Part shown: positions 1-64,000 of the stretch, one piece after another
How the letters are laid out: each line of letters begins with the position of its first letter
Position numbering within the stretch: the stretch's first letter is position 1
NCBI GenBank assembly: GCA_040397175.1
Contig: JBBAWM010000002.1
Coordinates: 1-64,000 of the forward strand
DNA from: Candidatus Limnocylindrus sp.
Lineage (GTDB): Bacteria; Chloroflexota; Limnocylindria; Limnocylindrales; Limnocylindraceae
Reading direction: 5' to 3'
DNA: 64,000 nucleotides
Translations under genes and position numbers: made by a program
The notes under the pieces: generated by a model
What the model was told of the DNA's origin: nothing
Seen by the model: only the letters and a program-made list of their open reading frames with translations
The model's database searches: none

Positions 1-12
1 GCAGCCGCACCC

Positions 13-88
13 GGGCGGTTAGCTCAGTTGGTAGAGCACCTCGTTTACACCGAGGGGGTCGGGGGTTCGAGCCCCTCACCGCCCACCA
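13..88 (+). tRNA. tRNA-Val (TAC)
   Basis: Cloverleaf GGGCGGT...ACCGCCC-A-CCA; anticodon arm CCTCG-TT TAC AC-CGAGG; TTCGA T-loop; CCA encoded. Confidence 0.97.
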
Positions 89-120
89 GCACCCCCGTTA
101 GCCTCCCCATGGGTGCCTCG

Positions 121-149
121 TTGCGCCCCTCGGCGGGGGAGGGTATCCT
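121..149 (+). promoter_or_regulatory. sigma70-type promoter for the Phe-Gly-Gln-Cys tRNA cluster
   Basis: TTGCGC (121-126), 17-nt spacer, TATCCT (144-149). Confidence 0.65.
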
Positions 150-191
150 TGCCGCCGTTGGTGCGTACGGTCGCGTGGCTGCGGGCGTCGG

Positions 192-267
192 GCCGAGATA
201 GCTCAGTTGGTAGAGCACGCGCCTGAAGAGCGCGGTGTCGCCAGTTCGAATCTGGCTCTCGGCACCA
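192..267 (+). tRNA. tRNA-Phe (GAA)
   Basis: GCCGAGA...TCTCGGC-A-CCA; anticodon arm CGCGC-CT GAA GA-GCGCG. Confidence 0.97.
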
Positions 268-283
268 CTAAAGGTTGAACGGT

Positions 284-359
284 GCGGAAGTGGCTCAGTT
301 GGTAGAGCATCACATTGCCAATGTGAAGGTCGCGGGTTCGAGTCCCGTCTTCCGCTCCA
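284..359 (+). tRNA. tRNA-Gly (GCC)
   Basis: GCGGAAG...CTTCCGC-T-CCA; anticodon arm TCACA-TT GCC AA-TGTGA. Confidence 0.97.
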
Positions 360-388
360 CTCCCTCCTTTGGGGACTCGAGGGGTCGT

Positions 389-462
389 TGCCCCTTCGTC
401 TAGTGGTAGGACAGCGGACTTTGGATCCGTGAACCGAGGTTCGAATCCTCGAGGGGCAGCCA
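389..462 (+). tRNA. tRNA-Gln (TTG)
   Basis: TGCCCCT...AGGGGCA-G-CCA; anticodon arm GCGGA-CT TTG GA-TCCGT; U1:A72 pair. Confidence 0.96.
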
Positions 463-472
463 GCACACACAG

Positions 473-549
473 GGCGACGTACCCAAGTGGTCTAAGGGGG
501 GGGTCTGCAAAACCCCTATTCGCCGGTTCGAATCCGGCCGTCGCCTCCA
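473..549 (+). tRNA. tRNA-Cys (GCA)
   Basis: GGCGACG...CGTCGCC-T-CCA; anticodon arm GGGGT-CT GCA AA-ACCCC; U73 discriminator. Confidence 0.96.
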
Positions 550-560
550 ACCTCCCACCG

Positions 561-589
561 TTGAAGCCCCCCGCACCCCCTGCTACACT
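561..589 (+). promoter_or_regulatory. sigma70 promoter of the rpsF operon
   Basis: TTGAAG (561-566), 17-nt spacer, extended -10 TGcTACACT (581-589). Confidence 0.75.
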
Positions 590-594
590 CACAG

Positions 595-668
595 CTGCCT
601 TTCGGCTCCGGCCCACTACGCAAGTCGCGTAGGGCGCACCGGGGCGAATCCATAGGAAGGAGTGGCCA
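595..668 (+). ncRNA. putative S6:S18 ribosomal leader (cis-regulatory RNA)
   Basis: 5' CCTTTC can pair with the SD-containing GGAAGG; internal hairpin GCTCCGG..CTACGC-AAGTC-GCGTAG..CCGGGGC; unpaired CCA just before the SD strand, as in the CCR-type S6:S18 element. Confidence 0.6.
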
Positions 669-1085
669 ATGCGCCGCTATGAGCTCATGCTAATTCTCCG
701 TCCCGACGTGACGGAAGTGCGCACGAAGGCGATCTTCGAGCGCACCACCCGCTCCATTACCGAGCAGGGCGGAACGATCCTGAAGGACGTTGCCTGGGGC
801 CGCCGCCGCATGGCGTATGAGATCGACCACGCCAAGGATGGCGTCTATCAGATCTACGTCTTCGAGGTTGCCGCATCGGCGATCGCCGAGATCGAGCGCG
901 TCCTCCTGATCACCGAAGAGGTGCTTCGTCACCTGGTGATCCGCGACGAGCGCAAGGGTGCCGCCGCACTGCGCGACTTCAATCTTGATGGTGGCTCACC
1001 AGCCCGACTCGAGCTTGACGCCGATGACACTGAAGGCGAAATCGCCGCCGCAGCTGCAGCAGCCGCTGCAGCCGACGGGGAGTAG
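669..1085 (+). CDS. rpsF: 30S ribosomal protein S6 with acidic/Ala-rich tail
   Basis: MRRYELMLILRPD, WGRRRMAYEI, EEVLRHLVIR motifs; SD GGAAGGAG. Confidence 0.97.
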   Translation: MRRYELMLILRPDVTEVRTKAIFERTTRSITEQGGTILKDVAWGRRRMAYEIDHAKDGVYQIYVFEVAASAIAEIERVLLITEEVLRHLVIRDERKGAAALRDFNLDGGSPARLELDADDTEGEIAAAAAAAAAADGE

Positions 1086-1088
1086 TCC

Positions 1089-1529
1089 ATGTCGTTCGCG
1101 AAGATCAGCATCATCGGAAACCTTGGTGCCGACCCAGAGCTGAAGTACACCGCCGATGGCAAGCCGCGACTGGAGATGCGCGTTGCCACCAATGAGCGTC
1201 GTAAGGCTGCTGGCGGCGACTGGGAAGATAAGACCACCTGGTACCGCGTCATCATGTTTGGTGAGCGATCGGTGAAGTTGGCTGAGTGGCTCCGCAAGGG
1301 GCGCAAGGTCTACGCCGAGGGCCGACTGCAGGTTGACCTGTACGACTCCAAAGAGGGCGAGAAGCGCGTTGCGCTCGACATCCTCGCGAGCGAAGTCGTC
1401 ATCGTGGATCGCAATCCTGACGCTGATCCGAACGCGCCACGCGCGCCGCGATCGGCCGCACCGAGCCAGGGTGCTCCCGAAGAGAGCAACCAGTCGGCGC
1501 CGAGCGATCTCGACGACCTTCCTTTCTAA
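1089..1529 (+). CDS. ssb: single-stranded DNA-binding protein
   Basis: IIGNLGADPELKYT, LRKGRKVYAEGRL, C-terminal DDLPF; rpsF-ssb-rpsR synteny. Confidence 0.97.
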   Translation: MSFAKISIIGNLGADPELKYTADGKPRLEMRVATNERRKAAGGDWEDKTTWYRVIMFGERSVKLAEWLRKGRKVYAEGRLQVDLYDSKEGEKRVALDILASEVVIVDRNPDADPNAPRAPRSAAPSQGAPEESNQSAPSDLDDLPF

Positions 1530-1561
1530 ACCCAACCACATCGAATTGAGAGGAGCACACC

Positions 1562-1831
1562 ATGCCTGAGGCACCAAAGCGATTCAAGAAGCGTGATGAC
1601 AAGTTCGGCGCAGGGCGACGTCGTCGCGTCTGCTCGTTCTGCAGCGATAAGCAGGGATACATTGACTACAAGGAGATCAATCGTCTCCGCCGCTATCTCT
1701 CAGACCGCGCCAAGATCGAGCCACGTCGCAAGACGGGCACGTGCGCACAGCATCAGCGTGAAGTGACCGCAGCGCTCAAGCGCGCTCGGCAGATGGCGCT
1801 CTTGCCGTACGCACCGCAGCACCAGGGCTAG
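1562..1831 (+). CDS. rpsR: 30S ribosomal protein S18 (Zn-binding form)
   Basis: [35 protein letters not shown]. Confidence 0.97.
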
Positions 1832-1850
1832 GTCTGGTAGGGGGCTGACC

Positions 1851-2789
1851 ATGGCGAAGAGCACCGGCCACGAGTTTGACGGGATCACCGCCTATTTAGA
1901 GGGGGACTTCCGGCCGCTGGTTGATGCCAAGGTAAGCGTTATGACGCATGCGTTCCTCTATGGCACAGCGTGCTTTGAGGGAATTCGCGCCTACTGGAAC
2001 GCGGACGAACAGCAACTCTTTGCGCTGAAGGTGACCGAACACCTCGAGCGTATGCGCTCCTCCTGCAAGATCTTGCTCATGGACCCGCTGCCAGATGTGC
2101 AGGAGGTTAAGGGTATCGTCGTCGAGCTCCTGAAGCGCAACGCCTTTAAAGAGGACGTCTACATTCGGTCAAGCGTCTACAAGAGCACCAAGGCGATCGG
2201 CGTACGACTCCATGGGCTGGAGAACGACCTCTATGTTGTCTCTGTGCCGTTTGGCGACTACATCGATACGGCGACGGGCATTCGCTGTGCGACCGTCGCC
2301 ACGCGCCGGACCTCGGATCTCGCCATTCCAGCGCGAGCCAAGGTCGCTGGCAACTATGTGAACAGCGCCTTCTCGAAGAGCGAGGCAGGGCTGAACGGCT
2401 TTGACGAGGCGATCGTGCTGACCGAGGCGGGGAAGGTCTCCGAAGGCTCCGCCGAGAACCTCTTCATGGTGCGCGGCGGCAAGCTGATCACCCCTGGCGT
2501 TAACGACGACATCCTCGAGGGGATCACGCGCGCGGGCATCATTGAGATTGCCGCCGAACTTGGCATTCCAGTGGCCGAGCGACAGATCGACCGCAGCGAG
2601 CTCTACATTGCCGACGAGATCTTCCTCGTAGGAACGGGCGCGCAGGTTTCCCCAGTGATTGAGGTCGATCATCGATCTGTCGGGACCGGGAAGATTGGCG
2701 AGCTAACGAAGCGAATCCAGAGCCGCTACTTTGACGCCGTGCGAGGCAAGGTGCCCGCCTACAAGCACTGGCTCACCCCGATCTACTAA
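1851..2789 (+). CDS. ilvE: branched-chain amino acid aminotransferase (PLP fold IV)
   Basis: THAFLYGTACFEGIRAY, AKVAGNYVNS, SEGSAENLF, LEGITR, GTGAQV. Confidence 0.93.
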   Translation: MAKSTGHEFDGITAYLEGDFRPLVDAKVSVMTHAFLYGTACFEGIRAYWNADEQQLFALKVTEHLERMRSSCKILLMDPLPDVQEVKGIVVELLKRNAFKEDVYIRSSVYKSTKAIGVRLHGLENDLYVVSVPFGDYIDTATGIRCATVATRRTSDLAIPARAKVAGNYVNSAFSKSEAGLNGFDEAIVLTEAGKVSEGSAENLFMVRGGKLITPGVNDDILEGITRAGIIEIAAELGIPVAERQIDRSELYIADEIFLVGTGAQVSPVIEVDHRSVGTGKIGELTKRIQSRYFDAVRGKVPAYKHWLTPIY

Positions 2790-2804
2790 ACCCGGGGGCG
2801 CCCT

Positions 2805-4442
2805 CTACGGGGCGATGGTCGGAACATCGGCGCCAGTAATGATCTCCACATCGACCGTGACGGTCGGATCGTCAATGCGCGTCGCCGTTAGTCCAAGGAG
2901 CCGCTCCAACAGGGCAAGGGAGACCGGCATTCGCTGCTCGGCACCGTTGTAGACGACGAAGCGAGTAGTGAGCAGGCCGATCTCGCCCGGCGTGATGCCG
3001 GTTGGCACTGAGGCATCGAGGCCCGCGCGAGTTAGGGCTGCGGCTAGGACTCCAGCCTCGCCCTTTCGCCCCGTCCCATTCAGTACCCAGATGCGGGCGG
3101 CCTCCCTGGCGAGTGCATCGGCTTCGCGCTCCTCCTTCGTTGGTTGCGCGGTGAATGCCTTGAGCACAGCCGCGCGGATCTTCGCAACGTCTGGGGTGAT
3201 GATGTACCCGCGGGCGTCCGATCCAACAACTTGATAGGTCGGTGGTGTGAAAACAACGCTTCGGATGCTTCCTGCATCAATTTGCCCAATGAGGTCCAAG
3301 AGTAGTGGGAGATCCTGCTGCGGAAAGTCACTCTTCAGTGAGTCTTTTAGTGCCGTGGCGAGCGATGGGAGGTTTCTGCTGATCGCAGCCATGTCACTCT
3401 GGGCACGGATTGCGGAGATCACCTGCTGCTGTCGGGCCGCACGATCGAAGTCAGAACTGCCGTGTCGTGATCGGGCAAAGATCAGCGCCTCGGCACCATC
3501 CATGGCGTGGACCCCTGCGAGGAGGTGAATTCGTACGTGCTGCCCACCGCCAAGTGGATACGAATCGTCGGTGACTGGATTGCGCGCAGTTACACGTACG
3601 CCATCAAGGGCATCGACGATCTCCTGGAAACCGGAGAAATTCACCATCAGCGAGTAATCGATCTTCATGCCGTAGAAGTTGCCGAGCATCTCACGCAGCG
3701 CAGGCATGGGGCCTTCGGGGAATACCTCTGGATGCCGACTGGCTGAGGCGTAGTACGAATTGATCTTGTTTCCATAGGTTGCACCGTAGAGGCGTTGCGC
3801 CGCCATCGGAACGGGGAAATCAACCGTGTCGCGTGGGATGCTGAACATTGTCACCGTTCCATTGACCGGATCAACGCTGGCAACGATCAGTGTGTCGGTG
3901 TTGAATGAGGTGCTACTGCCTCGTTGGTCGATGCCGACGAGCAGCACGTTGAGTCGCTCCTTCCCGTCCCATCGCGGCGCCGGGGTGGCACCTGGGGTTT
4001 CCGTTCCCGAAGAGAAGATGCCGCCGACGAGCTCAGATGCGGTGGCGACGTAGCTGCCCATGATCAAGTGGAGCGAGAGGGCGGCGATGAGCGCGACGAC
4101 AAGTCCGGTGAGTGAGGTGCCCATGGAGCGAAGCCCGCTCTCTCGCCGAATGGCCCCGCGCCAGGCATCGGCGGCGGCGGCACCGCGCCAGGCGGCAAGC
4201 AGAATATTGAGAATTCCAGCCGCACTCAGTCCGAAGGGGGTGATGAGGAGGCCAACGAGACCGGGCAAACCGTCGGCCGCGACGATGCCGCCGACGAGGG
4301 CGAGGAGGAGGGTAGGCGGCGCAAGGAAAAGCAGCGCCGCTCTCCAGCGCCGCTCATAGAAGTGCCCAAACCCCGGTACGACGAGCGAAAAGACAGCCGC
4401 GGCGAAAGCTGAGCGTCGCGGGGTCTCGGAGGGTTGGCTCAT
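2805..4442 (-). CDS. LCP (LytR-CpsA-Psr) family protein with N-terminal TM helices and a LytR C-terminal domain
   Basis: NVLLVGID..NTDTLIV..SIPRD..KINS..FARSRHGSSDFDRAARQQQV; C-terminal VLNGTGRKG. Start moved to ATG 4442 (TATGGT -10 lies 7 nt upstream). Confidence 0.9.
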   Translation of the reverse strand: MSQPSETPRRSAFAAAVFSLVVPGFGHFYERRWRAALLFLAPPTLLLALVGGIVAADGLPGLVGLLITPFGLSAAGILNILLAAWRGAAAADAWRGAIRRESGLRSMGTSLTGLVVALIAALSLHLIMGSYVATASELVGGIFSSGTETPGATPAPRWDGKERLNVLLVGIDQRGSSTSFNTDTLIVASVDPVNGTVTMFSIPRDTVDFPVPMAAQRLYGATYGNKINSYYASASRHPEVFPEGPMPALREMLGNFYGMKIDYSLMVNFSGFQEIVDALDGVRVTARNPVTDDSYPLGGGQHVRIHLLAGVHAMDGAEALIFARSRHGSSDFDRAARQQQVISAIRAQSDMAAISRNLPSLATALKDSLKSDFPQQDLPLLLDLIGQIDAGSIRSVVFTPPTYQVVGSDARGYIITPDVAKIRAAVLKAFTAQPTKEEREADALAREAARIWVLNGTGRKGEAGVLAAALTRAGLDASVPTGITPGEIGLLTTRFVVYNGAEQRMPVSLALLERLLGLTATRIDDPTVTVDVEIITGADVPTIAP

Positions 4443-4449
4443 AACGAGA

Positions 4450-4455
4450 ACCATA
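4450..4455 (-). promoter_or_regulatory. -10 element predicting a leaderless LCP mRNA
   Basis: Minus-strand TATGGT, 7 nt, then ATG 4442; no SD. Confidence 0.55.
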
Positions 4456-4485
4456 CCGCCTCATGGCGAAGGGGGGTGCCCCCGT

Positions 4486-4514
4486 TTGCCATGTCGGGGG
4501 TGGCGTGGCACGCT
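4486..4514 (+). promoter_or_regulatory. promoter predicting a leaderless ileS mRNA
   Basis: TTGCCA (4486-4491), 17-nt spacer, TGg-CACGCT (4509-4514), 7 nt, then ATG 4522; no SD and no T-box. Confidence 0.55.
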
Positions 4515-4521
4515 CCTCTCA

Positions 4522-7500
4522 ATGTTTAACCCTGTTGATTCGAAGCCTGACCTGATCGGCCTGGAGCACCAGATGCTGGCGCGCTGGCGTGCCGAGGGAA
4601 CGTTCGATCGCCTACGCGCGCAGACGGCTGGTGGCGAGCCCTGGTCGTTCCTTGATGGACCGATCACCGCGAACAATCCCATGGGCGTCCACCATGCCTG
4701 GGGCCGCACGTACAAGGATCTCTTCCAGCGTTTCCGTGCGTCACTTGGGCATGAACTCCGCTGGCAGCAAGGGTTCGATTGTCAGGGCCTCTGGGTCGAG
4801 GTCAATGTTGAGAAGGAGCTCGGTCTGACCTCGAAGCGCCAGATCGAGGAGCGTGGCCTCGCCGAATTCATCCAACTCTGCAAGCAACGGGTGCTGACGT
4901 ACGCAGCGCGACAGACCGAACAGTCAATTCGCCTTGGCATGTGGATGGATTGGAACGACCCGGCAGACCTCTTGCGCCTCCGTGACGCGCTCAGCGCTAC
5001 GCCAGGGAGCGAGATGGCGATTGCTGGTGCCGCCGGAGAGGTGCGTGGAACGCCAGAGCGCCTGATCGGGCAGCTCGGCGCACCCGAGATCGGTGGCTCG
5101 TACTTCACCTTCTCTGACGAGAATAACGACCTGATCTGGAGCTTCCTCGCCGAATGCAACCGTCGCGGCTGGCTCTATAAGGGGAGCGACAGCATGCCGT
5201 GGTGCACTCGGTGTGGCACAGGTATTAGCCAGCACGAGATGACGGAAGGGTATGCCGACCGAGACGACCCCTCCGCCTACTTCTCCTTCCCACTCGTTGA
5301 TCGACCGGGTGAAGAGCTCCTGGCATGGACGACGACGCCGTGGACGATTCCAGCAAACGTCGCCGCTGCGGTGAACCCGTCGCTCTCGTATGAACTGGTG
5401 GAATTTGATGGGCGCAAGCTCTGGATCGGTGCCACACGCCGCGTCGCGGCACTTGGCGGTGGCGCACCTCGTGCCAAGGTGCTTGAGACCAAGCAGGGGA
5501 GCGAGCTGGTGGGATGGCGCTACCGCGCCACGTTCGACGCCGCCCCAGCCGTAACGGAGGCACTCGGAGTAGACGGTGCCGCGCACCGCGTCATCGCCTG
5601 GGGTGATGTTGGCGCGGAGGAGGGGACGAGCATCGTGCACATCGCCCCCGCTTGCGGAAGTGAAGATCACGCCCTCTGCGTTACTGAAGGGCTGCCGATG
5701 ATCTCGCCCATCGATGAGAGCGGTATCTACCTCGAGGGTTTCAATGATCTCATCGGCAAAGATTGGCTCGCCGTTACCGATCTCGTCTTTGCGGCGCTTG
5801 AGCAGAGCGGCAGCCTCCTACGTCGCGAGAAGATCACCCATCGATATCCGCACTGCTGGCGCTGCGCAACGCCGCTTGCCTTCCGACTGGTCGATGAGTG
5901 GTTCATCAGCATGGGCACCACCTACGAGAAGCCCCGCGAGCAGCTGAGCCCAGCCGAGAAGGCGGCAAGCCTCCGCTATCAGATCATGGATGTGGTTGAC
6001 AACATTTCCTGGCTCCCCGCATTCGGACACGATCGGGAGCTGGACTGGCTTCGCAACATGAGCGACTGGATGATTTCCAAGAAGCGCTATTGGGGCTTGG
6101 CACTGCCGATCTACGAGTGCGACGTGTGCGGCACGGTCGAGGTGCTTGGCTCGCGCGCAGAGCTTGAGAAGCGTGCCACTGCCGGGCTTGATGCGCTTGC
6201 GGGGCATAGCCCGCACCGCCCATTTATCGATGAGGTACGTATCGCCTGTGCGAAGTGCGGGGGCGAGGTGCGCCGTGTTCCCGATGTGGGGAATCCATGG
6301 CTCGACGCGGGGATCGTCTCGCTTTCGACGATGCGATATCGCAGTGATCCCGAGTACTGGAAGCGTTGGTTCCCCGCAGCACTGATTACGGAGAGCTTCC
6401 CCGGCCAGTTCCGCAACTGGTTCTATTCGCTGCTCGCCATGTCGACGGTGATGGTCGGAAGCGAGCCAACGAAGACCGTGTTCGGTTACGGACTTGTCTT
6501 TGCCGAAGACGGTCGGCAGATGCACAAGAGTTGGGGGAACTCCATTGAATTTGATGAGGCGGCCGATCGCATGGGTGCCGACGTCATGCGCTGGCTCTTT
6601 GCTGGTTCCCGCCCCGAAGAGAACGTGCACTTCGGTTGGAACGGGGCTGATGAGGCCCGCCGCAAGCTCCTGGTTCTATGGAACGTGTACGCCTTCCACA
6701 TCGGCTATGCGAATAGCGCCGGCTGGCGCCCCGGCAACGCAGCACGCCCCGTGGCCGAACGGGGTGCCATGGACCGCTGGATCCTGAGCCGTACCGCCAA
6801 CCTCGTGGCGAGTGTCGAGGGGGCACTCCTCGGCTATGACGCCGAATCGGCCGTTGCACGGTTGGAGGTCGCCATCGATGAGCTCTCCACCTGGTACCTG
6901 CGCCGCTCTCGAGATCGCTTCGACCTCGCCGCCCCAGAGGCGGATCGAAACGATGCCTTTGCGAGCCTTCATGAGGCCCTTGTGACCCTGCTACAGGCAG
7001 CCTCGTCGATTGCACCAATGCTCACCGATGCCATCTACACAAACCTTGTCGCCGACGGGGCAACGAGCAGCATCCACCTTCAGCCGTGGCCACGGGAGCG
7101 TGTGCAACATTGGCGTGATCCGGCGCTTGAGGATGCGATGAGCCGGGTGATCCGTGCTGCCGAACTAGGGCGCTCCGTGCGCAGCGCCGCCTCAATCCGA
7201 ACCCGCCAGCCGCTTGCGCTCGCGCGGGTCGTCTTCGGTGGCAAAACCCCCCACGCTGAGCTCCTTGCAATCCTGGCCGACGAACTGAATGTGAAGCGCG
7301 TTGAGCCAGTCACTGATGCATCAGGACTCTTTGAGCGCAAGGTCAAGGTGCTACTCCCGAAGGTTGGCAAGCGCCTCGGTGACAAGCTGCAGGCAGTTCT
7401 TGCTGCTGCGCGAACGGGCGATGTTGAATTCCTTGATCGTGGGGCTGTTCGCATTCAAGGACTCGATTTTGCGCCAGACGAGATCGAGATCCAGGCAATC

Positions 7501-7827
7501 CCACGCCAAGGAGGCTTCGTTGCGGAGGGGGGCGGCCTCGTCGTCGAACTTGAGACCGCCCTCACGCCTGAACTGGTCGCGGAGGGTGATGTCCGCGAGC
7601 TCTCCCGTGCGGTGCAGGATCTGCGTAAGCGAGCTGGGCTACAGATAGGCGATCCCATCGCGGTCTACCTTCCCGAATCAGCTCGCTCCATTGCCGCATA
7701 CAGCGAACAACTTGCACAGAGTGTTGGTGCGCGCACGGTCACATTCGATGGGAGCGTTGGCGAGAGCGCCGACCAGATTGAGCTCTCCTTTGGCGTCACT
7801 GCGTTCTCGTTCAGTCGGTTCGCCTGA
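4522..7827 (+). CDS. ileS: isoleucyl-tRNA synthetase, type 2
   Basis: FLDGPITANNPMGVHH, WTTTPWT, YPHCWRC, DWMISKKRYWG, QMHKS; upstream of lspA. Start revised to ATG 4522. Confidence 0.95.
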   Translation: MFNPVDSKPDLIGLEHQMLARWRAEGTFDRLRAQTAGGEPWSFLDGPITANNPMGVHHAWGRTYKDLFQRFRASLGHELRWQQGFDCQGLWVEVNVEKELGLTSKRQIEERGLAEFIQLCKQRVLTYAARQTEQSIRLGMWMDWNDPADLLRLRDALSATPGSEMAIAGAAGEVRGTPERLIGQLGAPEIGGSYFTFSDENNDLIWSFLAECNRRGWLYKGSDSMPWCTRCGTGISQHEMTEGYADRDDPSAYFSFPLVDRPGEELLAWTTTPWTIPANVAAAVNPSLSYELVEFDGRKLWIGATRRVAALGGGAPRAKVLETKQGSELVGWRYRATFDAAPAVTEALGVDGAAHRVIAWGDVGAEEGTSIVHIAPACGSEDHALCVTEGLPMISPIDESGIYLEGFNDLIGKDWLAVTDLVFAALEQSGSLLRREKITHRYPHCWRCATPLAFRLVDEWFISMGTTYEKPREQLSPAEKAASLRYQIMDVVDNISWLPAFGHDRELDWLRNMSDWMISKKRYWGLALPIYECDVCGTVEVLGSRAELEKRATAGLDALAGHSPHRPFIDEVRIACAKCGGEVRRVPDVGNPWLDAGIVSLSTMRYRSDPEYWKRWFPAALITESFPGQFRNWFYSLLAMSTVMVGSEPTKTVFGYGLVFAEDGRQMHKSWGNSIEFDEAADRMGADVMRWLFAGSRPEENVHFGWNGADEARRKLLVLWNVYAFHIGYANSAGWRPGNAARPVAERGAMDRWILSRTANLVASVEGALLGYDAESAVARLEVAIDELSTWYLRRSRDRFDLAAPEADRNDAFASLHEALVTLLQAASSIAPMLTDAIYTNLVADGATSSIHLQPWPRERVQHWRDPALEDAMSRVIRAAELGRSVRSAASIRTRQPLALARVVFGGKTPHAELLAILADELNVKRVEPVTDASGLFERKVKVLLPKVGKRLGDKLQAVLAAARTGDVEFLDRGAVRIQGLDFAPDEIEIQAIPRQGGFVAEGGGLVVELETALTPELVAEGDVRELSRAVQDLRKRAGLQIGDPIAVYLPESARSIAAYSEQLAQSVGARTVTFDGSVGESADQIELSFGVTAFSFSRFA

Positions 7828-8297
7828 TGAGGCGAGCGACGCTGCTCTTGATCGCCCTCTCGCTCATTGCAGTGGACCGGGGATGCAAGATGCTGGTTGA
7901 TGGGATTGACCTTGGTACCCCCCACCAACTGATCGGTTCATTTCTCCAGATTATCCGTGGCGAGAATCGTGGTGGCCTATTCGGTATCGTGCAAGGGAGC
8001 GCGCCCATCCTCGCCGTGCTCAGCCTCGGCGTGATCCTAGCGCTGGTCTTCTATCACGAGCGTGAGGGAGTTCGGCACGTGTCGCCACTGACCATTGGGG
8101 TCGGTCTGCTTATTGGTGGCGCCATAGGGAATTTTATCGACCGCATGGCTTTCGGGTACGTACTTGATTTCGTCGATATTGGGGTGGGTAGCCTTCGGTT
8201 CTGGACTTTCAACATCGCGGATGCTGGGATTAGTCTCGGGATCGTGATTTTGTTCATAGATACGGTGTGGCGTTCTCGTAGTACGGTTCGAGCATGA
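7827..8297 (+). CDS. lspA: lipoprotein signal peptidase II
   Basis: NRGGLFG, GGAIGNFIDR, VLDF, FNIAD; hydrophobic. Confidence 0.93.
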   Translation: MRRATLLLIALSLIAVDRGCKMLVDGIDLGTPHQLIGSFLQIIRGENRGGLFGIVQGSAPILAVLSLGVILALVFYHEREGVRHVSPLTIGVGLLIGGAIGNFIDRMAFGYVLDFVDIGVGSLRFWTFNIADAGISLGIVILFIDTVWRSRSTVRA

Positions 8298-9238
8298 GCG
8301 AGGCACGTGAACTTGATCTGCCGATCCCACCTGAGGCGGCGCGGCAGCGTGCGGACCGCTTTGTGGCTGATCGAAGCGGTCTCTCGCGCTCGTTCGTGCA
8401 GCGACTCATCTCAGAGGGGCATCTCACGATGGGCGGCCTCATCGTGCGCGCGAGCGCAACGCTCGTCGCAGGGCAGACGCTTCACCTCGTGATCCCGCCG
8501 GTGAGCGAGGCGACGCTGCTCGCCGAAGATATCCCCCTCACGGTGGTGTACGAAGACGAGGACATCGTGGTGGTCAATAAGCCCGCCGGCCTTGTCGTCC
8601 ATCCGGCACCTGGACATGCAACCGGCACCCTCGTGAATGCGCTCCTGCACCATGTGGAGGAGTTACCAGGAATCGCCGGAGTGGCGCGTCCCGGGCTCGT
8701 GCATCGCCTCGATAAAGACACCAGCGGCCTGCTGATCGTTGCCAAGGGTGACGTGGCGCAGCTAAGTCTGATGGCGCAGCTGAAGGCGCGACGCATCAAG
8801 AAGACCTACCTCGCGTTAGTTCAGGGTTCGGTAGCCGCCGAACTCGGGCGCATCGAGGCGCCGATCGGACGAGATCCGAATGAGCGAAAGCGCATGGCGG
8901 TGGTCGCGGGTGGTCGCGAGGCGACGACAGGGTACCGAGTGCGGGAGCGATTCCCAGGGTGGACTCTCCTTGAGGTGGACCTCATCACCGGCCGCACCCA
9001 CCAGATTCGCGTGCACCTTACGGAGATCGGGCATCCAATCGCCGGTGACCCAACCTATGGGAACGGCACCAGCCGACGCGGCCCCGAGGGGACAACGCGC
9101 CTCTTCCTTCACGCCTGGAAGATTGTCTTTGCTCACCCGCGTGATGGGCGTTTGATGCGCCTCGAGGCTGAACTCCCCGCCGATCTGCAGGCGCCCCTTG
9201 ATGCGCTACGGTTGCACTCCAGCAGGGGGGAGGGGTGA
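8294..9238 (+). CDS. rluD: RluA/RluD family pseudouridine synthase with S4 domain
   Basis: VNKPAGLVVHP, HRLDKDTSG, TGRTHQIRVH, GDPTYG, LHAW. Confidence 0.92.
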   Translation: MSEARELDLPIPPEAARQRADRFVADRSGLSRSFVQRLISEGHLTMGGLIVRASATLVAGQTLHLVIPPVSEATLLAEDIPLTVVYEDEDIVVVNKPAGLVVHPAPGHATGTLVNALLHHVEELPGIAGVARPGLVHRLDKDTSGLLIVAKGDVAQLSLMAQLKARRIKKTYLALVQGSVAAELGRIEAPIGRDPNERKRMAVVAGGREATTGYRVRERFPGWTLLEVDLITGRTHQIRVHLTEIGHPIAGDPTYGNGTSRRGPEGTTRLFLHAWKIVFAHPRDGRLMRLEAELPADLQAPLDALRLHSSRGEG

Positions 9239-9861
9239 TGGAGCCACAGCGACGCGTCGGGGCACCAGGCGCCCAGGTGATCGTGATCTCTGGGCCGAGC
9301 GGCGTGGGCAAAGACACGATCATCAACGAGCTGCGCCGCCGTCCAGTGGGCCAGACCTTCCACTACGTCGTCACCTGCACCACACGGCCACCCCGCACGG
9401 GCGAAATGGACGGCGTCCACTACCACTTCCAGAGCCGCGAATCGTTTGATGCCCTGAATGCCGCAGGCGAACTCCTTGAGGCGGCCACGGTTCACGAACG
9501 ATCGTACGGAACCCCACGCGACGAGGTGCGCGGTGCGCTCTCCCGTGGGCAAGATGCGCTCTGCAAGATCGATGTGCAGGGTGCTCGGAGCCTGCGAAAG
9601 GTCATCCCTGAGGCGCTCCTCATCTTCGTTGCGCCACCATCCCCAGAGGCCCTCGCTGAGCGGCTCGCGGGCCGGGGCACGGAGACGGCCGACGAACTGG
9701 TGACGCGCGCGCGGAACGCGATTACGGAGATGGAACGCGCGCAGGAGTATGACTATTTGGTGTTGAACGAGACTGGCTATCCCGAGGAAGCCGCGGCTCA
9801 AGTCGAGAAGATCGTCCTCGCTGAGCGTGCGAAGCACCCGGAGCGTCGGATTTCGGTGTGA
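9235..9861 (+). CDS. gmk: guanylate kinase
   Basis: SGPSGVGKDT, TTRPPRTGEMDGVHYHF, YGTP, IDVQGA. Confidence 0.96.
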   Translation: MMEPQRRVGAPGAQVIVISGPSGVGKDTIINELRRRPVGQTFHYVVTCTTRPPRTGEMDGVHYHFQSRESFDALNAAGELLEAATVHERSYGTPRDEVRGALSRGQDALCKIDVQGARSLRKVIPEALLIFVAPPSPEALAERLAGRGTETADELVTRARNAITEMERAQEYDYLVLNETGYPEEAAAQVEKIVLAERAKHPERRISV

Positions 9862-12287
9862 CGGGGGGCGCTGAGCCTCATGCGTTGACGTCGCCAACCG
9901 TCCTCCGCGTCGCCGTCGATGTGCCGGGGGCTCCTGGGGAGCGAGTGTATGACTACCTTGCCGGCGACGTAACCCCCTTCAGCATCGGCGATGGCGTGAT
10001 CGTCCCCTTTGGGGGGCGGCGTGCGGTCGGCATCGTGGTTGCGCTGAATCCAACTGATCTACCACCATCTGGAATCACGCTGAAACCGATCGAGGGGCGA
10101 CTGGGCAGTGCGCCGCTCGTCACCCCGCTCCTCATGTCGCTTGCAGAGTTCATTGCAACGCGTTGGGCCGCCCCGATCGCCACCACGGTGCGATCGCTCC
10201 TCCCTGCTGGAATGCTCGATGCCGTCGTGCTGGAGGCGCGTCGGGTGGGTCAAGCGAGCGACGCCTCTGCACGCATTGGACTCGGCGAAGAATGGGTCGC
10301 CGTGGAGCGACTGACGGGAGCGCGCGGCACGACGCGCGCAGCAACGCTCAAGAGCCTACGCCAGCTCGAGCTACTGGGTGAGGCGGAGCGTCGCTGGTCA
10401 CTGGTGCGTCGCGGTGCGCAGAGCCTTGACACAACCTTTGCTGCGCTGATGACCGATGCGGCTCCTGCGATCCTTGCAGCGATGCGACTCGGTAGCCGAC
10501 AGGTTGCCGCAGTGGCGCAGCTCACCGCTGCGGCGCGCGCCGCAGATCCTTGGATCGTGGCAAGTTCGCTCCCTGGAGGCCTTCCAACGGCACGCCGGCT
10601 TGCAGATGCTGGCGCTGTTCAGCTTGAGGTTCGGCGTTTCCAGCGTCGCCATGCCGAACGACGAAGCGCGCGCGTTGATATCGCGGGTTCCGTTGTCACC
10701 CTGAACAGCGTGCAGCGCGAGATTGTCGATGCTGTCTGTGCACCCGGTGCGGCGGGGAAGACTCTGCTCGTCGATGGTCCACCCGGCTCCGGCAAGAGCC
10801 GTGCCGCCGCCGATGCGGCGGTGCGGATGATCGCCAGTGGCCGTTCGGTCCTCTGGCTCGTGCCCGAGGCGGCACAGGTGGCGATCGCTGCCGATATGCT
10901 CGCCACCGTCGGTGGCGTGCCTGAGCCAATCCACTCTGGACTAAGTGCTGGAGAACGACTCGATGCACACGACCGTCTGCTTGAGCCTGGGCCGCATCTG
11001 GTCATAGGCACGCGCGTTGCGCTCGGTGCCTTGCGCGAAGAGGTTGGCCTCGTCGTGGTGGACGAAGAGCATGAGGGCGCATACAAGTCTGATCGCACAC
11101 CGCGGCTGCATGCACGCGACGCCGCGCGAGAGCTGGCACGACGTGCTGGCGCCGCAACGCTGCTGCTGAGCGCCACCCCGGCAATCGAATCGCTTGCGCG
11201 CGCCGAGATTGAGGGTTGGCGCCGCTTCACGTTGCCGCGACGAACTCCAGCCCCCCTCGTTGAGGTGATTGATTTGCGGCAAGAACTCGCCGATGGCTGG
11301 CGCGGCATGATGAGCCGCTCACTCCTCGAGCGCCTCTCGGGGCTCGATTGGAGTGGGGGAGCGCAGGCGCTCCTGATCATCAATCGTCGCGGTTTAGCCT
11401 CGGCCCTGCTCTGCCGGGACTGCGGTGCTGCGCAATCGTGCCCTTCGTGCGAACGACCCCTGGTACTCCATAGCGCCGGATCGCTGTTGCGCTGTCACGG
11501 CTGCGGCATCGCCGCGGAGCCACTTACTCGCTGCCCGTCGTGTGGCGGGGCACGCATTCGCGCGCTCGGCGGCGGCACCGAACGTCTCGAGGCTGAGGTG
11601 CGCGCGGCGCTTCCCGGCGTGATCGTTGATCGCCTCGATGCGGACGCGGCATCAGCGATCGGTTCTGGCGACCGCATTCTCGATGCATTCCGCAGTGGTC
11701 GAACGCAGATCCTTGTTGGCACCGCCCTGGCAGCGAAGGCGCTCGATCTGCCATCGCTGGCGCTTGTCGGCATCGTTTCGGCAGACACGGGTCTCCTCCT
11801 TCCTGACGAACGGGCGGCGGAGCGTGCGGTGGCGCTGGTCGTTCAGGCGGTGGGGCGACTCGGGCGCGGCGCAGAGGCGGGCGTTGCAGTCATTCAAAGC
11901 TATCGCCCGCAAGACCCCGCGATCACTGCGGCCGTGGAGATTGCCCGCGGGGGGAGTGTCGAGGCGTGGCGTGCCCGCGAGATCGGCTTGCGGAGGGCGG
12001 CCGGCGGCGCACCGCTCTTCCGCACCATCAAGGTCAGTGCGGCGGCGGCAACCGCGGCTGCAGCACGTCGCAACATCGAGGGGCTGGCAGCCACCCTCCG
12101 CACCGCAGCCACCGCAGGAGGCGACGAAGGGGCGCGCATTCTCGGACCGATCCCCGCATGGGTGCCGCGGCGGGCCGGGCGCTGGCGGGAGAATCTGATC
12201 TTGCGCGCTGCGAGCCTTGAGCCGTATCTGCCGCTGATCCGTGGACGCGATCTCACCGTCGATGTGGACCCAGAGACCCTCCTGTAA
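9858..12287 (+). CDS. priA: primosomal protein N' (replication restart helicase)
   Basis: GPPGSGKS, DEEHEGAYK, SATP, four CxxC Zn ligands, GTERLE, C-terminal VDVDP. Confidence 0.93.
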   Translation: MTGGAEPHALTSPTVLRVAVDVPGAPGERVYDYLAGDVTPFSIGDGVIVPFGGRRAVGIVVALNPTDLPPSGITLKPIEGRLGSAPLVTPLLMSLAEFIATRWAAPIATTVRSLLPAGMLDAVVLEARRVGQASDASARIGLGEEWVAVERLTGARGTTRAATLKSLRQLELLGEAERRWSLVRRGAQSLDTTFAALMTDAAPAILAAMRLGSRQVAAVAQLTAAARAADPWIVASSLPGGLPTARRLADAGAVQLEVRRFQRRHAERRSARVDIAGSVVTLNSVQREIVDAVCAPGAAGKTLLVDGPPGSGKSRAAADAAVRMIASGRSVLWLVPEAAQVAIAADMLATVGGVPEPIHSGLSAGERLDAHDRLLEPGPHLVIGTRVALGALREEVGLVVVDEEHEGAYKSDRTPRLHARDAARELARRAGAATLLLSATPAIESLARAEIEGWRRFTLPRRTPAPLVEVIDLRQELADGWRGMMSRSLLERLSGLDWSGGAQALLIINRRGLASALLCRDCGAAQSCPSCERPLVLHSAGSLLRCHGCGIAAEPLTRCPSCGGARIRALGGGTERLEAEVRAALPGVIVDRLDADAASAIGSGDRILDAFRSGRTQILVGTALAAKALDLPSLALVGIVSADTGLLLPDERAAERAVALVVQAVGRLGRGAEAGVAVIQSYRPQDPAITAAVEIARGGSVEAWRAREIGLRRAAGGAPLFRTIKVSAAAATAAAARRNIEGLAATLRTAATAGGDEGARILGPIPAWVPRRAGRWRENLILRAASLEPYLPLIRGRDLTVDVDPETLL

Positions 12288-12291
12288 CGCT

Positions 12292-12300
12292 TGCTAGAAT
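12292..12300 (+). promoter_or_regulatory. extended -10 predicting a leaderless def mRNA
   Basis: TGcTAGAAT, 6 nt, then ATG 12307; no SD. Confidence 0.7.
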
Positions 12301-12306
12301 CTCGCC

Positions 12307-12858
12307 ATGAGTGTTCGTCCGATCCTGTTCCTTGGTGACCCGCGGCTGCGCCTACCTGGGGCGCCCGTAGAGCAGTTCGGGAAGTTGCTGCACTCCCTCC
12401 TTGATGATTTGGCGCACACCATGCGCGCCGCACCAGGGGTCGGGCTTGCCGCACCGCAGCTTGGTGAACCAATGAACGTTGCTGTTGTGGAGGCGAGGGG
12501 GAAGACCTATGAGTTGGTGAACCCTCGCATCGTGCGCGATACGGGGGACCAGACCGACCTCGAGGGCTGCCTCTCGATCCCCGGATATGTCGCGGAGATC
12601 ACGCGGAAAGAGCGCGTTTGGGTCGAAGCGCAAGATCGCACTGGCCGCCCGTACAAGTTCAGCGAACATGGGTTCTTGGCGCGCGCAGTGCAGCATGAGC
12701 TCGACCATCTCGCTGGAACCCTCTACATCGATTACCTGGACTCCATGGATCAGCTGATCGCCGTAGATGAAGATGATGATGAGGAGCCAGACGATTCACC
12801 TGAGGCCGCCGTCGTTGCGCGGCGCCGCAAGGCGTTGCGAGGGCATAGTCACAAGTAG
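12307..12858 (+). CDS. def: peptide deformylase
   Basis: GVGLAAPQLG, EGCLSIP, QHELDHL. Confidence 0.96.
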   Translation: MSVRPILFLGDPRLRLPGAPVEQFGKLLHSLLDDLAHTMRAAPGVGLAAPQLGEPMNVAVVEARGKTYELVNPRIVRDTGDQTDLEGCLSIPGYVAEITRKERVWVEAQDRTGRPYKFSEHGFLARAVQHELDHLAGTLYIDYLDSMDQLIAVDEDDDEEPDDSPEAAVVARRRKALRGHSHK

Positions 12859-13801
12859 TCGCCTGATCCTGTTTGGGAGTGGCGGATTCGCGGTCCCGTC
12901 GTTCCGTGCGGTCGCGTCGGATCCTCGCTTTGACATCGTCGCTGTCGTGACGGCGCCACCGCGTGCCGCGGGCCGAAGTCAGGCGCTCTCGCCGACCCCC
13001 GTGGATGCCTGGGCGAGCGGTGCCGGACTGCGGGTCGAGCGCGCCGCCACGGTGCGGGACCCAGCAGGAATTGAACGAATCAAGTCGTTGGGTGCCGAGG
13101 CGGCGCTCCTCGCCGATTTCGGACAGATCATCCCCAGCGCGCTGCTTGATCACTATTCGCGGGGCATCGTGAACCTGCACCCTTCCCTCCTTCCGCGACA
13201 TCGCGGCGCAAGTCCTATCCCCGCAACGATCCTCGCTGGCGATCGCGAGACCGGAGTCACCACGATCGTGATGGATCAAGGGGTGGACACGGGGCCAATC
13301 ATTTCGGTGCAGCACCTCCGTCCGCGCCCAGAGGTCACCGCTGCAGCGCTCGAGGCGGAGCTCGCCGAACTTGCCGCCGTTGGCGTTGCCGACACCCTGG
13401 CGACATGGCTGCAGGGGAGTGAGGTGGCATCGGCACAGGGAGCTGAGGGTGCGACGCAGACCAGACGCCTCGCGCGCGCCGATGGGCGTATTGGCGCTGG
13501 GATGAGCGCCGAGTTGGCGCTACGCATGTGGCGGGCGTATCAGCCATGGCCGGGCGTCTGGGTTGAGATCCCTGGCCTGGCAGATCGGCTCATCCTCTCC
13601 GCCCTCAGTTCAGTAGAGGAAGGCGCTCTGATCGCCCCAGGGGTGCTGGAGTTGCGCGACGGAGCGCTGCTCCTTGGCCTTGCGGGAGGGACTTTGCGCC
13701 TTGACCGCGTGACTCCAGCTGGTGGCAAGAGCATGTCGGGAGGGGAGTTTGCGCGAGGGCGTCAAGGGGAACTCGCCGCGCATGGGAGAATTGCAGAATG
13801 A
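12767..13801 (+). CDS. fmt: methionyl-tRNA formyltransferase (start uncertain; homology begins near 12857)
   Basis: RLILFGS, NLHPSLLPRHRGASPI, GVTTIVMDQGVDTG, RAYQPWPG; follows def. Confidence 0.9.
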   Translation: MKMMMRSQTIHLRPPSLRGAARRCEGIVTSSRLILFGSGGFAVPSFRAVASDPRFDIVAVVTAPPRAAGRSQALSPTPVDAWASGAGLRVERAATVRDPAGIERIKSLGAEAALLADFGQIIPSALLDHYSRGIVNLHPSLLPRHRGASPIPATILAGDRETGVTTIVMDQGVDTGPIISVQHLRPRPEVTAAALEAELAELAAVGVADTLATWLQGSEVASAQGAEGATQTRRLARADGRIGAGMSAELALRMWRAYQPWPGVWVEIPGLADRLILSALSSVEEGALIAPGVLELRDGALLLGLAGGTLRLDRVTPAGGKSMSGGEFARGRQGELAAHGRIAE

Positions 13802-15015
13802 AAGAGTCAGCGGCACCAGGGGGAGCGCAGCGGCCTCTCAGCCTCTCCGACCTCAACGTCAATCAACTCGCGGCACGGGTCAACGACCTCGGTGCTGAGT
13901 CGTATCGGGTGACGCAGATCCTCGATGGTGCGTGGCGGTCGGTTGCAACCTCATGGAGCGAGGTGACCACACTTGGTAAGCCGCTGCAAGAGCGCCTGGC
14001 GAACGAGATCCGCTTCAGCGCCTTTGATGAGGTCGAGCGACAAGAGGCCGAAGATGGCGCCACCACAAAGTTGCTGCTGACCCTCTCCGATGGCGCGAAG
14101 GTCGAGGCGGTACTGATGCGCTCTCCCGCAGATCCGCGCCGTGGTTCGGGGCCTCGCGCTACCGTCTGCGTCTCGAGTCAAGCGGGATGTGCGGTCGGCT
14201 GTCCATTCTGCGCAACGGGTGAACTCGGTTTCACCCGCAATCTCAGTGCGGGCGAAATCCAGGACCAGGTACGCATCGCCCGTCAAATTCTTCGCACTGA
14301 GGAGCGCGAGTTGACCAATGTTGTCTACATGGGTATGGGCGAACCGCTACAGAACATCGATGCCGTCTTTGCCTCCATTGACGGACTCACCGATCCAGCT
14401 CGAGGCAGGATTGGCCAGCGCCGCATTACCGTCTCCACTAGTGGCGTCGTGCCGGGAATTGAGCGACTCGCCAAGCAGCGGCCACAGATCACCCTCGCCG
14501 TCTCCCTGCATGCGGCACGTAACCCGCTCCGTGACCTCCTCGTGCCGCTCAATCGAAAGTGGCCCGTTGAGGCGGTCATCGCTGCAGCAGACGGGCACTC
14601 CCGTGCGACGGGACGCCGTACCACGTACGAAGTCACGATGATTGACGGTATCAACGACCGAGCCGAGGATTCAGCAGCGCTCGCGGCACTCCTGCGCGGG
14701 AGCGGTGCACACGTCAACCTAATCCCTATGAATGCTGTGGCCCACACCCCATGGAAGGAGTCGGCACCAGAACGCATTGAACAGATCGCGAACCAGCTCC
14801 GCGCCACGGGCCTTACCGTGACCGTGCGACGTAATCGCGGACGTGAGGCGGGCGCCGCATGCGGCCAACTCGCCGCCGAGAAAGCGGGGGCTCCAACGCC
14901 GATCGCCGTTGCTCGCAGACGTGAGCTGCTGGTAGCGGCGAGCGCGGCCGCCCTCCAAGGGCAACGAACGGCGCAACCGATCGCACCGTCTGGGCCGCTC
15001 GGCGGTGATGCATGA
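13798..15015 (+). CDS. rlmN: dual-specificity RNA methyltransferase RlmN (radical SAM)
   Basis: CVSSQAGCAVGCPFC, MGMGEP, SLHA, AACGQL. Confidence 0.93.
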   Translation: MKESAAPGGAQRPLSLSDLNVNQLAARVNDLGAESYRVTQILDGAWRSVATSWSEVTTLGKPLQERLANEIRFSAFDEVERQEAEDGATTKLLLTLSDGAKVEAVLMRSPADPRRGSGPRATVCVSSQAGCAVGCPFCATGELGFTRNLSAGEIQDQVRIARQILRTEERELTNVVYMGMGEPLQNIDAVFASIDGLTDPARGRIGQRRITVSTSGVVPGIERLAKQRPQITLAVSLHAARNPLRDLLVPLNRKWPVEAVIAAADGHSRATGRRTTYEVTMIDGINDRAEDSAALAALLRGSGAHVNLIPMNAVAHTPWKESAPERIEQIANQLRATGLTVTVRRNRGREAGAACGQLAAEKAGAPTPIAVARRRELLVAASAAALQGQRTAQPIAPSGPLGGDA

Positions 15016-15692
15016 GCGGGGCGCGCATGGAAATTGCCGCGAGCATCTTGAATGCCGATCTCGGTGCGCTCCGCGAGGCGGTGCAGGCGGCGGAGGCTGC
15101 CGGTGTCGACCGTATTCACCTCGACATCATGGACGGACACTTCGTGCCAAATCTGACCTTTGGCCTAGCAACCGTTGAGGCGCTGCGTTCCGCAACGAAG
15201 CTGCCGTTTGATGCGCACCTCATGATCGCCTCGCCAGGGCTCTGGGCGAGGCGCTACGTGGATGCCGGGTGTGAATCGGTGGCAATCCACGTCGAGGCGC
15301 CAGACCAGCACCGGGCGACCCTTGATGCGATTCGTGACAGTGGCGGTCGAGCCGGGTTGGCGCTCGACCCCGAAACGCCGATCGAGTCGCTCGCTTCATT
15401 CCGCGATCAGTTGGACTTCGCGCTCGTCATGACCGTGAAGTCGGGATTCGGCGGGCAGTCGTATCGACCCGAGTCCGCGGCGCGAATGGCGGCGATTCGC
15501 ACGCTCGTTGGTGAGCGAGATGGCCACGCCCTGCCACTGCATGTGGACGGCGGCATTAATGTGACAACAGCGGGAGAGGCGACAAGAGCGGGGGCAGACT
15601 TATTGGTGGTCGGAAGCGCCCTCTTCTCAGCGCAGGGCGCAAGTGCGATGCGCGGGGTGGTTACAGCAATCCGGGAGTCGGCGACCCGTTAG
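15012..15692 (+). CDS. rpe: ribulose-phosphate 3-epimerase
   Basis: HLDIMDGHFVPNLTFG, DAHLM, MTVKSGFGGQ, VDGGIN, VGSA. Confidence 0.96.
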   Translation: MSGARMEIAASILNADLGALREAVQAAEAAGVDRIHLDIMDGHFVPNLTFGLATVEALRSATKLPFDAHLMIASPGLWARRYVDAGCESVAIHVEAPDQHRATLDAIRDSGGRAGLALDPETPIESLASFRDQLDFALVMTVKSGFGGQSYRPESAARMAAIRTLVGERDGHALPLHVDGGINVTTAGEATRAGADLLVVGSALFSAQGASAMRGVVTAIRESATR

Positions 15693-15704
15693 GGTCGCGG
15701 TGGC

Positions 15705-15899
15705 TTAAGCGCCCTTGCTCGCCGTTCGGCGGCAGCGGGTGCAGACCAGGACGCGCTTCGTCGTCGTGCCGACGGCGATCACGGTTGGCTGCAGGTTGGC
15801 GCGGAAGCGGCGATGCGCTCGGACGCGGTTCATTCCGACCGACTGGGGGTTGAAACCCGCGATCGAATCCTTGCCGCAGAGGGTGCAGAAGCGAGCCAT
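15705..15899 (-). CDS. rpmB: 50S ribosomal protein L28 (Zn ribbon)
   Basis: MARFCTLCGK...RRFRANLQ...VCTRCRR; SD AAGGAG; true start at 15899, inside the longer 203-aa track ORF. Confidence 0.92.
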   Translation of the reverse strand: MARFCTLCGKDSIAGFNPQSVGMNRVRAHRRFRANLQPTVIAVGTTTKRVLVCTRCRRTASKGA

Positions 15900-15955
15900 G
15901 TCTACTCTCCTTACGTGGTGGGGGTCCCAGTGGGACACGCCCGTCGTTCGTGCCG

Positions 15956-15965
15956 TATCGTAGCA
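15956..15965. promoter_or_regulatory. overlapping bidirectional -10 elements (rpmB / fakA operon)
   Basis: TATCGTA reads TATCGT on + (15956-61) and TACGAT with extended TG on - (15962-57). Confidence 0.55.
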
Positions 15966-16012
15966 GGTGCGTCCGAAGCCTTGCCCAGGCTCGGCAAAGG
16001 GAGGAAGCCCGC

Positions 16013-16063
16013 ATGAGTGGTACTGAGCAGATCCGCGTGGCCGCAGGGGTCCCCCTGCGATGA
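16013..16063 (+). CDS. 16-aa micro-ORF (MSGTEQIRVAAGVPLR) coupled to fakA
   Basis: GGAGG SD at 16000-16004, 8 nt before ATG; stop overlaps the fakA start as ATGA (16060-16063). Confidence 0.55.
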   Translation: MSGTEQIRVAAGVPLR

Positions 16064-17757
16064 GCCGTATGAGCTGGGACGGCGTTGAGCTGATGGCCGC
16101 CCTCCGGTCGGGGCTTGACCGCCTGGAGAGCAGGGTCGAAGAGGTTAACGCGCTCAACGTCTTCCCCGTCCCCGATGGCGACACAGGGACCAACATGCTG
16201 GCAACGCTGAAGGCTGCGATTGCCGAAGGCGACGCTTCGCTGGCCACCGGAGTGACCGCAATTGACGAGGTAAGCGCAGCGGTGGCCCGGGGAGCCCTCC
16301 TCGGAGCGCGTGGCAACTCTGGTGTTCTCCTCTCACAGATTCTCCGTGGCCTACCCCAGGCGGTCCGTGGCCGCCAACGTGCTCGGGCATCGGAGATTGC
16401 ACAGTCCCTCTCGCTCGGTGTGCTGCACGCCTACTCCGCGGTTGCAACACCAACCGAGGGGACAATCCTCACGGTCGCACGAGAAGTTGCAGCTGCGGCA
16501 ATGAAGGAGTCGGTGGGGGCATCAGAGCTGCGCCCGTTCCTTGAAAACATCGCCGCGACGGCGCGCATCTCCGTAGAGAAGACGCCGACCCTGTTGGCGG
16601 TCCTTCGCGAAGCCGGCGTCGTTGACTCTGGTGGCGCAGGGCTGCAACTCATTCTTGAAGGGATCGCCAATGTCCCATCGGTAGCACCGTCACGCGGCAC
16701 GGTCGAAGCGGAGCGCCGCAGTGCCTCCAGCGCATCTCCGAAGCCTGCCGTTGCGGCGCCAATCGCGCCAGTCGATGCGGCCCCCACAGAGTTCGGCTAC
16801 GAGACTGTGTTCATCCTGAGCTCGCCATCGACACCGCTGGACCTTGCCGCAATTCGCGCGCATCTGGAGACGATCGGGGAGAGCGTGCTGGTTGCGGGCG
16901 ACGAAGTGACCTGCAAGGTGCACGTGCACAACCTGCGACCCGATGAGGTCTTGGCGTACGGGATCAGCCTCGGCGATGTTCGTGCCGTCACGATTGAGAA
17001 CCTCGACCAGCAGAGCGCCGAACGGGCGACTGGGCATGCCGCATTCAACCAGTTGGCCGATGGCCCACTTACCGCCTCCGCACTCCCTGCATCTGCCTCA
17101 CTTGGTCGCGGAACGTCGATCGTTGCCGTTGCCGCTGGCGCCGGCCTCGGCGATATCTTGCGCTCGGCCGGTGCGTCACAGATCGTGCATGGCGGCCAGA
17201 CAGAGAACCCCTCGGCGGCAGAGATTGCGTCGGCGATCGCCCATGCAGGCACCGAGTTCGTTGTCGTCCTCCCGAACAACAGCAATATCGTTTTGGCGGC
17301 ACGCCAAGCGGCCGACCTCTCTGCGGCAAACGTTGTGGTTATTCCGACGAGGAATGCCGCCGAAGGGATTGCCGCTCTCCTCTCGTGGGACCCATCACTG
17401 TCGCTGGAGGAGCTCGTCCCGCGCATGGAGTCGGCCCGCGCCGCCGCGCGCACGTTCCGCGTCGTTGAGGCGGTGCGCGACGCCGTTGTCCGTGGTGTAT
17501 CGGTGAAGGCTGGGCAGATCATGGCGCTCGACCCAGTCGATGGAATCATCGCAACCGGGAGTAGCGACGTGGAGTCCATTGTTGCAGCCCTGTCGGGACA
17601 GTCCGCGGAGCTCATCACGCTCTACGTTGGCGCCGATGTCACCGACGAGCAGGCGTCAGAGTTTGTGGTCGCGGCGCGTGGCGCTATCGCTGGGGCCGAG
17701 GTTGACCTGCAACGTGGCGGCCAACCGATCGAACGGGTGCTCGTGAGTTTGGAGTGA
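16060..17757 (+). CDS. fakA: DAK2-domain fatty acid kinase subunit A (FakA/YloV family)
   Basis: NALNVFPVPDGDTGTNM, GARGNSG, EGTILTV, VVDSGG, KVHVH, GGQTENPS, LPNNSNI, GGQP. Confidence 0.9.
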   Translation: MSRMSWDGVELMAALRSGLDRLESRVEEVNALNVFPVPDGDTGTNMLATLKAAIAEGDASLATGVTAIDEVSAAVARGALLGARGNSGVLLSQILRGLPQAVRGRQRARASEIAQSLSLGVLHAYSAVATPTEGTILTVAREVAAAAMKESVGASELRPFLENIAATARISVEKTPTLLAVLREAGVVDSGGAGLQLILEGIANVPSVAPSRGTVEAERRSASSASPKPAVAAPIAPVDAAPTEFGYETVFILSSPSTPLDLAAIRAHLETIGESVLVAGDEVTCKVHVHNLRPDEVLAYGISLGDVRAVTIENLDQQSAERATGHAAFNQLADGPLTASALPASASLGRGTSIVAVAAGAGLGDILRSAGASQIVHGGQTENPSAAEIASAIAHAGTEFVVVLPNNSNIVLAARQAADLSAANVVVIPTRNAAEGIAALLSWDPSLSLEELVPRMESARAAARTFRVVEAVRDAVVRGVSVKAGQIMALDPVDGIIATGSSDVESIVAALSGQSAELITLYVGADVTDEQASEFVVAARGAIAGAEVDLQRGGQPIERVLVSLE

Positions 17758-19931
17758 CCGTCGACCCGGGCGAACTCCCGCTGAAGGGGCTCGCGCTCCC
17801 AGGCGGCTCAAGCCTTCTGCGGGGCCTCGCGAAACTTGACGTCACCACCGTTGCCGATCTGCTGACCTACCTGCCGCGTCGATATGAGGATCGTCGCGAG
17901 ATCACACCGATCGCCGATCTCGTGGGGGGGACGAGTGCAACGATTTCAGCGCGGGTAACCGACCTGCGAGTCGAGAAGACGTGGCGACGTGGTGTACAGC
18001 GGACCATTGCGACCCTCGTCGATGACACTGGGGCGGTGGATGCCATCTGGTATGGGCGACGGTTCATCGAGCGGCGACTCACGGTTGGAACGACCATTGT
18101 TGCCACCGGGCGCGTGAAGGCGATGGGATGGACAAAGCAACTCGAAGCCCCAGAGTTCAGCCCAGTTGGTGGTGGGGACCAGGTCAGTGCCGGTCGCATC
18201 GTGCCCATCTACCGGCTGACCCGCGGAGTGACGGCGCTGAGCCTCCGTCGGGCGGTGCGGACGCTACTTGACCAGTTCGGCGCCGACCTTGTTGATCCGC
18301 TGCCCGATTCGGTGCAGTCGCGAAACGCCCTGATGCCGCTCGCGCAGGCAATTGAGGCGCTGCACTGGCCAGAGGAGTTCGACCTTCGTGATGCGGCCCT
18401 GCGCCGCCTCGCATTTGATGAGCTCCTCGCGGTGCAGATCGCGCTCGTGCATCGCAGCCGGCGGCGTGCCGGTGGCGGCGCATTCACCATCAATCCAACC
18501 AAAGTGGAACGGGGCACGATCGAATCGGCAATCTTGAGCGGACTCGGCGGTGCCTCATCTAAGAGCAAGACCCCGTGGACGGGCGATCAACGGCGGGCGA
18601 TTGACGAGATCCTGGCCGACCTAGCGACGGGGGCGCCGATGCTGCGCCTCTTGCAAGGCGATGTCGGCACCGGCAAGACCGCAGTCGCCTTCGTTGCCGC
18701 TGCCGCGACTGCGGCCGCTGGACACCAGAGCGCTCTCTTGGCGCCAACGGAACTACTGGCGCGTCAACACGCCGCGACAGCGACGCGACTGCTCGCCCCA
18801 CTCGGCATCGAGGTGGCACTGGTCTTGGGCGGTGCGCCTGTCGCGGAGCGCCGCGCGGCACGTACGGCGGCCGCTAGTGGCCGCGCAGCTCTGGTGATCG
18901 GCACCCACGCCCTCTTCGCGGAAGGGACGCAGTTCGCCTCTCTTGGACTGGTGATCGTGGATGAGCAGCACCGTTTCGGCGTGGAGGAGCGGGCGAAGCT
19001 CCTCTCCAAGGCGTCACGTGAGCCACACCTGCTCCTCATGACTGCGACGCCGATCCCGCGCACCATTGCGCAGCTCCTCTACGCCGACGTCGCCTCATCG
19101 GAGTTGCGTGAACTCCCCGCGGGGCGTCAGCCGATCCGCACCGCGATCCGCACGAGTGCCGATCTCGAGCGCGTCTGGGCTTTCGTGGACGAGGAGGCAG
19201 AGGCTGGCCGACAGACCTTCGTGGTTGTCCCGCGCATCGCCGACGCAGAGGCTGGGGGTGAACCGGAGCAGGGGACCACCTTCGATGACGATCTTGACGA
19301 GGGCGGCGCAACGGGGGTTGAGGCCCAGGCGGAGTTGCTGCGTGAGCGCCTCCCGCATCGTCGCATTGGCGTTGTGCATGGGCAGCAGCGTGCCGCAGAG
19401 CGAACCGTTGCCATGCAGGCATTCGTTGCAGGTGAAACGGACGTGCTCGTTGGCACGACGGTCATTGAGGTAGGCGTTGATGTGCCGGCCGCCAGCGTTA
19501 TGGTGATCCTCGAGGCGGAGCGTTTCGGCCTCGCCACCCTGCATCAGCTTCGCGGCCGGGTCGGCCGCGGTGGCGATAAGGGCTGGTGCATCCTGGTGAG
19601 CGACAGTGATGACGAGGTTGCCGCTGCGCGACTACAGGCGATCGAGTCAACCCGAGATGGATTTCTGCTCGCAGAGCAAGACATCGCGCTGCGTGGCGAA
19701 GGGAGTGTTCTTGGCACGTCTCAGAGTGGCCTCCCGCCGTTGCGCATCGCCACGCTGGCACGCGCCGAGGATCGAGCCCTTGCCCTCGCTGCGCGAACCG
19801 AGGCTGAGCGACTGCTTGACCAGCACGGCGATGCGGAGGGCGAGGCGTTGCTTCTCGTGCAAGCGTATGCACGCGGCTGGCCAATTGGACGGGCAACTGG
19901 GGCAGCGCTTGCCGAAAGTGCACCTGTATGA
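17754..19931 (+). CDS. recG: ATP-dependent DNA helicase RecG
   Basis: PRRYEDR, LQGDVGTGKT, DEQHRFG, MTATPIPRT, LHQLRGRVGRG. Confidence 0.96.
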   Translation: MTVDPGELPLKGLALPGGSSLLRGLAKLDVTTVADLLTYLPRRYEDRREITPIADLVGGTSATISARVTDLRVEKTWRRGVQRTIATLVDDTGAVDAIWYGRRFIERRLTVGTTIVATGRVKAMGWTKQLEAPEFSPVGGGDQVSAGRIVPIYRLTRGVTALSLRRAVRTLLDQFGADLVDPLPDSVQSRNALMPLAQAIEALHWPEEFDLRDAALRRLAFDELLAVQIALVHRSRRRAGGGAFTINPTKVERGTIESAILSGLGGASSKSKTPWTGDQRRAIDEILADLATGAPMLRLLQGDVGTGKTAVAFVAAAATAAAGHQSALLAPTELLARQHAATATRLLAPLGIEVALVLGGAPVAERRAARTAAASGRAALVIGTHALFAEGTQFASLGLVIVDEQHRFGVEERAKLLSKASREPHLLLMTATPIPRTIAQLLYADVASSELRELPAGRQPIRTAIRTSADLERVWAFVDEEAEAGRQTFVVVPRIADAEAGGEPEQGTTFDDDLDEGGATGVEAQAELLRERLPHRRIGVVHGQQRAAERTVAMQAFVAGETDVLVGTTVIEVGVDVPAASVMVILEAERFGLATLHQLRGRVGRGGDKGWCILVSDSDDEVAAARLQAIESTRDGFLLAEQDIALRGEGSVLGTSQSGLPPLRIATLARAEDRALALAARTEAERLLDQHGDAEGEALLLVQAYARGWPIGRATGAALAESAPV

Positions 19932-20509
19932 CATCCCTGGGGGGAACGCTCCGCATCATTGCGGGCGACCATCGTGGTCGACGGATTGCGGTGCCCCAAG
20001 CCGGTACTCGTCCGATGACTGACCGGGTACGCGAGTCACTCTTTGCGGTGCTCGAGCCCCGAATCGTTGGGGCGAGGTTCGCCGATCTCTGCGCGGGGAG
20101 TGGTGCCGTTGGCATTGAGGCGCTGAGCCGCGGCGCGGCGCACGCGCTGCTTGTTGAGCGCTCGCGTGACGCAGTCGCCATTATCCAGGCGAACCTGACG
20201 ACGCTGAAGCTGAACGATCGAGCGACGCTCCAGGGTGCCGATGTGTTGGTCGCCCTCAAAGCGCCAGGGGCCCCATTTGATCTGATCGTTGCGGACCCCC
20301 CTTACGACGACGCCGCGCTGGCGGACGGGATCCTGGCGATCTGCGCCGCCCCTGGCGGCCCGCTCGCCGACGAGGGGCTCCTTGCGCTCACGGGGCGCTC
20401 GCGGACGAGCGATCTACCCCGCGCGCTCCCTGAGGGACTACGATGTGTGCGAACGATGATCTACGGCGACAGTTGCGTCGATCTGCTGGAACGCATCAGC
20501 ACAACGTGA
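19928..20509 (+). CDS. rsmD: 16S rRNA m2G966 methyltransferase
   Basis: RIIAGDHRGRR, TRPMTDRVRESLF, DLCAGSGAVGIEALSRGA, DPPY. Confidence 0.93.
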   Translation: MTSLGGTLRIIAGDHRGRRIAVPQAGTRPMTDRVRESLFAVLEPRIVGARFADLCAGSGAVGIEALSRGAAHALLVERSRDAVAIIQANLTTLKLNDRATLQGADVLVALKAPGAPFDLIVADPPYDDAALADGILAICAAPGGPLADEGLLALTGRSRTSDLPRALPEGLRCVRTMIYGDSCVDLLERISTT

Positions 20510-20522
20510 TCGGAGGCTGGCA

Positions 20523-21038
20523 ATGGGTGAACGAGTAGCGCTCTACCCGGGAAGTTTCGATCCCGTGACGTTTGGCCACATCGACCTGATCCGTCGAAGC
20601 TTGGCGATCGCCGATCGTCTCGTTGTTGCGATCCTGCCGAACTCCGACAAGGAGGCGCTGCTCACCCTTGAGGAGCGAAGCGCCCTCCTGCGGAGCGTCA
20701 TCGACGCAGAGCTTGGGGCGGCGAGCGCTCGAGTGCAGATCCTCTCCGCATCGAACCTTGCCGTTCGCGTTGCTGCAGAGGCGGGGGCGACCCTGATTAT
20801 TCGAGGCCTTCGTGCCGGCTCCGACTTTGAGGCCGAACTGCGCATGGCGCATGCCAATCGCCTGCTCGCCCCAGAGATTGAGACCACTTTCTTGATGACG
20901 GCGCCGGAACACGCATCGACCTCGAGCCGGCTCGTTCGCGAGGTTGCGCGGTATGGCGGACCACTTGATCGTTTGGTGCCAGCCGCCGTGGTCCCCGTTC
21001 TCACCGCCGCCGCACGACGACGAGCGTCCAAGGCGTAG
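20523..21038 (+). CDS. coaD: phosphopantetheine adenylyltransferase
   Basis: YPGSFDPVTFGH, IRGLR..DFEAE, SSRLVRE. Confidence 0.95.
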   Translation: MGERVALYPGSFDPVTFGHIDLIRRSLAIADRLVVAILPNSDKEALLTLEERSALLRSVIDAELGAASARVQILSASNLAVRVAAEAGATLIIRGLRAGSDFEAELRMAHANRLLAPEIETTFLMTAPEHASTSSRLVREVARYGGPLDRLVPAAVVPVLTAAARRRASKA

Positions 21039-21041
21039 CTC

Positions 21042-21581
21042 GTGGAAAACGAATCGGCGGCGTTGGTGCCGCCCCTCTATCCCGTTGACCTCTCGCCACT
21101 TCTCGCCGAATCGTCGGGGGGGACCTTCACCCTCGAGCCATTTACGGTCGAAGACCAGCTCGGTGATGAGCACTTCAAGGCTCTCGTCCAGGTTCGAATC
21201 GACCGAACGAATCGCGGCGTGCGCATTGTTGGAATCGTGCGGGGCACGCAGGAGGGAGCCTGCGGGCGTTGTCTCGCTCCGGCCACCGCGCAGCTGAGCG
21301 CCCCAATCGACGAGGAGGCAGTTGAGCCCCGCCACGCAACGGAGGGGGCACTCCTCATTGGCAAGGGAAACAGCGTGGACGTTGGTCGCATCGCCATGGA
21401 GGCGCTCGATCTCACCCGTCGCCTGGTACTGCTCTGCACGCCGCCCTGCCCTGAACGCTGCGGCCTCTGCGGTGCGGAGCACCCGGCCAGCGCCTGTCCC
21501 GAGCGGGGGCTCGACCCTCGTTTGGCTGGCTTAGCCGCCCTCCTCCCCCCTGAAGGGGACGAAGGGGCGCCGATCGGGTAG
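21042..21581 (+). CDS. yceD: YceD/DUF177 family protein
   Basis: CGRCL, LCxxxC..CGLCG, DPRLAGL; upstream of rpmF. Confidence 0.82.
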   Translation: MENESAALVPPLYPVDLSPLLAESSGGTFTLEPFTVEDQLGDEHFKALVQVRIDRTNRGVRIVGIVRGTQEGACGRCLAPATAQLSAPIDEEAVEPRHATEGALLIGKGNSVDVGRIAMEALDLTRRLVLLCTPPCPERCGLCGAEHPASACPERGLDPRLAGLAALLPPEGDEGAPIG

Positions 21582-21584
21582 GAT
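21579..21584 (+). promoter_or_regulatory. -10 element for rpmF-plsX
   Basis: TAGGAT about 50 nt upstream of the rpmF ATG; same hexamer as at rpsP and rpsB. Confidence 0.45.
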
Positions 21585-21634
21585 TCCCCTCCAAGGCGCG
21601 CCCAGTCGGGCGCCAACGAGCGAGGTCAAAAAAC

Positions 21635-21838
21635 ATGGGCGTACCGAAGCGGAAGAAGTCCCACGCACGTCAGGGTGACCGACGTTCGCACCATGCCTTG
21701 ACGCTTCCATCCATGGATCGCTGCCCACAGTGCAACGCCGTCAAGCGTGCGCACCATGCCTGCCTCGAGTGCGGAACCTATCGCGGCCGCGAGGTCATCC
21801 GCCGACCTGCGCCGGACGCGGACGTCGCCGACGCCTAA
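21635..21838 (+). CDS. rpmF: 50S ribosomal protein L32 (Zn form)
   Basis: MGVPKRKKSHARQGDRRSH, CPQC..HHACLECGTYRGR. Confidence 0.96.
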   Translation: MGVPKRKKSHARQGDRRSHHALTLPSMDRCPQCNAVKRAHHACLECGTYRGREVIRRPAPDADVADA

Positions 21839-21844
21839 CTCGCA

Positions 21845-22891
21845 ATGAGCGCGTCGGGCGGCACTGTCCGCCTCGCCCTCGATGCGATGGGTGGTGACCA
21901 CGGTCCCACCGAAGTTGTTCCTGGCGGTTTGCGCTGGGCCAAGGAGAATCCTCGCGACCACCTCGCCCTTGTCGGTGACGAGCAGGTCATTCGCACCATT
22001 GCTGGTGGTGAACTCCCCGCCAACGTCTCCATCGTTCATGGCCCAGGCGTGATTAGCATGGAAGAGAATCCCGCGAATGCCGTGCGCGAGCGGAAGGACG
22101 CATCGATGGTTGTTGCGGCAACTCTTGTCCGCGACAAGCTCGCCGATGCAGTCGTCACCGCGGGCCACACCGGCGCTGGCATGGCTGCAGGCGTGTTGAT
22201 CATCGGCCGCATCAAGGGCGTGATCCGACCGGCGATCGCCGTGCAGTTCCTCCTGCGCGAGAAGCCGCTGCTCCTGCTCGACGTTGGAGCGAACCCAGAT
22301 TCAACCCCCGAAAACCTCTATCAGTACGCCCACATGGGCCAGATCTTCTCGGAGCGGGTCCTTGGTGTGGTCAATCCGCGCGTGGCGCTCCTCTCCATCG
22401 GTGAAGAGAAAGGAAAGGGCGATGTGCGCATCCAACGTGCCACCGAGCTCCTTGATCAGTCGAAGCTGAACTTCACGGGGAATGTTGAGGGTCGGCACCT
22501 CGCCGCCGACGAGGCCGATGTGGTGGTCTGCGATGCGGTGCTCGGCAACGTTGCGATCAAGCTTGTTGAAGGGGTAACGACCACTATTACCGATATGTTC
22601 CGAGCAGAGTTCCGTCGCCTCCCATTCGGACCCATCGCCGCACTCCTGATGCGTGGCTCCATTGCGCGCATTCGCACCCAGCTCGACTATGAGCGAGTTG
22701 GTGCGGCAATCCTCCTAGGAGTGCAGGGGACCGTGGCGATCACGCACGGTCGCGCGCGTTCGCGCATGGTCTACTTCGCCTGCGCAACGGCGGCACGTGC
22801 CGTGCGCGAGCGCGTCACCGAGCAGATCGCTTCGTCGATCGCGGAGAACACGATTGCCGCCCCCGACGGTCTCCCTGTCGGACCGGCGTAA
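21845..22891 (+). CDS. plsX: phosphate acyltransferase PlsX
   Basis: ALDAMGGDHGP, GRIKGVIRPA, LDVGAN, IGEEKGKG, GNVEG. Confidence 0.95.
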   Translation: MSASGGTVRLALDAMGGDHGPTEVVPGGLRWAKENPRDHLALVGDEQVIRTIAGGELPANVSIVHGPGVISMEENPANAVRERKDASMVVAATLVRDKLADAVVTAGHTGAGMAAGVLIIGRIKGVIRPAIAVQFLLREKPLLLLDVGANPDSTPENLYQYAHMGQIFSERVLGVVNPRVALLSIGEEKGKGDVRIQRATELLDQSKLNFTGNVEGRHLAADEADVVVCDAVLGNVAIKLVEGVTTTITDMFRAEFRRLPFGPIAALLMRGSIARIRTQLDYERVGAAILLGVQGTVAITHGRARSRMVYFACATAARAVRERVTEQIASSIAENTIAAPDGLPVGPA

Positions 22892-22892
22892 G

Positions 22893-23372
22893 GTGGCAAC
22901 GAGGCGAGCTCCGGCCGCGCCGAAGGATGCGGCGGCGCGTGCCCATACGGCGGGTCGACGCGATGCGCTCACCGCCCTCTATGAGTCGGACTTCGGGATG
23001 CGTACGGCGTTGGCGGTTCTGGAGCGTCGCGTCACGGCGGGGGAGATGGCCGAGGAGACGCTCGTCTGGTCTCGACCACTGCTCGAGGTTGTGGAGGCGC
23101 ATCGGCCGCAGATTGACGCGGCAATTGAGCGTCTCGCCGCCGCCTTCCCGCTTGCCACCATGGCCCGAATTGACCGTTCTCTCCTGCGGTGCGGCCTAGG
23201 GGAGGTGATACACTCCCGCACGGCGGCGCCGACCGAGGCGATCGCTGCGTGGACCGCACTCGCTCGCACGTATAGCGGCGAACCGGCCCGCAAACTGGTC
23301 AACGGCGTACTCGGCACCGCGCTTCGCGAGGTTGCCGCCACGGCGGAGAGAGACGGAGGGAGTAACTCATGA
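22893..23372 (+). CDS. nusB: transcription antitermination factor NusB
   Basis: [31 protein letters not shown]; start revised to GTG 22893. Confidence 0.85.
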
Positions 23373-23617
23373 GCGACAAGGATCAGGCAATCTTCCAGGA
23401 GCTCCAGAGCTACATCGTTGAGCAGCTCGGTGTTGAGAAGGAGAAGGTGAAGCCAGAGGCCGCCTTCATCGAAGACCTCAATGCAGACTCCCTTGACCTT
23501 GTTGAGTTTGCGATGGGCCTCGAGGAGAAGTTCGGCGTGACTATTGCGGACGAAGAGCTCGGCAAGATCAAGACGGTCCAGGACGCCGTCGACGCCATCG
23601 TCGAGAAGAAGGGCTGA
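23369..23617 (+). CDS. acpP: acyl carrier protein
   Basis: [25 protein letters not shown]; SD GGAGG. Confidence 0.96.
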
Positions 23618-23618
23618 G

Positions 23619-23702
23619 ATGGGGCGGCCCCTTGGCCGCCAGCGTGAGGCGCGAGCCACGCGCGGTGTAGCCAGTAGGGCGTGCCACCACTCACCACGAT
23701 GA
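23619..23702 (+). CDS. 27-aa micro-ORF bridging acpP and rnc
   Basis: ATG 1 nt after the acpP stop; open for 27 codons; stop overlaps the in-frame rnc ATG 23699 as ATGA. Confidence 0.4.
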   Translation: MGRPLGRQREARATRGVASRACHHSPR

Positions 23703-24418
23703 CGCTCGTAGTGGCGCCACTGTCGATGACCCCAGCACAACGTGAACGCCTTGGAATCCCGGCGGGAGGGGAGGCGCTCATAGAGCTGGCCCTCACGCAT
23801 CCGTCGCGCCGCCACCAGGGTGGGGCTGGTGCCGACAATGAGCGCCTCGAGTTCCTTGGTGATGCCATCCTCGGCGCCGTCGTTGCCGCACGACTTTACG
23901 CCGATGACAGTGGAGCCGAGGAGGGAGACCTGTCTGAGCGCCGTGCCGCCGTAGTCTCACGTACCGCACTTGCAGAGGTTGCCCTGCGTATCGGCATCGA
24001 CGAAGTGCTGCTGCTCGGCGAGGGTGAGGCAGCGCGCGGCGGTGCGCGTCGACCAGCGGCGCTCGCAGCGGCATTTGAGGCACTCATCGGCGCGATCTAT
24101 CTTGGCCATGGCATCCCCGCGGCCACCACATTCATCGAACGGCACATGAGCGCTGAGCTCGCCGCACCGCGCGCCGCGCTCGGCAAGGGGATCAAGACCC
24201 TGCTGCAGGAGTGGACGCAGGCACGCAACGGCTCACTTCCGCGATACGACGTTGTTGCAACCACTGGCCCCGAGCACGACCGCACCTTTGAGTGCGTCGT
24301 TCGCGTTGACGGCAGTGAGGTGGCGCGCGGATCAGGGCCAAGTCGCCGTGCCGCCGAAGCCGCCGCCGCTGAGGCTGCCATCGACCTGCTCGGCATCACG
24401 GCAGGAGGGGAACAGTGA
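23699..24418 (+). CDS. rnc: ribonuclease III
   Basis: ALTHPS, NERLEFLGDAIL, FEALIGAIYL, dsRBD (KTLLQEW, GPEHDRTF); start 23681, 23699 or 23726. Confidence 0.95.
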   Translation: MTLVVAPLSMTPAQRERLGIPAGGEALIELALTHPSRRHQGGAGADNERLEFLGDAILGAVVAARLYADDSGAEEGDLSERRAAVVSRTALAEVALRIGIDEVLLLGEGEAARGGARRPAALAAAFEALIGAIYLGHGIPAATTFIERHMSAELAAPRAALGKGIKTLLQEWTQARNGSLPRYDVVATTGPEHDRTFECVVRVDGSEVARGSGPSRRAAEAAAAEAAIDLLGITAGGEQ

Positions 24419-27400
24419 GCCGATTGCGACTCCGCGAGGTGCGACTGAGCGGCTTCAAGACCTTCGCCGATAAGACGACCATCGCCTTCACCCCGGGGAT
24501 CACCGCCATCGTGGGACCGAACGGCAGCGGCAAGTCGAACGTGGTGGACGCCTTGCGCTGGGCGCTCGGTGAGGCCGGTCGTGGAATTCGTTCAAAGCGC
24601 GTCGAAGAGGTGATCTTCGCCGGCTCAGAGAAGCGCCGCCCCCTCGGCCTCGCCGAGGTATCGCTCTCGATCGCCAATGACGATGGACTCTTCGATCTCC
24701 CATTCACCGAGATCGAGATCGCCAGACGTGCCGATCGCGGCGGCGGCCAGGAGTACCTGCTCAATCGCGAAAAGATCCGCCTCCGTGACCTTAACGAACT
24801 CCTCGATGGTGCGGGCCTCGCCGAGAACGGACTCCTCTTCATCGGTCAGGGTGCCGTTGACCAGGCGTTGAGCCTCAAGGCGGAGGAGCGTCGCGCGCTG
24901 GTTGAAGAGTTCGCCGGCACCGCACGCCATGAGCGACGCCGCGCACGAGCTGAAACCGAGATGAAAGAGGCGATCGATAATCGTGCTCGTGTCGAAGAGA
25001 TCCTCGGCACCCTCCGCCCACAAGAGCGCCGCCTCGCGACACTCGCGAAGCAGGAGGCGGGTCGCGAGGAGCTGTTGACTGAAGCGGTAGAGCGAATCGC
25101 TGCGCTGGGTGCTGCACGCGGCGCTTGGATCGCCTCGCGACGAGTACGCATCGGCGGCCAGCTCTCAACGGTGACAAGTGAGCTGCAGTCCATTCGCGAA
25201 CAGCTGCGCAACGCCGACGAAGAGGCCCACCGTCGCCGCGAGCGCCTGGGGCTCGCCCGAACCGATCTTGACGTGGCCCGCCGTGCCCTCGAGGCGGCAC
25301 GCGAGGCTCGTGAATCTGCTGAGCGTGCCCATGCGCGCGTTGAGGCCGAATCGACCGCCCTGTCGCGTGATGTGGAGCGCATTGCGTCCGAGGTTGCCGT
25401 CGCTGAGTCGGAGATCGCATCAGTTGAGGCGTTGCGCGCCGCTGCGGCACCCGCCGTTGATGCCGAAGCGGTCGCCGCGCTCGAGATCCTTGATGCCGAC
25501 CTCTCTGCTGCACGCCGCGAGCTTGAGGCGCTCACCGACGGCAGCGGGGCAAGTGGGAGCGATTCAGCGGTGCGCGCCCAGCGTTCCCGCGAAGTAGAGC
25601 GCGCCGATCTCACCGCCCGCCTTGAGCGACTTCAAGCGGAGCGCACCGCCGTTACCGCAGATGGCGCCAGTGAAGATCCATCGGCGGCCGAGAGCGTCCT
25701 TATTCTCGCTGCGACCGCCGCTAGCGATGCCGCCGCCCGTCTCGCCGCTGCGTCCCGTGAACTTGCCGAAGCAGAGTCAGGCGCCGCCGCCGCCCGTGCA
25801 ACTGTTGGCGAGAGCGAACGTGCCGCTCGCGCCGCAGAGGCGGAGGCAGCCTCACTCTCGGGCCGACTCACCGCGCTTGAAGCGCGTCGAACAGCCTTAC
25901 AGGAGCGCGCACTCTCAAAGGCGGCGCACGCCATCGGTGGCCGAAGTCTGTTGTCCGGTGTAGAGCTACGGGAAGAGGGCCGCACAGCAGTTCTCGCCGC
26001 CCTTGGCGCGTTGGCGCGAGGCTTCGTTGTTGATCAGCGCGGAGCAAGCCTGCTAGATGATGAGCAGGGGGCACTCGTTATTGACGGCGCCGATGTGATT
26101 GGCACCATCACGCACCCAACGCTCTCATCGCTCAGCAGCGAGATCGTGAGCGATTCGGATGGACTGCTCGGACGCCTCCTCGCAAGCGTTTTCGTTGCCC
26201 CGAGCGTTGCTGCTGCCTTGAGCGCCCTCGCCGACTTGCCACGTGGCGGCACGATCGTCACGCGCGCTGGCGCTGTTGTGCGCCACGGAGGTGTCGTCAT
26301 CCGCGAGACCGAGCCAGAGGATGCCCTTGTCGACTCAGAGATCAGCCGCGCTGCAGCCGCAACGGAGCGGCTCCGCGTGGTGGCGGCCACGCTGCGCAGC
26401 GAAGCGATCGTGGCGGCGGGCACTCTCACCTCTGCTGAGTCGAGGCTCACGCAGGGGCGTGACGCCGAAGTCAGCACTCGCGCCGCGCTTCGGGCCGCTG
26501 AATCGGCGCGTGCCGAGGCGGAGCGACGTCGTGACGCGGTGCGCCGGAGCACGTCGGAGCGCGCGGAGCGCATCTCTCGCCTTGACTCGGCCGTCACCGC
26601 AGCCCAGGCCAGACTGAACGAGATCGCTCTCATCCCCGAACAGGCAGTTGCCACCGATGCCGCGACCCAGTGGCGAACCCGCGTTGAAGAGTTGACCGCC
26701 CGCCGTGCCGATCTCGCCACTGCCGTCGAGACAGACCGAGCGGCACTGCGCACCTGGGAGCTGGCGCGCGCACGTGGCGATGCCACCGTTGCTGGCGCAT
26801 CTGCGCGGATCACCCGTGCGGCTCAAGAGCGTGGAGCACTCGAAACGCGCGTCGCCAACCTTCGCGCCCAGCTCGCCGAACAGTCCGGCCTCGCCACTGC
26901 GGCCCGCGCCGCTGCCACGCAGCGGGAAGAGAGCGTGCAGGCGAAGGCGGCCCTCCAGGTTGAGATTGAGAGCGAGATCGCGACAGACGAAGAGGCGAAG
27001 CGTGGCCTCCGCTCCCGTGAGCAGCATCTCGATGAGGCCCTGCGCCCGCTCGAGCGCGATGCGCAGGCGGTTGAGTTTGAGCGCGAGCGGTTCATTGAAG
27101 AGTTAAGTGGTGACCTTGCCGCATTCGGTCGCCGCCTCTCTGAAGACGCTCGATTGGCCGCAGGAATCCCAGCCGTACTCCGCACCAGTACACCAGCCGA
27201 TGACGCTGAGGTTCCCGCCGAGGGTGACACCGCTGCGCGTGAAGGGCTCGCACGCCAACAGGCGGCAGCGCTTGCCGTCTACTGGGAGGGGCAACGCGCC
27301 GCAACCGAAGGGACACCACTCGTTGCGCCAGACCCTGAAGAGTTGCGCGCCCTGGAGCGCCTGCGACGCAAGATTGGCCCACTTGAAGCTGGTGGCGCCA

Positions 27401-28026
27401 GCATCGTGATGGAGCACCAAGAGCTGCGCGCACGACTCGAGTCCCTTGAGGTCCAGACGCGTGACCTTGACGGTGCGATCGAGAAGGCCGCAACGCTGAT
27501 GCGGGAGCTTGACCTGCTCGTTGAATCAACCTTTACGGAGCAGTTCGCCGCACTGCAGACCACCTTCGCTTCGAACTTCCAACTCCTCTTTGGTGGCGGA
27601 GATGCGCAGCTGCGACTTGCCGATGACGGTGAGTCACGTCGGCCCGGCGTTGAAATTGATGCGCGGCCACCCCTGAAGCGTCGACAGCAGCTCTCGCTCC
27701 TCTCAGGTGGAGAGCGCGCCCTCACCGGCGTGGCACTCCTGCTGGGCATGCTGGCGGTGCGACCACTCCCATTCGTCGTCCTTGACGAAGTGGATGCTGC
27801 GCTCGACGAGGCGAATGTCACGCGCTTCGGCGATGCCATTCGTGAGCTGAGTGAGCGCACCCAGGTCGTGGTGATTACGCATAACCGCGGTACGGTCGAA
27901 GTGGCCGATAGCCTTTGGGGCGTAACGGTTGGTGAAGATGCGGCAAGTCGTGTCTTTGGGCTGCGCCTTGATGAGGCGAAGCGCATCGCCGATCAGGCTC
28001 GCGCGGAGCGCGAGGCGGCGCGTTGA
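24415..28026 (+). CDS. smc: chromosome partition protein SMC
   Basis: GFKTFA, GPNGSGKSN, coiled coils, LSGGE, LDEVDAALD, ITH; rnc-smc-ftsY synteny. Confidence 0.93.
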   Translation: MSRLRLREVRLSGFKTFADKTTIAFTPGITAIVGPNGSGKSNVVDALRWALGEAGRGIRSKRVEEVIFAGSEKRRPLGLAEVSLSIANDDGLFDLPFTEIEIARRADRGGGQEYLLNREKIRLRDLNELLDGAGLAENGLLFIGQGAVDQALSLKAEERRALVEEFAGTARHERRRARAETEMKEAIDNRARVEEILGTLRPQERRLATLAKQEAGREELLTEAVERIAALGAARGAWIASRRVRIGGQLSTVTSELQSIREQLRNADEEAHRRRERLGLARTDLDVARRALEAAREARESAERAHARVEAESTALSRDVERIASEVAVAESEIASVEALRAAAAPAVDAEAVAALEILDADLSAARRELEALTDGSGASGSDSAVRAQRSREVERADLTARLERLQAERTAVTADGASEDPSAAESVLILAATAASDAAARLAAASRELAEAESGAAAARATVGESERAARAAEAEAASLSGRLTALEARRTALQERALSKAAHAIGGRSLLSGVELREEGRTAVLAALGALARGFVVDQRGASLLDDEQGALVIDGADVIGTITHPTLSSLSSEIVSDSDGLLGRLLASVFVAPSVAAALSALADLPRGGTIVTRAGAVVRHGGVVIRETEPEDALVDSEISRAAAATERLRVVAATLRSEAIVAAGTLTSAESRLTQGRDAEVSTRAALRAAESARAEAERRRDAVRRSTSERAERISRLDSAVTAAQARLNEIALIPEQAVATDAATQWRTRVEELTARRADLATAVETDRAALRTWELARARGDATVAGASARITRAAQERGALETRVANLRAQLAEQSGLATAARAAATQREESVQAKAALQVEIESEIATDEEAKRGLRSREQHLDEALRPLERDAQAVEFERERFIEELSGDLAAFGRRLSEDARLAAGIPAVLRTSTPADDAEVPAEGDTAAREGLARQQAAALAVYWEGQRAATEGTPLVAPDPEELRALERLRRKIGPLEAGGASIVMEHQELRARLESLEVQTRDLDGAIEKAATLMRELDLLVESTFTEQFAALQTTFASNFQLLFGGGDAQLRLADDGESRRPGVEIDARPPLKRRQQLSLLSGGERALTGVALLLGMLAVRPLPFVVLDEVDAALDEANVTRFGDAIRELSERTQVVVITHNRGTVEVADSLWGVTVGEDAASRVFGLRLDEAKRIADQARAEREAAR

Positions 28027-28934
28027 AACTCGCCTTCTGGCGAAAGAGTTCACCTGAGGACGAGAAGCGTGTGTCTGAGGCCATCACCCCCGCCTCAAAC
28101 CCTCTCGCCAAGGCGCTGCGTCGATTCACCGCCCCAGAACCTGATTGGCAGGAGATTGAAGTAGCCCTGCTCGCCAGTGATGTTGGGCTGGTGGCTACCA
28201 CCGCACTCATTCAAGCGGCGCGAGCTGGTGGTGGGGCCAGCGGGCGTGCTCGGGTACGGGCTGCCGCACTCAGGTTGCTTGGCGATGATCTGGCGCGCCT
28301 GAACGAGGAGGCGGATGTGGTGCTGCTCGTTGGCGTCAACGGCGTCGGGAAGACGACTACCGCCGCCAAGTTGGCGGCCCGAGCGAAAGGGGCTGGCCTC
28401 TCACCACTTCTTGTCGCTGCAGATACGTTTCGTGCGGCGGCGATCGATCAGCTGCGTGCGCTCGGCCTTCGTGAAGGAGTTGAAGTTGTCGAGGGACGCC
28501 CCGGCGGTGATCCCGCAGCCGCCATCCACGATGCGCTAACGCTGGCTGCGGCGCGAACCTATACCCCCGTCATCATCGACACCGCTGGTCGGATGCAAAC
28601 GCGGAGCGGCCTCATGGATGAGCTGGCCAAGATTCGGCGCGTCGTGTCGAAGGTTGCCCCGACGCGAACGGTCGAAGTACTGCTCGTCTTAGATGGTACC
28701 GCCGGACAGAACGGCCTCGCCCAAGCGCGTGGGTTCGACGCCTCGGCGGGGGTTGATGGCATCGTCCTGACTAAGCTTGATAGTGGTGCGCGTGGTGGTG
28801 TGGCGCTGGCGGTGCGACGTGAGCTTGGCCTGCCGATTCGTTGGATCGGAACGGGCGAGCGTGCCACCGACCTCGTGCCGTTCGCCGCTGAGGCGTACGT
28901 CGACGGGTTGTTAGGAGCGCCGACGAACTCCTGA
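28023..28934 (+). CDS. ftsY: SRP receptor FtsY (NG domain only)
   Basis: GVNGVGKTTT, DTFRAAA, DTAGR, GQNG, TKLD. Confidence 0.95.
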   Translation: MKLAFWRKSSPEDEKRVSEAITPASNPLAKALRRFTAPEPDWQEIEVALLASDVGLVATTALIQAARAGGGASGRARVRAAALRLLGDDLARLNEEADVVLLVGVNGVGKTTTAAKLAARAKGAGLSPLLVAADTFRAAAIDQLRALGLREGVEVVEGRPGGDPAAAIHDALTLAAARTYTPVIIDTAGRMQTRSGLMDELAKIRRVVSKVAPTRTVEVLLVLDGTAGQNGLAQARGFDASAGVDGIVLTKLDSGARGGVALAVRRELGLPIRWIGTGERATDLVPFAAEAYVDGLLGAPTNS

Positions 28935-30221
28935 CGTTGGAATCTGCGAGAGCGATTGGATCCTGCCTAGTCGAGAGGCGGCAACGAAGAGGCCAACCGC
29001 AATTGAGGCGAGGCCGCCAACGACGAGCGCCGCACCACTCCCGGCTACGGAACTGCCGATCACTCCGCCGATCACGATCCCCAGAAGCCGACCAAGGATG
29101 CCGATTCCGTCATTCGCAGCGTTCGCACGCCCCTGGAAGGCAGCCGGCAAGACGCGGCCACGGATTGCAGCCTGATTCGCCTCCCACACGGTTTCGAAGC
29201 CGTCGCTCAGCAGCTGGTGGCCGATGAGCATGGCGAAACCGATCAGGGTTGGGCCAGGCGCGAGTGGCACGAGGATCAAGCCGAAGCCCACGATCACCAG
29301 GCTGACAGAGATCGCACGCCCAACCCCGAGGAGTCGGGAGATGCGCTCGGTGAGTGTGCCGCCGAGGAAGGCTGCGATGCCACCCGTTGCAATGACCAGG
29401 CCGATCGCCTGTGGGCCAAGCCCTATCCCATTCGTGATGTAGAGCAGATAGGAGGAGCGGAAGAGCCCAAAGTAGAGGCCAATCACAAACGTCGCGACCA
29501 AGAGCGGCCGCATCAGCACGACGGACCATGTTTTCTGAAGCCCGTCGATGAGCTCACGCTGGAAGCTCAGCCGCGCAGATTCTGGTGGCAGCTTCGGTTC
29601 TGCCACACGGAGCAAGCCGATCAATATCGCCGAAACGATGTAGGTCGCAGCATCGATGCCGATAGCCGCTGGTCCACCAAACGCACCGATCAGGAGTCCA
29701 GCCGAACCAAATCCGAAGAATTCGGCGGCTCCCCGGATTGCCATCGTTCGCGCAAGAACGGCACGCAGCGATGGGGCGTTCACGAGTCCAGCCACATAGC
29801 TTCGTTCGGCGATATCGAACGTGGTGGTGCACATACCGCTTACGGCACTCACCGCGATCAGATGGGGGAGGGTTACGCCTCCGAAGATGGCGGCAGCGAG
29901 CGGGATGGACCCGAGCAGCACCGCGCGCAAAAGATCGGTACCAATGAGAACGGGCTTGCGGGGGAGTCGGTCGATCCACACCCCAGCCAGCTGGCTTACG
30001 AACGCCCCTGCGATCAGGTCAACCGCGGCTAAGGCGGCCGCTTCTGCTGCGTTGATGTGCAAGCCAAGGATGGCGAGGAGGGGGAGGGCAGCCCGCGTGA
30101 TGAAGGAGCCGTAGGTCGAGACGGCCTGCGCGCTGATAAGCATGTTGACGTCGTTCCGCACGCGTGGGGCCAAATCCTGCAGACCACCCCGGTCCTTGGG
30201 CACAACTTTTCGAGCCGTCAT
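28911..30221 (-). CDS. MFS transporter (MFS_3 / H+-antiporter-like)
   Basis: About 12 hydrophobic segments; motif A AGVWIDRLPRKPVL; VLPAAFQGRANA. Start revised to ATG 30221; the extension to 30824 is antisense to ffh. Confidence 0.88.
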   Translation of the reverse strand: MTARKVVPKDRGGLQDLAPRVRNDVNMLISAQAVSTYGSFITRAALPLLAILGLHINAAEAAALAAVDLIAGAFVSQLAGVWIDRLPRKPVLIGTDLLRAVLLGSIPLAAAIFGGVTLPHLIAVSAVSGMCTTTFDIAERSYVAGLVNAPSLRAVLARTMAIRGAAEFFGFGSAGLLIGAFGGPAAIGIDAATYIVSAILIGLLRVAEPKLPPESARLSFQRELIDGLQKTWSVVLMRPLLVATFVIGLYFGLFRSSYLLYITNGIGLGPQAIGLVIATGGIAAFLGGTLTERISRLLGVGRAISVSLVIVGFGLILVPLAPGPTLIGFAMLIGHQLLSDGFETVWEANQAAIRGRVLPAAFQGRANAANDGIGILGRLLGIVIGGVIGSSVAGSGAALVVGGLASIAVGLFVAASRLGRIQSLSQIPTSGVRRRS

Positions 30222-30243
30222 TGCGCGAGCGTACACTCTGGGC
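30222..30243. promoter_or_regulatory. 22-bp bidirectional promoter predicting leaderless MFS and ffh mRNAs
   Basis: CAT-6nt-AGCGTACACT-6nt-ATG: TACACT on +, TACGCT on -, sharing the central TA. Confidence 0.7.
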
Positions 30244-31677
30244 ATGTTTGACGCGCTTGGTAGCAGTCTTCGGGCCTCACTCCGCCGGCTCACGGGGAGT
30301 GGACGCATCAGTGCCGCCGATCTTGAGGCCGGCCTGGCCGACATTCGCACCTCCCTGATCGGCGCCGACGTGGCAATGCCCGTTGTTGCGCAGCTACTCG
30401 ATCGGATCGGTGAGCGGGCGCGCGCGAGCGAGATCGTGGGCGGCCTTGGTGCGGGCGAGCGTATGCTTGGCATCCTGCACAGTTCCCTGACTGAAACGCT
30501 TGGCGGATCTGGTCGCGAACTCGACCTGCGTGAACGACCGGCGACCATTCTTCTCCTCGGCGTGCAAGGCGCGGGGAAGACGACCACAGCAGCAAAGTTG
30601 GCATATCGCCTGACGAAAGATGGCCGCCGACCACTGCTCGTGGCCGCCGATCCGCGTCGCCCCGCGGCTGCGGAGCAGCTTGCCACGCTAGCGTCGGCAA
30701 TCAAGGTGCCCATGCATCGAGAGGCGCCCGGAACTCCAGTGGCAGAGATCGGTACCCGCGCCATTGCCGCCGCGCGACGGCTCGGACTCGACGTCGTCAT
30801 CATCGACAGCTCAGGGCGCACCACCCTTGACGACGAGCTCCTCGAGGAGTTGCGCGACCTTCGTGATGCGACGAAGCCGCGGGAGCGACTTCTTGTCCTC
30901 GACGCCGCGACGGGTCAGTCGGCGTTGGCGATCGCGGAAGGATTCAAGTCAGTCACTGAACCAACTGGCCTGATCCTTTCCAAGCTGGATGGCGATGCGC
31001 GCGGCGGTGCTGCGCTCTCCATTGCCGGCGGTGCAGGTATTCCAGTCGTGTACGTTGGGACCGGCGAACGCTCCGATGCACTGGAACGGTTCTACCCCGA
31101 GCGCATTGCAAATCGCATCCTTGACATGGGCGATCTTGCCACGCTAGCCGAACGCGTCCGCGATGCGGAGGTCGGCCCTCTCGCGGCGCCGGACGCTGAG
31201 ATCCGCGCAAAGGCGGCAGAGGCGCGCGCACTCCGTGGCGGAATGACCTTCGACGACCTTCTCAGTCAACTTCGCCAAATGTCGTCGCTCGGACCGATTG
31301 GCCAGGTGGTCAAGATGATCCCCGGCATGGGAGGGATGGCCGAACAGGCCGAGGCCGCCGTTGCCAGCGGCGAGCTGAAGCGCACCGAGGCGATCATCCT
31401 CTCCATGACCCCCGCTGAGCGGCGTGACCCAGCCCTCTTGACCTTGCCGCGTCGCCGACGCATTGCCGCAGGCGCAGGCCGAGCCATTGAGGAGGTCAAT
31501 CGGCTGGTAAAGCGGCTCGAAGAGATGCGCACCCTCATGCGACGCGCTGGCGGCGGCGACCCGAGCCGGCTGATGGGCGGCGGGGCGGGCCTCCCTGGCA
31601 AGCACGCAGGGGGGCGGATCCCCCCGAAGGCGGCGAAGCGGGAGAAGCGGGCGAAAAAGGGCGGCAAACGGCGCTAA
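30244..31677 (+). CDS. ffh: signal recognition particle protein Ffh
   Basis: MFDAL, GVQGAGKTTT, DSSGR, KLDGDARGGAALS, RILDMGD, M-domain AIILSMT..RRRRIAAGAG; start revised to 30244. Confidence 0.96.
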   Translation: MFDALGSSLRASLRRLTGSGRISAADLEAGLADIRTSLIGADVAMPVVAQLLDRIGERARASEIVGGLGAGERMLGILHSSLTETLGGSGRELDLRERPATILLLGVQGAGKTTTAAKLAYRLTKDGRRPLLVAADPRRPAAAEQLATLASAIKVPMHREAPGTPVAEIGTRAIAAARRLGLDVVIIDSSGRTTLDDELLEELRDLRDATKPRERLLVLDAATGQSALAIAEGFKSVTEPTGLILSKLDGDARGGAALSIAGGAGIPVVYVGTGERSDALERFYPERIANRILDMGDLATLAERVRDAEVGPLAAPDAEIRAKAAEARALRGGMTFDDLLSQLRQMSSLGPIGQVVKMIPGMGGMAEQAEAAVASGELKRTEAIILSMTPAERRDPALLTLPRRRRIAAGAGRAIEEVNRLVKRLEEMRTLMRRAGGGDPSRLMGGGAGLPGKHAGGRIPPKAAKREKRAKKGGKRR

Positions 31678-31713
31678 TTCACGGGGAGAGATGCGCCCGA
31701 ACCGCTGAGCGGC

Positions 31714-31796
31714 TAGGATTCACGGACTGACCCCCTGGCCACGCCAGGGCCACCAGCCGCTCCGGAAGGGGCGGCGCCTCGGAGGATGCATCAAGG
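31714..31796 (+). promoter_or_regulatory. rpsP promoter and structured 5' leader
   Basis: TAGGAT (31714-19); hairpins 31733-31749 and 31756-31775 (GGAA tetraloop); SD GGAGG. Confidence 0.5.
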
Positions 31797-32315
31797 ATGA
31801 GTGTTCGGATCCGTTTGACCCGCGTGGGCGCATCGAAGCAGCCATCGTATCGCGTGGTTGCCACCGATCGTCGTTCGCCTCGAGATGGTCGCTCGCTAGA
31901 AATTCTTGGCCACTACAACCCACGCACCGAGCCGCTGACGCTGGTGTTGGATCTCGCCAAGGTTGATGCTTGGATTGCCAAGGGCGCCCAGCCATCTGAT
32001 GTTGTCGGCAAGTTGATTACGAAGGCACGCGCTGGCGGAACCGCCATGGGCGGCAAGACGTTGGCCAAGGCTGCAACGCCGGGCTACACCAAGCCTGGCA
32101 CGCGACCAGTCGTCGAAGAGGCAACGATCGTTGTTGAAGCTGCGCCAGAGGCCGCAGTTGAGGCGACCGCTGATGCTGCAGCTCCTGAGGCCGCTCCGGC
32201 TGAAGATGCACCTGTCGTTGAAGCTGCACCGGTAGAGGAGGTCGCGGTTGTTGAAGCTGCACCCGTCGCCGAAGAGGCACCAGCAGAGGCGGCACCAGCC
32301 GCCGAGGAGGCGTAA
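31797..32315 (+). CDS. rpsP: 30S ribosomal protein S16 with long Ala/Glu/Pro tail
   Basis: [36 protein letters not shown]. Confidence 0.96.
32130..32263 (+). repeat. three imperfect 17-nt direct repeats (GTYGTTGAAGCTGCRCC = VVEAAP) in the rpsP tail
   Basis: Copies start at 32130, 32214 and 32247. Confidence 0.7.
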
Positions 32316-32549
32316 GTGGCAGCAGCACAGCTTGTTGAGTACGTTGCGAAGTCGCTTGCCGACAACCCAGACGGCGTCAGCGTTGAAGTAGAAGAGGATG
32401 GCGACGCCATCATCTTGCGCCTCCTCGTCGACGAAGAGGATATGGGCCGCGTCATCGGTCGAAACGGCAGCATTGCAAAGGCGATGCGCAGCCTGTTGAA
32501 GGTTGTCTCAAATCGCACCGGAGAGAACTACGTCCTCGAAATTGGCTGA
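32316..32549 (+). CDS. khpA: RNA-binding KH protein KhpA
   Basis: LVEYVAKSLADNPD, DMGRVIGRNG; rpsP-khpA-rimM synteny. Confidence 0.92.
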   Translation: MAAAQLVEYVAKSLADNPDGVSVEVEEDGDAIILRLLVDEEDMGRVIGRNGSIAKAMRSLLKVVSNRTGENYVLEIG

Positions 32550-33183
32550 TGCAACGACGGACCTGCGCGTTGCGCAAGTTCGCGGCGTTCGCGGTCTTGA
32601 CGGTTCACTCCGGCTCGAAGTTCTGACCGATACCCCTGAACAGCGCTTTGTTCCAGGCGCGCGTCTCTCGATTGAGAGCTCAGATCGCCTCCTCACCATT
32701 CTTGAAGTGACCCCAAGTTCTCCTGGCCTGTTCGTACGCTTCGGCGAGGTGCAGAGTCGACTCGCAGGCGAACGACTGATTGGCGCATATCTCACGATTC
32801 CTGCCGCGCAGGTGCAGATCCCGCCAGACCGTGTGCTCTGGGACGAAGTGATTGGGGTTACGGTGCGCGACCCGCAAGGCGAAATCATCGGTGAGGTTCG
32901 TGATCTCTATCGCGCTGGCGGCGCCGAGGTCTATGTTGTACAGACGCCAGATGGGGGAGAGATTGACCTCCCCGCCGTTGCTGCGGTGATCGTGGAGTTT
33001 GCGCCCCGCGAGGGCCGCATCGTCGCGGACCTCACCGGGTCAGAGCTCACCGTTCGCGCGGCAAAGGCCGTTCGGCGGCGTGGGCCGCAGAAGACGCCTG
33101 GCAGCGTCGCCTCGCTGCGTGCCGCAAAGGCATCACGCCGGCCGAAGCAGCGCGCCGCCAAGCCCCCGGCAGGTGATGCATGA
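32542..33183 (+). CDS. rimM: ribosome maturation factor RimM
   Basis: GVRGLDG..TDTPEQRF, PRC barrel (IGEVRDLY..GAEVYVV); start revised to TTG 32542. Confidence 0.9.
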   Translation: MADATTDLRVAQVRGVRGLDGSLRLEVLTDTPEQRFVPGARLSIESSDRLLTILEVTPSSPGLFVRFGEVQSRLAGERLIGAYLTIPAAQVQIPPDRVLWDEVIGVTVRDPQGEIIGEVRDLYRAGGAEVYVVQTPDGGEIDLPAVAAVIVEFAPREGRIVADLTGSELTVRAAKAVRRRGPQKTPGSVASLRAAKASRRPKQRAAKPPAGDA

Positions 33184-33890
33184 GCGATGACGTGCGCCCA
33201 ACACTAAAGATCGATGTGATCTCACTCTTCCCTGAAACGATCATGGCGGCGCTCTCTGCGAGCATTCCAGCGCGAGCCCTTGAGCGAGGGTTGGCGACCC
33301 TCACCTGTCATGATCTACGCACCTGGGGGATCGGGAAGCACCGCTCGGTCGACGATGAGCCGTACGGCGGTGGTGCAGGGATGCTTTTGCGGCCAGAGCC
33401 TCTTGTGGAGGCGATTGAAGCGCTGTGCGGGCCAGACTCAACCGTGATCCTCTTCGATGCCGGCGGTGAACGCCTGCGGCAGCCACGGGTTCGTGCGCTG
33501 GCGGCGGCCTCGCACCTGATCATCATCTGCGGGCGTTACGAAGGGGTAGACGACCGCGTTCGAGCCTATGTCGATCTCGAGCTGAGCCTCGGTGATTTCG
33601 TCCTCTCCGGTGGTGAGCCGGCGGCGATCGTCCTCTGTGACGCGATCCTGCGCCTCGTCCCTGGAGCGATTGATGCGGCGTCGCTCTCCGAGGAGTCGTT
33701 CTCCGCAGATCTCCTGGAGTATCCCCAGTTCACCCGCCCCGCCGAATTCCGCGGAGTGGGGGTCCCCGACATCCTCCTCTCAGGGAACCACGCTGGGGTC
33801 GCCGCGTGGCGGCACGAGGAGGCGATTCGTCGCACTCAGCGCCAGCGCCCTGACCTTGCCAAGCCTACGAAGGGGAGCGAGGGGTCGTAA
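33180..33890 (+). CDS. trmD: tRNA m1G37 methyltransferase
   Basis: VDDEPYGGGAGM, CGRYEGVDDR, SLGDFVLSGGE, EYPQFTRP, LLSGNH. Confidence 0.97.
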   Translation: MSDDVRPTLKIDVISLFPETIMAALSASIPARALERGLATLTCHDLRTWGIGKHRSVDDEPYGGGAGMLLRPEPLVEAIEALCGPDSTVILFDAGGERLRQPRVRALAAASHLIIICGRYEGVDDRVRAYVDLELSLGDFVLSGGEPAAIVLCDAILRLVPGAIDAASLSEESFSADLLEYPQFTRPAEFRGVGVPDILLSGNHAGVAAWRHEEAIRRTQRQRPDLAKPTKGSEGS

Positions 33891-33911
33891 GGGGAGGCTC
33901 CAGGGGGGCTG

Positions 33912-33949
33912 TGCTATTCTCACCGCCCGCGCCGACAGGTTCTGTCGGC
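33912..33949 (+). promoter_or_regulatory. rplS extended -10 and leader hairpin
   Basis: TGcTATTCT (33912-20); 8-bp hairpin GCCGACAG-GTT-CTGTCGGC (33931-33949). Confidence 0.55.
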
Positions 33950-33966
33950 CACCACGGAGATGAAAC

Positions 33967-34617
33967 ATGGACCTGATCCGCACGCTGACCAATGCCCAGA
34001 TGAAGAGCGATCTCCCGGAGATCAAGGCCGGCGACACCGTCAAGGTGTCGGCAAAGGTCGTTGAAGGGAACCGAGAGCGCATTCAGGTATTCGAGGGCAC
34101 CGTCATGCGCCTGCGCGGCGGCGGACTCGGGTTGAACATCACCGTTCGACGTATCGCCTCAGGCGTTGGCGTCGAGCGAACCTTCAAGGTGCACAGCCCA
34201 CGCATCGAGAAGATCGAAGTGGTCCGACACGGCGTGTCGAACCGTGCCCAGCTCTACTTCCTTCGTGATCGCGTTGGCAAGCAGTCGTCGCTCCGCGAGC
34301 GCCGCGATAGCGCCACCGACATTGCGAAGAACGAGGTGAAGGCCGCAGCAAAGAAGGCCATTAAGGATGAGGCGGACGCCGTGACTGCCGCTGCCGCTGC
34401 AGTGGTTGCAGCCGAAGCGGCCGCTGTGGCCGCTACCGCCGCCGCAGCCGTCGCCGCCGAAGAGGCCGCCGCCGCTGCAACTGCAGCCGAGGTCGTTGCA
34501 GAAGCCCCTGTCGCTGAAGCCGCAATCGCTGAGGCGCCGGCCGCCGAAGTTGCGACCGAAGAGAGCGCACCCGCTGAGGCGCCAGTCGCTGAGGAGACGG
34601 AGAAGGCTCCGGAGTGA
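33967..34617 (+). CDS. rplS: 50S ribosomal protein L19 with ~100-aa Ala/Glu tail
   Basis: GDTVKV..EGNRERIQVFEG, TVRRIASGVGVERTF, RAQLYFLR. Confidence 0.97.
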   Translation: MDLIRTLTNAQMKSDLPEIKAGDTVKVSAKVVEGNRERIQVFEGTVMRLRGGGLGLNITVRRIASGVGVERTFKVHSPRIEKIEVVRHGVSNRAQLYFLRDRVGKQSSLRERRDSATDIAKNEVKAAAKKAIKDEADAVTAAAAAVVAAEAAAVAATAAAAVAAEEAAAAATAAEVVAEAPVAEAAIAEAPAAEVATEESAPAEAPVAEETEKAPE

Positions 34618-35285
34618 GCAACCTGCGGCCCACGAGTGGCCGCACACTGCCAACTCGCGAACTTGAGCTACGCCACGGTCATCCTGAGCGCGCCGTCATC
34701 GGCATCGATGAAGTAGGTCTCGCCCCACTCGCTGGCCCGGTCGTCGCCTGCGCGATCTTGATGCCTGGAGGAGATCCAATCCCCGGCGTTCGCGATTCGA
34801 AGATGCTGACGCCCGCACGTCGCGTGGTGCTTGCCGAGCAGATTCGAAACGTGGCGGTCGCGATCGGCATCGGCGCAGCCTCCGCGCGAGAGGTGGAGCG
34901 CATTAATCCCCGCGCGGCGTCGCATCGCGCAATGGCGCGCGCCGTTGCGCAGCTCACGCGTAGAAGGGGAGAGGCGCCAGATTTCGCTCTCGTTGATGGG
35001 AGCAGTGCACGGGACCTTCGGGATCTGATCGGACCACACGCAACGGTCGTTCGCGGCGATCAGTCGGTCTACGTAATCGCCTGCGCCTCGATCGTCGCGA
35101 AGGTGCTTCGCGATACGCTCATGGCTGACTTGTCGCTGCGCTACCCCGGATACGGCTGGGAATCCAATGTGGGATATCCAGCCCCCGCACACCTTGCCGC
35201 CCTTGATGCACTCGGCGTGACCCCGCACCATCGCCGCACCTATGCCCCAGTTGCCGCGCGCATCGGCCTCCTGCCACGCAGCTAA
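34614..35285 (+). CDS. rnhB: ribonuclease HII (GRG motif altered)
   Basis: GIDEVGLAPLAGPV, DSK, VDG, RGD, ASIVAKVLRD, YPGYGW, HRRTY. Confidence 0.92.
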   Translation: MSNLRPTSGRTLPTRELELRHGHPERAVIGIDEVGLAPLAGPVVACAILMPGGDPIPGVRDSKMLTPARRVVLAEQIRNVAVAIGIGAASAREVERINPRAASHRAMARAVAQLTRRRGEAPDFALVDGSSARDLRDLIGPHATVVRGDQSVYVIACASIVAKVLRDTLMADLSLRYPGYGWESNVGYPAPAHLAALDALGVTPHHRRTYAPVAARIGLLPRS

Positions 35286-35330
35286 GCCTGGGAAACGTCG
35301 CCGGTACGGCGCCGCTGTGAGCATGCGCTG

Positions 35331-35678
35331 GTGGCAAATAGTCAGGCACTGCGTGCAATCATCGGTCGTGAGGCGGAAGCGCTGGCGGCGCGCTCCCTGG
35401 CTCACAGCGGCTGGGTGATTCTTGCTCAAAACCTGCGGCTGGGACGACTTGAGGTGGACCTGCTCGCACGGGACGCGTGTGGCTCCCTGGTTGCCGTTGA
35501 GGTGCGTCGTCGTAGGTCCGTCGGCGCCGCCTCGCCGTCAGAGCTCTTGGGGGCACGTAAACTGCGGGCACTGCGGCGGCAGCGCGCGCACCTCCCCGAC
35601 GGGTGCCGCATCGACCTGCTCCTCGTGCTCGGCAGCCCCAGGCACGAGCGCCTACGCCTCGTTCGTGGGATTGCCTAG
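35331..35678 (+). CDS. yraN: YraN/UPF0102 family endonuclease-fold protein
   Basis: GREAEALA, ILAQN, EVDLLA, VAVEVRRR, RIDL; follows rnhB. Confidence 0.82.
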   Translation: MANSQALRAIIGREAEALAARSLAHSGWVILAQNLRLGRLEVDLLARDACGSLVAVEVRRRRSVGAASPSELLGARKLRALRRQRAHLPDGCRIDLLLVLGSPRHERLRLVRGIA

Positions 35679-35693
35679 GGCCGCGGCGCCTCG

Positions 35694-35702
35694 TGCTAGG
35701 AT
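35694..35702 (+). promoter_or_regulatory. rpsB extended -10
   Basis: TGcTAGGAT. Confidence 0.65.
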
Positions 35703-35744
35703 TCCCAAGCGTTCGGATCGGACGTCCGCCCCCGCAAGGGGTCG

Positions 35745-35834
35745 AAATACGCACGCGGAATACGACGCCTCACTACGGTGGCCCTTCGGGGTCGTGACGG
35801 CGCCCCGCGGTGGAATAACCGTGTAAGGAGAACT
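35745..35834 (+). ncRNA. S2 ribosomal leader (t44-like)
   Basis: ACGCAC..CGGTGGCCC-TTCG-GGGTCG..GGAATAACC upstream of rpsB, resembling the conserved rpsB-tsf autoregulatory leader. Confidence 0.7.
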
Positions 35835-36704
35835 ATGGCACCAGTAACCATGCGCGACCTTCTCGAGGTCGGAGCCCACTTCGGGCACCAGACACGCCGA
35901 TGGAATCCCAAGATGGCGCCGTTTATCTACGCGCAGCGCAACGGGATCCACATCCTTGACCTCGCCAAGAGCGCGAAGCACCTGCAGATTGCCCTCGACG
36001 CAGTACGTGACGCGAGCGCAAACGGTGAGACGATTCTCTTCGTCGGCACCAAGAAGCAGGCGCAGGCGCCAATTCAGGAAGAGGCGACCCGCGCCGGTCA
36101 GCCCTACGTGATCAAGCGCTGGCTCGGCGGCATGCTCACCAACTTCACGACGATTCGCAAGCGCCTCACCCTCATGGAGCAGCTTGAGGCACGAGAGCAG
36201 GCTGGCGAGTTCGACATCATGTCGAAGAAGGAGGCGTCCAAGCTTGGCGACAAGCTAGAGAAGCTTCGCGGAGCGCTCGGCGGCATGCGCCGTCTGCGCA
36301 AGGCCCCAGGGATGGTCTTCATCATTGACCCGAGCCGCGAAACCCTCGCTGCGATTGAAGCGAACAAGCTCGGGATCCCTGTTGTCGGCACCGCCGACAC
36401 CAACGTTAACCCTGATCTACTCACCTATCCGATCCCAGTGAACGACGACGCGATCAAGTGCATTCGCTTGATCTGCACCGCCGTCGCTGATGCGGTGATC
36501 GAAGGCGCTGCGATCCGCGCCGCACGTTTGCCTGAGCTTGAGGCGCAAGAGGCCGCAGCAGCTGCCGCAGAAAACGCCGCAGATGCACCTGAGGCATCCG
36601 ATGTCCAGGACGATCTCGTTGCTGCGCTGAGTGCCACCGGCACGCTGAGCTTCTCGCCTGACGAGGAGCCGGTCCCCGCCGTCGACATCACCCCAGCAGT
36701 GTAA
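35835..36704 (+). CDS. rpsB: 30S ribosomal protein S2
   Basis: LLEVGAHFGHQTRRWNPKM, FVGTKKQA, RWLGGMLTN, DTN, NDDA; start revised to ATG 35835 (SD AAGGAG). Confidence 0.97.
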   Translation: MAPVTMRDLLEVGAHFGHQTRRWNPKMAPFIYAQRNGIHILDLAKSAKHLQIALDAVRDASANGETILFVGTKKQAQAPIQEEATRAGQPYVIKRWLGGMLTNFTTIRKRLTLMEQLEAREQAGEFDIMSKKEASKLGDKLEKLRGALGGMRRLRKAPGMVFIIDPSRETLAAIEANKLGIPVVGTADTNVNPDLLTYPIPVNDDAIKCIRLICTAVADAVIEGAAIRAARLPELEAQEAAAAAAENAADAPEASDVQDDLVAALSATGTLSFSPDEEPVPAVDITPAV

Positions 36705-36714
36705 GGAGGCCACC

Positions 36715-37311
36715 ATGGCGATTAGCGCAGAGGCGGTACGAGACCTACGCGAGCGCACCGGCGCTGGAATGATGGATTGCAAGCGCGCACTCGAAGAGTG
36801 CGGTGGTGACGTGGAGAAAGCCGTCCTCGCACTTCGGGAGGCTGGCCTTGCCGCAGCGGCGAAGAAGGCTGGTCGCGATGCACGCGAAGGACTCGTCTCT
36901 TCCTACATCCATACGGGCGGCCGCGTCGGAGTTCTCCTTGAGGTGAACTGCGAGACTGACTTCGTGGCGCGCAATGAGCAGTTCCAGAAGTTGGTGAAAG
37001 ACATCGCCATGCAGATTGCGGGGTTGCACCCGCTCTACGTCAGCCAGGACCAGATCCCTGCCGCTGCGCTCGAAGCGAAGCGCGCCGCACTCCTTGAGGA
37101 CGAGGCACTCGCCAAGAAGCCAGAAGCGATTCGAGCCCAGATCGTTGAGGGACAGCTGCGCAAGTGGTTTGAAGAGGTCTGCCTTCTCGATCAACCATTC
37201 CGCGACGGCGACGAGAACGTTGGTCAGCTGATCACAAACGCAATTGCCACGATCGGCGAGAACATCCGAGTGCGCCGCTTCGTGCGCTACGCCCTCGGCG
37301 AGGAGCTGTAG
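36715..37311 (+). CDS. tsf: elongation factor Ts (short 198-aa form)
   Basis: LRERTGAGMMDCKRAL, EVNCETDFVA, GENIRVRRF. Confidence 0.97.
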   Translation: MAISAEAVRDLRERTGAGMMDCKRALEECGGDVEKAVLALREAGLAAAAKKAGRDAREGLVSSYIHTGGRVGVLLEVNCETDFVARNEQFQKLVKDIAMQIAGLHPLYVSQDQIPAAALEAKRAALLEDEALAKKPEAIRAQIVEGQLRKWFEEVCLLDQPFRDGDENVGQLITNAIATIGENIRVRRFVRYALGEEL

Positions 37312-38614
<1,303 letters not shown>

Positions 38615-38618
<4 letters not shown>

Positions 38619-39364
38619 CCGACGCCGATATTCGGCGACCTGCTGACGCGCAGCCGCTCGTGCATAGCACCCCACCGCCTGAAGGCGCGCCGAGCCATGT
38701 CGCGATCATCATGGACGGCAATCGACGCTGGGCGCGTAGCAAGAGCCTCGACGAGATTGAAGGGCACGTCGCCGGCACCGAGGCGCTGCGAACCGTCCTC
38801 AGGCACGCTGTGCAGATCGGCATTCCGCACCTCACTGTCTACGCCTTCAGCCGCGAGAACTGGGCCCGCAGCGACAAAGAGGTAGCGCAGCTCTTCAATC
38901 TCTTGGCGAAGGTGATCGACGATGAAACACCTGAGCTGCTTGCGCAGGGTGTGGCCGTCCGTTTTCTCGGCCGCCTCTCGGAGCTGCCGGCTGCGGCCCA
39001 GGAGCGCATTGCCTCAGCATGCGCGAGGACGGCAGGCGGCACACGGCTCGAACTTGGGGTTGCGTTCAATTACGGAAGTCGTACCGAAATCGTGGATGCC
39101 GTACGGTCCATCGTGGCTGCAGGGATTACGCCTGATGATATTGATGAGGGCACGATCGGCAACGCCCTCTATACGGCCGGCATGCCTGACCCTGATCTTG
39201 TGATTCGCACGGGCGGCGAGGAACGTCTCTCGAACTTTCTGTTGTGGCAGAGCGCGTATGCCGAGATCGTGACGACGTCCACCCTTTGGCCTGACTTTGG
39301 TGCGGCGGATCTTGATGCGGCGATCTCAACCTACGCGCAGCGCATTCGACGGTTCGGGCGATGA
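38615..39364 (+). CDS. uppS: polyprenyl (undecaprenyl) diphosphate synthase
   Basis: HVAIIMDGNRRWA, YAFSRENW, IRTGGEERLSNFLLWQ, RRFG. Confidence 0.96.
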
Positions 39365-40203
39365 GTAGCGGGGCGCTAACCCAGAGAGCGATCGGTTCGC
39401 TCTTGATCCTTCCAGTAGCCGCTGTGGCGCTCTTCCCTCCAGTCGGCACACTTGCGGTGACGGTTCTCTTGATCGCCCTCGCGGCACGAGAGGCTGCGAA
39501 GATCCTCACCAAGGTGCTTGGCGGCGCCTCCGCGCTCTGGATCACGATCATCTTGGTCAGCCCGCTCTTCGCCGCCATCTCTCCCGCTTTCGGTGCCGCA
39601 CTGACGATCGCAACACTGCTGCTCTTTGTAGGCACGGTGGTTCGTCAAGCGATTCGCGCCACAGCGAAGGGTCTGGAGCCTCAGCTACGTCTGCTTCTTG
39701 GAACGATGGCTGCCGTGATCTGGTTGAGCCCACTCACGCTGCTCCCGCTGCTCGCTTCGCTCGATCCGCTTGATCGAGGGGCGCCGGCGAGTTGGATCGT
39801 GTGGCTATTGGCGATCGTCTGGACGGCAGATAGTGCCGCATACCTTGTTGGACGCACGATCGGTCGACGCAAGTTGGCCCCAGTGCTCTCGCCGCGCAAG
39901 AGTCTTGAAGGATTCGTTGGCGGCATTCTCGTTGCGGGCCTGGTTGGTGCGCTGATCGCTGGCCCACTCTTTACGCTCGGTAAAAACGAATCAGAGTTCT
40001 TCCTCTGGGGGCTGGCCTGGGGTTTGATCATCGCCACTGCAGCGGAGGCAGGTGACCTCCTTGAGTCACTCTTCAAACGTGTTGCAGGTGCCGAGAGTGC
40101 ATCAAACCTGATCCCCGGCCATGGCGGCGTGCTCGATCGCATCGATAGCCTGCTGCTTGCGGCGCCAGTGACGCTCATCGCTGCGCTGCTACTGCGAGGC
40201 TAG
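39361..40203 (+). CDS. cdsA: phosphatidate cytidylyltransferase
   Basis: DSAAYLVG, SPRKSLEG, GDLLESLFKR, PGHGGVLDRID. Confidence 0.93.
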   Translation: MSSGALTQRAIGSLLILPVAAVALFPPVGTLAVTVLLIALAAREAAKILTKVLGGASALWITIILVSPLFAAISPAFGAALTIATLLLFVGTVVRQAIRATAKGLEPQLRLLLGTMAAVIWLSPLTLLPLLASLDPLDRGAPASWIVWLLAIVWTADSAAYLVGRTIGRRKLAPVLSPRKSLEGFVGGILVAGLVGALIAGPLFTLGKNESEFFLWGLAWGLIIATAAEAGDLLESLFKRVAGAESASNLIPGHGGVLDRIDSLLLAAPVTLIAALLLRG

Positions 40204-40204
40204 G

Positions 40205-41332
40205 GTGAGCCGTATCCGCGTCGCCCTGCTTGGTGCGAGCGGTTCAATCGGCCTGCAGGCTGCCGAGGTTATTGCGCAGCACCCCGCGGAGTTTAAACTC
40301 GTTGCCCTTGCCTCAGGTCGCGGTGGTGAGCAGTATGACGCTCTCGCTTCGGCTAATCCGCAGTCGCGCAGCCTCGTTGGTGGCAGCGCTGACGACCTTC
40401 GTTCGCTCGTTCTTGATGCCGCGCCTGACGTTGCGCTGATTGCCACCACTGGTGTTGTCGGCCTTGCCGCAACCGTCGCGGCCCTTGAGGCGGGTGTGGC
40501 GGTGGCGATCGCGAATAAAGAGACGATCGTTTCCGGAGGTGACGTAGTGATGCGCGCCGCTCGAGCAGCCGCAGAGCGCAAGGGGAGCGACGTCCTGGAG
40601 CGTCTTCGCCCGGTCGACTCAGAACACTCGGCGCTCTGGCAAAGCCTTGTTGGTGAATCGCCTGATCGCGTACGATCACTTTGGCTGACGGCGAGTGGCG
40701 GACCGTTCCGTGAGTCGACCGCCGCTGAGATCGCCGCCGCAACTCCCGCGACGGCCCTCAAGCACCCAACCTGGAGCATGGGAGCGAAAATCACGATTGA
40801 TTCAGCGACGCTGGTGAATAAGGGCCTCGAGGCGATCGAGGCACACCGACTCTTCTCGGTGCCCATGGCACAAATCAGGATCGTGGTGCACCCGCAGAGC
40901 GTTGTGCACGGTTTCGTGGAATTCGTTGACGGTTCAACGAAGGCGCAGATGGGTAGTCCCGACATGCGCGGGCCGATCGGTTATGCCCTCGGCTATCCTG
41001 TGCGTATGGCTTCAACCTTTCAGAACGTCGATCTCGTGGCTCACGGGGCGCTCACCTTCACCGCACCTGATCTTGTCCGCTTTCCCGGCCTGGCGATCGC
41101 TTTGGAGGCTGGCCGGGCAGGGGGTGCCGCCCCAGGTGCACTCATCGCAGCCGATGGCGTGGCCGTGACCCGCTTCCTCGCTGGGGAGTTCCTGCTGGGC
41201 GGCATCCCTCGGCTTCTCGGTGATGCGGTGGAGCAATTTGGTGTTCGTCCTGCCCCAACGAGTGTCGATGAGGTGATTGACCTCCATAACGAGGTAACAA
41301 CGTTCGCAGAGCAATGGAGTGGGGCCGCCTGA
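40205..41332 (+). CDS. dxr: 1-deoxy-D-xylulose 5-phosphate reductoisomerase
   Basis: GASGSIG, ANKE, PVDSEHSA, TASGGPF, HPTWSMGAKITIDSAT..NKGLE. Confidence 0.96.
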   Translation: MSRIRVALLGASGSIGLQAAEVIAQHPAEFKLVALASGRGGEQYDALASANPQSRSLVGGSADDLRSLVLDAAPDVALIATTGVVGLAATVAALEAGVAVAIANKETIVSGGDVVMRAARAAAERKGSDVLERLRPVDSEHSALWQSLVGESPDRVRSLWLTASGGPFRESTAAEIAAATPATALKHPTWSMGAKITIDSATLVNKGLEAIEAHRLFSVPMAQIRIVVHPQSVVHGFVEFVDGSTKAQMGSPDMRGPIGYALGYPVRMASTFQNVDLVAHGALTFTAPDLVRFPGLAIALEAGRAGGAAPGALIAADGVAVTRFLAGEFLLGGIPRLLGDAVEQFGVRPAPTSVDEVIDLHNEVTTFAEQWSGAA

Positions 41333-42414
41333 TGGAGATCCTCGGCGGCATTGCCGCACCGGTGCTCGTCTTCGTCCTTCTCGTCGTGCCACTGATCGTG
41401 GTGCACGAACTTGGCCATCTTGTTGCGGCACGACTTCGTGGCATTGACGTGCCCGAATTCGGAATTGGGTTTCCACCACGCCTCTTCACGCTGCTCCGAG
41501 GGCGGCGTACAGAGCTCACCATCAACGCCCTTCCGATCGGCGGATTCGTGCGCATGGCGGGGAGCGAAGAGGGAGATACCGATCCCGCCGGCTGGGAGCG
41601 TGCAACGCTCACCTCCAAGGTGCTGGTCATGGTTGCGGGGGTTGCCATGAACATCGTGGTCGCTTTCTTACTGATGCTCCTCCTCTCTGGTCCGCTCGCT
41701 GAACGTTCCAGCATCCTTCTCGAGGATGTACAGCCGGGCTCTCCAGCCGCCGCTGCTGGCCTGCTGCCTGGTGATCGCATCGTGGGCCTCGAGGGGGAAA
41801 CCTTCGATCGCTTTGACTCACCGCTGCAGAGCCTTCCTGGTCGCGCAGGAGAGACCGTCCAAGTGACGGTGGAGACTCCAGGCCAAGCGAAGCGATTCGT
41901 TTCCATCACGCTGCGCACTGCAGAAGCGGCAGCCGGGCAGGGGTTCATGGGTGTGAAGATTGCCTCTATTGACGGCGCCGGTCCACTCTCACGACCGATC
42001 GGCGACGCACTGGTACTTGCCGCTACGCGCACCTGGGATGCCGGGACCTCAATTCTCGGGGCGCTGGGTACCTTCATTACGTCGCCGTTCCGCCCATCAG
42101 ATGGCACCGGCGGAGTTGCGGGGCCGATCGGTATTGCCGTTGGTGTTTCTGCAGCTGCCGGCCAGCTCGGCTTTGTTGGCCTCTTGCATATCGCGGCGCT
42201 GCTCTCAGCAAATCTTGCAGTACTGAACCTGCTGCCGATCCCGCCGCTCGACGGTGGCCGTGTCGCCGCACTCTTCCTCCGACGCCTACTTGGAGAGGTG
42301 CGTGGTCGCCGTGTTGAACGACAGCTTGTGACTGCTGGTGCCGTGCTCATGCTCGCACTCTTCGCCTGGATTTCGCTTGGTGACATCCTGAATCTCTTCG
42401 GGGTGAAGCGATGA
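41332..42414 (+). CDS. rseP: site-2 zinc metalloprotease RseP with PDZ domain
   Basis: [17 protein letters not shown] ([13 protein letters not shown]), [11 protein letters not shown]; start revised to ATG 41332. Confidence 0.93.
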
Positions 42415-43679
42415 GTCGCGAACTGAACGTCGTCGCTCGCCCTGCAGCCGACCGACCGGATCAGCTGCGACCGGTGCGTCGTGCGACTCCGAGCGTCTCC
42501 GTAGGCGGGGTGCTGGTCGGCTCAGCGCATCCGATCGTCGTGCAATCTATGACCAACACCGATACGGCAGACGCCGCTGGCACTGCTGCACAAGTCGCGC
42601 ATCTAGCGCGTGCGGGCAGTCAAATCGTGCGAGTTACGGTGAATAACGATGCGGCGGCCGCGGCGATTCCCGAGATCGTACAGCGACTTGCCGACGATGG
42701 GTTGACCACGCCGATCGTGGGCGACTTCCACTACAACGGCCACAAACTCCTCGCCGCCCATCCAAAGAGTGCCTCGCTGCTGGCGAAGTATCGAATTAAT
42801 CCAGGGAATGTGGGGAGCAAGCATCGCGATGAGAACTTCCAGACGATCGTGAAGGTAGCGATTGATCACGGCAAGCCTGTCCGGATTGGCGTGAATTGGG
42901 GATCGCTGGATCAAGACCTCCTGACGAAACTTATGGAAGAGAACGCCGCATCCACCACCCCGGCGAGCGCGCGAGCCGTGACGATTGAAGCGATCGTGCG
43001 CTCTGCAACTCAGTCGGCCGAACTCGCGGAGTCCACTGGGCTACCGCACGATCACATCCTGCTCTCCGCCAAGACTTCCAACGTGCGCGACCTGTTTGAC
43101 GTGTACACAGAGCTTGCGGGTCGGTGCGACTACCCGCTGCATCTCGGTCTCACCGAGGCGGGGATGGGGATGAAGGGGATCGTGGCCACGAGTGCCGCCC
43201 TCGGACATCTCTTGAACCAGGGAATCGGCGACACGATTCGCGTCTCGTTGACGCCGGAGCCAGGTGCTGACCGCGCGCTCGAAGTTGAAGTGGCGCAGCA
43301 GATCTTGCAGTCGCTCGGCCTTCGTGCCTTCTCGCCGCAAGTCACTTCGTGCCCAGGGTGCGGGCGCACGACGAGCACCTTCTTCCAAGAGATGGCGCAA
43401 GAGATCCAGGCGTATCTCAAGGCGCGCCTGCCAGAGTGGCGCCCGCTGCACCCTGGGGTCGAGAACCTTGAGGTCGCGGTGATGGGCTGTGTCGTCAACG
43501 GACCAGGGGAGTCGAAGCACGCGAACCTCGGGATCAGCCTGCCGGGAACATTCGAGGAGCCGGTTGCCCCCGTATTCCAGGACGGCGCCCTGCTCACTAC
43601 CCTCCGCGGCGATCGGATCGTGGCGGAGTTCCTAGAGATCCTCGAGCGCTACGTAGTGGCCCACTACCCAAAGAGCTAG
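42411..43679 (+). CDS. ispG: HMBPP synthase (4Fe-4S)
   Basis: [47 protein letters not shown]. Confidence 0.97.
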
Positions 43680-43756
43680 CGCCAGTCGTCTTTGCGCTGA
43701 CGTGGGGCCCTCCCGGGAGGGGCACGAGCACGAAGGGGGGAGGCTCCGGATGCCCG

Positions 43757-43765
43757 TGGTATAGT
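43757..43765 (+). promoter_or_regulatory. extended -10 of the nusA-infB operon
   Basis: TGgTATAGT. Confidence 0.75.
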
Positions 43766-43791
43766 TCCTGTAACAACGGCCGCCGAACGAG

Positions 43792-43819
43792 AGACGTGGG
43801 TGACCCCCACGTCTTTTTT
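43792..43819 (+). terminator. intrinsic terminator/attenuator in the nusA leader (rimP-leader type)
   Basis: AGACGTGGG-TGACC-CCCACGTCT followed by TTTTT, between promoter and nusA start. Confidence 0.85.
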
Positions 43820-43852
43820 ATCGGGGTCGCAAGTACAGAAGGGAGGCGTGAC

Positions 43853-44923
43853 GTGAGCAAAGAGCTTGTGAGCGCCCTCATTCAGCTAGGCGCTGAGCGC
43901 GGTATCGATCGAGCTGCGGTGTTGCAGGCGGCAGAGGAGTCCTATGCGGTCGCCCTCAATCGCCGACACGCCTCATCCGACATCCACGTGCGCCTCGATC
44001 CTGAATCAGGGGCAATGCGGGTCTTCCGGGCCCGCCGAGTGGTCGACGAAGTCCTCGTTCTAGGTGCTGAATGGACGCCAGAAGAGGCCCAGGCCGCAAA
44101 GCCCGGCGCCGTGGTTGGTGACCTCATTGAACTGGAAGAGATGGACGGCGATATGGGCCGCATCGTTGCCGCCCAGGCGCGCCAGGCGCTCCAGCAGCGC
44201 CTCATCCAGATCCAGCGCGACCTGATCATGCAGTCGTTCGCGGAACGTGCCGGTGAGATTCTCACGGGTGTCGTGATGCGGGTCGACCGCCGCAACCTCG
44301 TCCTAGACGTGGGGAAGGCGGAGGCGTACCTGCCTGCCACTGAACAGTCGCAGCTCGACACCTTCCGCATCGGCGAGAACGTCAAGGCGCTTCTCCTTGA
44401 GGTGCGAACAACGGTACGTGGTCCCGAAATCCTTCTGACGCGTACGCATAAGAACTTCGTGAAGAAACTCTTCGAGCTTGAGGTTCCTGAACTGACAGCG
44501 GGAACGGTGGAGATCACCTCGATTGCTCGAGAGCCGGGAAGCCGCACCAAGATCGTTGTTGCAACGAAGCAGGTTGGTCTCGACCCGGTCGGCGCAGTTG
44601 TGGGCCAACGTGGTGCACGTGTGCAGGCTGTTGTTGAAGATCTTGGTGGCGAGAAGATCGACATCATCGCGCACACCGACGACGCAGCTGAGGCGATTGG
44701 GCGAGCCCTCTCACCAGCCCCCGTAGTCTCTGTCACGGTCGATGAAGCGGCAAAATCGGCAACCGTGGTAGTGCCCGAACGATCACTCTCGCTCGCGATC
44801 GGCGCTGGTGGGCAGAACGCTCGCCTCGCGGCGCGACTTACCGGTTTCCGAATCGACATTGCCAGTGATGGCAGTGGAGCTGCTGAAACGCCAACAGAAG
44901 CCCTAGCGGGCGAGGAGGCCTAA
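43853..44923 (+). CDS. nusA: transcription termination/antitermination factor NusA
   Basis: S1 plus KH domains; AREPGSRTK, DPVGAVVGQRGAR, SLAIGAGGQNARLA; start GTG 43853 (SD GGAGG). Confidence 0.96.
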   Translation: MSKELVSALIQLGAERGIDRAAVLQAAEESYAVALNRRHASSDIHVRLDPESGAMRVFRARRVVDEVLVLGAEWTPEEAQAAKPGAVVGDLIELEEMDGDMGRIVAAQARQALQQRLIQIQRDLIMQSFAERAGEILTGVVMRVDRRNLVLDVGKAEAYLPATEQSQLDTFRIGENVKALLLEVRTTVRGPEILLTRTHKNFVKKLFELEVPELTAGTVEITSIAREPGSRTKIVVATKQVGLDPVGAVVGQRGARVQAVVEDLGGEKIDIIAHTDDAAEAIGRALSPAPVVSVTVDEAAKSATVVVPERSLSLAIGAGGQNARLAARLTGFRIDIASDGSGAAETPTEALAGEEA

Positions 44924-44924
44924 G

Positions 44925-45191
44925 ACGCCTGTCGCTCGTGCGCGTACCTGCGTGGCCTGCCGACGTACACAGCCGAGGGAGACGCTTGTGCGGTACGGAA
45001 CCTCCGCAGATGGAGGGGTGCGCATGGGCGCAGTCGGAGGTCGAGGGGCCTGGGTCTGCCAAAGCGGTGATGCAGCACACGACGCACTGATTGGTGACGG
45101 ATTACGACGAGGATTGAGGGGCCGGATTGCGACCACAGATCTCGAACAGATTGTCACTGAGCGGCAAAGTCAACGAATAGAGAGGGGGTAG
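44925..45191 (+). CDS. ylxR: YlxR/DUF448 RNA-binding protein; apparent ACG start
   Basis: RTCVACR and GRGAWVC motifs; SD GAGGAGG (44912-18) lies 6 nt before in-frame ACG 44925; the track's GTG 44952 falls inside the CxxC motif. Confidence 0.8.
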   Translation, partial: TPVARARTCVACRRTQPRETLVRYGTSADGGVRMGAVGGRGAWVCQSGDAAHDALIGDGLRRGLRGRIATTDLEQIVTERQSQRIERG

Positions 45192-45194
45192 CAG

Positions 45195-47066
45195 ATGACG
45201 AAGCAGCGTAAGAGCATCCGTCCACCGCGCCCCGATCGCTTGCCTCCGGAGCCGAAGCCAGCGCGCGTTGCACAGGTGCATGATGGCATCCTCGAGTTGC
45301 CCGCCTCCATCGTCGTTGGCGATCTCGCAACGCTGCTCAAGGTAAATCCTGCCGATATTATCAATCCGCTCATTCGCAGCGGCGTGTTTGCAACCATGAA
45401 CCAGGGCATTGATCGCGAGACAGCCTCGCTCATTGCTACCGAGCTTGGCTTCACCGTCAAGGAGCCTGAGCCTGACGAAGATGAGGCTGCACCCGAGGCC
45501 ACCCCTGAAGCTGTACCCGCGGCAGCGAAAACTGAATTCTTCAGCGAAGATCCAGGCGCGACGCTCATCTCGCGCGCTCCGATCGTCACCGTGATGGGCC
45601 ACGTCGATCACGGTAAGACGAGCCTGCTGGATGCGCTGCGCAAGACGAGCGTTGCCGCAGGGGAGCGAGGCGGAATCACCCAACACCTTGGCGCCAGCCA
45701 GGTGCAGCGCGGCGATCGTTCGATTCTCTTCCTCGACACCCCAGGGCACGAGGCCTTTACGGCGATGCGAGCACGCGGTGCACGAGTCACGGATATTGCC
45801 ATCGTTGTGGTTGCCGCTGATGACGGTGTGATGCCGCAAACTAAAGAGGCGATTAGCCACGCCCGTGCAGCGAACGTCCCCATCATCATTGCGCTCAACA
45901 AGATCGATAAGCCCGATGCCAACCCGGATCGCGTGAAGACCGAGCTTGCGGAGTCGAATGTGGTCATCGAAGATTATGGCGGCGACGTACCGCTGGTTGC
46001 GGTATCCGCACGAACGGGCATTGGCCTCGACGACCTCCTGGACATGGTTCTCCTGGTCGCTGATCTCGGTGACTACAAGGCCGACGCGGCACGACTCGCG
46101 GTGGGCACGGTCATTGAGGCGCAGCGCGACAAGGGTCGTGGTCCAATTGCCACTGTGATCGTGCAGACGGGCACTCTCCGCGTTGGTGATCATATGGTCG
46201 TCGGTGCGATCTCAGGGAAGGTCCGCTCGCTCGAATCGACCGACGGGGGTCGCATCAAGGTGGCTGGCCCGTCGACCGCTGTGGTGGTGTCAGGTCTTCC
46301 TGAGGTCCCCGTTAGCGGTGAGATCTTCCGCATTGCGGCGGACGAGAAGGAGGCTCGCGCCTGGTCTGAAGCTGCAGCCGACGCTACCAGTGCCGGACGC
46401 GATAGTGGCCATGCGACGATGGAGGACCTCTACAAGCGTATCCAGTCTGGTGCCGGTAAAGAGGTTCGCGTAATCCTGAAATCGGATGTTGCTGGGTCAC
46501 TCGGCGCGATTGAGCACCAGCTTGAGAAGATGCAGAGCGATGAGGTGCGCATCAACGTGCTCCTCTCAGCCGCCGGGGAGATCACCGAGAACGACATTCT
46601 GCTGGCATCAGCATCGGATGCGATCGTTCTTGGCTTCACGACGACGTTGACCCCAGGTGCCCGCCGCATGGCCGAAACGAACAAGGTCGACGTGCGCCTC
46701 TACGAGATCATCTACGAACTCGCCGACGACATGAAGGCTGCACTCGAAGGGATGCTCGATCCAGAGAAGTCAGAAGTTGTCGAGGGGCGAGCCGAGGTGA
46801 AGCAGCTCTTCCCTGGGAAGGGCTTTGTCATCGCCGGCTCCATCATCCGTGAGGGGCGTGTCACACGCGGCGCAAAGGTGCGCGTCATGCGCGGCGGCAA
46901 TCTGGTTGCCAATGACGTGATCGAATCGCTCCGCCGTTTCCGTGATGACGTCCGTGAGGTCAAAGAGGGCCAGGAGTGCGGCATCGGGCTTGGAGCATCG
47001 GTCACCGTCCTCGAGGGTGACATCCTGGAGATCATCGGTGAGAAGTCCACGAGGCGGACCCTCTAA
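45195..47066 (+). CDS. infB: translation initiation factor IF-2 (short N-terminus)
   Basis: [48 protein letters not shown]. Confidence 0.98.
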
Positions 47067-47068
47067 GC

Positions 47069-47491
47069 ATGTCTGAGCGGATGCCCCGTGTCGATGAGCT
47101 GCTTAGGGAAGAGATCAGTGCCCATATTGGCCGCTCACTCAGTGATCCACGGCTCGGCTTTGTGACCGTGACCTCTGTGTCAACATCACCAGACTTGCGG
47201 CACGCAAAAGTGTTTGTCAGCACTATCGGCAGTGAAGAACAACGAGTCGCCTCGCTTGCAGCGCTCAAGAGTGCCGCTTCTCACCTTCGCACCGTCATCG
47301 GCAAGGGGCTGCGTATTCGCCGCGTTCCTGACCTGCATTTCGAACTGGATGAGGCGGGCGATCGTGGCGCACGCATTCAGCAGCTACTGGGAAGCATTGC
47401 CGATGGAGGCCTCCCACCTGAGACGCTCTCGCCGCTTCCGGCTCCGACACGCACAGGAGTGGAAGAGAAGATCCGGAGGAGTAAGGGATGA
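47069..47491 (+). CDS. rbfA: ribosome-binding factor A
   Basis: DPRLGFVTVT, SPDLRHAKVF, RRVPDLHF. Confidence 0.94.
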   Translation: MSERMPRVDELLREEISAHIGRSLSDPRLGFVTVTSVSTSPDLRHAKVFVSTIGSEEQRVASLAALKSAASHLRTVIGKGLRIRRVPDLHFELDEAGDRGARIQQLLGSIADGGLPPETLSPLPAPTRTGVEEKIRRSKG

Positions 47492-48555
47492 GCGAGCAGG
47501 GGATGGTGCACGCAGCGGAGTACCTCACCCGCGCGGGTAACTTGCAAGCGACCGCACGGGGCGCCGTCCCTGCAAATGTACTAGCGGCTTTACGTTCGGC
47601 AAAGCGGTTATGGGTTGTACCGCACGAGCGACCAGACGCCGACGCCCTTGGCGCCGCGCTCGGACTCAAGGCAATCCTCGGGCAGCTTGGCGCGGAGGTC
47701 GTCGTGATCAGCGCCGATGCTCCGCCTGCGGTATATGACGTCATCCCCACGATTCGTGAGGTTTCCCTTGAGGCACCAACCTGGGCCCCAGATGCGATCG
47801 TGCTGGTCGATTGCGCCGATCCAACGCGTGCCGGTCGCATTGGCGATCTCATCAACGCACTCCCAGCCTCAACGCCACGAATCCTGATCGATCACCATGT
47901 TTCCAACGAAACTACGTGGCCCATCGCTTGGGTTGATGCGCACGCCGCTGCAACCTGCGAAATGGTCAGTCTCATTGCGCTTGCGCTGAAAGCAGATCTC
48001 TCAGCAGACGACGGAAGGCTGGCCACGACGCTCGCGGCGGGCGTGATCATGGATACCGCCACCTTTCAACATGGCAACACGACTTCGCGGACCCTTGAAG
48101 TTGGCGGACTCCTTCTTGCGGCAGGTGCGCCGATCAGTGAGATCTCCCGAAAGATCTACCGTTCCAAGCCCCTGGCGCAGGTACAGCTGCACGCGCGTGT
48201 TTTGGCCAGCCTTGCTGCATCGGATGGGGGTCGCACCGTCTTCGCCACCATGACGCTCGGCGACCTGACGGAGTGCGGAGCCACGCTGGAAATGAGTGAA
48301 GGCATCGTTGACTCACTGGCACATGTGGCTGAGGCTGATGTGGCGATCTTCTTCAAGGAGGATGGCCCAGCCTCCGCGCGCATCTCCGTGCGGACGAAAG
48401 GGGAGGGACCCGACGCCACCGAGGTCGTTGGCGCATTCGGTGGTGGCGGTCATGCTCGCGCCGCGGGCGCGACCATTGGCCTCCCCGTTAACGAGGCCGT
48501 CACCTTGGTGCTGGCGCGCGTGACGGAGCTTCGCGCGCACGCTGTAGCGGGCTGA
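47488..48555 (+). CDS. nrnA: DHH/DHHA1 nanoRNase / pAp phosphatase
   Basis: HERPDADALG, DC, IDHH, DT..F, SVR, GGGGHARAAG. Confidence 0.9.
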   Translation: MSEQGMVHAAEYLTRAGNLQATARGAVPANVLAALRSAKRLWVVPHERPDADALGAALGLKAILGQLGAEVVVISADAPPAVYDVIPTIREVSLEAPTWAPDAIVLVDCADPTRAGRIGDLINALPASTPRILIDHHVSNETTWPIAWVDAHAAATCEMVSLIALALKADLSADDGRLATTLAAGVIMDTATFQHGNTTSRTLEVGGLLLAAGAPISEISRKIYRSKPLAQVQLHARVLASLAASDGGRTVFATMTLGDLTECGATLEMSEGIVDSLAHVAEADVAIFFKEDGPASARISVRTKGEGPDATEVVGAFGGGGHARAAGATIGLPVNEAVTLVLARVTELRAHAVAG

Positions 48556-48559
48556 GCGT

Positions 48560-49522
48560 ATGGCGCGGCGACGGCCGAGCACGCCGGGTATTGACGGGGT
48601 CCTTCTCGTCGATAAGCCAAATGGTCCGACGAGCCACGACATCGTTGCCAAGATTCGCCGCATGGCTGGGCAACCGCGTATCGGGCATGGCGGCACCCTC
48701 GACCCGTTTGCGACCGGACTCCTGGTGCTCGTCCTTGGCCGCGCAACTCGCCTGGCGAGCATGCATCTGGGCGGCGAGAAGCGCTACGAGGCGACCTTCT
48801 CGTTTGGCGGGGGAACCACTACCGATGATCTTGATGGCGAGCGCCTCGGTACTCCTGGCACACCACCCTCCCAGAAGGCCATTGAGGCCCTGCTGCCCCG
48901 CTACCGGGGCGTCCTAGAGCAGGTGCCGCCATCCCACTCGGCAAAGCGCACAGACGGCGTACGGGCATATGAGCGCGCACGAGCAGGGGAGGTGGTGGAG
49001 CTCGCACCACGCCCAATTGAAATCAAGCGATTTGAGATCCTTGGTTGGGACGACTCCCACGCCGACGAGCCGCTCATGCATGCCCGGCTTGATGTGAGCT
49101 CTGGTACCTACATTCGCGCCATTGCACGCGATCTCGGTCGCGACGCAGGGAGTGGCGCACACCTCGTCGCGCTGCGGCGCGTTGGTTCTGGTGTCTTTGC
49201 GGCTACCGAGGCGCACACCATGGAGCAGATTGCCGCCGCTGCACTGGCGGGCGAACTGCGCAACTTGCTGCTGCCGCTCGACGCTGGGCTCGACCACATC
49301 GCCGCAACGGAGGTGGGCGAAAAGGGTGCGGCACTGCTGCGCGATGGCATCGCACTCCCCGTCGGCATGCTGGACAGCGCCGGCCAGGAGACGGCAGAGG
49401 GGAGCCCCCTGCGGCTGTACGTCCACGGCGCGATCGCCGCGTTCGGTCGACGCACCGCATTCGGCGCACAACCTGAGCGCGTCTTCATTGAATCAAACGC
49501 GCTGGTAGGGCAACGCCTGTGA
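48560..49522 (+). CDS. truB: tRNA pseudouridine(55) synthase
   Basis: DKPNGPTSHD, GHGGTLDPFATGLL, QVPP, SSGTYIR. Confidence 0.95.
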   Translation: MARRRPSTPGIDGVLLVDKPNGPTSHDIVAKIRRMAGQPRIGHGGTLDPFATGLLVLVLGRATRLASMHLGGEKRYEATFSFGGGTTTDDLDGERLGTPGTPPSQKAIEALLPRYRGVLEQVPPSHSAKRTDGVRAYERARAGEVVELAPRPIEIKRFEILGWDDSHADEPLMHARLDVSSGTYIRAIARDLGRDAGSGAHLVALRRVGSGVFAATEAHTMEQIAAAALAGELRNLLLPLDAGLDHIAATEVGEKGAALLRDGIALPVGMLDSAGQETAEGSPLRLYVHGAIAAFGRRTAFGAQPERVFIESNALVGQRL

Positions 49523-50358
49523 AGCGGGTGGTCGGCTGGAACGAGCTAGCGCTGGAGATGGCGCCAGGGGAGAACGCTGCGCCTGGTTCGGTTCTCACCC
49601 TCGGCATCTTCGATGGGCTCCACCGTGGCCATATGCGGCTGCTCGCCGCTGCCGAGCGACTGGCTCGGGCGGCGGGGCTCGAGCGCGTGCATATCGGCTT
49701 CACGCCACACCCTGATCAGCTGATTCGGGGCACAACCCCCCTCCAACTCCTTGATGTAGGGGAGCTCGAGCTCCGCATGGCGGGGGCGGGTGTCGACCTC
49801 TGGTGCGACCTGCCCTTCACTCCAGAGACGCGCGATACCCCCTGGGAGGAGTTCATCGAGCGTCTCGTCGGGGTGACCAAGGCGAAGGGGATCGTCCTCT
49901 CGCCAGAATCCGCATTTGGTCAGGGCCGCCAGGGGACGCTGCCTAACGTTCGAGCCTGGGGTGCCGTCCACGGCCTACAGGTGCACCCGGTCGCCGAAGC
50001 AACCGCTGGTGGGACCCCTATTCGTAGCACCCGCATCCGCGAGGCCATTGCCGGCGGGGACCTCACTGGGGCAGCGCGCCTCCTCGCGCGACCCTATGCC
50101 CTAGTCGGTAGGCTCCAGGGTGACCAGATCCACCTGCAGCGCCATGAGGCTGCCGTGCCGCCCCCAGGGGAGTACCGGGCTCGCGTTGGGGCAGCTGGGC
50201 GCCCTGAAGGACGCCTCCCCCTCGTAGGGCGGCTCACCACCGTGCGGGTGAGTTCCGATGGGCTGACGATCACGCTCGTGCGGCCCGAGGGCGCAGATCG
50301 ACGTTTTGAGGGGGGTCCGATGCGGGTCGCCCTGCTTGGGGAGAGCCTCCAAGCGTAG
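49519..50358 (+). CDS. ribF: FAD synthetase-like protein; adenylyltransferase domain intact, riboflavin kinase domain degenerate
   Basis: GIFDGLHRGH, FTPHP, FGQGRQG, RSTRIR; no GRxLGFPTAN motif in the short C-terminus. Confidence 0.8.
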   Translation: MKRVVGWNELALEMAPGENAAPGSVLTLGIFDGLHRGHMRLLAAAERLARAAGLERVHIGFTPHPDQLIRGTTPLQLLDVGELELRMAGAGVDLWCDLPFTPETRDTPWEEFIERLVGVTKAKGIVLSPESAFGQGRQGTLPNVRAWGAVHGLQVHPVAEATAGGTPIRSTRIREAIAGGDLTGAARLLARPYALVGRLQGDQIHLQRHEAAVPPPGEYRARVGAAGRPEGRLPLVGRLTTVRVSSDGLTITLVRPEGADRRFEGGPMRVALLGESLQA

Positions 50359-50361
50359 ATT

Positions 50362-50442
50362 TGCTACCCTATGTACATCCAAGATGTGATGAAGAGATGA
50401 GGGGTGCCCTTGGAGCACCTCCGATGTAAGGAGAAGTACCAC
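50362..50442 (+). promoter_or_regulatory. rpsO extended -10 and structured leader
   Basis: TGcTACCCT (50362-70); hairpin GGGGTGC..GCACCTC (50401-50421); SD AAGGAG. Confidence 0.5.
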
Positions 50443-50712
50443 TTGCCACTAGACCAAGCAACAACCGCACGCATCGTTGCAGACAACGGGCGTCACGGTA
50501 CTGATACTGGGTCCGCAGACGTTCAGATCGCACTCCTGACGGAGCGCATTCAGGGACTGACCGCGCACCTGCAAACCTTTAAGCAGGACAACCATTCGCG
50601 CCGCGGGCTCTTGAAGCTCGTCGGTCAGCGACGTCGACTGCTGACATTTCTCAAGCGTGAAGATGCAGCGCGCTACGCCGCGCTCTCCGAGAAGCTCGGA
50701 CTTCGTCGCTAA
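50443..50712 (+). CDS. rpsO: 30S ribosomal protein S15
   Basis: [40 protein letters not shown]; start TTG 50443. Confidence 0.97.
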
Positions 50713-50788
50713 CCACCCCCTAGCCTCTGGCTGGGACTACATCGGCACGCGAACGGAAGAACCGTTGGCGGCCTGACAGGAGAACAGA

Positions 50789-53386
50789 ATGAGCAACATC
50801 ACCAGCGTTTCCGCCGAGTTCGGCGGTCAGACCCTCACGATTGAGACAGGCCGAATGGCCCGCCTCGCCGGTGGCGCAGTCACCGTTCGCTACGGCGACA
50901 CCGTGGTCCTTGGCACTGCAAACCGCAGCGAGCCACGACCAGGCCTCGACTTCTTCCCACTCACGATTGAGTTTGAAGAGCGCATGTACGCCGCGGGAAA
51001 GATCCCGGGCGGTTACATCAAGCGCGAAGGGCGAGCCTCCGAGAACGCAACGCTCTCCGCGCGTCTCACCGACCGACCGATTCGCCCACTCTTCCCAGAG
51101 GGGTACAAGGATGACGTTCAGGTTGTTATCACCGTGCTGAGCGCAGACCAGGAGAACGACCCAGACATCCTTGGAACGCTCGCGGCATCTGCAGCGCTCA
51201 CCATCTCCGAGATTCCGTTCCTTGGGCCAATCGGCGCAGTGCGCGTCGGCATTGTGAACGGTGCCTTTGTTATCAACCCAACGTTCGACCAGCTCAAGGA
51301 GAGCGATCTCGACTTGGTAGTTTCAGGAACCGTTAGCGCGATCATGATGGTCGAGGCTGGCGCGAACCTGATCACCGAAGAGAAGATGGCCGAGGCCATT
51401 GAGTTCGGTCATAACGCCATCAAGGCGCTCGTTGCCCTTCAGGAGGAGCTGCGCGCCAAGGTCGGCAAGCAGAAGCGCGTTCCATACATCGAGCCAAGCA
51501 CCGACAGCGTGCTGGCGTTTGCCGAGGCGGCCGCAAACGGTGGCACATTCGTGATCGTCGATACGGAAACTACCGGCCTTGACCCGAAGATTTCTGACCT
51601 TGTCGAAGTTGCGGCAGTGAAGGTCAAGGGTGGCAAGATCACCGACCGCTGGAGCAGTTTTGTTGATGCCGGCAACGACATCGTTGGCGCCCAGATGCAT
51701 GGCATCACCAACAAGGAGATCCAGGGCGGCCTCACGCCGAAGGCAGCGGCCGAGAAGATTGCTGAATTCGCCAAGGGCGCAATCCTTGTCGGACACAACC
51801 TTGGCTTTGATGTCGCCTTCCTCGATGAGGCACTCGGCAAGGGTCGCTCATTTGCAACCGAGCAGGGGAGCTACCTCGACACCTATGTCCTCTTCAAGGA
51901 GGCGTACCCAGAGAGCGAGTCGTTCAAGCTCGGAGATCTCGCACGCGTTTATGGCGCAGCGACCACTCCGAACCATCGAGCGGCCGCTGACGCGGAAGCA
52001 ACAGCAGAGCTCTTGCTGATCCTCGCCAACGAACTCCCAGGTCGCCTCGCGACGCTCAAGGAGGGGATTGCCGATTCGATCCGTGCCGCCCGTAGCGGCA
52101 AGGGCGAGCCAAAGGCGATCTTTGAGGCGGCACGCCGTAAAGCGCGCGTCGGTAGAAACCTCTTCGGCTGGATGCATAAGAAGACGGCGCGTAACCTCAC
52201 GATGAAGGAGGGGATTCGCCTCGACGGTCGGAAGGTCGACGAGATCCGCAAGATCTCGGTAGAGGTTGGTCTGCTCCCACGCGCACACGGCTCAGGCCTC
52301 TTCACCCGCGGTGAGACCCAGGCGTTGAGCGTGGCAACCCTTGGCCCAGTGGCACAGGGACAGCGTCTCGACACGATCTCGCCGATCACCGAGAAGCGCT
52401 ACATCCACCACTACAACATGCCGCCGTACAGCACCGGTGAGAACAAGCCGATGCGTGGCCCAGGGCGACGCGAAATTGGGCACGGAGCCCTTGCCGAGCG
52501 AGCACTCATCCCAGTGCTCCCTTCGATCGAGGAGTTCCCGTACGCCATCCGAGTCGTCTCAGAGTGCGTAACCTCTAACGGATCGACCTCAATGGCCTCA
52601 ACTTGCGGTTCGAGCCTCTCGCTCCTTGATGCCGGCGTGCCGCTCAAGGCGTCGGTGGCTGGCGCCGCAATGGGCCTCATGTCGGAGCCAGACGGCGAAT
52701 TCATCGTCCTCACGGACATCCTCGGCAAGGAGGATGCCTTCGGCGACATGGACTTCAAGGTGACCGGTACCCGTACGGGTATCACGGCCTTGCAGATGGA
52801 CATCAAGGTGCAGGGGATCAACGGGGCGATCATTCGCACCGGCCTCAAGGATGCGCTTGCCGCCCGACTCGAGATCCTCGACAAGATGGACGCGATCATC
52901 AGCACGGCTCGACCAGAGCTCTCTGATTTCGCCCCACGCATCACCACGATCAAGATCAATCCGGAGAAGATCCGCGACATCATTGGTAAGGGTGGCGCAG
53001 TGATTCGCAAGTTGCAGGATGACTTCCAGGTGAACATCAACGTACAGGACGACGGCACCGTGCAGATCGCTTCGGCTGATCCAGAGCGCACCAAGGGTGT
53101 CCTTGATGCGATCAATGGAATCACCAAAGAGGTTGAACTCGGCGCGCTCTATATGGGCAAGGTGACCCGCATCATGGGCTTCGGCTGCTTCGTTGAGATC
53201 CTTCCAGGTAAGGAAGGCCTCGTACGCATCGGCGAGCTTGCCGACTACCGTGTGAACACGGTTGAGGATGAGGTCGCCGTGGGCGACGAGATCATGGTGG
53301 TGGTCACCGAAGTCGACCGCCAGGGTCGCGTCAACCTGTCGCGCCGCGCCGCCATGCAGCGTCATAAGGCCGCGCCTCAAGAGTAA
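50789..53386 (+). CDS. pnp: polynucleotide phosphorylase with an inserted DEDDh 3'-5' exonuclease domain
   Basis: PH1 (ETGRMA, DFFPL, IPGGYIKREG, DRPIRP), DEDDh insert (DTETTG/HNLGFD/HRAAAD), PH2 (RLDGR, RGETQ, RREIGHG, SNGSTS, GDMDFKV), KH, S1. Confidence 0.96.
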   Translation: MSNITSVSAEFGGQTLTIETGRMARLAGGAVTVRYGDTVVLGTANRSEPRPGLDFFPLTIEFEERMYAAGKIPGGYIKREGRASENATLSARLTDRPIRPLFPEGYKDDVQVVITVLSADQENDPDILGTLAASAALTISEIPFLGPIGAVRVGIVNGAFVINPTFDQLKESDLDLVVSGTVSAIMMVEAGANLITEEKMAEAIEFGHNAIKALVALQEELRAKVGKQKRVPYIEPSTDSVLAFAEAAANGGTFVIVDTETTGLDPKISDLVEVAAVKVKGGKITDRWSSFVDAGNDIVGAQMHGITNKEIQGGLTPKAAAEKIAEFAKGAILVGHNLGFDVAFLDEALGKGRSFATEQGSYLDTYVLFKEAYPESESFKLGDLARVYGAATTPNHRAAADAEATAELLLILANELPGRLATLKEGIADSIRAARSGKGEPKAIFEAARRKARVGRNLFGWMHKKTARNLTMKEGIRLDGRKVDEIRKISVEVGLLPRAHGSGLFTRGETQALSVATLGPVAQGQRLDTISPITEKRYIHHYNMPPYSTGENKPMRGPGRREIGHGALAERALIPVLPSIEEFPYAIRVVSECVTSNGSTSMASTCGSSLSLLDAGVPLKASVAGAAMGLMSEPDGEFIVLTDILGKEDAFGDMDFKVTGTRTGITALQMDIKVQGINGAIIRTGLKDALAARLEILDKMDAIISTARPELSDFAPRITTIKINPEKIRDIIGKGGAVIRKLQDDFQVNINVQDDGTVQIASADPERTKGVLDAINGITKEVELGALYMGKVTRIMGFGCFVEILPGKEGLVRIGELADYRVNTVEDEVAVGDEIMVVVTEVDRQGRVNLSRRAAMQRHKAAPQE

Positions 53387-53412
53387 CGGTGCTCCGAAAC
53401 GCACGAAAATCA

Positions 53413-53447
53413 ACTGAGGACTTGCGGATGCTCCGCAGGTCCTCAGT
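53413..53447. other. 16-bp stem-loop after pnp (3' end-protecting or terminator-like, no U-tract)
   Basis: ACTGAGGACTTGCGGA-TGC-TCCGCAGGTCCTCAGT, one G:U pair. Confidence 0.75.
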
Positions 53448-53449
53448 CG

Positions 53450-53455
53450 TATACT
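53450..53455 (+). promoter_or_regulatory. -10 predicting a leaderless asd mRNA
   Basis: TATACT, 7 nt, then ATG 53463; no SD. Confidence 0.65.
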
Positions 53456-53462
53456 GGGCAGT

Positions 53463-54512
53463 ATGAGCAACGCATCGAACCCAGAAGGTTTCGTCGTCGC
53501 CGTCCTCGGCGCCACTGGACTCGTTGGGCAGACCATGATCTCGGTGCTTGAAGAGCGCAACTTCCCTGTGCGCACGCTTATTCCACTTGCTGCCACGAGC
53601 GGTGGGCGCACCGTTCGCTTTCGTGGCGCCGATATCTTGGTGCAACAGGTTCAACCAGACTCGTTCAACGGCGTCGATCTTGCGCTTTTCAGCGCAGGTG
53701 GCGCCGCAAGCTTGACGTATGCGCCAGAAGCGGCGGCCCGCGGCTGCGTCGTTGTCGACAACTCCAGCGCCTGGCGCATGGATCCGAGTGTGCCGCTGGT
53801 TGTCTCGCAGGTAAATCCAGGGGCGCTCGCAACGCACAACGGCATCATTGCGAACCCGAACTGCTCGACCATGCAGCTTGCGCCGCTATTAAAAGCGCTC
53901 TCTGATGCGGCCGGTTTACAGCGGGTGGTTGTCGCCACGTATCAGGCGGTCTCGGGTGCCGGCTCAAAATCAGTGGCTGATTTAGTTCAACAGCGAACCA
54001 CCCTTGTGAATGGCGGCACACCCACTTCGACCATCTATCCGCATGCCGTCATTTCGAGCCCAATCCCCGCGATCGATGTGTTCCTTCCTGATGGCTCCAC
54101 CAAAGAGGAGGCCAAGGTCGTCAATGAGAGCCGGAAGATTCTCGACCTGCCGAACCTGCGTATCTCTGCAACGGCGGTCCGTGTTCCCGTTGAACGGAGC
54201 CACTCCGAGGCGGTGCACGTTGAGCTATCGCGGGCGCTGAGCCCCGACCAAGCTCGTATCGTCTTTGCTGCGATGCAGGGGGTAACCCTGGTAGACGATC
54301 CAGCAAGTCATTCCTATCCACTTGCAGCAGATGCGTCCGGCAGTGACGAGATTTATGTCGGGAGAGTGCGCACCGACGCCAGCGTTGAGCATGGGCTTGC
54401 CTTCTGGGTGGTGAGTGACAACATCCGCAAGGGTGCGGCGACGAACGCCGTTGAGATTGCTGAGCTCTTGGTCAGCATGAACCTGGTCCATGGAGCCAGT
54501 CACGTCGCCTAA
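53463..54512 (+). CDS. asd: aspartate-semialdehyde dehydrogenase
   Basis: GATGLVG, DNSSAWRM, ANPNCST, TYQAVSGAG, VRVPV..HSE, DNIRKGAA. Confidence 0.96.
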   Translation: MSNASNPEGFVVAVLGATGLVGQTMISVLEERNFPVRTLIPLAATSGGRTVRFRGADILVQQVQPDSFNGVDLALFSAGGAASLTYAPEAAARGCVVVDNSSAWRMDPSVPLVVSQVNPGALATHNGIIANPNCSTMQLAPLLKALSDAAGLQRVVVATYQAVSGAGSKSVADLVQQRTTLVNGGTPTSTIYPHAVISSPIPAIDVFLPDGSTKEEAKVVNESRKILDLPNLRISATAVRVPVERSHSEAVHVELSRALSPDQARIVFAAMQGVTLVDDPASHSYPLAADASGSDEIYVGRVRTDASVEHGLAFWVVSDNIRKGAATNAVEIAELLVSMNLVHGASHVA

Positions 54513-55173
54513 CCGAATCGCTCTCGAGCTCGCCTCGGTCGCCCGCGACGCCTCCACCTGTACGGCGTGTGCGCTCTCAGCCACAAGAACCCAGACGGTC
54601 CCCGGCGAGGGGAGTCCTACGGCAGCCCTGGTTTTCGTTGGGGAGGCCCCGGGAGCGCGGGAAGATCTGGCTGGTCGCCCGTTCGTTGGCGCGTCTGGTC
54701 GCCTTCTGGACGACCTCCTGGCCTCGATCGGCCTACGGCGCGACGAGATCTTCATCCTGAATACGGTGAAGTGTCGGCCACCAGCGAACCGCAATCCCCA
54801 GCGCGCAGAAACTGCTGCCTGTGCCTCGTTCCTCACACGGCAGTTGAAGGCGTTGCAGCCCCGGGTGATCGCCACCCTCGGGAGGCACGCACTTGCTGTC
54901 TTTGCGCCAAGCGCGAAGATTGCCGAGGTGCACGGACGTCCCCACGCACAGACAGACGGTGATCAGCGCGGTGGTGCGGTGCTCTTTCCCCTCTATCACC
55001 CCGCAGCGGCACTCCACAACGGGAGCCTGCGACCAGCCTTAGAGCGCGATATGGCGGCCCTGGGAGAGTTTCTCTCCATGAATGCTCGCGAAGAGGCGGG
55101 GGAGGCTACCCTACGCGAGGTGGATTCGGTGCCGACTCGGCGCCGTTCCAGCATGCAAGGGGAGGCTGAATGA
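54490..55173 (+). CDS. udg: uracil-DNA glycosylase family 4 (4Fe-4S)
   Basis: CTAC, GEAPG..ED..GRPFVG, NTVKCRPP.NR.P, YHPAA. Confidence 0.92.
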   Translation: MEPVTSPNRIALELASVARDASTCTACALSATRTQTVPGEGSPTAALVFVGEAPGAREDLAGRPFVGASGRLLDDLLASIGLRRDEIFILNTVKCRPPANRNPQRAETAACASFLTRQLKALQPRVIATLGRHALAVFAPSAKIAEVHGRPHAQTDGDQRGGAVLFPLYHPAAALHNGSLRPALERDMAALGEFLSMNAREEAGEATLREVDSVPTRRRSSMQGEAE

Positions 55174-56909
55174 CCCAACGCCCGCAACCGGCACGCCGAC
55201 CAGCTGAGGCGAGACGCCCCCAGGAAACACGCAGGCCGCACAAGGCGGCTACCAGCGGCCCGGCACTCCGTCTGATCCCGCTCGGCGGCATGGGGGAGAT
55301 CGGGAAGAACCTCTACCTGTATGAGTACCAGGACACCATCATCCTCGTTGACTGTGGCCTCGCCTTCCCCGATGAGACCACCCTTGGTGTCGACATCATC
55401 ATCCCGGACATCAGTTACTTGCGGGCACGCCGCAGCGCCGTGAAGGCGGTCCTCATCACCCATGGACACGAGGATCACGTCGGTGCGCTCCCGCACATCC
55501 TCCCTGAGCTCCCGGGGGTGCCCGTCTACGCCAGCACCCTTGCACGAGGGCTCTTGGCAAACAAGTTGAAGGAGTTCAAGGTCACCGCCAATCCGCTGCG
55601 ACCGCTCGACCCAGGCGGCCGACTTGAGGTTGGGCCCTTCACGATTGAACCCTTCCGCGTTGGCCACTCCATTCCGGATGCCATGGGTTACGCGATCCAT
55701 TCACCGGTTGGAACGGTCATCCACACCGGTGACTTCAAGTTTGACCAAACTCCAGCGGATGGCAAGACAGCAGACTTTGCCATGCTGGCAAAATTCGGCG
55801 CCCAGGGTGTACTCGCTCTCGTTTCAGACAGTACACGTGCCGAAGCGCCCGGATATACGCCGAGTGAGCAGGTTGTCGGCCAAGCCTTTAAGGGAATCAT
55901 CAGCAGCGCACCTGGCCGCGTGATCATTGCCACCTTTGCCTCCAACATCGCGCGAATTCAACAGGTGCTCGATGCGGCAGGGGAGTTCCATCGGAAGGTA
56001 GCCGTCGTCGGTCGTTCGATGGAGCAGAACGTCAAGATCGCTCGCGACCTTGGCTATCTGAAATTCCCAACTCCACTCCTTGCCAAAGAGGAGATTGCGC
56101 GCCGCACGAAGGAGCCGCTCGTGATCGCAACGACGGGCGCGCAGGGCGAGCCGATGGCTGGCCTTGCCAAGATGGCGAATGGCGAGCACCGCAATGTAGA
56201 GATTCAGAACGGCGATACCGTGATCGTTTCCGCATCACCGATTCCAGGCAACGAAGAGGCGGTCGGCAGAACGATTGACAATCTTTTCAAGTCTGGTGCT
56301 AACGTCATCTATCACTCGATTGCCCAGGTGCACGTTTCAGGTCACGCCTCACAAGAGGAGCTGAAGATGATGCTTGCACTCACCAAGCCAAAGTACTTCG
56401 TGCCCATGCATGGCGAGATGCGCATGCAGGTGGCCCATGGGCGCCTTGCAACGCAGATGGGGGTACCGCCTTCTGCGGTCTTTATCATTGATAACGGCAC
56501 GCCAGTTGAGTTCTCTGCAGATGGCAGCGCACGACGTGGTAAACCAGTTGAGCACGGCTCAGTTTTCGTTGATGGATCATCGGTTGGCGAGATCAGCGAG
56601 ATCGTACTCCGCGATCGACGCACCCTGGCCGACGACGGAATCGTCGTCGTGATTGCAACGATCGATGCACGTACCGGAAAGCCCGTCGGCCGCCCAGCCC
56701 TAGTTACCCGTGGATTCCTCAATGGCGACGAGGATAATAAGCTTGTTGAAGAGGCAATCACGATTGCCCTCAAGGCAATCCAACACAAAGGTGATCGCGG
56801 TGCTGAGGCCGGCCTGATCAAGGCCCAGTTGAGCGAATCGGTTTCGCGATTCCTTGGTAAGGAGACGCGACGTCGTCCACTCGTGGTTCCTGTGGTGGTC
56901 GAGGTTTAA
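55170..56909 (+). CDS. rnj: ribonuclease J
   Basis: PLGGMGEIGKN, THGHEDHVG, HSIPD, TGDFK, FASN, HVSGHA, PMHGE. Confidence 0.96.
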   Translation: MTQRPQPARRPAEARRPQETRRPHKAATSGPALRLIPLGGMGEIGKNLYLYEYQDTIILVDCGLAFPDETTLGVDIIIPDISYLRARRSAVKAVLITHGHEDHVGALPHILPELPGVPVYASTLARGLLANKLKEFKVTANPLRPLDPGGRLEVGPFTIEPFRVGHSIPDAMGYAIHSPVGTVIHTGDFKFDQTPADGKTADFAMLAKFGAQGVLALVSDSTRAEAPGYTPSEQVVGQAFKGIISSAPGRVIIATFASNIARIQQVLDAAGEFHRKVAVVGRSMEQNVKIARDLGYLKFPTPLLAKEEIARRTKEPLVIATTGAQGEPMAGLAKMANGEHRNVEIQNGDTVIVSASPIPGNEEAVGRTIDNLFKSGANVIYHSIAQVHVSGHASQEELKMMLALTKPKYFVPMHGEMRMQVAHGRLATQMGVPPSAVFIIDNGTPVEFSADGSARRGKPVEHGSVFVDGSSVGEISEIVLRDRRTLADDGIVVVIATIDARTGKPVGRPALVTRGFLNGDEDNKLVEEAITIALKAIQHKGDRGAEAGLIKAQLSESVSRFLGKETRRRPLVVPVVVEV

Positions 56910-56912
56910 GCG

Positions 56913-59213
56913 ATGGCAAAGCGCGAAGGAAAGAGTGGAGGTCGTCTCGTACGGCGCAGTCCGCTTGCATCACGATCGGCACTCCGCACGCTTCTCTCTC
57001 TCGCCTTTGCGGTCACTGGGGTGATCTTTGCTGTCGGCCTCATACTCCCAGGGCGTGGAGCCCTCGCGGATGTGCTCCGTGATGTGCTCGCGCCGTGGTT
57101 CGGTGCTGGCCGTTGGCTGGTCCCAGTACTGCTGATCGGCTTCGCCGTCTGGATCGAGCGCAGCGCCGCTTCCACCCCACGGGTCCCGCTGCGCATTGTC
57201 TTGTCGCTCATTGCCCTTGTCGGCCTGCTTGCGCTCGTTGAGATCGTCTTCCCGACCCACGGCGGCCGCATCGGAAGCATTGCTGGCGGGGGCGCTGCGA
57301 ACCTGCTGACAGGAATTGGCGCGTTCGCAGCATGGAGCGGGATCTTGATCGCGATTGGACTCATCCTCGCTGAGTCCACGGTGCGGAGGATTTTCGCCAC
57401 ACTCTTTGCAGGCGCGAAGGTGAGTGCAGAAGTGATCGGCGACGGCGTCGAGAAGTTCGCCGCAGAGCGCGAACGCATCATGCAAGAGCGTGACGCTGCA
57501 CGCACCGCAGAAGCTACTCGTATCCAGCTCGAAGTTGCGAGTCACCCAGTAGTGGCGGTTGCGCCTGCAGCGATCGTGCCTGATACCTTCGCTGTTGCGG
57601 AGCCCGATGCCGAACCGGAGGCTAACAGCGTACGCGGCGGGGCCCCCGCACGAGGATCAGGGAGCACTTCAGCAAACGGAAGTGCAGGCCCAGGGACCAG
57701 GACAAAAGCTGGTGGTGCAGTTCCGTGGGATCTGCCTTCCACGAGCCTGCTCGATGCCCCAGGCAAGTCCGTCAGCCCAAATGCCAGCATCCACCAGGCG
57801 AACGCCGCGATCATCGTCCAGAAGCTGCGCGATCTCGGCATTGAGATCACCTCAGTGACGGCTAATCCTGGTCCAGTCGTTACGCAGTACGAGCTGACAC
57901 CCGCACCAAATGTGCGAATCAGCCGTATCGAAGGCTTAGGCGACGATCTGGCAATGGCGCTAAGTGCCCGTTCGATTCGCATTGAGGCGCCGATTCCTGG
58001 CAAGGCCGTCGTCGGTATTGAGATTCCTAATCACGAGGCGGAGGCCATTCGTTTCAAGCCACTGCTTACCCCAATCGATAAGGCTGGATCTTGGACGCCA
58101 AGCCAGGTGATCCCATTTGCGCTAGGCAAAGATGTTGGCGGAACAGCACAAGTACGCGATCTCGCAAGCATGCCGCATCTTCTCATCGCAGGGGCAACGG
58201 GCTCAGGAAAGAGCGTCATGGTCAACGCCATCATCGCCTCGTTCTTGTTTGCCCGAACACCTCAGGAGCTTCGCATGATTTTAGTAGATCCGAAGCGCGT
58301 CGAACTATCAGGATACAACGGTCTGCCACACCTACTCGTTCCAGTGATCACTGAATCCGATAAGGCCGCTTCTGCCTTGAAGTGGGCGGTTCTTGAGATG
58401 GAGAACCGCTATCGCATGTTTGCTGGTGCTGGCGCACGCAATCTCGAAGGCTACAACGCCAGTCGAGAGGATGTGAACGATCGAATGTATTCGATCGTCA
58501 TCATCATTGATGAGCTCGCCGACTTGATGATGCAAGATGGCAGGGAGACAGAAGAGTCAATTGTGCGAATTGCACAGAAAGCCCGTGCCACTGGAGTCCA
58601 TCTGATCCTTGCAACGCAGCGACCCTCGGTTAACGTGGTCACAGGGCTGATCAAGGCAAACATTCCAAGCCGGATTGCCTTCTCGATGGCGAGCCAGATC
58701 GATTCGCGAACGGTGCTGGACGCGCCAGGGGCCGAAGATCTGATCGGTCGCGGCGATATGCTCTTCCAGCCTTCAGATGCCCCGAAGCCGACGCGCATGC
58801 AAGGCGTCTTCGTTTCGGATCGTGAGATCAACGCCGTTGTGACGCACTGGCGCGAGCAGGGGTTACCGGACTATCAACTTGGGATTGTTGCGTCCGCCGA
58901 ACGCAACGGTGGGGCAGGAGCCGACCGTGGCCGTGACGAAAAGCCGGCAGACCGACTCTTCGATGAGGCAGTACAGGTGGTCGCCGAGCATGACCGCGCC
59001 TCTGCATCGCTCCTGCAGCGCCGTCTCCGTATTGGCTACGCACGAGCCGCCCGAATCATCGACCAACTGGAAGAGAAGGGCTACATCGGATCGTTCGATG
59101 GGTCCACCGCGCGAGTGGTGAATCGCGACAAGATCGCCGCTGATGCAGCTGGCGCCAGCGGTGGCAGCACGGGTGGAACGAATGCAGCGGGGGAGACAGG
59201 GGAGGGCGCTTAG
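56913..59213 (+). CDS. ftsK: DNA translocase FtsK/SpoIIIE
   Basis: N-terminal TMs; PHLLIAGATGSGKS, IIDELAD, ATQRPS, gamma domain SLLQRRLRIGYARAA. Confidence 0.96.
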   Translation: MAKREGKSGGRLVRRSPLASRSALRTLLSLAFAVTGVIFAVGLILPGRGALADVLRDVLAPWFGAGRWLVPVLLIGFAVWIERSAASTPRVPLRIVLSLIALVGLLALVEIVFPTHGGRIGSIAGGGAANLLTGIGAFAAWSGILIAIGLILAESTVRRIFATLFAGAKVSAEVIGDGVEKFAAERERIMQERDAARTAEATRIQLEVASHPVVAVAPAAIVPDTFAVAEPDAEPEANSVRGGAPARGSGSTSANGSAGPGTRTKAGGAVPWDLPSTSLLDAPGKSVSPNASIHQANAAIIVQKLRDLGIEITSVTANPGPVVTQYELTPAPNVRISRIEGLGDDLAMALSARSIRIEAPIPGKAVVGIEIPNHEAEAIRFKPLLTPIDKAGSWTPSQVIPFALGKDVGGTAQVRDLASMPHLLIAGATGSGKSVMVNAIIASFLFARTPQELRMILVDPKRVELSGYNGLPHLLVPVITESDKAASALKWAVLEMENRYRMFAGAGARNLEGYNASREDVNDRMYSIVIIIDELADLMMQDGRETEESIVRIAQKARATGVHLILATQRPSVNVVTGLIKANIPSRIAFSMASQIDSRTVLDAPGAEDLIGRGDMLFQPSDAPKPTRMQGVFVSDREINAVVTHWREQGLPDYQLGIVASAERNGGAGADRGRDEKPADRLFDEAVQVVAEHDRASASLLQRRLRIGYARAARIIDQLEEKGYIGSFDGSTARVVNRDKIAADAAGASGGSTGGTNAAGETGEGA

Positions 59214-59216
59214 TTC

Positions 59217-60536
59217 ATGAGCGATCAGGTGCCTCTCACTCCCCAAGAACCAAGACTGTCTGAAGATGTGGTGCCACAGGCCCCAAGCATTGGCGATCGA
59301 CTTCGCCAGGCTCGTGAGCGGCGTGGTGTAAGCATCGCTGGGGCTTCTGCCACGCTAAAGATTCGTGCTCCGATCCTGGAGGCGTTTGAACGCGAAGACC
59401 ACAGCCAACTTCCGCCACGCGTCTACGCGCTCGGGCAACTCCGAACCTACGCCGCCTATCTCGGCCTCGATCCGGCCACGGTTGCAGCGGGCTGGCAAGG
59501 CCCCCCATCCCCGAAAGGACCTGCCCCCACATCATCACAACGACCAACAACAACGGCGGATCGCCTTGCCGCCCTGCGCCCGGGCCTTATTCGCTCCACG
59601 CGTGGGGTGCTAGCGATCGGCGGGTTAGGGCTCGCCGTCCTGGTGATCAGCGGCTTCATGGTGCTACAGCTTCTGCGATTCATCCTACCCCCCTCTATTG
59701 CGATTACCTATCCACTTGAGGCGATCAGCAACCTGGAACCTGGGACGCTCTCCTACGAAATCAAGGGAACGGCTGACGCTCGCGCCAGCATCGTCATCAG
59801 CACCAGCGCTGGGGTGCAGCTCACGACCGAGGCGGATGAGAGTGGTCTCTGGAGTCTCGTTGTGCCTCTCGGTACTGGCCAGACAGAAGTTGTTGCAAGC
59901 GCAGTGAAGCCCGGCACTGGCGGTGAATCGAGCACCTCAGCGGCGCGCGTCTTCGTGGTGGCACTTCCCGATAAGGTCGCCCCCGAGATCACCGTAACCG
60001 AGCCGTCAGCCAACCTTGCCATCAAGGATGGTGACGTGCCGATCTCACTTGTCACAAACCCAAATAGCGAGGTAGGCATCACCGCAACGGATACCGCAGG
60101 GGGGTTAATCACCTCCGTGCTCACCAGCGACGTCACTGGGGTCGCCACTGGGGGGATCAACCTCCCGGCGGGGCGCTGGACCTTAAGCTTCAGCATCACC
60201 ACTGCCGACGGCGCGCTCGGTCAGGCTACCCGCACGGTGGATGTCTCCTTCACTGGCGTAACGGTGAGCGTCACCGGCGGGGCCATCGCAACGTGGATTC
60301 GTGTCTGGGTAGATGGTCAGCTTGACCCAACGATTGGTGTTTCAGGGAAGACCTTGGCACCTGGCACACGGTTCAACTTCACGGGGGCGAAGCGCATTGA
60401 GATTCGTAGCGGGGATCCCTCTGCCCTTCTGTTCACGCTCAACGGGCGTACCATTAGCGGAGTTCGGAGCGGCACAGGGGCCGAAACGTACGCTTTCCTC
60501 AGCACGGGGAAGGTGCAGAAATCATCGAGGAGGTAG
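59217..60536 (+). CDS. rodZ: RodZ-like protein: HTH, TM, two Ig-like domains, DUF4115
   Basis: IGDRLRQARE..LRTYAAYLGLD; one TM; beta-rich repeats; WIRVWVDG..IEIRSGDP..LNG. Confidence 0.72.
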   Translation: MSDQVPLTPQEPRLSEDVVPQAPSIGDRLRQARERRGVSIAGASATLKIRAPILEAFEREDHSQLPPRVYALGQLRTYAAYLGLDPATVAAGWQGPPSPKGPAPTSSQRPTTTADRLAALRPGLIRSTRGVLAIGGLGLAVLVISGFMVLQLLRFILPPSIAITYPLEAISNLEPGTLSYEIKGTADARASIVISTSAGVQLTTEADESGLWSLVVPLGTGQTEVVASAVKPGTGGESSTSAARVFVVALPDKVAPEITVTEPSANLAIKDGDVPISLVTNPNSEVGITATDTAGGLITSVLTSDVTGVATGGINLPAGRWTLSFSITTADGALGQATRTVDVSFTGVTVSVTGGAIATWIRVWVDGQLDPTIGVSGKTLAPGTRFNFTGAKRIEIRSGDPSALLFTLNGRTISGVRSGTGAETYAFLSTGKVQKSSRR

Positions 60537-60539
60537 TGC

Positions 60540-61031
60540 ATGGCAGCCGATAACTCGTTTGACGTCGTCTCGGAATATGACGAGCAGGAGCTCAAGAACG
60601 CGCTCGACCAGACCCGGCGGGAGATCGCCACTCGATACGATTTTCGCGACGCTACCGCCGAAATTAAGGAGGAGAAGGGTGAGCTGATTATCCGCGTCGA
60701 CGGCGATCTACGCCTGAAGGCGTTGCGCGACATCCTCGAATCAAAGTCGGTAAAGCGCGGTATTGACCTGCGGACCTACGACTGGGGGAAGGCGGAGGCG
60801 GCTGGCGGAGACACCCTCCGCATTCACGTCAAGCTCCGCAAGGGGCTCGACGACGTGGCAGCGAAGAAGATTGCCAAATTCATTCGTGACACCTTCCCAA
60901 AGGTGAAGACTCAGATCCAGGGCGAGGCGGTGCGTGTGACCGGCAAGTCACGCGACGAACTGCAAGAGGTAATGAGCAGCCTGAAGGATCTTGACGTTGA
61001 ACGACCGCTGCAATTTGAGAACTACCGGTAG
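60540..61031 (+). CDS. yajQ: YajQ family nucleotide-binding protein
   Basis: SFDVVSE, RYDF, QIQGEAVRVTGKSRDELQ, LQFENYR. Confidence 0.95.
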   Translation: MAADNSFDVVSEYDEQELKNALDQTRREIATRYDFRDATAEIKEEKGELIIRVDGDLRLKALRDILESKSVKRGIDLRTYDWGKAEAAGGDTLRIHVKLRKGLDDVAAKKIAKFIRDTFPKVKTQIQGEAVRVTGKSRDELQEVMSSLKDLDVERPLQFENYR

Positions 61032-61034
61032 CTT

Positions 61035-62582
61035 GTGACGCGATCGGTTAGCGAGATCGCTGCGGGCCTCGAACCCTCCCGTGGAGGTGTGGCACTACAG
61101 CCTGGAGCACGGCTGCACATCATTGGGGTTGGAGGCACTGCTGCACTCGCTGCAGCGCTCCACGCTAAAGCACTCGGGCTGAGCGTCTCCGGTTACGACC
61201 AGGCGCTGGCAGGGGAGTCAGCGATGATTCTTTCGCACGCAGGGATTCCAGTTGGCTCATCTGCCAGCCCCGAGGTCCTGCGGTCCTGTGCGGCACTCAA
61301 CGCCGAAAGCACGGTTGCCATCTCGAAGGCGATTACGAGTACCCAGCCGAATCATCCCGAAGTACTACTGGCACGAGAAGCGGGCGCACGAACCGTTTCT
61401 GTACAGCAGGTGATTGCTGATGCCGCCGCCACACGTGGCGGGCTCATGATCGGCGTTGCTGGTACGCATGGCAAAACAACCTCCACTGGATGGGTCCTTG
61501 ATGCGCTCGTTCGTTCTGGGATGGACCTGTCAGCGTTTGTGGGCGGCCCACTCGATACAGGGCTCGGTACCCCTGCAGGCGCTCCCGTGCATATCGGATC
61601 TGGCCCTGGTTTCGTCGTCGAGGCTGATGAGTACGGTGGAAACTTCGACACTTACAACGTCGATCGCGCACTGATCTTGAACGTGGATTGGGATCATCCT
61701 GATATCTTTGCTGACCGCCAGGCTGCCGTGGAAACGTTCGCACGATGGGCGGCCTATCCCGCAACGAACGGCGCTCTCTTCATCAACAGTGGCGATCAGG
61801 GTGGCGCTGAGCTCGCAGCACTGCTCGAGGCGGGAGAGAACCGCAACTTCTTCACCTTTGCAGCCTCAGCGACGCCCGAAGTACCGCAGGCAGATGTGGT
61901 CGCGACGGTAGCGTCACGCGGGGCAGGCACTTTTTCAGTTTCCATCACGCACCTTTCTGACCGCGCCGCACGTACAGCCCCAGCACTGCACGATCTTCTC
62001 AATCGTGAGCTGCCGATTGGGCTACTAGGTGCACACAACGCATCCAACGGCCTCGGCGTTGCCGTGCTTGCTGCAAGCGCTGGTGGCACCGCTGACGGGA
62101 TTGCTGGATCACTCGCAACCTTTGGGGGTGTTGGTCGCCGCATGGAGGTCCGGTACGACCACAACTCCATTACGGTGCTCGACGACTACGGTCATCACCC
62201 AACCGCCATTGACGCCACCATTGCGACAGTCCGTCAGCGGTATCCAGGCCGCACATTGGTTCTCGCCATTGAGCCGCTCACATACCACCGTACTGCTGCC
62301 CTGCTCGAAGGTCTTGCCCAGTCGTGCAGCGCCGCAGATAGGGTTGCAGTCGCACAGATCTTCGCCGTGCGCGACCTCGATACGACGATCGTATCGGCTA
62401 CCAACCTTGCCGAACGCATCGCAGCCCTGGGCACACCGGCCACGGCACCAGGAACTGTCCTGGAGACAGCAGCAGCACTTCTTCCGAGCATTACGGCAGA
62501 GACAGTGGTCCTGGTGATGGGGGGCGGACGATCAACAGAGATCGCCGTTGCACTTGCTCAAGGCCTCGCAGCCGCGTCGTAG
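61035..62582 (+). CDS. murC: Mur ligase, MurC/Mpl-like (divergent)
   Basis: HIIGVGG, AGTHGKTTST, VEADEY, DHPD, GVGRRME, DDYGHHPT. Confidence 0.75.
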   Translation: MTRSVSEIAAGLEPSRGGVALQPGARLHIIGVGGTAALAAALHAKALGLSVSGYDQALAGESAMILSHAGIPVGSSASPEVLRSCAALNAESTVAISKAITSTQPNHPEVLLAREAGARTVSVQQVIADAAATRGGLMIGVAGTHGKTTSTGWVLDALVRSGMDLSAFVGGPLDTGLGTPAGAPVHIGSGPGFVVEADEYGGNFDTYNVDRALILNVDWDHPDIFADRQAAVETFARWAAYPATNGALFINSGDQGGAELAALLEAGENRNFFTFAASATPEVPQADVVATVASRGAGTFSVSITHLSDRAARTAPALHDLLNRELPIGLLGAHNASNGLGVAVLAASAGGTADGIAGSLATFGGVGRRMEVRYDHNSITVLDDYGHHPTAIDATIATVRQRYPGRTLVLAIEPLTYHRTAALLEGLAQSCSAADRVAVAQIFAVRDLDTTIVSATNLAERIAALGTPATAPGTVLETAAALLPSITAETVVLVMGGGRSTEIAVALAQGLAAAS

Positions 62583-62612
62583 CAGGTGCGCCGCGGGGCA
62601 GGGGATGGGGGC

Positions 62613-64000
62613 CTAGGCGCCTTCCGGTGAGCCGGCCGCAGCATCAGGGCCAGGTGGCGGCTGCGTAGCAGCCAGAGCGGCACGTTCCTTCGCCTGCACG
62701 CTCTCGGGTCGCGAGAAGAGGGGATGGCCGTCGGAGGTTAAGCAGCGACCCGTCGCCAGATCCCACTGCCAACCATGGATGCTGCACGTCAGCGTCTCGC
62801 CGTCTGTCGTTCCGAAGCGGGTGAGGTCGGCCTTCATGTGCGGGCAGCGGCGCTGGATCTGCCAGCCGGTTAGGTCAAACGTCCCCTCGGTTGGGCCATT
62901 CTCAGCGTAGAAGCCCTCGGCGTACTGGATTCGGGCCGTCGAGAGGCACTTGAACCAGGTGTAGACGTAGTCGTTATAGGCACCTTTGCGCCACGCTGAG
63001 AAGCGAAGCGACAGGAAGAGGCTGTTGACCCAATCATCCGTTCGCGTGCGCACCAGGTGATCCAAGAGGTAGCGGGGGATCGTGAACCGGAAGTCCACCT
63101 CCCGGCCGTCATCCGCGAGGACGGACCGCTCTGGGAAATCGAGGAGGACAGCCTCGTCATCGGTCTGAATCTTGATCGCAGTGCCGATTCCATCACAGAC
63201 GCGTGGGCCAAGGGCCATGAGTGGCTCTAGCCAGGCCTTCAGCTCGGGTACGAGGTTGCTTCGCGGGCCCGCCCACAATGCTTTCTCCGCTGCAATGACA
63301 GGAGCCATGTCGGCTGCGTATCTGCGCAAATACACTTCCTTATTGGCAAAGACATCTTGCACAGACAGATCACCCTGCGCGTGCTGTACCTCGAATACAC
63401 CCGCGTTGTTGAATTGGCCGACGCTCCCCGGGAGCATCAGAACGGCCGCCTGACCCTCAGCCTGCAGGCGCTCAACCATGAAGCGCTGGTCGGGGAAGAT
63501 CGAATCATCGGCATCGTGCACGTCGTTCCAGCGGAAAAGCTCGTCATCGAGGAAGCAGGGGGGTCCCGCAGAGGGGATCACCACACGGGGGGAGATGATC
63601 TCCACGTAGCGAGCGGCGCGGGTGAACTGCGCGGCACGCTTCTTCTTTGCGAGTGCCTCGGCGGCCTTCGCCGGCATCTCGTAGACCATGGGGTACCAGA
63701 TCGCACCGCTGAACTGCAGAAGGCAGATGTCAATCGCTCCCTGCACCAGGAGTCGGTCCGGGTCGGTTGGACGGCTGTCGTTGAGGTTTAGCAGGCGCTC
63801 TACGCCGTCGTCGATGAGGAGCGCCGAATCACCAATGGGTCCGTCTGTGGGGGCCGTGAGGGCCTCTACGACGATGCTGAGGCCACCGTGGCGCACAGGG
63901 ACGCCGGACTGCGTTTCGATAAACGAATGAAAACCGAGCTCTTGGAGAGCCTCCTTGAGCTCCGGGAGCGGGTAGGCGGGGAGAATGACCACCGCGTCCT
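62613..64000 (-). CDS. MBL-fold plus C-terminal Rieske 2Fe-2S protein, Rv3818-like (5' end beyond the window)
   Basis: DGPIGDSAL, QFSGAIWYPMVY, PSAGPPCFL, WQIQRRCPHMKADL..LTCSIHGWQW; matches my recollection of M. tuberculosis Rv3818. Confidence 0.85.
   Translation of the reverse strand, partial: DAVVILPAYPLPELKEALQELGFHSFIETQSGVPVRHGGLSIVVEALTAPTDGPIGDSALLIDDGVERLLNLNDSRPTDPDRLLVQGAIDICLLQFSGAIWYPMVYEMPAKAAEALAKKKRAAQFTRAARYVEIISPRVVIPSAGPPCFLDDELFRWNDVHDADDSIFPDQRFMVERLQAEGQAAVLMLPGSVGQFNNAGVFEVQHAQGDLSVQDVFANKEVYLRRYAADMAPVIAAEKALWAGPRSNLVPELKAWLEPLMALGPRVCDGIGTAIKIQTDDEAVLLDFPERSVLADDGREVDFRFTIPRYLLDHLVRTRTDDWVNSLFLSLRFSAWRKGAYNDYVYTWFKCLSTARIQYAEGFYAENGPTEGTFDLTGWQIQRRCPHMKADLTRFGTTDGETLTCSIHGWQWDLATGRCLTSDGHPLFSRPESVQAKERAALAATQPPPGPDAAAGSPEGA

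Follow-up and report, generated by a model that had tools for sequence, protein, structure and literature searches.

In the window, that is, the whole stretch of 64,000 nucleotides of a Candidatus Limnocylindrus contig that was analysed, the forward strand carries a pnp gene whose product, an 865-aa polynucleotide phosphorylase (PNPase), harbours a DEDDh exonuclease domain between its two RNase PH domains. An NrnA-like gene lies about 2 kb upstream, and rpsO precedes pnp in 20 of 20 loci of fused and unfused relatives, which marks a housekeeping locus. The features are as follows.

47488..48555, + strand: NrnA-like DHH-DHHA1 protein, likely a nanoRNase (NF053633 at 93.1 bits, under the cut-off of 350; DHHA1 match; DHH and GGGH motifs)
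50789..53386, + strand: pnp, 865-aa PNPase with inserted DEDDh domain (single open frame; TIGR03591)
50789..51472, + strand: RNase PH domain 1, aa 1-228 (Pfam RNase_PH and RNase_PH_C)
51473..51544, + strand: N-terminal linker, aa 229-252 (predicted helix at aa 238-249, AF2 DSSP)
51545..52033, + strand: DEDDh 3'-5' exonuclease domain, aa 253-415 (PF00929 at aa 255-409)
52034..52216, + strand: remodelled helical domain, aa 416-476 (helices from AF2; last helix homologous to PF03726)
52217..52918, + strand: RNase PH domain 2 with the phosphorolytic site (Pfam, alignment to E. coli Pnp)
52943..53347, + strand: KH (aa 719-775) and S1 (aa 782-853), RNA-binding (Pfam)
55170..56909, + strand: RNase J (TIGR00649 at 561 bits, cut-off 400)

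Domain plan and reality of the fusion

Pnp scores 917.9 bits against TIGR03591, the cut-off being 525 (525.05), and follows the bacterial PNPase plan of two RNase PH domains succeeded by KH and S1. The Pfam families found in it are RNase_PH (twice), RNase_PH_C, RNase_T (PF00929), KH_1 and S1, arranged as the initial annotation had predicted (RNase_PH + RNase_T(DEDDh) + RNase_PH + KH + S1) for a protein with an in-frame insert in one open frame, 50789-53386. Between the anchors there are 244-251 residues in fused proteins versus 85-93 in ordinary PNPases, i.e. about 160 extra. The insert matches PF00929 over aa 255-409 with 90.7 bits (E 2e-25, cut-off 24); D258 (codon at 51560), E260, H336, D341, H396, D401 and the R477-LDGR motif sit where they had been placed, and D258, E260, D341, H396 and D401 are the DEDDh residues. 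The phosphorolytic residues are R560, R561, H565, S599, S601, D649 and D655, within the motifs RR..H, SNGS.S and D..GDMD.

Both active sites are kept across two orders: the five DEDDh residues occur in 97 of 97 fused proteins (120 or 121 of 121 in a first set), and so do the seven phosphorolytic ones (97/97). The dN/dS of the insert, 0.041 (27 of 28 pairs) and 0.097 (31 of 36 pairs), is about twice that of the PH domains and indicates strongly purifying selection. The earlier reading of an intact phosphorolytic core with KH and S1, joined to a DEDDh domain that has retained all its residues, is borne out by these counts, by the Pfam matches and by selection (dN/dS 0.04-0.10).

The fusion is real and ancient. 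A chimeric assembly had been named as a way in which it could be spurious, yet that explanation, or a recent neutral insertion, has practically no chance left and was rejected: full-length matches occur in close and distant relatives, the fusion recurs in 100 genomes, 465 proteins match the junction region, and a contig of an independent RNA-library run covers 51415-52401 gap-free, both junctions included (X17 record 19), a contig which speaks to sequence continuity across the junctions and cannot show expression level. Against neutrality speak also the GC3 of the insert (0.69 vs 0.73-0.78 in the remaining gene) and its dN/dS below 0.1.

Distribution, descent and gene content

Mapping of the architecture across genomes, as the initial annotation had proposed, placed the fusion in 100 of the 101 genomes sampled from three families of Limnocylindria (f1, f2 and f4), in none of 48 genomes with a match from the unfused sister families (f3 and f5) and in none of 116 Chloroflexota genomes of other classes. 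Judged from this distribution, there was a single gain followed by vertical descent; the core tree and the insert tree have the same split of f4 versus f1 + f2. As to independent fusions, the 20 best matches from outside the class comprise nine DEDD-GIY-YIG-like proteins (seven of them matching GIY-YIG), eight ExoDinG and three stand-alone proteins, and no PNPase. PNPase parts are present in 46 of 171 further proteins, and among the rest the close ones read as pieces of this fusion or as copies of it with a frameshift, save the odd rows P0282 and P0366.

The source genus lives in freshwater and has genomes of 1.0-1.4 Mb, those of fused relatives measuring 1.7-4.1 Mb. Phosphate scarcity, which had been offered as a reason for the insert, is unsupported, because the fusion is older than the freshwater genus and fixed in relatives with larger genomes.

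The source genome is 91.5% complete, so that gene absences in it are to be read as 'not found'. A proposed check for the lack of several nucleases gave such an absence for canonical dnaQ (TIGR01406 at 62-66 bits vs a cut-off of 222.7), orn and RNase R, and a presence for RNase PH: among three RNase_PH matches in the genome two lie in pnp, and the third is a 256-codon RNase PH frame. The genome gave no match to PF01612 (RNase D type), YhaM or RNase E/G, its two PF00929 matches are neither Orn nor RNase T by NCBIfam, and no other hydrolytic 3' RNase was detected in it. RNase II/R was found in none of 71 genomes of the class, fused and unfused alike, and for this reason loss of RNase R is discarded as the trigger of the fusion. 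Of 43 f2/f4 genomes, 37 have no PF00929 match besides the insert.

Kinship of the insert and its flanks

The families closest to the insert are the PolC exonuclease, DEDD-GIY-YIG proteins, ExoDinG and epsilon, with PDB E-values of 1e-20 for PolC, 2.5e-15 for DinG, 1e-8 for Cas2-DEDDh and 4e-5 for epsilon. Against E. coli proteins, the insert profile scores 69.7 bits with DnaQ, 36.6 with RNase T and 19.8 with Orn; RNase T reaches E 2.6e-4 (to 2f96) with no model among the best 25 NCBIfam rows, and Orn is absent from the 24 PDB matches to E 1. The initial annotation was thus right in placing the insert nearer epsilon and DinG than Orn, and PolC joins these two. The phylogeny that it had envisaged yielded a clade of its own for the insert (SH-aLRT 93-96, quick trees of 104 and 50 rows, which left out five fragments of the fusion itself and lower-scoring stand-alone matches) and named no donor among the DnaQ, DinG and PolC types. 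In sequence, the insert resembles PolC, DinG and epsilon exonucleases, no single donor being favoured; an ESM Atlas search returned generic PF00929 clusters only (0.80-0.81).

The PolC exonuclease (2p1j, 9qpc), ExoDinG (S. aureus 8zef; B. subtilis DinG), DEDD-GIY-YIG proteins (PRK07883 type), epsilon and Cas2-DEDDh share with the insert the DEDDh motifs and the family. The insert differs from all of them by its host, an RNase, by an identity of 30-44% at best, by its separate clade and by a private signature, G300-x-Q302-x-H304-G305, present in 97 of 97 fused inserts and in none of 128 other DEDDh domains; the alignment also reveals a family-specific deletion of two residues. DEDDh domains are mobile, and PolC likewise has one as an internal insertion.

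That the insert could be the missing proofreader epsilon of Pol III has a very slim chance. It belongs to an epsilon-like fold family and shares a VHG-like motif with E. coli DnaQ, and canonical dnaQ was not found. However, DnaE1 of the source genome carries the full set of PHP metal motifs, which have a proofreading role according to work in Mycobacterium, a clamp-binding-like motif occurs in 0 of 97 inserts, the insert stays under the TIGR01406 cut-off, and instead of standing alone it is built permanently into a large trimeric RNase.

The flanks had been regarded as the split halves of the helical domain, a view that could not be upheld, because only the last helix is demonstrably retained. 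PF03726, the model of this domain, has no match in this Pnp; it covers only profile positions 45/56-81 (the last helix) in five of five fused relatives scanned and positions 4-81 in two of two unfused ones. For the N flank (aa 227/230-254), profile alignments to sister helical domains and to DinG and GIY-YIG flanks gave no match, although BLAST prolongs the linker (aa 229-252) weakly onto helix 1 of E. coli; P232 and S240 are invariant among fused proteins. An alignment of the C flank to nine sister helical domains (probability 92.5-94.8, 65-70 columns) first suggested three helices all behind the insert, but homology over the whole flank was dropped, for, when a profile of 23 sequences was used, the alignment shrank to the last 26 columns, and aa 412-453, which leave out the last helix, scored 13.1, below the best of 60 shuffles (13.85) and thus not significant. 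Sequence comparison thus leaves all three helices behind the insert as possible, the last one as kept and the rest as remodelled. AF2 predicts helices at aa 398-436 (the last DEDDh helix, running into the helical domain), 441-452 and 456-474, with pLDDT of about 90 across both junctions and pTM 0.77. The strands and helices predicted for the DEDDh domain would fit a DnaQ fold (pLDDT mostly 83-95).

Candidate functions of the inserted nuclease

The architecture, its single origin with vertical descent and the retention of both active sites are observed; the role of the insert is a matter of likelihood. The preferred reading, to which a probability of about 0.45 is given, is that the insert, placed at the beginning of the helical domain, acts as a tethered trimmer which shortens single-stranded RNA from the 3' end with the help of water. 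Known PNPase structures are trimers in which the helical domains are placed on the core ring, remote from the KH/S1 cap, so that the insert would add three hydrolytic sites per trimer on the lower face. As the AF2 helix 398-436 is unbroken across the junction, the last DEDDh helix would continue into the helical domain and hold the nuclease stiffly. Five basic residues of the remodelled helical domain are almost invariant (R419, R432, R449, R450 and K464, in 95-97 of 97 fused proteins), and this domain may form a track that holds nucleic acid by the acidic DEDDh site. There, the DEDDh domain might shorten ends that bring the reversible phosphorolytic core to a halt or are lengthened again by it, or else leftovers of a few nucleotides, irreversibly and without phosphate, dinucleotides being left to the NrnA-like enzyme.

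In favour of RNA trimming, both active sites are preserved, no other hydrolytic 3' RNase was detected in the genome, the insert is fused to the RNA-decay enzyme of the cell, KH and S1 intact, and DNA needs look covered by ExoVII, found in the source genome, and by DnaE1 with its PHP motifs. One study has ssRNA possibly entering human PNPase from the bottom, with a helical-domain lysine touching RNA (PMC12685370), another has E. coli PNPase stalling at 8-oxo-rG (PMC11572968), and a third has the helical domain regulating access to the active site (PMC6181284). Against it, bottom entry is disputed for the full human degradosome (10.64898/2026.09.06.749684), the nearest families are DNA enzymes, the unfused sister families, also without RNase II/R, manage with a plain PNPase, and the basic shift of the flank is small in f4 (charge -1 to +3, versus +6 to +11 in f1/f2 and -6 to +4 in 23 unfused helical domains). 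By analogy with its relatives, the insert probably cuts ssDNA in vitro too.

The fusion coincides, moreover, with the loss of ExoDinG, which fits a job on DNA or R-loops. The insert may thus be an exonuclease of ssDNA or RNA-DNA hybrids that replaced the lost ExoDinG, with PNPase as the scaffold that binds nucleic acid during repair and the removal of R-loops, a serious contender though on balance unlikely. The DinG helicase C-terminal domain occurs in all 24 of the unfused f3/f5 genomes and in one of 47 of the fused lineage (a 107-codon piece at a contig end), there is mostly one PF00929 domain per lineage, on DinG or on PNPase, the top matches among families and PDB entries are exonucleases that act on DNA, and an AU test did not reject a clade joining the insert with the f3 ExoDinG exonuclease (p 0.46). 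B. subtilis ExoDinG is described as preferring ssDNA, degrading ssDNA and the RNA of hybrids and leaving free ssRNA uncut in Mg2+ (PMC12525004), and B. subtilis PNPase as degrading ssDNA in Mn2+ with a role in repair (PMC2709576). Yet one gain and one loss on a single branch amount to n=1, Chloroflexota ExoDinG exonucleases group without the insert in free trees (SH-aLRT 96), the linker behind the DinG exonuclease is unalignable with the C flank, and ExoVII is at hand.

It is improbable that the domain is retained mainly for regulation or structure, binding metal or nucleotide and gating the PNPase core while turning over little substrate. Pseudo-enzymes usually lose some catalytic residues, and here all five, general-base histidine included, persist in 97/97 across two orders, even if the two-residue deletion and the G-x-Q-x-H-G motif alter the pocket. 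The insert replaces part of a domain said to regulate access of phosphate/NDP to the active site (PMC6181284).

Clean-up of nanoRNA, which the initial annotation had put forward, does not stand as the main role: an Orn-like nanoRNase finishing the 2-5 nt products of the ring would suit a lower-face position and a genome in which orn was not found, but the NrnA-like gene 2 kb upstream (47488-48555) and the missing Orn features make it most unlikely. All 10 other fused loci have that gene in synteny, as do 5 of 10 unfused ones; the remaining unfused loci were truncated in the sequence compared or gave no match. Orn gives the weakest similarity (and no PDB match), and the insert is hydrophobic at the Arg and Ser positions of the alignment which I take to be the Orn 5'-phosphate cap. 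This cap has been described (PMC9779919), and PNPase is stated to leave short products (PMC12685370).

A bolder extension of RNA trimming, rather doubtful at present, would be a dual-chemistry exosome in one chain, with an active phosphorolytic ring, three lower-face DEDDh heads and a new arginine track, RNA ends passing from one type of site to the other. Such an enzyme would have arrived by convergence at an equivalent of the eukaryotic exosome and its hydrolytic partners, in cells without RNase II/R. The nuclear exosome, a PH ring with hydrolytic exonucleases (DIS3/Rrp44 and Rrp6, the latter a DEDD enzyme), is alike in outline, which is an analogy and not membership. DIS3 is placed at the bottom of the ring (10.64898/2026.09.06.749684). 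The Limnocylindria ring would differ in keeping its phosphorolytic site and in a covalent DEDDh hydrolase, three per trimer, without homology of the insert to DIS3.

The inserted domain has been kept throughout a lineage that ranges from lake bacteria of streamlined type to relatives of 2-4 Mb, and it adds a second catalytic unit to the region of PNPase about which least is understood. Phosphorolytic and hydrolytic 3' decay could be inactivated separately in one polypeptide, which would allow a direct test of substrate sharing, of the roles of the helical domain and the lower face, and of how bacteria without RNase II/R finish RNA decay; should the substrate be DNA or hybrids, the fusion would hard-wire the long-noted, poorly explained link between PNPase and DNA repair. 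A review has all PNPases sharing one domain structure (PMC8836086), and no description of a dual-nuclease PNPase was found in the literature searched, in line with the initial annotation. Orn and RNase T are DEDDh exoribonucleases that finish or trim RNA 3' ends, as proposed for the insert, but they are stand-alone homodimers with their own family motifs and low similarity to it. With canonical bacterial PNPases (S. aureus 5yjj, E. coli 7ogk/3cdi, C. crescentus 4am3, S. antibioticus 1e3h) the fused form shares PH1-PH2-KH-S1, the phosphorolytic residues and the rpsO-pnp synteny, both halves being 50-53% identical to E. coli (RNase PH domain 1, 50%); it departs from them by the DEDDh domain of about 160 residues and by a helical domain of which the last helix alone is recognisable.

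A PNPase with a rebuilt helical domain

The gene pnp occupies a single frame in an ordinary region of the window (nusA-infB-rbfA-DHH-truB-ribF-rpsO-pnp-asd-udg-rnj-ftsK; names read from translations, except pnp, the DHH gene, udg and rnj), which equals G000:C2:1-64000 of the source genome (G000; 1.38 Mb, 91.5% complete).

50789-53386: pnp, PNPase of 865 aa

Pfam matches on the product are those expected by the initial annotation, namely RNase_PH (twice), KH_1, S1 and RNase_T (PF00929; aa 255-409, 90.7 bits, cut-off 24), together with RNase_PH_C, while the scan gave no match of the helical-domain profile PF03726; TIGR03591 is matched in two stretches (917.9, cut-off 525). The protein is a PNPase by every test save that of an intact helical domain. 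The motif residues lie where they had been placed (D258, E260, H336, D341, H396, D401), and the view that both active sites are intact extends to the relatives: in an alignment (A1) containing 97 fused PNPases, 89 from the Limnocylindria families f1/f2 and 8 from f4, the five DEDDh and the seven phosphorolytic residues are all kept in 97/97 rows; an earlier set of 121 fused rows held one without D258 and E260. With saturated pairs left out, dN/dS of the insert is 0.041 (8 genomes, 27/28 pairs) and 0.097 (9 genomes, 31/36 pairs), for comparison with 0.019-0.058 in the PH domains; its GC3 is 0.69 vs 0.73-0.78.

Fixed anchors enclose 244-251 residues in fused PNPases, compared with 85-93 in the unfused form. 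In the AF2 monomer (pLDDT 84.1, pTM 0.77; pLDDT near 90 at both junctions) a helix (238-249) is predicted ahead of the DEDDh strands and helices, an unbroken helix (398-436) and helices 441-452 and 456-474. The idea that both flanks are halves of a split helical domain is not borne out: against 23 helical domains, the last helix alone of the stretch between insert and PH2 (C flank) is aligned, aa 412-453 score no better than shuffles, and the stretch between PH1 and insert (N flank) has no match by profile comparison. Against nine sister helical domains the C flank aligns over its whole length with a 14-residue deletion, PF03726 matches fused relatives over the last third of the profile only (5/5), the f4 'NRSEQGDRLEDIRR' is by eye similar to the sister 'DKAQREAGLDELK', and a BLAST alignment of the N flank extends onto E. 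coli helix 1. On these comparisons, the insert is positioned at or near the start of a helical domain that has undergone rebuilding. R419, R432, R449, R450 and K464 of this rebuilt part occur in 95-97 of 97 rows. The part carries a net charge of +6 to +11 in f1/f2 and of -1 to +3 in f4, compared with a range of -6 to +4 (mean -2.2) for 23 unfused helical domains; the insert is acidic (mean charge -8.8 vs -5.8 for other DEDDh domains).

Distribution and origin of the fusion

Among 151 class genomes, a match runs through the insert in 100 of the 101 that belong to f1 and f2, which share an order, or to f4, from a different one; it is a single full-length match in 96 of them and fragmented or truncated in 4, G081 being without match; the f4 count includes the unpublished G108 and G144 (98/99 without both), on which the other claims do not depend. 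In the sister families f3/f5, 48/50 genomes match and, among the matches listed, all end before the insert; extraction confirmed a plain PNPase of 736-749 aa in 10 of these genomes. A junction query of 401 phylum genomes was matched end to end in f1/f2/f4 only (46 genomes), and an unfused query is split at the insert in 15/15 genomes of these families, giving one continuous match in 115/116 genomes of other classes and, in the remaining one, two overlapping pieces with the insert absent. Beyond Chloroflexota the mapping rests on protein representatives: the best 150 rows from a search of 1.84 billion of them contain no fusion that is clearly separate. Of 8000 scored candidate proteins, 465 match the junction region, and all 120 among the matches listed carry PF00929 and PF01138.

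In a quick tree of the PNPase core, with E. coli as sole outgroup, f1+f2+f4 are grouped (94 SH-aLRT) against f3+f5 (99), and a quick tree of the insert repeats the f4 | f1+f2 split; gene order does not differ between fused and unfused loci (20/20 have rpsO-pnp). Taken together, distribution, trees, gene order and protein matches argue that the fusion was gained once, in the f1/f2/f4 ancestor, and then descended vertically. A chimeric assembly, the concern raised initially, can practically be dismissed, given the relatives and a contig from RNA libraries that spans 51415-52401 and hence both junctions, gapless and differing at 82 positions (4 of 6 runs compared); since DNA may occur in such libraries, this contig demonstrates the joined form and not expression. 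A shortage of phosphate in lakes cannot be the origin, for the fusion predates the small-genome genus.

A review describes one domain structure common to all PNPases (PMC8836086). In agreement with the initial annotation, no description of the fusion was found in the openly searchable literature, although it might appear in a domain-architecture table of some supplement. The sequences themselves are publicly available, annotated as PNPase or epsilon-family exonuclease, and the close homologues bear the source names Candidatus Limnocylindrus and Limnocylindrales (Chloroflexota). One fused PNPase (P0117), labelled 'Patescibacteria group bacterium' at NCBI, has a junction region 56% identical, like f2 proteins; it is likely a mis-binned contig, transfer being the alternative.

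Affinity and candidate substrate of the insert

The insert is matched best in NCBIfam by models of PolC, PRK07883-type proteins and DinG, each scoring far under its whole-protein cut-off. Among solved structures it comes closest to the PolC exonuclease (E 1e-20), followed by S. aureus DinG (2.5e-15), Cas2-DEDDh, epsilon (4e-5) and RNase T (2.6e-4). An Orn-like function (Orn features after PMC9779919) is quite improbable: no Orn stands among the 24 matches to solved structures, and the insert profile scores 69.7 bits with E. coli DnaQ, 36.6 with RNase T and 19.8 with Orn, as the initial leaning towards epsilon/DinG had it. That it acts as epsilon is very improbable; a clamp-like motif is absent from all 97 inserts. 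A G-x-Q-x-H-G motif, combined with a deletion of two residues, is found in 97/97 inserts and in 0/128 other DEDDh domains. In trees the inserts group together as a single clade (96 and 93 SH-aLRT), apart from the exonucleases of ExoDinG (DinG helicase with a DEDDh domain), but an AU test does not reject a grouping with the ExoDinG domains of f3 (p 0.46). By sequence, the insert is a DEDDh domain outside Orn, epsilon and, as far as resolved, ExoDinG.

PF00929 is usually single per genome in 71 class genomes: it is found only on PNPase in 37/43 f2/f4 genomes, and in f3/f5 in a long frame together with a DinG helicase domain (Pfam-checked for G041). The DinG domain occurs in 24/24 f3/f5 genomes vs 1/47 of the fused lineage, a pattern that amounts to one event, not many; the single match (G064:C69:6-260) is a fragment of 107 codons where a contig ends. 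A role of the insert on ssDNA/hybrids in place of ExoDinG is a close rival of the RNA reading given below, itself rather doubtful; in B. subtilis, ssDNA and the RNA of hybrids are the preferred substrates of ExoDinG (PMC12525004), and a repair role is described for PNPase (PMC2709576).

DnaE1 retains the PHP-domain motifs HxH, D, DH, E, H, C and DxH, which in Mycobacterium are reportedly tied to built-in proofreading, implied here as well. DNA polymerase I (G000:C1:425869-428724) is without PF01612 match, so that its 3'-5' exonuclease looks degenerate. As to RNases, where the initial annotation advised checking for missing enzymes, RNase II/R was not found (PF00773; 0/71 Limnocylindria genomes, fused and unfused, control positive in 11/14 known genomes), and RNase PH is present in G000, along with RNase Y, RNase J, ExoVII and an NrnA-like protein; RNase E/G, PF01612 and YhaM gave no match in this 91.5% complete genome.

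47488-48555 (+): gene for an NrnA-like DHH-DHHA1 protein, flanked by rbfA and truB; DHH and GGGH motifs present, NCBIfam score under the cut-off, synteny conserved class-wide

RNA is tentatively placed first as substrate (roughly 45%), because the host is a decay enzyme, another hydrolytic 3' RNase was not found and the needs of DNA metabolism look covered. The sequences directly show architecture, conservation, distribution and enzyme repertoire; the mechanism below is inferred. The PNPase trimer bears its KH domains on top (PMC3351181); RNA entry is at the top in a degradosome structure (10.64898/2026.09.06.749684), and ssRNA was seen entering human PNPase from the bottom, contacting a helical-domain lysine (PMC12685370). 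Three stiffly held DEDDh heads might sit on the lower face, where an arginine track in the rebuilt domain would hold single-stranded 3' ends that the heads would shorten by two-metal hydrolysis, irreversible and phosphate-free. E. coli PNPase is stalled by 8-oxo-rG (PMC11572968). The helical domain seems to control how phosphate/NDP reach the enzyme (PMC6181284), and the insert as a regulatory module is an unlikely reading. In outline, the fused enzyme may work like the eukaryotic exosome with its hydrolytic partners, an analogy and not membership of that system.

DHHA1 has only two matches in G000 (one in a frame of 919 codons, one in the NrnA-like gene) vs three in most class genomes, and no RecJ-sized DHHA1 protein was found in G000, G004 and G019. 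Near pnp, 20/20 class loci checked show the arrangement pnp-(asd)-udg-rnj, in which a repair enzyme shares a block with two RNases.

50443-50712 (+): rpsO, start probably TTG at 50443 behind AGGAGA (GTG at 50404 in the ORF list)
54490-55173 (+): udg, family-4 uracil-DNA glycosylase, directly upstream of rnj

Contig C5 of G000, of which L052 is a stretch, holds a second DEDDh protein, which sits on a very long tree branch and is encoded ~3 kb away from a pair of imuB-like and dnaE2-like genes (C5:3399-8120); a second PF00929 match akin to it occurs in 4/4 f1 genomes.

L052:1474-2019 (-), G000:C5 ~11.0-11.6 kb: stand-alone DEDDh protein, 181 aa
L052:245-664 (+): Lys/Ala-rich protein of KKAA-type repeats, 139 aa, histone-H1-like by eye
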